Source of the DNA: a virus | Taxonomy: Duplodnaviria > Caudoviricetes | Direction: 5' to 3' (one strand) | IMG/VR virus record: IMGVR_UViG_3300006919_000434 | Location: 1 to 24,157 of that record | Length of the DNA stretch: 24,157 nucleotides | Shown: positions 1 to 24,157 of the stretch, piece after piece | Numbering within the stretch: position 1 is the stretch's first letter | Layout: each line of letters starts with the position of its first letter | Notes under the pieces: generated by a model | Database searches by the model: none | What the model was told of the DNA's origin: nothing | Seen by the model: only the letters and a program-made list of their open reading frames with translations | Position numbers and translations under genes: made by a program

Positions 1-1
1 A

Positions 2-337
2 ATCGCAGCGAAAAACGCAGGCAACGATATATATAAAGGCCAAGCGATTGTAGGCTCTGAGAAGCGTTGGGCTGAGCTCGGTTACATCAAAAATTGGTTG
101 CTGCTCGATTCAGGAATTTTGTTGTCAGTCTTCAATGACTCAGAACGCGCATTGAAGGAAGTAAGCCTTGATTACAATGACTCAGGCTCAAGTTACGGCG
201 TTGTTGAAATACTTGAAGACAACAAGATTGAAGTAACTGGTGATCGAGTAGCTAAGAAGGACCTTTTTGCTCGCAGAGAGGCTTCTATTCATTACTACTT
301 AGTCGATCAAGACTTAGCCAAAAAACTTGCAGCTTAA
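2..337 (+). CDS. hypothetical phage protein, 5'-truncated by the window edge
   Basis: The frame of track ORF 98..337 is open back to position 2 (IAAKNAGNDIYKGQ...). It ends ...KKLAA-TAA and is followed by a hairpin. Confidence 0.7.
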   Translation: MAAKNAGNDIYKGQAIVGSEKRWAELGYIKNWLLLDSGILLSVFNDSERALKEVSLDYNDSGSSYGVVEILEDNKIEVTGDRVAKKDLFARREASIHYYLVDQDLAKKLAA

Positions 338-344
338 CTTAATA

Positions 345-376
345 GCCCCCTTCGGGGGGCACTCTTGACGGAGAAA
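345..376 (+). repeat. intergenic cassette copy 1: GC hairpin + GCACTCTTGACGGAGAAA (contains the RBS)
   Basis: Perfect hairpin GCCCCC-TTCG-GGGGGC at 345-360. The 18 nt at 359-376 are identical to 681-698. GGAG lies just before ATG 380. Confidence 0.85.
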
Positions 377-379
377 AAA

Positions 380-658
380 ATGAAATTTGAAAATGTTGCA
401 GAGGTTGGTCAGAAGATCCGAGCTTATGATTTCCAGCCTATCGAGGGTCGAGAAGACCAGTACATTGAAGGTGTTGTTGTTGAAAAGGGCTGGATTATTC
501 ATCCAGAGACTGGCCACAAACTCTTTAAGGGTTTTACTATCAGCATTGATGCTGACAGCTCTGAAGGCAGGTTCCGAGTTGGAGACAGTGGCTACGTTCC
601 ATTTGAAACTACTCATGACTTTGACGGCCGAGTACAAAAAATCATAGTATTAAAGTAA
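380..658 (+). CDS. hypothetical phage protein (92 aa, beta-rich, possibly SH3-like)
   Basis: ATG 380 follows GGAG at 370-373; the track's TTG 365 lies inside the repeat. Starts MKFENVAEVGQKIRAYDF. Confidence 0.75.
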   Translation: MKFENVAEVGQKIRAYDFQPIEGREDQYIEGVVVEKGWIIHPETGHKLFKGFTISIDADSSEGRFRVGDSGYVPFETTHDFDGRVQKIIVLK

Positions 659-666
659 TCAACCTA

Positions 667-698
667 GCACCCTGCGGGGCGCACTCTTGACGGAGAAA
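667..698 (+). repeat. intergenic cassette copy 2: imperfect hairpin + GCACTCTTGACGGAGAAA
   Basis: GCACCC-TGCG-GGGCGC at 667-682 overlaps the same 18-mer (681-698). ATG follows at 702. Confidence 0.85.
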
Positions 699-701
699 TT
701 T

Positions 702-914
702 ATGGACCCAGTAATTGCAGATCTAAACCGCTACCTCGACGCACAGGAAGCAGCCATCGAAGCAGAAGAAGCAGAAGAGCTAGAGCTCTACCGTGACCGT
801 TTAAACTGGGCAAAACGCCTGCTTGAAAACGACATCCTTTCCATTGAGCGTAAGGCTCGCATGATTGTCGGGCAGATCGAAGCCGAGATTGAGGAGGCTC
901 TCGATGGAGCTTAG
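702..914 (+). CDS. hypothetical small acidic helical protein (70 aa)
   Basis: ATG 702 follows GGAG. Glu-rich, starts MDPVIADLNRYLDAQEAAIEAEEAEELE. Its 3' end overlaps the helicase start. Confidence 0.75.
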   Translation: MDPVIADLNRYLDAQEAAIEAEEAEELELYRDRLNWAKRLLENDILSIERKARMIVGQIEAEIEEALDGA

Positions 915-2406
915 ACCTCACCAGCAGAAAGGGATTGACATGGTTCGTCAGTCCCTTCGCACAGGCCACATGAGGCCGTTACTGGCAGCACCCTGTAGTT
1001 ACGGAAAAACGTATGTTTCTCTCACTATGATGCTGGCCTATGCGGAGACAGGGCGTCGTTCGGTGTTCTTTGCAGACAGAGTGAAGCTCGTGCAGCAAAC
1101 AGCTGACACTCTGGACCGGCTTGGTATTGACTACTCTGTAATGCAGGCAGACGATCCCCGCTATGATCCCAGAAAGCTCATCCAGATAGCTTCTATACAG
1201 ACAGCGGTACAACGTCCTAACATGGATTTTTCTTTCGCTGTGGTTGACGAGGCCCACACAGTGTACAAGGGATTCAAAGAGAAGTACCTAGATCGTTACG
1301 ACAACATCCCGTTTGTCGCGCTCTCAGCCACACCGTTTAGTAAGGGTTTAGGGCAAATCTGGGACGATCTTTTAATTCCCATCACAAGCGAGGAGCTCAC
1401 CGAGCTGGGTTATTTAGCGCCAATTGATTATTACGTTGGCAGCTCTGTAGACACATCCAACATCCGTACTCGACGCCTACCAACAGGTGGCTTAGAGTTT
1501 CACCCAGATGACCTTGGTGCTGCGATGATGCAGGATGATGAGTTAAGCGGCGACATCGTTGAGAACTACCTCAAGCACTCGCCTGACGGCTCTAAGCGGG
1601 CAATAGCATTCTGTCCTACGATTGATCACAGCAAGACGCTGGTGGAAAAGTTCAATGCCCACCCGAGCGGTATCAAGGCTAGGCACATTGACGGCTACAC
1701 GAACGACGAGCTCAGGCAAGCCCTGTACGCTGATCACAAGGCGGGTCTATTTTCTGTGCTGTCATGCAGCCGCTTGCTCGGGACGGGATACGATGCCCCC
1801 TATGTTGAAATGTTGATAGACGCCTACCCGTGTCGCTCAAAAATTGATTTCGTGCAGCGCTGTGGCCGCATAGCCAGAATCTCTCCAGAGACAGGCAAGA
1901 CCCGAGCGATCTACTTGGACCACGCCGGCAACATTCAACGCCACGGACAGCTTCCAGATACAATTGTGCCCTATCAGCTGGATGACGGCACCAAGCGTTA
2001 CAATGAGGACCGGCTAATCAAGCAAGAAGAGAAGCAACCTGTGCTCAGGCCGTGCCCTGTGTGCACCACTCAAATGAGCGGGCGTCGCTGTAAAGCTTGC
2101 GGCTATGAATTACCTGTAGACGCTGAGATCTATACAAGCAACGAGGTCTTAAAGAAGATCGAACGGGAAAATATGCCAAAGCCTGAGAAGTTCACTACAG
2201 AGGACAAAGAGCGCTGGTATGCAGAGCTGACCGCTTATGCCGTGCTGAAAGGCTACAGGCAGGGCTGGGCTCATTACAAGTTCCAAGAGAAGTTTAAGGT
2301 AGCACCGAAAGGAATAGAACGTCGCTGCGCCAAGAACGTCTCTCTGGAAGTCAGGAACTGGATAAAATCAAGGAACATAGCGAATGCACATAGACGAGCT
2401 GGCTAA
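904..2406 (+). CDS. superfamily 2 DEAH-box helicase (ResIII/SSL2-like) with C-terminal Zn ribbon
   Basis: Q-motif LRPHQ, Walker A APCSYGKT, DEAH, motif III SAT, motif VI QRCGRIAR, and CPVC...CKAC. GAGGAGG at 891-897 supports ATG 904. Confidence 0.92.
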   Translation: MELRPHQQKGIDMVRQSLRTGHMRPLLAAPCSYGKTYVSLTMMLAYAETGRRSVFFADRVKLVQQTADTLDRLGIDYSVMQADDPRYDPRKLIQIASIQTAVQRPNMDFSFAVVDEAHTVYKGFKEKYLDRYDNIPFVALSATPFSKGLGQIWDDLLIPITSEELTELGYLAPIDYYVGSSVDTSNIRTRRLPTGGLEFHPDDLGAAMMQDDELSGDIVENYLKHSPDGSKRAIAFCPTIDHSKTLVEKFNAHPSGIKARHIDGYTNDELRQALYADHKAGLFSVLSCSRLLGTGYDAPYVEMLIDAYPCRSKIDFVQRCGRIARISPETGKTRAIYLDHAGNIQRHGQLPDTIVPYQLDDGTKRYNEDRLIKQEEKQPVLRPCPVCTTQMSGRRCKACGYELPVDAEIYTSNEVLKKIERENMPKPEKFTTEDKERWYAELTAYAVLKGYRQGWAHYKFQEKFKVAPKGIERRCAKNVSLEVRNWIKSRNIANAHRRAG

Positions 2407-2812
2407 TCTCTGCGACAAGCCTCGCAAGACCCGTAAAGGCTGGGACGTATGCTGCCCAGTACATGGCGAGACAAATCCAAGCATGGGCCTAACCATCGGC
2501 CGCAATGGAGACATCATTGCAAACTGCTTTGCGTGTGGCGCTAACGGCATGGACCTTGCTGAAGCACTAGGAATCAGCAAGTCAGAACTTTTCGCCAAGC
2601 CCCTTGAGAGAACCCAAGACAAAAACTGGAAACTCAACTCAACGCGTGATGCAGATGACTGGTTTATAGTTATACACGAGAGCGCCATAAAACGCGGCGA
2701 GAAGCCACGCTATGATGATATGGTTGAATATAAGCGAGCAATGGCTAGAAGAGCTCAGAGGTCCTCTCTGGGGCTAGAACAGACAATAATAGACGTAGGT
2801 TTAGAAGCATGA
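2384..2812 (+). CDS. CHC2 zinc-finger protein (primase ZBD-like, no Toprim domain)
   Basis: CCPVHGETNPS...CFACG matches the DnaG-type CHC2 pattern. Only 142 aa long. Overlaps the helicase stop. Confidence 0.8.
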   Translation: MHIDELANLCDKPRKTRKGWDVCCPVHGETNPSMGLTIGRNGDIIANCFACGANGMDLAEALGISKSELFAKPLERTQDKNWKLNSTRDADDWFIVIHESAIKRGEKPRYDDMVEYKRAMARRAQRSSLGLEQTIIDVGLEA

Positions 2813-3009
2813 TCGACAACACAGTAACAAAACAAAAGCAGCAGGCAATTTTAGATCAGCACAAGGCTGAATATCTGGCGAAAGGCGGCAAGATAACCGT
2901 GGTGCCCTCACAGACCTTTGGAAAGGGTTACAATGACTCGGTGATTACTCGAATGGTTTATTCAAGAGATTCTATTCTTGTCGAGAAAAAGAGCAAATGC
3001 GATGAGTAG
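2809..3009 (+). CDS. small protein with a SutA-like RNA-polymerase-binding motif
   Basis: A helix followed by EYLAKGGKITVV resembles the recalled Pseudomonas SutA core (EFLxRGGKVQEI). ATGA coupling to the upstream gene. Confidence 0.55.
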   Translation: MIDNTVTKQKQQAILDQHKAEYLAKGGKITVVPSQTFGKGYNDSVITRMVYSRDSILVEKKSKCDE

Positions 3010-3427
3010 GCCACTCTACGAGAATGAAGCCACCAAGGCTAAAGAGAAAGCATTGGGCGACATAGTCTGCGCCAAGTGGAATTGCGAGTTACAGAAAGTC
3101 TCTATCAAGTACCATGTGGACTGTTTAGCACTCAGGGACGGCGAGGCTATGGCATGGGTTGAATTGCGCTGCCGCAATAATGATGTGTTACAATACCCTA
3201 CACTTATGATTTCGCTGGCAAAAGTTCAGGGAGCTAAGAGATTACAGGAGGACACTGGCCTACCTGTGTTTCTAGTCGTTGAATGGAATGACAGCGTAAT
3301 GTTTACTAACCTCGGCCAATGCGACTTCACGCTTGGCTTTGGCGGCAGGAACGAGATGAGGGACTGGCAGGATCAAGAGCCGGTCTGTCATATACCTATT
3401 GAACAATTTCAGGAGTTCAGGCAGTGA
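3002..3427 (+). CDS. PD-(D/E)XK-like nuclease-fold protein
   Basis: Pattern E...YHVD...WVELRCR. ATG 3002 overlaps the upstream stop, so it is preferred over the track's TTG 2978. Confidence 0.6.
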   Translation: MSRPLYENEATKAKEKALGDIVCAKWNCELQKVSIKYHVDCLALRDGEAMAWVELRCRNNDVLQYPTLMISLAKVQGAKRLQEDTGLPVFLVVEWNDSVMFTNLGQCDFTLGFGGRNEMRDWQDQEPVCHIPIEQFQEFRQ

Positions 3428-3798
3428 GTGACGATAAGCCAGTACACGGCAGCACACGCGTCTTTACTAGCGAAGAAATTAAAGAATGCTTCAGGCTTGC
3501 GCCTTCATTAACCAAGCAGCAGCTCGCTGATTATTTTGGCTGTTGTTTCAACACGTTAAACCGCGCAATGGAAAGGCAGCCAGAATTTGGTGAAGCCTAC
3601 AGGAAGGGTAAGGCACTGGCGATTGCTCAGATGGCAGGCTCGCTTCAGATGAAGGGCTTGGAGGGTGACGTTAACGCAGCTAAGTTCTGGTTATCACATC
3701 AGGCCGGCTGGACCGAGACAAAGCGCACAGAGCTCTCTGGCAGGGACGGTGACCCCATTGAGGTTGATATGCAGTGGACTGTTGAGGTGGTGGAATGA
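3424..3798 (+). CDS. terS: probable terminase small subunit
   Basis: HTH-like LTKQQLADYFGCCFNTLNR, then AAKFWL and ELSGRDGDPI, typical of TerS. Located upstream of TerL. GTG start with GTGA coupling. Confidence 0.7.
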   Translation: MSDDKPVHGSTRVFTSEEIKECFRLAPSLTKQQLADYFGCCFNTLNRAMERQPEFGEAYRKGKALAIAQMAGSLQMKGLEGDVNAAKFWLSHQAGWTETKRTELSGRDGDPIEVDMQWTVEVVE

Positions 3799-3986
3799 GT
3801 ACCGGTCCGTGGGAAGGCGGCAAGGGCTCACGGCCCCGCAAATACAACGTGAGCAAGTATCTGGACAACTACGACAGGATATTTGGCAAGGCTAAAGAGC
3901 CCGAAGCCAATGAAGAGCTTGGCAATAAATTGCTTGAGTCCGTCAAAGAAATGAAAGCTGAGATCGCCAAGAAGCGCCACGACTAA
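3795..3986 (+). CDS. hypothetical phage protein (GGKGSRPR...NYDRIF)
   Basis: Translationally coupled at both ends (ATGA and TAATG). Confidence 0.75.
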   Translation: MSTGPWEGGKGSRPRKYNVSKYLDNYDRIFGKAKEPEANEELGNKLLESVKEMKAEIAKKRHD

Positions 3987-5392
3987 TGCCTAAGATGCAG
4001 ATTCCTAAGAAGCTTCAGCCTTTCCTCAAGCCCAAGCGCATAAAGGTCGCAGTGGGCGGTAGGGGAAGTGGGAAGAGCATGAGCTTCGCTGACCTGTGCC
4101 TGATGGACGCTATGACAAAGGGGATCAAGACTCTCTGCTTCCGTGAGTTTCAGAACAGCATAGACGACTCTGTACTGAGTATCCTGCGGGCTGAGATTGA
4201 GCGGCTAGATCTCAAGGGCTTTGAGGTCCAGAAGTCGCAGATCTTGTACAACGAAGAACCGGTGTTCCGCTTCAAGGGAATGGCTCGGGACCCAGAGGCC
4301 ATTAAAAGTGCGCACGGCTTCCAGCGCTTCTGGGTGGAGGAAGCTCAGACTATCTCCTTCGATTCTCTCAAGGCCCTGACGCCTACACTGCGTGAGGAAG
4401 GATCAGAGCTCTGGTTCTCAGCCAACCCAAGGTCATCGCTAGACGCATTCAGCCAGCGCTTTATCAAGCCATTTGAGAAGGAGTTACTGCGCGACGGGTT
4501 CTATGAGGACGAAGACCATCTGATCGTCATGATCAATATTGAAGACAACCCACTAGCGCCTGATGTACTGAAGCGCGAGATGGACGGCGACAGGGAGCGC
4601 ATGAGCCCTGCCTTGTTTGACCATGTGTGGCGCGGCCATTTCCTAGATGACGTAGAAGACAGCATCATCCCCGCAGAATGGTTCGATGCAGCCATAGATG
4701 CTCACGTTAAGCTCGGCTTTGAGGGCACCGGCGCAATCATCGCCTCACACGATCCCTCAGATGAGGGCGGTGATTCCAAAGGGTTCGCCCTCCGGAAAGG
4801 CTCAGTGGTCCTAGACATCTGCGAGAAGGTCACTGGCGATGTAGCCGAGGGCATGGATTGGGCGCTGCGTAAGGCTCGTGAGGCGCAGGCTGACTGGTTC
4901 GTATGGGATTGCGACGGCATGGGTATAGCGCTCAAGCGACAGGTAGATCAGGAGCTTGAGTCAACCAAGATGCAGAAGCACCAGTTCCGTGGCTCTGAAT
5001 CGCCTGATGACGCTATGGTGCCGTACAGCGGATCAGACTCTAAGACCAACCGAGACACATTCCTGAACAAGCGAGCACAGTATTGGTGGAAGCTTAGGGA
5101 CAGGTTCGAGGCGACGTATAGGGCAGTCACTAAAGGCGAGTACATTGACCCAGAGAATCTAATTTCTCTTTCGTCTGACATTCCCGTATTGCAACAGTTA
5201 AGATCAGAGGTATGCCGTATACCGCAAAAAAGGTCAAACAATGGTAAAATAGCGATTATGACCAAACTGGACATGGCGAAGAAGTATCAGCTGCCATCTC
5301 CTAACATGGGCGACGCGCTCATGATGGCGATGTTTTCACCTAAAGCAGTGCAGCAGCAGGCTGTCAAAATTAATTTCTCTGGCTGGGGCTAG
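3986..5392 (+). CDS. terL: terminase large subunit (PBSX/Sf6-like)
   Basis: Walker A GGRGSGKS, CFREFQNSI, Walker B WVEEAQ, coupling motif SANP, nuclease motifs HDPSDEGGD and SPNMGDALMM. Confidence 0.95.
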   Translation: MPKMQIPKKLQPFLKPKRIKVAVGGRGSGKSMSFADLCLMDAMTKGIKTLCFREFQNSIDDSVLSILRAEIERLDLKGFEVQKSQILYNEEPVFRFKGMARDPEAIKSAHGFQRFWVEEAQTISFDSLKALTPTLREEGSELWFSANPRSSLDAFSQRFIKPFEKELLRDGFYEDEDHLIVMINIEDNPLAPDVLKREMDGDRERMSPALFDHVWRGHFLDDVEDSIIPAEWFDAAIDAHVKLGFEGTGAIIASHDPSDEGGDSKGFALRKGSVVLDICEKVTGDVAEGMDWALRKAREAQADWFVWDCDGMGIALKRQVDQELESTKMQKHQFRGSESPDDAMVPYSGSDSKTNRDTFLNKRAQYWWKLRDRFEATYRAVTKGEYIDPENLISLSSDIPVLQQLRSEVCRIPQKRSNNGKIAIMTKLDMAKKYQLPSPNMGDALMMAMFSPKAVQQQAVKINFSGWG

Positions 5393-5395
5393 ACT

Positions 5396-7636
5396 ATGGC
5401 TACATACGAAAACGGATACGAAGAAAAGGAAGAGTCGGCTGAATACACCGAAGACGATCTGTCCTACAAGGATAATTACGACGATCACAAGAACGTAATT
5501 GATCTGCTTAGCTCTTGCCAACAGGCTGACCATGATAACCGAGAGATGGCCCGAGAGGCCCACTTATTTGCGGATAAGCGTGACGGTCAGTGGGAACCAT
5601 ACTGGTGGAACTCAAACCAGAACAAGCCTCGCTACACGTTTGATCAAGTCAACCCTATTATTTCTCAGGTCTCATCTGAGATTGAGCAGGCTGACTTTGA
5701 CATCCGTGTCAGCCCAGCCGGCGGCAATGCCACTAAGGACGTTGCTGCTACCTACGACGGCATAATCCGAAACATTGAGAACATCTCTAACGCTAAGCAG
5801 ATATACGCTCAGTCTTGCCGTGGCATGATCACTAGCGGATTTGACGCATGGCGTGTCTGCCAGAAGTACGCGGATGACAATAGCTTTGACCAAGACATCG
5901 TGATTGAGAAGATTGCGAATCCATTGGACCGCGTCTGGTTTGATCCAGCAGCGGAAAAGCAAGACAAGTCAGATGCACGTTACGCGTTCGTGTTGCATCC
6001 TATGGCGGTCAACGAGTACAAGAGCCGCTGGCCAGAGGGCTCCGAAGAGTCTGTGACTGATGACCGTGAAGGCGACGCATACTACGACAAGGCAGAGGTC
6101 ATTGTTGTTGGCGAGTTTCTCTACGTTGAATCAGAAGACCGTGAGCTGGTCATGATGTCTAATGGACAGACTCACGAGGTCAATGAGGACTACGATAAGA
6201 TCAAAGACGATCTAGAAGCTATCGGCGTCACCGAGGTCCGTCGTCGCAAGCGCAAGATGCACAAGGTCTGCTCTCGCTACTTTGACGGCAAGGACTGGCT
6301 CGAAGATGACAAGGACACGGTATTCAACCGAATCCCTGTCGTTCCTGTTTACGGCAACTTCAAGGTATTCGAGAATAAGACTATCTACTGGGGTGTGGTA
6401 GAGAAGCTACTGGACCCGCAGCGCGTTCTGAACTACGCACTGAGCCGTGAGATCGAAGAGGGCGCACTAGCACCAAGAGCCAAATACTGGATGACTCCTG
6501 CACAAGCGGCAGGGCATGAGGACCAGCTTGCAACGCTAAACACCAACAGCGATCCGGTGCAGTTCTTTAACCCTGATCCTGAGTTCCCAGCTGTGCCCCA
6601 GCAGCAAGGCGGCGCTCAGGTTAACGGCGGTCTAAGGACTATTGCTCAGGCAATGCAGGGCATGATGAACGCAACGTCTGGTATGTTTGCGGCGAACATG
6701 GGCGACAACCCCAACGCGCAATCAGGCGTTGCTATTCGTCAGCTTCAAAACAAAGGCGACAATGCCACCTACCAGTACACCAGAGCGCTTGAGATAGCTA
6801 TCACGGCAACCGGCAATCTGATCAAGGATGCTATCCCTAAGGTCTACGACACAGAGCGCACAGTGCGCGTCCTGAGAGAAGATGAAAGCTACGACATGGC
6901 AGACATCAACCAGAAGGTCATAGACAACGCCACCGGCGAGATTGTGGTGGTCAATGATCTATCTGTGGGCACATACGATGTGATCTGTCGTGCAGGACCT
7001 AGCTTCCGCAACCGCCAGCAAGAAACATTAGAGGCAATCACTAATCTTGCCAAGGTGGACCCGTCTCTCATGCAGATCGCCGGAGACCTGTTGTTGCAGA
7101 ATGTGAACACTCCGGCAGCTACGCAGATGGCTGAGCGCAAGCGAGCGCAGATGCTACAGCAAGGCTTGATCCCGCAGTCACAAATGACTGAAGAAGAGCT
7201 CATGCAGCTACAGCAGGCTCAAATGGCAGCACAGGGCCAGCAGCAGCCTGACGCAGCAATGGTCCTAGCACAAGCTGAGCAGATGAAAGCTCAGGCAGAA
7301 ATGATACGGGCTCAGATAGAGCAAGCTAAGCTTCAGAATGAGCAGATGAAATTGCAGATAGAAGCTCAGAAGCTACAGACGCAGACTGTCGGCGATCAAG
7401 CAGACAACCAGATCGACGCATTCAACGCGCAGACCAAGCGCATAGAGGCCGAGATCAAGGCGCAGCAAGCCGGTGCAACGATTGATAACACAGCGGCCAA
7501 GACAATGGGCGAAGAGTTAGACAATCAAAAGAAGATGTCTGACTTAATGGATGAGCAGATGCGTAAAGCGCAAATGACTCAGCTGTCTGATTTTGATCTA
7601 GCGAGGATTGCGTCCGGTGCCACTTCCATTAGCTAA
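5396..7636 (+). CDS. portal protein, P22 gp1-like
   Basis: 746 aa directly after TerL. Motifs VWFDP, IPVVPVYG, GVVEKLLDPQRVLN, SGVAI, GTYDV...GPSF, and a Gln-rich C-terminal coiled-coil barrel. Confidence 0.93.
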   Translation: MATYENGYEEKEESAEYTEDDLSYKDNYDDHKNVIDLLSSCQQADHDNREMAREAHLFADKRDGQWEPYWWNSNQNKPRYTFDQVNPIISQVSSEIEQADFDIRVSPAGGNATKDVAATYDGIIRNIENISNAKQIYAQSCRGMITSGFDAWRVCQKYADDNSFDQDIVIEKIANPLDRVWFDPAAEKQDKSDARYAFVLHPMAVNEYKSRWPEGSEESVTDDREGDAYYDKAEVIVVGEFLYVESEDRELVMMSNGQTHEVNEDYDKIKDDLEAIGVTEVRRRKRKMHKVCSRYFDGKDWLEDDKDTVFNRIPVVPVYGNFKVFENKTIYWGVVEKLLDPQRVLNYALSREIEEGALAPRAKYWMTPAQAAGHEDQLATLNTNSDPVQFFNPDPEFPAVPQQQGGAQVNGGLRTIAQAMQGMMNATSGMFAANMGDNPNAQSGVAIRQLQNKGDNATYQYTRALEIAITATGNLIKDAIPKVYDTERTVRVLREDESYDMADINQKVIDNATGEIVVVNDLSVGTYDVICRAGPSFRNRQQETLEAITNLAKVDPSLMQIAGDLLLQNVNTPAATQMAERKRAQMLQQGLIPQSQMTEEELMQLQQAQMAAQGQQQPDAAMVLAQAEQMKAQAEMIRAQIEQAKLQNEQMKLQIEAQKLQTQTVGDQADNQIDAFNAQTKRIEAEIKAQQAGATIDNTAAKTMGEELDNQKKMSDLMDEQMRKAQMTQLSDFDLARIASGATSIS

Positions 7637-10600
7637 AGAGCAACAATTAGACCAGCTCCTTGCCATCAGGGAGCTGGAGAATAGGGGTCGAGGCGACGCA
7701 GCCAGAGCGATTCAGGAAAGCGGAAAGATACCTGATGACCTTGAGTACGGCGAGTTCGTAAAGGCGGCTAGGGCTGCCTATGGTCCAGCAGCGTTCTATG
7801 CGGCAGGCGGCAGGGATATTCTGCCTTACGTCTACGATTACCTCAAAGAAACGTCAATTGAGGATATAGGCGAAGATGTCTATAACTTCGGCGCAGGCGT
7901 TGCTCAAGACATCAAAGAGAACCCGCTTAGAACAGCGCTGGACTTCGTACCTTACATCGGCGCTATTGCCGGAGGCGGTGAGTCTTTTATCCTTGCCGAG
8001 CAAACACGCAAAGCCGCTGAGCGAGCTAAGGCAGCCGGTGACACAAAAGAATACGAGAAGCTTAGAGCTCTAGCCGCATCAATGATGACCGGCGCTTTGA
8101 TTCCTGCATTCGGCAAGAGGGCCCCAGACAAGCTTGACATAATCCAGAAAAGTGATCGTTACAAGGATGTGCCAGCAGAGCAGATGACCCGCGAGATGCA
8201 GGCAGAAGCTGCAATGGATACGGTCAACCAAGCGCTGGTAGCAGACATAGATGAGTTTGTTCCTTTGGCTGGTGCGCCGAAATTTGAAGGCCCATTGGCA
8301 ATGGGTGGAGTCAATCTTCTAAATAATCGGTTCGCTATATTTTCAGCGGAAAGAGGTGATTTAACTCCAGAAGAAAACACAGAACGAACTAGGAAAATGG
8401 CTAGAGAGCTGTTGCTTGAGTTCGGTCCTGATAAAGTCTCAATGGTTAAAGGCGTTTACGGAAGTCCTGAGCGCTCTTTCATTGTCCAAGACATAGACCC
8501 AATAAAAGCCAGAAACTACGGCGACAGATACGATCAGGACTCTGTATTCACTGATCGTGGCCTGATTTATAGCAAGGGCAATACAGAAGGCTTGTACGGT
8601 CAAGGCGTTCCCATAAAGCCTCAGATAGACTCAATGGGCAGACCTCAATACAAGGCCATCATTGACCCAGACTCAACTAACTTTTTTACGGATATAACCA
8701 CAGCCAGAGGCGAGCCTATCCGGTTCAGGTTTGACTTAGAAGAAAATGAGATGTTCTCACTGCCTTCTGGTGACCTGACGCCATCTTCAACAACTGGTGT
8801 GCAGTTTAGCAGGCAGCCTAACATTACGACGGCAGACCCAAACTACTACGGGACCGGCGCAAGAGGCGAAGAATCAAATAGGATAAAGTACGAGGGTGCA
8901 CCGCTACGCACCTATTTCTACCGCCCAACCGGCGATCCGGCTGCGGTAAGGCCAGAAGCTATTGTCCCCAGCGATAACAGGTACGTTACTCAGCTGCGTG
9001 AACTCTATGACGTTCAGAGAGACCCAGAGGGCCTAAGATCGTTTTCCAAGGGCCCAACAGACCTAGAGCAGATGATTCAGTCTAGGGGCTACAGAGGGCT
9101 GATGTCTGACGAAATGGCAAACCCTAGTATGGGCAGAGAAGGCAGTGCGCTATCGTTCTATCGTGAGCCTGTCACAAGCCTTGATACTGCTACTGCGCTT
9201 GGAGGACTACCACCAACCCCGCCACCTCAATACATTCAAAAAAAGCCAGCAATTCAAGCTCTCGGCGGCGATCTTAATATAGATCCAAGGACGTTTAACG
9301 CGGGCGCTGGTAGCAATTCAGGCGTGGGCAGAACAAGAGACATGGACCGGATAAGAAATCTGCAAGTTCAGTATGAGGACCGCCGGCCGTCTCAAGACAA
9401 CATTATCAGACTGCAAGACTTTGAGGGCTATCCTTTCGTGCTCTCAATGTCAGACAGGAGCATGGCTGGCAACAGGATAGCCAACATTAACGGCATCCCT
9501 ATCGGCCATACCACAAGGGGCGGCATGGGCCATATGGGTGACCCGCTAAACGCTGATACTTTGTGGCGAGCTACAGAAGCCGGAGTGACCGGATCTAAGT
9601 CGTCAATACTTGATATGTCTAGGGCTTTGACAGGGCAGGGTGGTCCTAACCCGTTATTCCTACCTGTAAACATGAGCCCAACTGGCGGCGACTTCTCATC
9701 TCAGGTGGCAACGCCGATGCTCAAGTACAACAGAGCCAAACTAAGCGACGTTGACTTGGATGACATGGACGCAGATATTGCTGAAATAATTCCTAGCTGG
9801 AAAGGAATTAGAAACGATGAGTCATTGACTAATTTATACTCAGCAACCGGCGATCAGCGAAAAGCGGTACTAGACTTGCTAGATAAGAAGTACGCTCTTC
9901 GTGGCGGGTTAACCTTGGCTGAAGCCAGAACAGCTGCAACAGATACGCGCTTGCTTCAAGCTCCTGACGGGGCTGTTATCTCGGCTGGTCGACTAGATCC
10001 TGAGCGCGGTTATAGCTTGAGCCCTGAGTATGATGTCTACCCTGCCGGCGTTTACGGCAGCCCATTAGGCAACTTTGATCAGCAGTATCAAATGTTTGAA
10101 TTCTTGCCTGATATTGTTCAAGAGGGTGGATTCGATCCAATGCTGCCGCCACGCAATCAGCTCAGAAAGATCGAGACAGGAGCTATGGGCGGACGCATAA
10201 CTGAAGACATACTTCGAGGCATGGAGGATCGTAGAACGGCTCCTGTGTCTTCTGAGACGTTCTCAGGACCTACTAGACCTAAGTCGGCGCTAAATGATCT
10301 TCTTGATCCCAATAGAATCCCAGAAAAAACACAGACTGCTTATAAGTTATTCCGAACTGATGCTGAGGGTAATTTGTATCCATTGTTCGTTAACGCGAAC
10401 CAGAAGATACCAATGAATGAGTGGCTGCCGGCAGAAGCTGGAGAAATGACTGGAAATAAAGTGAAATCCAAAATAGGTCCTCTGGCATTTAGGGCTGGTT
10501 GGCACTCTGGTGATTTACCTATAGCTACTCATATTGGAGAAAAATACGATCCCGCTACAATGCAAAAAGACAAGACAATGAAAGCGCCGAACGTAAGGCC

Positions 10601-10907
10601 AGACAATCAGGTATGGGCTGAGGTTGAAATGCCCGCTGATTACGATTGGCAAACCGAAGCAATGAATAGAGCCGAAAGGACAAAGGCTGGGAAAATAATA
10701 CCGCGCACAGCTCACATTACTGACCAAGTTCCCTATGGCGGTCATTACAGGTACAAAACCAACCCTAATATGACTGGAGAATGGTTAATAGGTGGGCAAA
10801 TGAAGGTAAACCGCATCCTAAGTGATGATGAGGTCAAAAGGATAAATGATGCCGCTGGTGTAGCAGATCTGCCGAGATTGTCAGCGTTGAGAAATTTAGA
10901 GGATTAA
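7617..10907 (+). CDS. large multidomain (polyvalent) protein: N-terminal helical region, SAM-lyase-like domain, ART-like domain, two uncharacterised domains
   Basis: Open frame of 1099 codons from TTG 7608; GAGGA at 7603-7607 favours GTG 7617. Domains are recognised from motifs (see findings) and separated by Pro-rich linkers. Confidence 0.85.
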   Translation: MPLPLAKEQQLDQLLAIRELENRGRGDAARAIQESGKIPDDLEYGEFVKAARAAYGPAAFYAAGGRDILPYVYDYLKETSIEDIGEDVYNFGAGVAQDIKENPLRTALDFVPYIGAIAGGGESFILAEQTRKAAERAKAAGDTKEYEKLRALAASMMTGALIPAFGKRAPDKLDIIQKSDRYKDVPAEQMTREMQAEAAMDTVNQALVADIDEFVPLAGAPKFEGPLAMGGVNLLNNRFAIFSAERGDLTPEENTERTRKMARELLLEFGPDKVSMVKGVYGSPERSFIVQDIDPIKARNYGDRYDQDSVFTDRGLIYSKGNTEGLYGQGVPIKPQIDSMGRPQYKAIIDPDSTNFFTDITTARGEPIRFRFDLEENEMFSLPSGDLTPSSTTGVQFSRQPNITTADPNYYGTGARGEESNRIKYEGAPLRTYFYRPTGDPAAVRPEAIVPSDNRYVTQLRELYDVQRDPEGLRSFSKGPTDLEQMIQSRGYRGLMSDEMANPSMGREGSALSFYREPVTSLDTATALGGLPPTPPPQYIQKKPAIQALGGDLNIDPRTFNAGAGSNSGVGRTRDMDRIRNLQVQYEDRRPSQDNIIRLQDFEGYPFVLSMSDRSMAGNRIANINGIPIGHTTRGGMGHMGDPLNADTLWRATEAGVTGSKSSILDMSRALTGQGGPNPLFLPVNMSPTGGDFSSQVATPMLKYNRAKLSDVDLDDMDADIAEIIPSWKGIRNDESLTNLYSATGDQRKAVLDLLDKKYALRGGLTLAEARTAATDTRLLQAPDGAVISAGRLDPERGYSLSPEYDVYPAGVYGSPLGNFDQQYQMFEFLPDIVQEGGFDPMLPPRNQLRKIETGAMGGRITEDILRGMEDRRTAPVSSETFSGPTRPKSALNDLLDPNRIPEKTQTAYKLFRTDAEGNLYPLFVNANQKIPMNEWLPAEAGEMTGNKVKSKIGPLAFRAGWHSGDLPIATHIGEKYDPATMQKDKTMKAPNVRPDNQVWAEVEMPADYDWQTEAMNRAERTKAGKIIPRTAHITDQVPYGGHYRYKTNPNMTGEWLIGGQMKVNRILSDDEVKRINDAAGVADLPRLSALRNLED

Positions 10908-11077
10908 TCGGCACCAGCTAAAAGCCGGACCTTTTCTTCTATTTCTTCTTGTATCTCTTCGCACTCTTCAAACTCACCATAAGCGTGAGCAAGGATTGCT
11001 TGATTTACAAGGCTAACAATATCGTCGGCTATCTGATCAGGATCATCGGTTTCAAATAAGTCTATGATCTTATTCAT
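10904..11077 (-). CDS. 57-aa acidic protein (not in the ORF track)
   Basis: MNKIIDLFETDDPDQIADDIVSLVNQAILAHAYGEFEECEEIQEEIEEKVRLLAGAD*. AGGTG RBS-like sequence and a promoter lie upstream. Its stop overlaps the stop of the large gene (TTAA, 10904-10907). Confidence 0.75.
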   Translation of the reverse strand: MNKIIDLFETDDPDQIADDIVSLVNQAILAHAYGEFEECEEIQEEIEEKVRLLAGAD

Positions 11078-11105
11078 GGTTACACCTGTAGTTAGTGTTT
11101 GAAAG

Positions 11106-11135
11106 ATTATACCTATATATTGATTTTTTTGTGAA
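11106..11135 (-). promoter_or_regulatory. sigma70-like promoter for the antisense ORF
   Basis: On the minus strand: TTCACA (11135-11130), 18-nt spacer, TATAAT (11111-11106). Confidence 0.6.
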
Positions 11136-11150
11136 TATGTTATAATTCAC
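11120..11150 (+). promoter_or_regulatory. extended -10 promoter for scaffold/coat, inside an inverted repeat
   Basis: TGT-TATAAT at 11138-11146 and TTGATT at 11120-11125. Dyad GTGAAT-N8-ATTCAC at 11131-11150. Confidence 0.6.
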
Positions 11151-11198
11151 GCAGGCCACCAGACCTTCTCTGGGCAATTTACCTGTAAGGGGCACAAT

Positions 11199-12029
11199 AT
11201 GAGCGAGCTGCAACCAGAAGACAACTACGCGTACGAATCCGAGGACGACGTAACCACGGAGACAGAGGTAGTAGAAACTGAAGATTCTGCGGAGGCGCAG
11301 GATTCCGATTCAGCACCGGAGACTGAGGATACTCAGGATAAACAGGTCAAGTTCGACGAGCAACAGCAACGCATATTTGATGAGGCTGTAGGTAAGAAGG
11401 TATTCAAGCTCAGAGAGAAAGAGCGAGAAGCTGAAGCCTATAAAAAACAGCTTGAAGAATTGCAGGCGAAGCTCGGCGAGAAGCAGGCCCCAAAAGTTCC
11501 TGACTTGCCAGATCCTTTTGCGGTATCAGAATATGAATATCGCCAAAGTCTGCAAATGAGGGAGAAGGCCCTGCAAGATGCTGCTAGGTATGAATTTGAG
11601 CAGCAAGCAATTCGGCAGCAGCAAGAACAAATGCGGCAGCAGGAATTGTTAAAGCAGCAGGAAGAGCTAACAGAAAAGGTAAGCTCTTACTCTAAGCGGG
11701 CAACTAAGTTAGGTATCTCTTCGGAGGAACTACAAGAAGCAGGAAACACGGTGGCGCAGTTCGGCATAGACGAGTCACTGGTTAATGTGATTTTAGAAGA
11801 CGATTACGGTCCTCTGATCACAAAGTACCTGTCTAAGAACCCGCTTGAACTTGATACGTTGCGACAACTACCGCCAGCTCACGCAGCGGTAAGAGTAGCT
11901 ACATTAATCAAGGAGAAAGCTGCATCGCTTAAACCCAAGGTAAATAACGCTCCTGATCCTTTGGAGCAGCCACACGGCGCTGGTACGGCTCCCAAACCTA
12001 GAGGGCCAAAAGGTGCCACATTTGAATAG
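11199..12029 (+). CDS. capsid scaffolding protein
   Basis: Acidic N-terminus, coiled-coil middle, Pro-rich basic C-tail. Immediately upstream of the coat gene. AAGGGG RBS. Confidence 0.85.
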   Translation: MSELQPEDNYAYESEDDVTTETEVVETEDSAEAQDSDSAPETEDTQDKQVKFDEQQQRIFDEAVGKKVFKLREKEREAEAYKKQLEELQAKLGEKQAPKVPDLPDPFAVSEYEYRQSLQMREKALQDAARYEFEQQAIRQQQEQMRQQELLKQQEELTEKVSSYSKRATKLGISSEELQEAGNTVAQFGIDESLVNVILEDDYGPLITKYLSKNPLELDTLRQLPPAHAAVRVATLIKEKAASLKPKVNNAPDPLEQPHGAGTAPKPRGPKGATFE

Positions 12030-12043
12030 GAAGGTGATCCAGA

Positions 12044-13306
12044 ATGGCTAACAATCTTAATAGTAACGTAACTCGGAAAGTCGCTCGCGTCTTTCTTGAT
12101 GCTTTTGAGGCATCACGAGTTCTGACTAAGACTGTAAACACACAGCTCTTGTCAGGCAAATTCAACCCTGCATCGGGTTCAACTGTAGACTTCAAGCGTC
12201 CACACGACTACAACAGCATCCGTACTTCTGGCGGTGACATTAGCTCAAGCACTAAGAGCGACATCATTGCAGGTAAGGCGACTGGTACAGTTCAGGACTA
12301 CTTCACTGCCGCTACTGAGTGGGGCAATGTTGAGGAAGCGCTTGAGCTAGACCAACTCGATCAGATCCTTGAGCCAATGGCACGTCGCATTGTGACTGAC
12401 ATGGAGCTCGATCTTGGCGCATACATCCGCAAGAACGCCTCACTCAAGTATGGTACTCACGGCACTGCCGTTGATGCTTGGGGCGACGTTGCAGGTGCTG
12501 GTGCTTTGATGGATTCAGTCGGTGTTCCAATGTCTGACGAGAAGTACTACATCATGAACCCATTCACCACTACTGCGCTGTCTTCAGCTCAGAACGGTCT
12601 GAATGCGGCTGATGGCCTTGTTCGTACAGCGTGGGAAAAAGCGCAAATCTCTAGCAACTTCGGCGGCATGATGGCTCTTACATCTAACGCTCTGTCTAGC
12701 TACACTTCAGGTTCTACTACTGACCGTGCAGGCGCTTTGGCTTCTACTCCTGACGCAACTTACGTTACAGCTAAGGACACTATGACGCAGGTTCTGTCTC
12801 TGAACAACTTGGGTACTGGTACTATCAAAGCTGGCGACATGGTTACTATCGCAGGCGTTTACCGTCTGAACGTAGCAACTCGTGAGCCTATCCTTGATGC
12901 TGCTGGCAACCAAGTGCTTTGGACAGGTACTGTACTCGAAGATGTGACTATCGCTGGCAACGCTGCGACTATCACTGTCTCAGGTGCTGCTATCTACGAA
13001 GCAAATGGTCAGTACAACAACGTAAGCGCGGCTCCTACTAGCGGTGACGTTGTAACTATCCTTGGTGCTGCTTCAACTCTGTACCAGCCTAACCTCTTCT
13101 ACACGAAGCAGGCGTTCGGCATCGGTACTGTTAAGCTGCCTAAGCTCTACAGCACTGATACTATCGCTACTACTAGCGATGGATTCAGCATCCGCGTATC
13201 TAAGTACGCAGACGGTGACGCTAACACGCAGAAGATTCGTTTTGACCTTCTGCCCGCATACGCAACCTTTAACCCGCTCTTCGCAGGTCAAGGCTTCGGC
13301 GTATAA
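12044..13306 (+). CDS. major capsid protein, P22 gp5 family
   Basis: 420 aa starting MANNL, with GSTVDFKRP and C-terminal IRFDLL. Follows the scaffold gene, precedes a terminator, and has a strong RBS. Confidence 0.92.
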   Translation: MANNLNSNVTRKVARVFLDAFEASRVLTKTVNTQLLSGKFNPASGSTVDFKRPHDYNSIRTSGGDISSSTKSDIIAGKATGTVQDYFTAATEWGNVEEALELDQLDQILEPMARRIVTDMELDLGAYIRKNASLKYGTHGTAVDAWGDVAGAGALMDSVGVPMSDEKYYIMNPFTTTALSSAQNGLNAADGLVRTAWEKAQISSNFGGMMALTSNALSSYTSGSTTDRAGALASTPDATYVTAKDTMTQVLSLNNLGTGTIKAGDMVTIAGVYRLNVATREPILDAAGNQVLWTGTVLEDVTIAGNAATITVSGAAIYEANGQYNNVSAAPTSGDVVTILGAASTLYQPNLFYTKQAFGIGTVKLPKLYSTDTIATTSDGFSIRVSKYADGDANTQKIRFDLLPAYATFNPLFAGQGFGV

Positions 13307-13320
13307 CGCTAGAATGGAGG

Positions 13321-13341
13321 AGGGGGCTTCGGCCCCCTTTT
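13321..13341 (+). terminator. rho-independent terminator after the coat gene
   Basis: AGGGGGC-TTCG-GCCCCCT followed by TTT. Confidence 0.85.
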
Positions 13342-13348
13342 CGCTTAT

Positions 13349-13609
13349 ATGGCAAAACCACAGAAAGGCAAGGCCAAGGTTAAGGTCACAGCGTCAGGCA
13401 AGAAGGTCTCCTACGGGCAGGCTGGGAAAGCTAGTGACGGTGGACCACGAGTACGCGCTGGAACTAAGAAGGGCGACTCATACTGTGCTAGATCATTAGG
13501 GATCAAGAAACGATTGCCTAAAGACAAGCAGAACGATCCTAATACGCCAAACAACCTAAGTCGTAAGCGCTGGAAGTGTAAAGGCGCTAAATCAGCAAGG
13601 TACGAATAA
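13349..13609 (+). CDS. small basic protein (DUF6321-like)
   Basis: SYCARS...DPNTPNNLSRKRWKC resembles the recalled DUF6321 pattern. K/R-rich. Ends KSARYE. Confidence 0.75.
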   Translation: MAKPQKGKAKVKVTASGKKVSYGQAGKASDGGPRVRAGTKKGDSYCARSLGIKKRLPKDKQNDPNTPNNLSRKRWKCKGAKSARYE

Positions 13610-13767
13610 TGGCTGGACTGTACGAAAACATTCACAAAAAGCGTAAGCGCATCAAGCGGCAAAAGGCTGAAGGCAAGACTCCTGAAAGAATGAGGAAGGC
13701 TGGCTCAAAAGGCGCGCCTACTGCTAAAGCGTTTAGGCAATCAGCAAAAACAGCAACATTCGAGTGA
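13609..13767 (+). CDS. 52-aa basic protein (not in the ORF track)
   Basis: MAGLYENIHKKRKRIKRQKAEGKTPERMRKAGSKGAPTAKAFRQSAKTATFE*. TAATG coupling to the upstream gene. Confidence 0.85.
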   Translation: MAGLYENIHKKRKRIKRQKAEGKTPERMRKAGSKGAPTAKAFRQSAKTATFE

Positions 13768-13776
13768 GGTAATACC

Positions 13777-13893
13777 ATGCCAATGGTTAAAGGTAAGAAA
13801 TATCCCTACACGAAAGAAGGCAGAGCAGCTGCTGCTAAGGCTGCAAAGAAGCCTAAGAAGAAAGCAAAAGCTAAAGGAGCTATGTACGAGTAA
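13777..13893 (+). CDS. 38-aa Lys/Ala-rich protein (not in the ORF track)
   Basis: MPMVKGKKYPYTKEGRAAAAKAAKKPKKKAKAKGAMYE*. GAGGT RBS at 13766-13770. TAATG coupling to the next gene. Confidence 0.85.
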   Translation: MPMVKGKKYPYTKEGRAAAAKAAKKPKKKAKAKGAMYE

Positions 13894-14372
13894 TGGCTAC
13901 TGTCGCTCAGGTTGCAAAAGCATCGCTACAACGGATTCTGGTACAAGCGTCTGAAGCTCCTCTTGAGCCTGATGAGTACCAAGACTATATATTCGCTCTA
14001 AATAATTACATGGCTCAGCTAGATGCTCAAGGCATTAGCTTGGGTTATACGGAAGTGTCAGATTTAGGTGATACTGTAACAATTCCGACAGGTGCATTGC
14101 GCGGAGTTATTGCAAATATGGCAATAGAAGTCGCGCCAGATTACGGAGGCGTAGTCTCTGACGGACTGGTCCTAGCGGCCCGTCAAGGTATGCAGACTAT
14201 GCGAACCATTGGGCAGCGCATTAGAGCAAGCGCACTACCATCTACACTGCCTATCGGCTCTGGTAACGAAGATGAGTCTTGGGGCCTTAACGGACATTTC
14301 TACCCAGATGCTGAGGCTGAGATACTCGCCGAGACTACTGGCGCTATCGGTCTGGAGAACAATACGCAATGA
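13893..14372 (+). CDS. head-to-tail adaptor, P22 gp4-like
   Basis: 159 aa. NMAIEVAPDYG and LPIGSGN match recalled gp4-family motifs. Syntenic position. Confidence 0.85.
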   Translation: MATVAQVAKASLQRILVQASEAPLEPDEYQDYIFALNNYMAQLDAQGISLGYTEVSDLGDTVTIPTGALRGVIANMAIEVAPDYGGVVSDGLVLAARQGMQTMRTIGQRIRASALPSTLPIGSGNEDESWGLNGHFYPDAEAEILAETTGAIGLENNTQ

Positions 14373-15211
14373 CTACACGAGCACAAGGTCGTAAGAAAAG
14401 TGATTTCGTTGCTAAGACCACGGTTGAGGCTGGCGGTTATTTAGACTACGTTGTCAATGGGACTAACTACAAGATCAGCTACGACAACTTTGTTAGCGGT
14501 CTAGGTGTGACAGGATCTATAGTCCAAGACGGCGCGGTTACTGGTGCAGCAATCTTAGACACTCAGGGAACTGTAAACAACATCAGGAACCTTGAGAATG
14601 GATCAGGTATTATAGCTAACGTATCACCTGAGAATGGGGTGATACTGGCTCATAATTTCTCACAGGATGCTACAGGCGCTCCTATATTCCTAAACACCAC
14701 AGCAGACAGCCCTACGTTTGCAAGTCTGGTTGCTGGTAACGGAATAGGCATTACTTCTACTGACAGCTATGTCACTATTGCACAAGTAGGTGTTGCTGAG
14801 TACGCCAATGTAACTATGCACGGCAACTCTGACGAGACTGTAATCACTAGCACTGCTACGGCGGTAAAAGTAGCTGGGACATTTATAGTCGGAGATGAAG
14901 CAGGATACACAGGAGATACCACCGGCAGAATTACGCACACAGGTAATACTGCAAGGCATATCGTTAATGCGGTAGTTAGCATGACTGTAACTAGCGGAAC
15001 TAATCATCAAGTTTCGCTTTACATTGCTAAGAATGGATCAGTAATTCAATCATCCAAGACAACTACTACTACATCTAGCGGCCTTTACAGAAGTCTAGCT
15101 ACGTTTGTAAATATCATATTAGATGATGGTGATTACGTTGAATTATTTGTAAGGAATGAATCAACAACAGATAACATTGTTGTATTGGATGCTGTTATAG
15201 GGGCGTTCTAA
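14369..15211 (+). CDS. putative virion structural protein (beta-rich, C-terminal C1q/TNF-like knob)
   Basis: 280 aa rich in T/G/V/S, with LVAGNGIGIT and LDDGDYVELFV motifs. Coupled to both neighbours. Confidence 0.6.
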   Translation: MTTRAQGRKKSDFVAKTTVEAGGYLDYVVNGTNYKISYDNFVSGLGVTGSIVQDGAVTGAAILDTQGTVNNIRNLENGSGIIANVSPENGVILAHNFSQDATGAPIFLNTTADSPTFASLVAGNGIGITSTDSYVTIAQVGVAEYANVTMHGNSDETVITSTATAVKVAGTFIVGDEAGYTGDTTGRITHTGNTARHIVNAVVSMTVTSGTNHQVSLYIAKNGSVIQSSKTTTTTSSGLYRSLATFVNIILDDGDYVELFVRNESTTDNIVVLDAVIGAF

Positions 15212-16647
15212 TGCCTGTGACTCAACTGCCAATAGCGAACGGTTTTTATGTTAGTGACTCTCTGCCTATCTCCGCTCAAGAGTGCACTAACTGGTATCCG
15301 AATATTGTTCAAGGCGCTGGTCTTTCTCAAGAGACTTTATTCGGCACTGAAGGTATTGTTCAGCTCGAAACCTCTGGTGAGATTGCTAACGTAAACCGTG
15401 GCGCTCACGAAATGGCTGGAAAGCCTTACTTCGTAAACGGCACAAGACTTTACCGCTTAGACGAATCTGGCGACGATTACACGCTGACGTTTATTAATGA
15501 TATTGAAGGCACTGATCGTGTCTCAATGGCAGATAATGGAACGCAGTTAATGATCCTTGTGCCTGATGGCAAAGGTTATATATACAATCACGTCACTGAT
15601 ACGTTTAGTGAGATTACGGATTCTGACTTCACTGCAAACGGCAACCCACAGTTTGTAGTGTTCATAGATGGCTACTTCTTAGTTACCACTGATTCTAAGA
15701 AGTTCATAGTAAGCTCCATCAATGACGGCTTGAGCTATAACGCTCTAGACTTTGGTACAGCCGAGTCAGACCCTGATGACATTGTTGCTCCGGTAGTATT
15801 TAAAAACCAACTTTTCATCTCTGGCGGTCAAACCTTTGAGGCTTTCCAGAATATAGGCGGGGCTGATTTTCCATTTAGTAGAACTGGATTATTTTTACAG
15901 AAAGGATGTTACGCGCCTTACTCTCTAGTTAATGCTCAAGATACTTTTATGTGGGTAGGCGGTGGAGAAAATGAAGGACCGGCTATCTGGGCCCTAAATG
16001 GAAACAGCACTGTAAAGGTATCCACTACTGCGATTGACTCGTTGCTGTCTACGCTTACAGACGAGCAAGTAAGGTCCATTTATTCTTGGGCATACGCAAG
16101 CAAGGGGGCCTACTTTATCGGCTTCTCACTGCCCGCTACGACGCTTGTATATGACACCACGTCACAACGCTGGCACGAAAGAAAATCATTCCTTGAAGGA
16201 GCTCTTGGAGCTTTCAGAGTGTCTTCGGTAGTGAAGGCATATAACAAGATTTTGTGCGGCGATATTGTTGACGGCCGGATAGGTGAGCTGGACCCAGACA
16301 CTTACACAGAATACGGAAACACAATTGTGCGTAGGGTTGCCACACAACCTTTCCAAAATAATATGCAATCTGTTTTCTTTCCAAGCTTAGAGCTAACGGT
16401 AGAGTCTGGCGTTGGTAACGCAGACGTTCCCGATCCTCAAATAGTTTTAGAGCGAAGCAAAGACGGAAAGACTTGGAGCGGCCCTATCTCGCGCTCAATA
16501 GGAAAGATTGGTGAATACACTCGCAGAGCTATATGGCGCAGAAACGGACGCGCAGCTCGGTTTGAAATATTCCGCTTCACTTTAACGGATGCGGTTAAGC
16601 CTGTAATCATTCAACTAACGGCGAACATTATTGGTGGAGACAAGTGA
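15211..16647 (+). CDS. tail hub / packaged-DNA stabilisation protein, P22 gp10-like
   Basis: 478 aa beta-propeller-like. Motifs VSMADNG, FIDGYF, TAESDPD, TLVYD...WHER, SKDGKTW. Confidence 0.88.
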   Translation: MPVTQLPIANGFYVSDSLPISAQECTNWYPNIVQGAGLSQETLFGTEGIVQLETSGEIANVNRGAHEMAGKPYFVNGTRLYRLDESGDDYTLTFINDIEGTDRVSMADNGTQLMILVPDGKGYIYNHVTDTFSEITDSDFTANGNPQFVVFIDGYFLVTTDSKKFIVSSINDGLSYNALDFGTAESDPDDIVAPVVFKNQLFISGGQTFEAFQNIGGADFPFSRTGLFLQKGCYAPYSLVNAQDTFMWVGGGENEGPAIWALNGNSTVKVSTTAIDSLLSTLTDEQVRSIYSWAYASKGAYFIGFSLPATTLVYDTTSQRWHERKSFLEGALGAFRVSSVVKAYNKILCGDIVDGRIGELDPDTYTEYGNTIVRRVATQPFQNNMQSVFFPSLELTVESGVGNADVPDPQIVLERSKDGKTWSGPISRSIGKIGEYTRRAIWRRNGRAARFEIFRFTLTDAVKPVIIQLTANIIGGDK

Positions 16648-16898
16648 GCAATCCAAGACTAAACGCCGCCCAGCCTATCGTACAATCCGATGGGACTATG
16701 GCGCAGCCCTTCAGGCAGTTCACTCAGGACGCAAGCCTGAGCATCCCGATTGTCGGAACTGGCTCACCAGAAGGCGTAGTAGAGGCTCGGCAGTATAGTT
16801 TGTACATAGATTCAACCGGAACAGCAGGAAACATTGAATACCGCAAGATGCAGCCAGACATAGCAGGCGATAAGTCTAGGGGATGGTTAGCGGTATAA
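16644..16898 (+). CDS. small tail-associated protein
   Basis: GTGSPEGVVEA...SLYID...GW module seen in phage tail proteins. Occupies the slot after gp10. GTGA coupling. Confidence 0.65.
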   Translation: MSNPRLNAAQPIVQSDGTMAQPFRQFTQDASLSIPIVGTGSPEGVVEARQYSLYIDSTGTAGNIEYRKMQPDIAGDKSRGWLAV

Positions 16899-16911
16899 AT
16901 ATGTTAAAATT
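16898..16911 (+). promoter_or_regulatory. putative promoter for the ejection-protein genes
   Basis: AATATGTTAAAATT matches 11134-11147 (AATATGTTATAATT) at 13 of 14 positions, in an AT-rich intergenic gap. Confidence 0.5.
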
Positions 16912-16935
16912 GAACAAATTAAATAGGGTATCGTC

Positions 16936-17682
16936 ATGGATCCAGTAACTTTATCAACCTTAGCCAGCACGGCAGCAAGCCTTGGCGGTTCTTTCTTGCA
17001 AAATAGGGCTAACAAAAAAGCAGCCGAGCAAGCAGCAAAGCAAAGAGCTCAAGAGATTGGAATGATCCAAGACTACGGGCAGCGTAGCATGGATGCCCTC
17101 TTGCCAGCCTATCAGGCGGGTCAAAATATTCGCCAGCAAGGAATGCAGCAGCAGCTAGGATTAGCTGGGCAGACGTTCCAACCAATGGTTGAGGCAACCC
17201 AAGCCGGCGACTACATGGCTCAGCAAGCATTAATCTCAGGACTTCAGAGACAGAAACAAGCGCTTTTAGGTGGCAATATAGATTATTCAAATTTAGCCCC
17301 ACAGAATGTCCCTATGGATTATTCTGCTCTTTCAGGTTTAACCAATCCTCAAGCTCTTCAGTTTGCTCAATTTAAGCAGCCAGAATTTTCTAACGCTGGG
17401 CAAATGGATATGACAGCTGGCGAAGTGCAAAAGTACATAGATATGAACCCAGACATAGAAGAAGGGTATATGGCTAATAGATCTCGGCTTCTTGCTGGAG
17501 GCGATCCTCAGTTTAATACTTTAGAAGGATACGCTCGGTGGCACTTAGATAACTACGGCCGCCAAGAAATGGCAGAAGGTAAACGAGCTCCATTGACATC
17601 TGGCGTTGGTCAGCAGCCACAGAACGAGTTCACTACAGAACAAGTAGCCAGAATATTTAATATGGGTGGAATGCAGCCATGA
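16936..17682 (+). CDS. ejection / DNA-transfer protein 1
   Basis: Hydrophobic Ala/Gly N-terminus followed by NKKAAEQAAKQ and LLPAYQAG. Gln-rich. Syntenic with P22 gp7. Confidence 0.7.
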   Translation: MDPVTLSTLASTAASLGGSFLQNRANKKAAEQAAKQRAQEIGMIQDYGQRSMDALLPAYQAGQNIRQQGMQQQLGLAGQTFQPMVEATQAGDYMAQQALISGLQRQKQALLGGNIDYSNLAPQNVPMDYSALSGLTNPQALQFAQFKQPEFSNAGQMDMTAGEVQKYIDMNPDIEEGYMANRSRLLAGGDPQFNTLEGYARWHLDNYGRQEMAEGKRAPLTSGVGQQPQNEFTTEQVARIFNMGGMQP

Positions 17683-19394
17683 GCATCAGTAAATTACAAG
17701 GGCTTTCAGCTCAGCCTCCTTATGACTACGAAACAGTAGAGAAGGTTAAAGGTCTTCTCAATTCTGGCGATGTTGACGTAAATGATGTCTCAAACTATTT
17801 TAATGTTGAGAAAACTTTCGTTCTTGAAAGTCTTACAGGTATTCCTCGTAACGCATTTACAAGCGGGACCTTGGACGCTCCGCAAGTCGCTGCGGTCCAG
17901 AAACTTATAGAAAAAGGTGTAGCAAGCACCAAGGATGTTTCTCAATACTTCAGTGCTCCTGAAGAAGTGGTCGAGCGCAACCTTACAGAGCAGTTAGGTT
18001 ACAGTCCTAGCCAAATTGCTGAAGCTAGAGCTGGAACCCCCATCACCCCTAAGTCTGTAACTGAAGAACCAAAAACAGTAGAGGATTTAAGCACAGGACT
18101 TCTCGGAGCCGAACAAGCTCTCAAGGGTGGCGCTCAGGCGGCCATAGATCGTTTAGATCAGCTAAATGCTGCCGGTAGGCAAGATCTACAGAGTCAATAC
18201 GCTTTGGGTCTTGAGCAGGCTCAACAACAAGCTGAGAGGGCCAGAGGAGACATTACCTCTAGCACTACGCAAGGACTTGAGGCTTTAGGCGCTGGTATAG
18301 GCCAAGCTAGAACAGATATCACCGACGCATTTGGTCGCGCCGAAGGGATGTTTGATCCTTACCGTGAAGCTGGCACTACTGCGCTACAGCAGCAGCTTGC
18401 GCTTTCAGGAGCTCTAGGTCAGGACGCATTTAATCAGGCTTATCAAGAATCTCCACAGATGGCATTCCTGCGCGAACAGGGCATGAGAGCCAACTTAGCA
18501 GGCGCAGCAGCTACAGGCGGTCTCGGAGGCGGTAACGTCCAAAAGGAGTTACAGCGCTTCGGGCAGGGACTAGCTTCACAAGGGCTACAGCAGCAGATAG
18601 CGAACTTAGGCGCTCTATCAGGCCAAGGACTTGGCGCAAGTGGCAGTGCAGCGACAATCGCAACACAAGGCGGGTCCAACTTAGCTAATCTTGCTTCGGC
18701 AGAGGCTCAGGCTAGACTGCAAGCGCGAACTCAAGAGGGCGCAAACTTAGCTAACATTGCATCAGCTCTTGGTGGCCAGCAGCTTCAAACTCAGACGAAT
18801 TTGGGCAACCAGCTTTCTGCTTACGGGTTATCTACAGGATTACCGGCAGCTCAAGCGCTAAATAATTTGGGAGTAAATCTTGCCGCAGGAAGAATGGAAA
18901 CTGGGCGAGATCTTGCTAACAGAGAGTCAAGTCTTGCCACTAACCTCGCTAACATTTACGGCTCTCAAGGCGTTAACTTAGCAAATCTTTTTGGTGGTCA
19001 GAGAGATTTTCTTTCTGGAATATATGGCGATGCTGCCCTTAATGAAGCGCGAGCACAGCAAGGTTACGGAGCCAATATTGCTGACATACAAGGCAATATA
19101 GGATCAGGCATATCAGGCGTTCCTAACGCGCCTATATTCACTCCTGACTATCAAAACCAAGCAATGAACGCGTTATACGCTGCTGGTGCTGGCTATAATT
19201 TTGGTAGAACTAACTTTCCACAAGGTGGTCAACAAAATACTGGGACATATAGAGGAGATCTTTCCGGAGGATGGGGAGGATTTGCTGGTAACCAAGGAAA
19301 CTTCTACCCCAATATCGGAGCCAATTATCAGCCTACAGCAATGAATTACGATCCGCAACTTTACGCTAACCAAAATCTGCAAGGAATATCTTAG
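17679..19394 (+). CDS. ejection / DNA-transfer protein 2 (gp7-like core)
   Basis: FDPYREAGTTALQQ and AAATGGLGGGN motifs, recurring NLAN[LI], A/G/Q-rich composition. Confidence 0.75.
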   Translation: MSISKLQGLSAQPPYDYETVEKVKGLLNSGDVDVNDVSNYFNVEKTFVLESLTGIPRNAFTSGTLDAPQVAAVQKLIEKGVASTKDVSQYFSAPEEVVERNLTEQLGYSPSQIAEARAGTPITPKSVTEEPKTVEDLSTGLLGAEQALKGGAQAAIDRLDQLNAAGRQDLQSQYALGLEQAQQQAERARGDITSSTTQGLEALGAGIGQARTDITDAFGRAEGMFDPYREAGTTALQQQLALSGALGQDAFNQAYQESPQMAFLREQGMRANLAGAAATGGLGGGNVQKELQRFGQGLASQGLQQQIANLGALSGQGLGASGSAATIATQGGSNLANLASAEAQARLQARTQEGANLANIASALGGQQLQTQTNLGNQLSAYGLSTGLPAAQALNNLGVNLAAGRMETGRDLANRESSLATNLANIYGSQGVNLANLFGGQRDFLSGIYGDAALNEARAQQGYGANIADIQGNIGSGISGVPNAPIFTPDYQNQAMNALYAAGAGYNFGRTNFPQGGQQNTGTYRGDLSGGWGGFAGNQGNFYPNIGANYQPTAMNYDPQLYANQNLQGIS

Positions 19395-19396
19395 TC

Positions 19397-20623
19397 ATGG
19401 TGGATATAGCAAGAGCACTGACAGGTCTTGGCGCAGCGATAGGCGGCCAAATTCCGCAATATAATGAGCAGATAGCTCGGGAAGATGAGCTTGCTCGCAC
19501 GAGAGCGATAGAAGAACAAGATCGCGCTCGTAGGCAGTCTATGGAAAATGAGGAGCTGGCAGAAAAGCGAAGGAGAACCATGTTCTTGGACGCTCAGGCC
19601 GGCAATGCTTTTTTAGAGGCTGGTGATTACGGTGCCTTTACTGATCTCTATAGCGACAGATTAAATATACTTAAGAATATACCTAATGTAGATACTCGAC
19701 ATACTCAACGAGCGCTAGGTCTTGCACAACGAGCCATGCAGGGTGACACAAACGCTAGAGATCTTTTGAATAGAGAAATAAAAAATACTATTACAGCAGG
19801 AACTGCTTACGGAATTCTTCAGGCTCCAGAAAAAGAAAAAGGCGTTGTTGTTGATGGTCAAATAGTAAGCCCAACAAGCGGCGAAGTAATATATTCAGGA
19901 CGAGAAGGTCCACAATATAGACCAGCAACTGAGCAAGAGCTGGCAGACTACAGGCTTGGTCCAGATACCCCTGCCCGCGTGTCTCTTAAGGATGGAAAGG
20001 TTGAGGTCATTGGTGGTGGTGATACTAACGTCACTATTGAAGGCGATAAGAGCAGTGTTGGATGGGATAAGATTGACGAAGCTTACGCTAAAGATTGGAT
20101 TAGCTGGAATAGCGTAGGCAGATCACAAACAATGACTAACCTAGCAGCTGTTGGTAATGTTCTTGCTCAACTAGAAAATGGAGAGCAGCTTAGCGGTGAG
20201 CTGATTAATGTCGCTCCAAATATTGTTCAAGCTATCTTAGCGCCAAATTCTGTTGCAGCTAGAGAGACAATCGAAGGCGTCGTTCAGCAAAACCTAAGAG
20301 ATGTCTTGGGCGGCCAGTTCGCACAGCAAGAAGCACAGCAGTTACTATCTCGTGCTTGGAACCCATTGCTTGAGCCTGAAGAAAACGCAAGACGTATGAG
20401 AAGGCTTTACAAACAGATGGAAGTAGCGGCAAGTCAGCGTGACGCTATGAACGCATACTTTAACGAAAACGGAACTCTGCGCGGATACACTGGAAGCCAG
20501 CCTACACTGCAAGATTTCTATTCAGCTTTGAGTGCAAATAAAGTCGGTGACGTTGTTGGTGGGTATAGATACTTAGGTGGCAACGACAAAGACCCCGCAA
20601 GCTGGGAGAAGATAAATGAGTGA
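19397..20623 (+). CDS. ejection / DNA-transfer protein 3 (gp20 position)
   Basis: 408-aa helical protein. C-terminal GYRYLGGNDKDPASWEK module. Synteny. Confidence 0.65.
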   Translation: MVDIARALTGLGAAIGGQIPQYNEQIAREDELARTRAIEEQDRARRQSMENEELAEKRRRTMFLDAQAGNAFLEAGDYGAFTDLYSDRLNILKNIPNVDTRHTQRALGLAQRAMQGDTNARDLLNREIKNTITAGTAYGILQAPEKEKGVVVDGQIVSPTSGEVIYSGREGPQYRPATEQELADYRLGPDTPARVSLKDGKVEVIGGGDTNVTIEGDKSSVGWDKIDEAYAKDWISWNSVGRSQTMTNLAAVGNVLAQLENGEQLSGELINVAPNIVQAILAPNSVAARETIEGVVQQNLRDVLGGQFAQQEAQQLLSRAWNPLLEPEENARRMRRLYKQMEVAASQRDAMNAYFNENGTLRGYTGSQPTLQDFYSALSANKVGDVVGGYRYLGGNDKDPASWEKINE

Positions 20624-22550
20624 CGGAAAAGAAACTCAAGGACTAAAGCCTTGGGAAATAGCTGCTCTAGACGATCCTCAGCCGCAATCATCTGGACTTG
20701 ATGATTATGAGTCTCCTCAAAAGTTAAGAGAGTTTTTGCAGGGTATTACATACAACACGGCTGATGAAGCTGAGGCTGCAATTGTTTCTCAATTAACTGA
20801 TCGCCCTTACCCTGAAGTTATTTCTGAAATCAGGACGAAGCTCGGCAATTATGAGATGACTAACAAGGGCGAAGCTGCTCTTATGCAATTGCTTGGCGGC
20901 ATAGTTCCTACTGCGGCCGCAATGGTGTTTACCAGAGGAAGAGGCAAGGCTCCTGCTGGCACTCTTACAGCAGAAAACGCTGCGGCAGTAGGTAATCAGT
21001 TTTTCCCTAACTTAATGAAAGCTATCGGATACGGTACTGGAGAAACAGTAGTAGCAGGCATTGGCGCAGCTGAAGGAAATCTTATTGATCGATTGGACCC
21101 TATGAGAATGACGGGTGAAGGATTGGTAGGTGGAGGCGTCTCTGGAGGCTTATATGCTGGAGGAAACGCAACTCTAAAAGTCGGAAGCTTTGCCGTTGAT
21201 GTTATTCGCACATTGGCTCGACGAGTGGATCAAGACAAGATAAATCTAGAGCTACGCAGAATCATGGAGCAGTCAGGAGTATCTGCGGAAAGAGCAGCCG
21301 AAATGCTTGCGAACGGAGAGGCTTTGGCTAATGACCCAGCGATTGCTGAGGAGCTTGCAGGACTTGCAGTTAAGAGCCCACAGGCAGCAACCAGAATAAG
21401 ACAAACAGCTCCTCGAATTGAAGAAGCTCAGGAAGAGGCATTTGAAACCGTTGCAGGTGGATTAGGCGGCGGCATGAAAAAGAACACTTTGGATATTGCT
21501 AGATCAAGTGATGCAGATCTTAATAAATCTGTGAACGAAGCTTATGCGCCAGCAAAAAAGGCTGATGTAGAGGCAAGCCCTAACTTAATCGATTCAATGA
21601 GACTTGCGTTTCAAAAAGCTCCACAAGGCGCTAGAAAATTTCAAGATGCTTTTAGGTCTTTGACTGGCACTGCGTTTTTTAGGGTTACTGATGACGGCGT
21701 TGTAGAGTTTGCAAAAACTCCTACCGTTATGGATGCAGAATACTTGCGTCGAATACTTGACGAAGAGGGAAGTAAGCTTATTGAAAGCGGAGGCGCTGAT
21801 GCCAATATAGGGCGAAATCTTAAAGAGGCTGCCGAAGAGATAAGAGCTTATGTTGATGATGAGCTTCCGTTAGCCGCTGAAGCAAGATCAATTGCCGCTA
21901 ATCGATTTTCAATCAATGACGCCTACAAGGCCGGAAAAAAAGTTAAAACAGCAGAGGAAGCACAGCAAGAGTTTCAAGATTTATTGGCAGAAGGTAATAC
22001 CGACGCAATAGATGCTTATAGGCTCGGATACTTGGTACAGCTGAAGTCAAGAATGACTGGCAACAAAACAACCGTGGTTAATAATTTGCTGGACCCAACA
22101 AAGAAAGAAGGGATCTTGTTCAATACAATAGTACCTCCTCACGCTCAGGAAGACGCGCTTAAGAAGCTTGGCATTGCTCAAAGAACGCAGCGCTCTATGG
22201 CGACTATGGCCGGCGGATCTCCAACTGCAAGACGAACAGGAGCGGCTAACAGGGTAGGCTCTACTCAAGGAATTGCTAGAGTTATAACTGATTTGGGCGC
22301 AGCAAAAGGCGGAAACCCAAATGCCTTGGCAAACACCTTAGATGGTATAATACGCACCTTCCAGCCAAACATAACAGACAGTCAGGCCGGCAGGGTAGCA
22401 GAGATATTGTTGTCTAGAGACCCAGATATAGTATCTAAAGCCTTGCGTGACAAAACGGTTCTTAGAAGCGTTCAAGATGTTATTGAATCTGTATCAAGGG
22501 CCCCATTGCGAGCGGTTTCGCAATCAGCAGGCAGAACAGCAGCGATTTAA
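20616..22550 (+). CDS. ejection / DNA-transfer protein 4 (gp16 position)
   Basis: 644-aa helical protein with QGITYNTADE and GGSPTARR motifs. Last gene before the tail fibre. Confidence 0.65.
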   Translation: MSDGKETQGLKPWEIAALDDPQPQSSGLDDYESPQKLREFLQGITYNTADEAEAAIVSQLTDRPYPEVISEIRTKLGNYEMTNKGEAALMQLLGGIVPTAAAMVFTRGRGKAPAGTLTAENAAAVGNQFFPNLMKAIGYGTGETVVAGIGAAEGNLIDRLDPMRMTGEGLVGGGVSGGLYAGGNATLKVGSFAVDVIRTLARRVDQDKINLELRRIMEQSGVSAERAAEMLANGEALANDPAIAEELAGLAVKSPQAATRIRQTAPRIEEAQEEAFETVAGGLGGGMKKNTLDIARSSDADLNKSVNEAYAPAKKADVEASPNLIDSMRLAFQKAPQGARKFQDAFRSLTGTAFFRVTDDGVVEFAKTPTVMDAEYLRRILDEEGSKLIESGGADANIGRNLKEAAEEIRAYVDDELPLAAEARSIAANRFSINDAYKAGKKVKTAEEAQQEFQDLLAEGNTDAIDAYRLGYLVQLKSRMTGNKTTVVNNLLDPTKKEGILFNTIVPPHAQEDALKKLGIAQRTQRSMATMAGGSPTARRTGAANRVGSTQGIARVITDLGAAKGGNPNALANTLDGIIRTFQPNITDSQAGRVAEILLSRDPDIVSKALRDKTVLRSVQDVIESVSRAPLRAVSQSAGRTAAI

Positions 22551-22565
22551 TTATAGGAAACTACA

Positions 22566-24157
22566 ATGGCACGATTCGGCGATTTTGATCAATACTTAGA
22601 TGACGCTGGCGATCCTTTAGTACAAGGAAAGCTATACTTTTACGAGTCTGGCACAACAACACCAAAGACTACCTATGCCGACATCAACAACTCAATCCCG
22701 AACACTAACCCTGTTCTGTTGTCTGCTGCTGGCCGTCAACCAAACATTTTCTTCGACGGCGTTGCTAAGGTTATCCTGACTGATAACAATGACGTGCAGA
22801 TTGCAGTGCGTGACCCAGCAGGTGAGACTGGCACAGACTTTGGTGACGCATGGGTAGCCACTAAGATATACAGCGCTCTAGACGTAGTTCTGGGCTCAGA
22901 TGGCATTTATTACCGTTCACTTGTTAATGGTAACCAGAACAATAACCCAGTCACCTCTACTGGATATTGGACCCTTTTATACTCAATCGAGTGGAATGCT
23001 GGGATAAGCTATAAAGAAGGATCTGTTGTCACTTATGATGGCGAGCAGTACCAAAGCCTGACCAATAGCAACTTGAATAACAATCCATCTACGAGTCCGT
23101 CTAACTGGACCTTGCTAAGCTTTGCGTGGATCTCTACTGCGACCTACGCAGACAACCAGAACGCAGTGGGTTCCGACGGCATCCTGTACACTTCTCAACA
23201 GGCAGCGAACACAGGAAACGATCCTACAAATGCTGCTAATCGCCCTACTTACTGGGTGGGAACATCTGCGGATGCAGCAGCCAGTGCAGCAGCAGCAGCG
23301 GCAAGCGAAACGGCAGCAGCGGCTAGTGAGGCAGCGGCGGCAGCATCGGAAACCGCAGCGGCAGCGAGTGAGACGGCAGCAGCAGCATCCGAGACAGCAG
23401 CAGCTTCTAGTGCTAGTGCAGCCTCTACAAGCGCCACAAATGCAGCTTCTAGCGCCTCAGCAGCTTCTACTTCTGAGACTAACGCAGCGGCAAGCGAAAC
23501 AGCGGCAGCAGCGAGTGCCAGTGCAGCCTCTACATCTGAAACGAATGCGGCAGCTAGTGCAAGTGCGGCTTCTACTTCTGAAACCAACGCAGCAGCTTCA
23601 GAAACAGCAGCAGCGGCTTCAGAAACGGCAGCAGCGGCCTCAGAGAGTGCAGCGGCTACTAGTGAGACTAATGCGGCTTCTAGCGCGTCAGCGGCTTCTA
23701 CAAGCGCCACAAACGCATCTACCTCAGAGACTAACGCAGCAAGTTCGGCTACAGCCGCAGCTAGTTCAGCTACAGCAGCAGCAGGGTCAGCTACAGCAGC
23801 GGCAGGATCGGCTACCGATGCAGCAGATAAATACGATGAGTTTGATGACCGTTACTTAGGTGAGAAGGCATCTGATCCTACATTAGACAATGACGGAAAC
23901 GCTTTAATCACTGGTGCGTTGTACTTCAACACCTCAACTACTGCGATGAAGGTTTACACAGGATCGGTCTGGCAGGACGTTGCACCTGTTGCGACATCAG
24001 TCACATTATCACAGGTAACAGACTTCCCGAGTCAGTCAGGTCAGTCAGGCAAGTATCTGTCTACCAACGGCACTACACCTTCGTGGGAGACTCTGACTAC
24101 AGACCCTACACTTGGCACACTAACCAAGACCTTCACTACTGGCGAGTCATCTACCAT
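22566..24157 (+). CDS. tail fibre/spike, 3'-truncated (not in the ORF track)
   Basis: ATG 22566 follows AGGA. MARFGDFDQYLDDAGDPLVQGKLYFYESGTTTPKTTYAD...NTNPVLL is a head-binding-type N-domain. It is followed by three CBM-like repeats, Ala/Ser heptads and FDDRYLG...DNDGNAL..GALYFNT. The frame is open to the window end. Confidence 0.88.
   Translation, partial: MARFGDFDQYLDDAGDPLVQGKLYFYESGTTTPKTTYADINNSIPNTNPVLLSAAGRQPNIFFDGVAKVILTDNNDVQIAVRDPAGETGTDFGDAWVATKIYSALDVVLGSDGIYYRSLVNGNQNNNPVTSTGYWTLLYSIEWNAGISYKEGSVVTYDGEQYQSLTNSNLNNNPSTSPSNWTLLSFAWISTATYADNQNAVGSDGILYTSQQAANTGNDPTNAANRPTYWVGTSADAAASAAAAAASETAAAASEAAAAASETAAAASETAAAASETAAASSASAASTSATNAASSASAASTSETNAAASETAAAASASAASTSETNAAASASAASTSETNAAASETAAAASETAAAASESAAATSETNAASSASAASTSATNASTSETNAASSATAAASSATAAAGSATAAAGSATDAADKYDEFDDRYLGEKASDPTLDNDGNALITGALYFNTSTTAMKVYTGSVWQDVAPVATSVTLSQVTDFPSQSGQSGKYLSTNGTTPSWETLTTDPTLGTLTKTFTTGESST
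23268..23813 (+). repeat. coding tandem repeat, 26 x 21 nt (heptads TAAAASE / SAASTSE / TNAASSA)
   Basis: Read directly from the sequence; Ser is invariant at heptad position 6. Confidence 0.9.

Follow-up and report, generated by a model that had tools for sequence, protein, structure and literature searches.

The window, meaning the whole 24-kb stretch of viral DNA analysed here, is a virus record rated 67% complete. Its gene order is terminase, P22-like portal, a 1099-codon ORF (7608–10907), scaffold, coat, gp4-like and gp10-like genes and three ejection-type genes. A 36,209-bp record with terminal repeats, rated complete (G001), comes from the same phage: eight of eight reference proteins matched the window at 100%, as did window positions 23000–24157, the two being identical where compared. 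No methyltransferase or integrase was detected among the 20 + 27 translations scanned against Pfam, a set that took in some of the small ORFs, and the window gave no Rfam match. The closest portal from a cultured phage is that of Pseudoalteromonas phage H6/1 (40%), and a coat match of 48% is present in a Gilvimarinus genome.

The ORF between portal and scaffold, referred to below as the cargo gene, likely starts at the GTG at 7617, which gives a protein of 1096 aa and makes the gene overlap the portal stop codon at 7634–7636. The 1096-aa form is the version present in the protein collection, where its Pfam label is already precomputed; residues are numbered here from 7608, not from the GTG. 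The gene encodes, in order, an N-terminal leader, a stretch resembling phage S-adenosylmethionine (SAM) lyases and three further domains, D3, D4 and D5 (Table 1). The initial annotation had placed it late, between portal and scaffold, rather than among the early genes, and this position holds, since the gene is joined directly to the portal and the complete genome G001 carries a single copy of the lyase domain, inside this late-block gene, with no early copy. An extended −10-like element downstream of the cargo gene is invariant in all 15 aligned pre-scaffold gaps, which suggests that the cargo gene is grouped with terminase and portal and not with the coat. One RNA run contained 6% of the words, and short contigs touch positions 10015–10323, which does not establish transcription.

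Table 1. Features of the portal–scaffold region, in window coordinates.
Feature	Position	Strand	Basis
P22-like portal gene	5396..7636	+	Pfam PF16510, E 9e-148; stop 7634–7636, 20 nt inside cargo gene
Shine-Dalgarno-like GAGGA, 9 nt ahead of GTG 7617	7603..7607	+	Same GAGGA in 19/32 distinct portal/cargo junctions
Cargo gene, 1096 aa, multidomain polyvalent-type protein in portal–scaffold slot (likely start)	7617..10907	+	ORF, homologue and locus comparison
N-terminal leader, putative loading/translocation part	7617..8306	+	BLAST 29–30% to leaders of L027, L035; hydropathy peaks
Gly/Ala-rich, mildly hydrophobic segment pair within leader, aa ~111–169	7938..8114	+	Hydropathy
Predicted SAM-lyase domain, T3 barrel type, aa ~240–380	8325..8747	+	PF23780 above cut-off; model pLDDT 93; Z 12.9 to 8BB1; Foldseek E 4e-5
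G282-x-Y284-x3-E288	8451..8471	+	Counterparts T3 G55, Y57, E68; Svi3-3 G56, Y58, E69
Q310-D311	8535..8540	+	Counterparts T3 Q94-D95; Svi3-3 Q104-E105
Domain D3, ART/RES-like predicted fold, aa ~390–530	8775..9197	+	Middling Z to RES/ART structures; atlas 0.88; alignment
Domain D4, aa 591–880	9378..10247	+	Recurs in slot proteins without lyase
Domain D5, aa 900–1099	10305..10904	+	phrog_30118
57-aa acidic ORF, neighbour, tail to tail with cargo gene	10904..11077	-	Homologue in 29/48 gaps examined
Sigma-70-like promoter facing acidic ORF	11106..11135	-	11/12; consensus match only, 5 sites vs 9.2 expected by shuffle
Extended −10-like element before scaffold gene, downstream of cargo gene	11138..11146	+	Seven invariant columns, 15/15 aligned gaps
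Scaffolding protein gene, right border of slot	11199..12029	+	phrog_8865, E 4e-25

Three motifs had suggested a lyase in the first place, and all of them read in frame in 7608–10907: FAIFSAER from 8331, followed after six residues by EN..R, then GVYGSPERSF at 8451–8480 and YDQDSVF at 8529–8549. The proposed kinship with the T3 gp0.3 family was borne out, as the Pfam family PF23780 (S-AdoMet_lyase) scored above its curated cut-off of 28 bits, with 29.3 bits for the whole protein (E 1e-6) and 33.6 bits for the cut-out domain (E 4e-8), and the T3 lyase came out on top both by profile and by structure comparison of the predicted model. The close relative L004 reached 27.2 bits, just below the cut-off, and DUF3293 also matched the lyase stretch, below its own cut-off. 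A search of PDB sequences with the single domain sequence returned a designed protein as its sole match, while a profile of 13 homologues run against 177,635 PDB sequences returned two matches, the better of which was the T3 SAM lyase (7OCK, E 0.0055).

In the profile alignment, G282, Y284, E288, Q310 and D311 fall on T3 G55, Y57, E68, Q94 and D95, where the T3 numbers were counted off the alignment and agree with the names of the published mutants. In 63 domain rows, two of them the window's own protein and four from close relatives, the glycine was kept in 63, the tyrosine in 62, the glutamate in 61, the glutamine in 63 and the acidic residue (D/E) in 62, and these active-site residues were the best-kept positions of the domain. 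By alignment, then, residues 240–380 carry the conserved residues of T3-type SAM lyases. The same positions matter in characterised enzymes: a T3 E68Q/Q94A double mutant is reported to yield no MTA (bioRxiv 2023.02.27.530186), and Svi3-3 E69Q to lose ~4500-fold of its activity (PMC7877911). The domain is under purifying selection, with dN/dS of ~0.04–0.13 in three pairs of relatives and pN of 0.085–0.10 against saturated pS between the window and L004 and L006. We consider it probable that the domain cuts SAM.

AlphaFold run on the single sequence gave a pLDDT of 36, and a 42-row alignment (A4) was used instead; the resulting model of aa 234–530 had a pLDDT of 93 and a pTM of 0.89. Foldseek comparison with SAM lyase structures, the check put forward in the initial annotation, agreed with the sequence match, as the five best PDB matches to the predicted model were all T3 SAM lyase chains (best E 4e-5), with Svi3-3 and a SAM-AMP lyase at ranks 47 and 49 (E 0.5). 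In VIA comparisons, T3 8BB1 gave Z 12.9 (rmsd 3.5, 127 residues aligned, model 1–144), Svi3-3 gave Z 6.0 with 87 aligned and only model 1–95 covered, and the SAM-AMP lyase gave Z 3.8 with 81 aligned; T3 fold comparisons overall gave Z 12.9 and 11.7 over 125–127 residues. In a wide structure search, 7OCK was the sole chain among 48,161 to reach Z >= 8. A T3-type alpha/beta barrel fold is therefore predicted for the lyase domain.

This fold bears on the quaternary structure. The initial annotation held that SAM lyases work as trimers, which would oligomerise the whole protein. Svi3-3 is indeed described as an obligate trimer with active sites between subunits (PMC7877911), but the T3 SAMase is reported as a nine-stranded barrel that is monomeric in complex with MetK and dimeric on its own (bioRxiv 2023.02.27.530186), and it is the T3 enzyme that the domain matches over 127 residues, against 87 for Svi3-3. 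Trimerisation of the protein is thus not implied, and with a T3 barrel a single chain could make up the enzyme, no trimer being required, as would suit an embedded domain.

With T3 gp0.3 (PDB 8BB1, 7OCK; PF23780) the domain has in common the predicted whole-domain fold and the counterparts of G, Y, E68, Q94 and D95. T3 gp0.3, however, is a 152-aa, first-transcribed early protein that also binds MetK, whereas the lyase here sits inside a 1096-aa protein of the late block. The loop that follows the QD motif and carries the MetK contacts of T3 (Q103, T104 and H105) has 10 residues in T3 and 4 here, and the N-terminal MetK-binding tail of T3 is replaced by the fusion. Since the MetK-binding parts are missing, MetK inhibition is unlikely and the domain would act by catalysis alone. 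The Y-to-E lid is also short, with 4 residues against 11 in both T3 and Svi3-3, 7 fewer than in T3. In Svi3-3, a lid hairpin is described as enclosing the ligand (PMC7877911), and the short lid leaves the substrate open to doubt. With Svi3-3 (PDB 6ZM9, 6ZNB; PMC7877911), the ferredoxin-like core and the G, Y, E, S, Q and acidic residue set are in common; Svi3-3, too, may come from a larger protein. A stand-alone PF23780 protein occurs in Aeromonas phage Atoyac13, among small genes before the primase, and has a lid of 5 residues.

Of the domains that follow the lyase, D3 gave middling matches to RES and ART folds (Z 7.8 to NatT, 6.7 to MbcT and 5.9 to the AcrIF11-type anti-CRISPR 6KYF) and an atlas score of 0.88 to clusters in which 12–24% of members have ART-PolyVal; profile–profile comparison with six ART-PolyVal domains was weak (1% probability, E 0.05). 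The D3 of the window has Q399 in place of the strand-1 histidine of its homologues, so this copy may be impaired. A likeness of D3 to an ART-like stretch in the pre-ejectosome of cyanophage A4 was considered and set aside, the match (Z 4.2) being too weak. D4 had no Pfam or PHROG match and a best atlas score of 0.77. D5 is missing from the four closest protein relatives.

We compared the interval between portal and scaffold, the slot, across loci recovered by a portal search. The best 80 of 201 matching stretches yielded 75 loci, comprising 13 with the portal off the contig end, 3 with too little DNA beyond it and 59 with a slot ORF (40 distinct sequences). In this set, all 43 loci with both borders in view held a single forward ORF of 428–1099 aa, and the lyase was present in 12 of these 43 and in 15 of the 59 slot ORFs, three of them identical to that of the window. 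Pfam scans of 28 slot proteins found LPD23 in 3, ART-PolyVal in 5 (2 above cut-off), a zeta kinase in 2 and lyase/DUF3293 in 6; 14 of the 28 had no Pfam match. A quick portal tree of 37 rows required 3 changes of the lyase label, where shuffles averaged 9.7, and placed the portal of the window with 10 rows without the lyase (support 96). Vibrio phage 234P9 and three further loci (L094, L096 and L098) have nothing in the slot, and in phage H6/1 it holds four small leftward genes.

A slot that is empty in distant relatives and varies in content among close ones points to accessory cargo, and the protein between portal and scaffold is an accessory, domain-swapping cargo. The label "head-module protein" given to it at first accordingly needs recasting: the position holds, but the protein does not belong to the core of the head. 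The lyase is probably one anti-defence cargo among several that can replace each other in this slot. A comparable protein in a cultured phage is gp38 of roseophage CRP-212 (UAW59004.1; 1203 aa), which lies between the portal and the gene before the coat and has D5 in common with the window at 41%; it differs in lacking the lyase domain and carrying DUF7178, and no function is on record for it.

A profile made from 12 leader sequences, with that of the window among them, matched 28 of the 40 distinct slot proteins from the best 80 of 201 portal matches, and other leader types exist. At a low threshold, which does not amount to membrane prediction, 33 of 40 distinct slot proteins had a mildly hydrophobic stretch within their first 270 aa, whereas 3 of 37 had one farther along the chain. 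The leader matched no Pfam family and contained no MuF domain or portal fusion. The profile found no ejection protein among the 1229 ORFs of all loci, and the leader has no detectable homology to the ejection proteins of the phage itself. A pre-toxin TG domain was also considered for the leader and dropped, no such Pfam match appearing at E up to 5 in nine leader sequences.

Lyase domains embedded in large proteins are widespread. A domain search of 1.84 billion representatives gave 57 matches, of which 11 were <= 260 aa, 30 were >= 1000 aa and 17 were >= 2000 aa, although some may be fragments. We scanned 49 of them, that is, all except seven short ones and P0003, and found ART-PolyVal or LPD22 in 11 and DUF7178 in 9, with DUF3293 on the lyase stretch in most homologues scanned. 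One 3802-aa representative has a lytic transglycosylase at its N-terminus. All 68 matching records of elemo phages hold the lyase domain, in a gene that GenBank labels "structural protein" in 50 records among the matches listed; in one record, the protein has 3667 aa and keeps G, Y, E and Q. Scans with P0012, P0023 and P0016 found no lyase-holding locus.

These architectures recall phage polyvalent proteins, which are described as lying among late genes (Iyer et al. 2017, PMC5512222) and one of which, gp47 of phi24B, is reported from virions by proteomics (bioRxiv 10.64898/2026.04.10.717836). With these proteins and gp47, the cargo protein has in common unlike enzyme domains in one chain and a late-gene context: the lyase, the ART/RES-like predicted fold, D4 and D5 stand in one chain, each shuffled independently among relatives, and the gene lies among virion genes, as polyvalent genes do. 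The polyvalent domain vocabulary (ART-PolyVal, LPD, zeta kinase) appears in its slot-mates and homologues; in the protein itself, no LPD, ART-PolyVal, MPTase or MuF domain scored above the Pfam threshold. Unlike a typical polyvalent protein, it is the product of a medium-sized extra gene in the portal–scaffold slot, and the P22-like phage that carries it retains separate ejection genes. The main text of PMC5512222 has no mention of SAM or S-adenosyl, and its supplements may list the domain under another name. In the openly readable literature, we found no prior description of a SAM lyase within a polyvalent or virion protein, the nearest being a phage SAM-AMP lyase reported as fused to an unknown domain (PMC12255297), and a literature search found no paper on DUF3293. 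Both the enzyme family and the polyvalent strategy are thus already known, but we came across no published account of the two combined or of this slot.

From what is observed directly, namely the family score, the residues, the position and overlap of the gene, the purifying selection and the swappable slot, we propose the following course of events. The cargo protein is likely made together with the portal, and its N-terminal leader likely serves to load it into the virion. At infection, the released enzyme would cut SAM to MTA and homoserine lactone, and the loss of SAM would blunt type I R-M, BREX and SAM-AMP signalling, the presumed anti-defence targets, before any phage gene is read. Packaging and delivery, taken on their own, we hold to be slightly favoured. 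The account as a whole, a T3-type SAM lyase made with the portal, loaded into the virion via the leader and released at infection to blunt SAM-dependent defence, is tentative and in our estimate falls a little short of even. A broader version is doubtful: it sees, in a family of P22-like phages, a dedicated portal-joined cargo gene with a leader that loads swappable enzymes, one of them being a single-chain T3-type SAM lyase paired with an ART/RES domain; the injected protein would destroy SAM, and perhaps also act on NAD+, at DNA entry without gene expression.

For a clearance estimate, the SAM pool was taken as ~0.2 mM. The turnover of Svi3-3 is given as 9.5 per second (PMC7877911), P22 is reported to inject 12–30 of each ejection protein (PMC8402733), and T3 to make ~10,000 lyase molecules (bioRxiv 2023.02.27.530186). 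At 12 copies, 9.5 per second and 0.2 mM, with resynthesis ignored and volumes assumed, the pool would be cleared in 53 s at 0.05 fL, 211 s at 0.2 fL and 1056 s at 1 fL. Because clearance at 12 copies is slow, virion delivery is plausible only for small cells, local action or a scarce substrate such as SAM-AMP. The low copy number and the shortened active-site lid count against simple SAM depletion. A leader unlike ejection proteins, the phage's own three ejection-type genes, the existence of more than one leader type and the lack of a Pfam match in 14 of 28 slot proteins count against the account as a whole. The portal-joined position is expected for any portal-coupled gene, packaged or otherwise.

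These points lead to the strongest alternative, which we regard as rather unlikely: an active lyase that stays out of the virion and is produced in large amounts alongside terminase and portal, acting late in the cell that makes it, where it would lower SAM against late-triggered defences or leave progeny DNA unmethylated against modification-dependent restriction. The enzyme evidence is the same as for the packaged lyase, bulk late expression solves the copy-number problem, and the phage has no methyltransferase of its own, among the 20 + 27 translations scanned, that would be harmed; effectors in packaging-gene contexts have also been suggested to counter immunity directed against portal or terminase (PMC9503650). 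Against an unpackaged late enzyme, type I R-M and BREX are described as acting at DNA entry, with T3 making its lyase first (PMC7877911; bioRxiv 2023.02.27.530186), and it leaves unexplained both the persistence of the leader while the cargo changes and the presence of the same domain in giant proteins with transglycosylase or LPD22 ends.

Less probable still is that the domain cuts some other adenosyl compound, of which SAM-AMP, the signal of type III CRISPR systems, is the most plausible; the protein would then be an anti-CRISPR comparable to the candidate AcrIIIB4. The same E + Q catalytic pair occurs in SAM-AMP lyases (C. botulinum 9GAB/9GAD and the candidate AcrIIIB4; PMC12255297) and is reported to be all that they have in common with SAM lyases, and one phage member in print carries a further fused domain. 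SAM lyases have a longer loop, which is said there to clash with AMP, and this loop is short in the window; a few injected copies could also clear a scarce signal, in keeping with a low copy number. On the other hand, the SAM-AMP lyases are described as PII-like trimers that cut SAM-AMP and not SAM, and their structural match to the domain is weak (Z 3.8, 81 aligned; Foldseek E 0.5). Their conserved Cys66, reported as dispensable for activity (PMC12255297), has no counterpart in the domain, which lacks cysteine altogether, and the stand-alone Atoyac13 protein has nearly as short a lid.

It is improbable, in our view, that the main role of the domain is to bind or sense SAM (or MTA) and thereby to switch its ART/RES-fold neighbour, with both working as one module. 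D3 does follow the lyase in all 15 lyase-bearing slot proteins from the best 80 of 201 portal matches and occurs in 27 of the 57 representatives, 13 of these outside the profile-building set, and the two-domain model has a high pTM (0.89). Yet the lyase stands alone in 11 of the 57 (<= 260 aa), D3 occurs without it in L012, L015, L072 and DC33 gp45, and all catalytic residues of the lyase are retained, whereas D3 of the window is without its strand-1 histidine. Least credible is a structural head component in which the lyase fold is a relic; the position between portal and scaffold would fit, but the slot is empty in 234P9 and three other loci and holds four small leftward genes in H6/1, its content and length (428–1099 aa) vary among close relatives, and the active-site residues are the best kept of the domain.

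We return to a packaged lyase for what it would mean. The characterised T3 lyase is an early product, so incoming DNA must survive until the lyase is made; if the lyase of the window is packaged, it closes this early gap and adds SAM destruction to the listed polyvalent activities. The lyase match also suggests a function for DUF3293. The slot, with similar leaders and differing cargo in close relatives, is a natural experiment. If the proposal is true, these phages would practise metabolic anti-restriction without gene expression, and the leader would be a natural means of loading proteins into podophage heads.

D5, the C-terminal domain of the cargo protein encoded between portal and scaffold (window 10305-10904), and the corresponding part of P0007 (aa 487-685), a library protein also bearing the T3-type SAM-lyase domain, were near-identical in score (E 3e-119). 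The lyase domains of the same two proteins are 46% alike, a pattern that marks a recent exchange of modules. The lyase domain itself occurs twice in another library representative, P0026 (2833 aa). A small stand-alone ORF upstream of the terminase gene in one related locus (L003:3105-3434) resembled by eye an insert in the N-terminal leader of the L057-L060 slot genes (L057 aa 25-120).

The alignment of D3, the ART/RES-like domain, revealed a glutamine at position 399 (window 8802-8804), where 15 of the 16 homologues, all but that of the window, carry histidine. The cargo protein recurs at 100% identity in three other contigs, so Q399 is not a read error. D3 is also found in gp45 of Limnohabitans phage DC33, in which the lyase was absent; the record of this phage is classed under Inoviridae despite its 39 kb size.

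Features in the window and in related phage loci (L numbers)
Feature	Position	Strand	Remarks
66-aa ORF	window 2809-3009		weak SutA RNAP-binding domain match (E 2.5e-4), under cut-off
57-aa acidic ORF	window 10904-11077	-	tail to tail with cargo gene
Promoter-like site	window 11135-11106	-	upstream of 57-aa acidic ORF; sigma-70 consensus match only, 11/12
TTGATT-like box and extended -10 element	window 11120-11146	+	conserved; upstream of scaffold and coat
DC33 gp45	L081:5201-14578		3125 aa; LPD22, ART-PolyVal, D3
CRP-212 gp38	L085:10993-14604		same slot as cargo gene; D5, DUF7178
Calcineurin-like phosphoesterase	L088:5025-6212		395 aa; downstream of tail fibre gene; complete genome

The 57-aa ORF facing the cargo gene is strongly acidic (17 D/E, 3 K/R) and gave zero matches to Pfam and PHROG. 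Homologues sharing a conserved FETDDP.Q motif were found in 29 of 48 gaps preceding the scaffold gene, at loci with and without the lyase. Candidate roles for its product are those of an early DNA mimic or of an antidote against the cargo. In the element preceding scaffold and coat, the TTGATT-like box sits 15 nt upstream of the extended -10 element, a short spacing that may indicate an activator-dependent late promoter.

Besides D5 and DUF7178, gp38 of the cultured roseophage CRP-212 has a Gly/Ala-rich stretch similar to that of the cargo protein. It offers a ready-to-use model for tests of packaging.

Follow-up and report, generated by a model that had tools for sequence, protein, structure and literature searches.

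A C-terminal ending common to the scaffold and to optional polycationic mini-proteins of an Sf6-related phage is a candidate head-loading signal

Introduction

How proteins are selected for the interior of podovirus heads is poorly understood. The locus described here raises this question in a compact form: why do three very small basic proteins encoded after a phage coat gene finish in nearly the same residues as the scaffold encoded before it? The window, by which we mean the whole stretch of 24,157 nucleotides that was analysed, had received a first-pass annotation proposing that these proteins borrowed the coat-binding tail of the scaffold in order to be loaded into procapsids. If the ending is indeed an address label, it would predict the coat-docking residues, it would offer a first testable role for very common unannotated marine phage mini-genes, and it would provide a much shorter loading tag than the scaffold fragments of P22 particle engineering.

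Results

Four genes of the head module have the same end

The window carries an Sf6-type P22-like head module, with P22-family portal, coat, gp4 and gp10 genes in P22 order; the complete arrangement is terminase, portal (PF16510), an insert coding for 1099 aa, scaffold, coat, mini-proteins A, B and C, gp4 (PF11650) and gp10 (PF11134). No head protease gene was found within the window. The features around the coat gene are as follows.

11199-12029, plus strand: scaffold, ending KGATFE before a TAG stop (tail and stop, 12009-12029)
12044-13306, plus strand: Sf6-type major coat protein, 420 aa (PF11651), putative partner of the tail
13317-13342, plus strand: stable hairpin 3' of the coat gene (-21.4 kcal/mol, z -3.1)
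13349-13609, plus strand: mini-protein A, ending KSARYE before TAA
13609-13767, plus strand: mini-protein B, ending KTATFE before TGA
13777-13893, plus strand: mini-protein C, ending KGAMYE before TAA, its stop overlapping the gp4 start
13893-14372, plus strand: gp4-like head-tail adaptor of P22 type (PF11650, phrog_637), right-hand boundary of the cassette

The four ends were located exactly where the first-pass annotation had placed them, and their likeness is real. When all ATG or GTG ORFs of at least 30 aa on both strands were considered, exactly 4 of 132 ended in [FY]E, namely the scaffold, A, B and C, which upholds the earlier statement that the other predicted genes lack this end. For the other 24 plausible genes, the probability of at least three such ends is 1.5e-4 with the residue frequencies of the window and 0.012 with generous frequencies. 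The hexapeptide first proposed, K-x-A-x-[FY]-E, fits the four genes of the window but overfits this genome, since only 23 of 47 distinct tagged 8-mers of relatives match it; the core common to tagged relatives is [A/P]-[T/K/R]-[Y/F]-E at the C-terminus.

Other features were observed between portal and scaffold. The insert (7608-10907) encodes a multi-domain protein with an S-adenosylmethionine lyase domain (PF23780, residues 244-314; phrog_30118), which ends in LSALRNLED. The motif S[AS]L[RN] occurs near the ends of many different post-portal proteins in relatives, where it is possibly a second, separate loading motif. Between this insert and the scaffold, a 57-aa acidic ORF without PHROG match lies on the minus strand (10904-11077), opposite to the late operon, with a near-consensus promoter on the same strand (11135-11106).

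The mini-proteins are optional modules of a variable cassette

The three mini-proteins are strongly basic: A has 86 aa, a net charge of +20 and the end SARYE, B (phrog_16028) has 52 aa, a net charge of +12 and the end TATFE, and C has 38 aa, a net charge of +11 and the end GAMYE. All of them are real genes under purifying selection, with pN/pS values of 0.11, 0.17 and 0.23 for A, B and C, respectively (55, 54 and 20 distinct tagged alleles). By sequence, A appears to be at most a distant relative of DUF6321 (PF19846), which it matched with 16.1 bits (E 0.019), below the gathering score of 28.5 bits; among the best 120 of its 1886 homologues, taken regardless of genomic context, 23 had the [YF]E end. 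The terminal G, Y and E of C were invariant across an alignment of 18 sequences, and no homologues of C were found in the cultured-phage collection. An Atlas search with B matched only unnamed clusters.

Of 555 close relatives, the best 80 (coat 88-100%) were surveyed for the cassette, and both of its boundaries were present in 69. In these 69 loci the gp4-bounded cassette consisted of zero to three modules: A, B and C together in 22, A and B in 19, A in 17, nothing in 6, B and C in 2, B and a fourth family, D, in 2, and B in 1. This varied content indicates that the modules are optional and shuffled, and the cassette is dispensable. Among distinct ends within the clade, [FY]E was present in 29/30 for A, 43/48 for B, 17/19 for C and 2/2 for D, and a 46-aa deletion form of A (L058) retains the tail. 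The untagged exceptions comprised one seemingly frameshifted contig (L152), a B gene into which another gene is inserted, LE in place of [FY]E at three B ends, and a single match to the C pattern (L131). Other neighbours within the clade were also untagged, including a 95-aa basic family (family E, 0/7), an ancestral 45-aa family (family X, 0/52) and HNH genes.

Additional rearrangements and families were observed after the coat gene. In L072, L077 and L080 an insertion that codes for a 105-aa helix-turn-helix-like protein shortens B, and the tail is lost. More distant relatives have, 3' of the coat gene, a family of 40-60 aa with the pattern KPxG...LGW (L160, 4825-4962; gp11 of phage H6/1), which is never tagged and is absent from the window and its close relatives.

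Regarding expression, the hairpin that separates the coat gene from the mini-genes is probably a partial terminator that reduces the expression of the downstream genes. The terminator scan made no call on 13317-13342; Sf6 has an annotated terminator at the equivalent position. Contigs from RNA runs of relatives, which had small word shares, included one that spans the coat gene into a tagged A, in material where DNA may be present.

The ending of the scaffold is of Sf6 type

The coat protein is 45.5% identical to the Sf6 coat and matches PDB 7sp4/5l35 (E about 1e-110), and the structure of its monomer was predicted with a pLDDT of 85. The scaffold, a head scaffolding protein of 276 aa (phrog_8865, E 4e-25), has in the tail alignment a Pro/Gly-rich C-terminal arm that ends in G-A-T-F-E. 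The end GAx[FY]E was found in 119 of the best 120 of its 298 homologues, and among the distinct scaffold tails of clade loci (coats about 49-100% identical) 92 of 102 end in [FY]E and 95 of 102 in a hydrophobic residue followed by Glu. The scaffold of Pseudoalteromonas phage H6/1 ends in KGAKFE and that of Sf6 in PGAKIE, Sf6-type scaffolds generally ending in PGA[KITM]IE. The window thus combines an Sf6-type coat with a matching scaffold end (GATFE vs PGAKIE), and the hydrophobic-Glu tail is ancestral on the scaffold, being kept from this clade to Sf6.

The function of this end had been taken in the first pass from the P22 scaffold, which is described as binding coat through a C-terminal basic helix-turn-helix (bioRxiv 10.1101/539965, available text). 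This premise holds by analogy only, because the Pro/Gly-rich arm and the final Glu make the scaffold end of the window an Sf6-type tail and not the basic helix-turn-helix of P22. Searches of the PDB found no solved structure matching the scaffold end, nor one that shows an Sf6-type end bound to its coat. By analogy with P22 and 80alpha, we infer that the scaffold tail is a coat-binding element.

The tail is restricted to one clade and occurs at two genome positions

The A and B families are common among unrelated aquatic phages, including cultured T7-like roseophages, pelagiphages and cyanophages. In cultured T7-like marine phages the B gene is flanked by the scaffold and capsid genes, and its product has an untagged end, with Lys/Arg or other residues. 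We examined the best 80 of 591 B loci, of which 79 were new and 71 could be scored, 8 being missed by the recognition pattern; B was tagged in 23/24 cases beside a coat or gp4 gene of the clade vs 0/47 elsewhere. Whole contigs provided an independent repeat of this comparison: a fifth family, H, which is absent from the window, lies between the terminase genes, with a YE end in G002 and G003 and an untagged end in G004. Among 42 H loci, picked by an N-terminal pattern that ignores the tail, the end [TK]YE was present in 16/16 beside clade terminase genes vs 0/26 elsewhere. Like those of tagged and untagged loci in general, these counts are not numbers of independent events, because of the relatedness of the loci and the recurrence of some contigs; Fisher tests, which presuppose independent loci, were given no weight. 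Additionally, D was untagged in an unrelated phage (L346). On a quick tree of 145 A cores, built on 71 columns with the tail removed, the tail label needs 14 changes, at least three of them forced by well-supported branches; this pattern is consistent with repeated gain, loss or recombination of the tail.

A counter-example foreseen in the first-pass annotation, namely homologues beside the same scaffold tail without the motif, was not encountered in families A-D. Its statement that the tail is found on otherwise unrelated proteins is supported, these families having gained it only in phages with this scaffold. Taken together, these comparisons show a clade-specific reuse of the last residues of the scaffold, at two genome positions, in marine phages related to Sf6.

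No co-variation of the module tails with the tail of the cognate scaffold was evident. The choice between F and Y is not matched to the scaffold: where the scaffold has F, Y was found in 60 cargo tails and F in 22, and where it has Y, 5 cargo tails had Y. In a sister lineage (L237/L280/L286) basic families end in T-[LV]-E and the scaffolds of some relatives end in VE, a likeness that was discounted as co-variation because it is confounded by a GGAG that doubles as ribosome-binding site. In the handful of T7-like and other phages inspected, modules and their own scaffolds ended differently, and Sf6-like enterobacterial loci had no such modules 3' of coat.

Several other endings were observed. 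At the gp14 position, following the small gene after gp10, G002 and G003 encode a 154-aa protein that ends in ELEARYE with an eight-base overlap, and a 110-aa non-basic protein ends in EAGYE (L365, 2644-2976); these could be additional tagged proteins or by-products of overlaps. In an unrelated phage group (L334, L362, L364) some genomes have the sequence KKSYPRG at the end of family H and another has it on the following basic gene; it differs from the scaffold end of that group. Furthermore, a basic family of 71-77 aa found after the coat gene in the sister lineage (L237, L286) has an N-terminal stretch that resembles the N-terminus of a 438-aa ejection-region protein (G005; 35% over 43 aa, pairwise E 3e-4) and is possibly a borrowed N-terminal signal.

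The last two residues are selected as protein

Like ends could also arise at the level of DNA, if ribosome-binding sites, stop-start overlaps and short-homology recombination shuffled the cassette and left a common sequence at its junctions. There is indeed a codon bias toward AGG and GGAG, with Arg at -3 encoded by AGG in 14/14 cases and Gly at -5 by GGA in 22/25 one-base overlaps; the Tyr and Glu codons are partly fixed by the eight-base overlap; GGAG lies directly before the next start within the T-[LV]-E ends of the L237/L286 lineage; and cassette shuffling does occur at these ends. In this regard, the upstream K-G-A/R part of the tail is partly shaped by the ribosome-binding site of the next gene.

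For the final residues the evidence points the other way. Among 76 distinct junctions, [FY]E was found in 40/40 one-base overlaps, 18/18 eight-base overlaps and 15/18 spacers, that is, across three junction types, and the same end occurs with different downstream genes, at two loci and also without any gene overlap (family H in G003). Synonymous and F/Y exchanges are common, the codons used being TAC, TAT, TTT and TTC followed by GAA or GAG, with all three stops. Control families X and E, which have the same one-base overlap, had [FY]E in 0/15, and untagged H copies share that overlap as well. Since the ending is kept in three junction geometries and tolerates synonymous changes, its last two residues, the aromatic one and Glu, are selected as protein; they usually follow Ala and Thr/Lys, the same preference as in the scaffold. 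The conservation at the protein level proposed in the first pass is therefore supported for these two residues at all junction types, but part of the hexapeptide is due to the ribosome-binding site. A role of the tail as translation-initiation region of gp4 was rejected, because module-free loci differ in the sequence before gp4.

Discussion

The pattern described above is best accounted for, in our opinion, by the loading of cargo: it is probable, judging from the sequence comparisons, that the tails of A, B and C mimic the coat-binding end of the scaffold and recruit optional polycationic cargo into the interior of the procapsid. Beyond the sequence pattern, we infer all the steps of this process. 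The mini-proteins would be expressed from the late operon, with their position 3' of the hairpin probably reducing their level. Their tail would attach to the inner surface of the coat at the site used by the scaffold and, being a shortened copy, would bind more weakly and at a minority of sites, so that the mini-proteins would be built into the procapsid as cargo. When the shell matures the scaffold would leave, the incoming DNA would hold the polycations, and these could help to neutralise the charge of the DNA or be delivered with it. Several observations count against loading, among them the F/Y choice and the unmatched module tails of other phages described above. The part of the tail that is not explained by DNA is short, approximately the aromatic residue and the terminal Glu. 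Untagged members of the A, B and H families are present in many other phages, and the tail is therefore not required for their general role. Finally, basic neighbours are untagged within the clade itself (families E and X, and H in G004).

More tentatively, and with less than even confidence, we propose a wider scenario in which aquatic phages draw on a common, mobile stock of protamine-like mini-proteins, each of which the Sf6-related clade turns into head cargo by adding the last residues of its scaffold. If true, this would be a natural, repeatedly evolved C-terminal loading code of four residues for podovirus heads, and it would reveal where an Sf6-type scaffold binds its coat and uncover DNA-condensing internal proteins as a class that has so far gone unrecognised.

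Other explanations of a tail selected as protein have to be considered. The tail could be a signal for a partner other than coat, such as the portal, the scaffold or an enzyme of phage or host, or it could shield a labile basic C-terminus from host proteases. In favour of this, H is tagged near the terminase genes, and in relatives the gp14-position protein and some larger ones also end in YE. A protein with an acidic residue at its end can escape tail-specific proteases. A generic stabilising end, however, would not be limited to one phage clade with one set of hosts while close homologues elsewhere end in Lys/Arg, and it would have no need of the aromatic residue. Against a partner other than coat stands the binding of coat by the scaffold C-terminus, as described for P22 (bioRxiv 10.1101/539965) and 80alpha (PMC5644958) in the available parts of both sources, and we regard this explanation as unlikely.

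It is also improbable, on balance, that binding of the tail to the scaffold's site makes the mini-proteins transient competitors, which would tune nucleation, the size of the shell or the release of the scaffold and then leave the head. This would be compatible with the same comparative evidence as cargo loading; CpmB competes with scaffold for one site (PMC5644958, available text), and proteins of 4-10 kDa could presumably exit as the scaffold does. Nevertheless, at least five unrelated families are tagged and freely exchanged, which is more in keeping with an address label than with a specific regulator of assembly, and the families have no common dimerisation or effector domain, all of them being polycationic. 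Least probable, and for the last two residues largely refuted by the junction data given above, is that the common ends are a mere by-product of DNA junctions.

Comparison with known systems

The loading of cargo through a scaffold-like tail has partial counterparts in several systems. In encapsulins, unrelated cargo enzymes dock on the inside of an HK97-fold shell through short terminal cargo-loading peptides, and neither scaffold nor genome is present. The likeness to the phage tail, drawn by description only, thus lies in short terminal peptides on unrelated cargo, and the difference in a shell that lacks scaffold and genome and is loaded with enzymes. The capsid targeting sequence of T4 is cleaved. 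Together with the packaging signal of P1 DarB, that of T4 IPIII is described as a portable N-terminal signal for head loading (PMC9024508, available text). As in these systems, a short terminal peptide is portable here among unrelated proteins (families A, B, C, D and H, within one clade), with head loading as a candidate function. The T4 and P1 signals are N-terminal and belong to myoviruses, whereas the tail of the window is strictly C-terminal, resembles the scaffold end and occurs without a head protease gene in the window.

With P22 the module has in common its gene order, the scaffold C-terminus as coat-binding end (here by analogy) and the principle that appended sequences ride into the shell, since P22 scaffold fragments carry fused peptides into engineered particles (PMC3899596, available text). 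The P22 element is a basic folded domain of about 40 residues; in contrast, the clade has an Sf6-type Pro/Gly-rich arm ending in G-A-x-hydrophobic-E, and its reuse is natural.

A precedent for scaffold-tail mimicry is CpmB of SaPI1, which has a copy of the C-terminus of the 80alpha scaffold (the RIIK helix-and-hook), binds the same capsid site and competes with the scaffold (PMC5644958, available text). Among the papers covered by our literature search, none described the tag or reported virion proteomics of these families, in agreement with the novelty claimed in the first pass for P22-like phages, but a natural mimic of a scaffold tail was already known in CpmB. In both cases the end of the scaffold recurs on another protein, binding to the same site being known for CpmB only. 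In contrast to the tail described here, CpmB is a satellite-encoded dimeric alternative scaffold with an interface of about 16 residues, which changes capsid size (PMC5644958). The proteins of the window, known from sequence alone, are optional and unrelated polycationic products of several families encoded in the phage's own head operon, and have only the last 2-5 residues in common with the cognate scaffold. By analogy, the tail would work like the known loading signals and yet belong to none of them, being C-terminal, very short and carried by the phage's own optional genes of at least five families.
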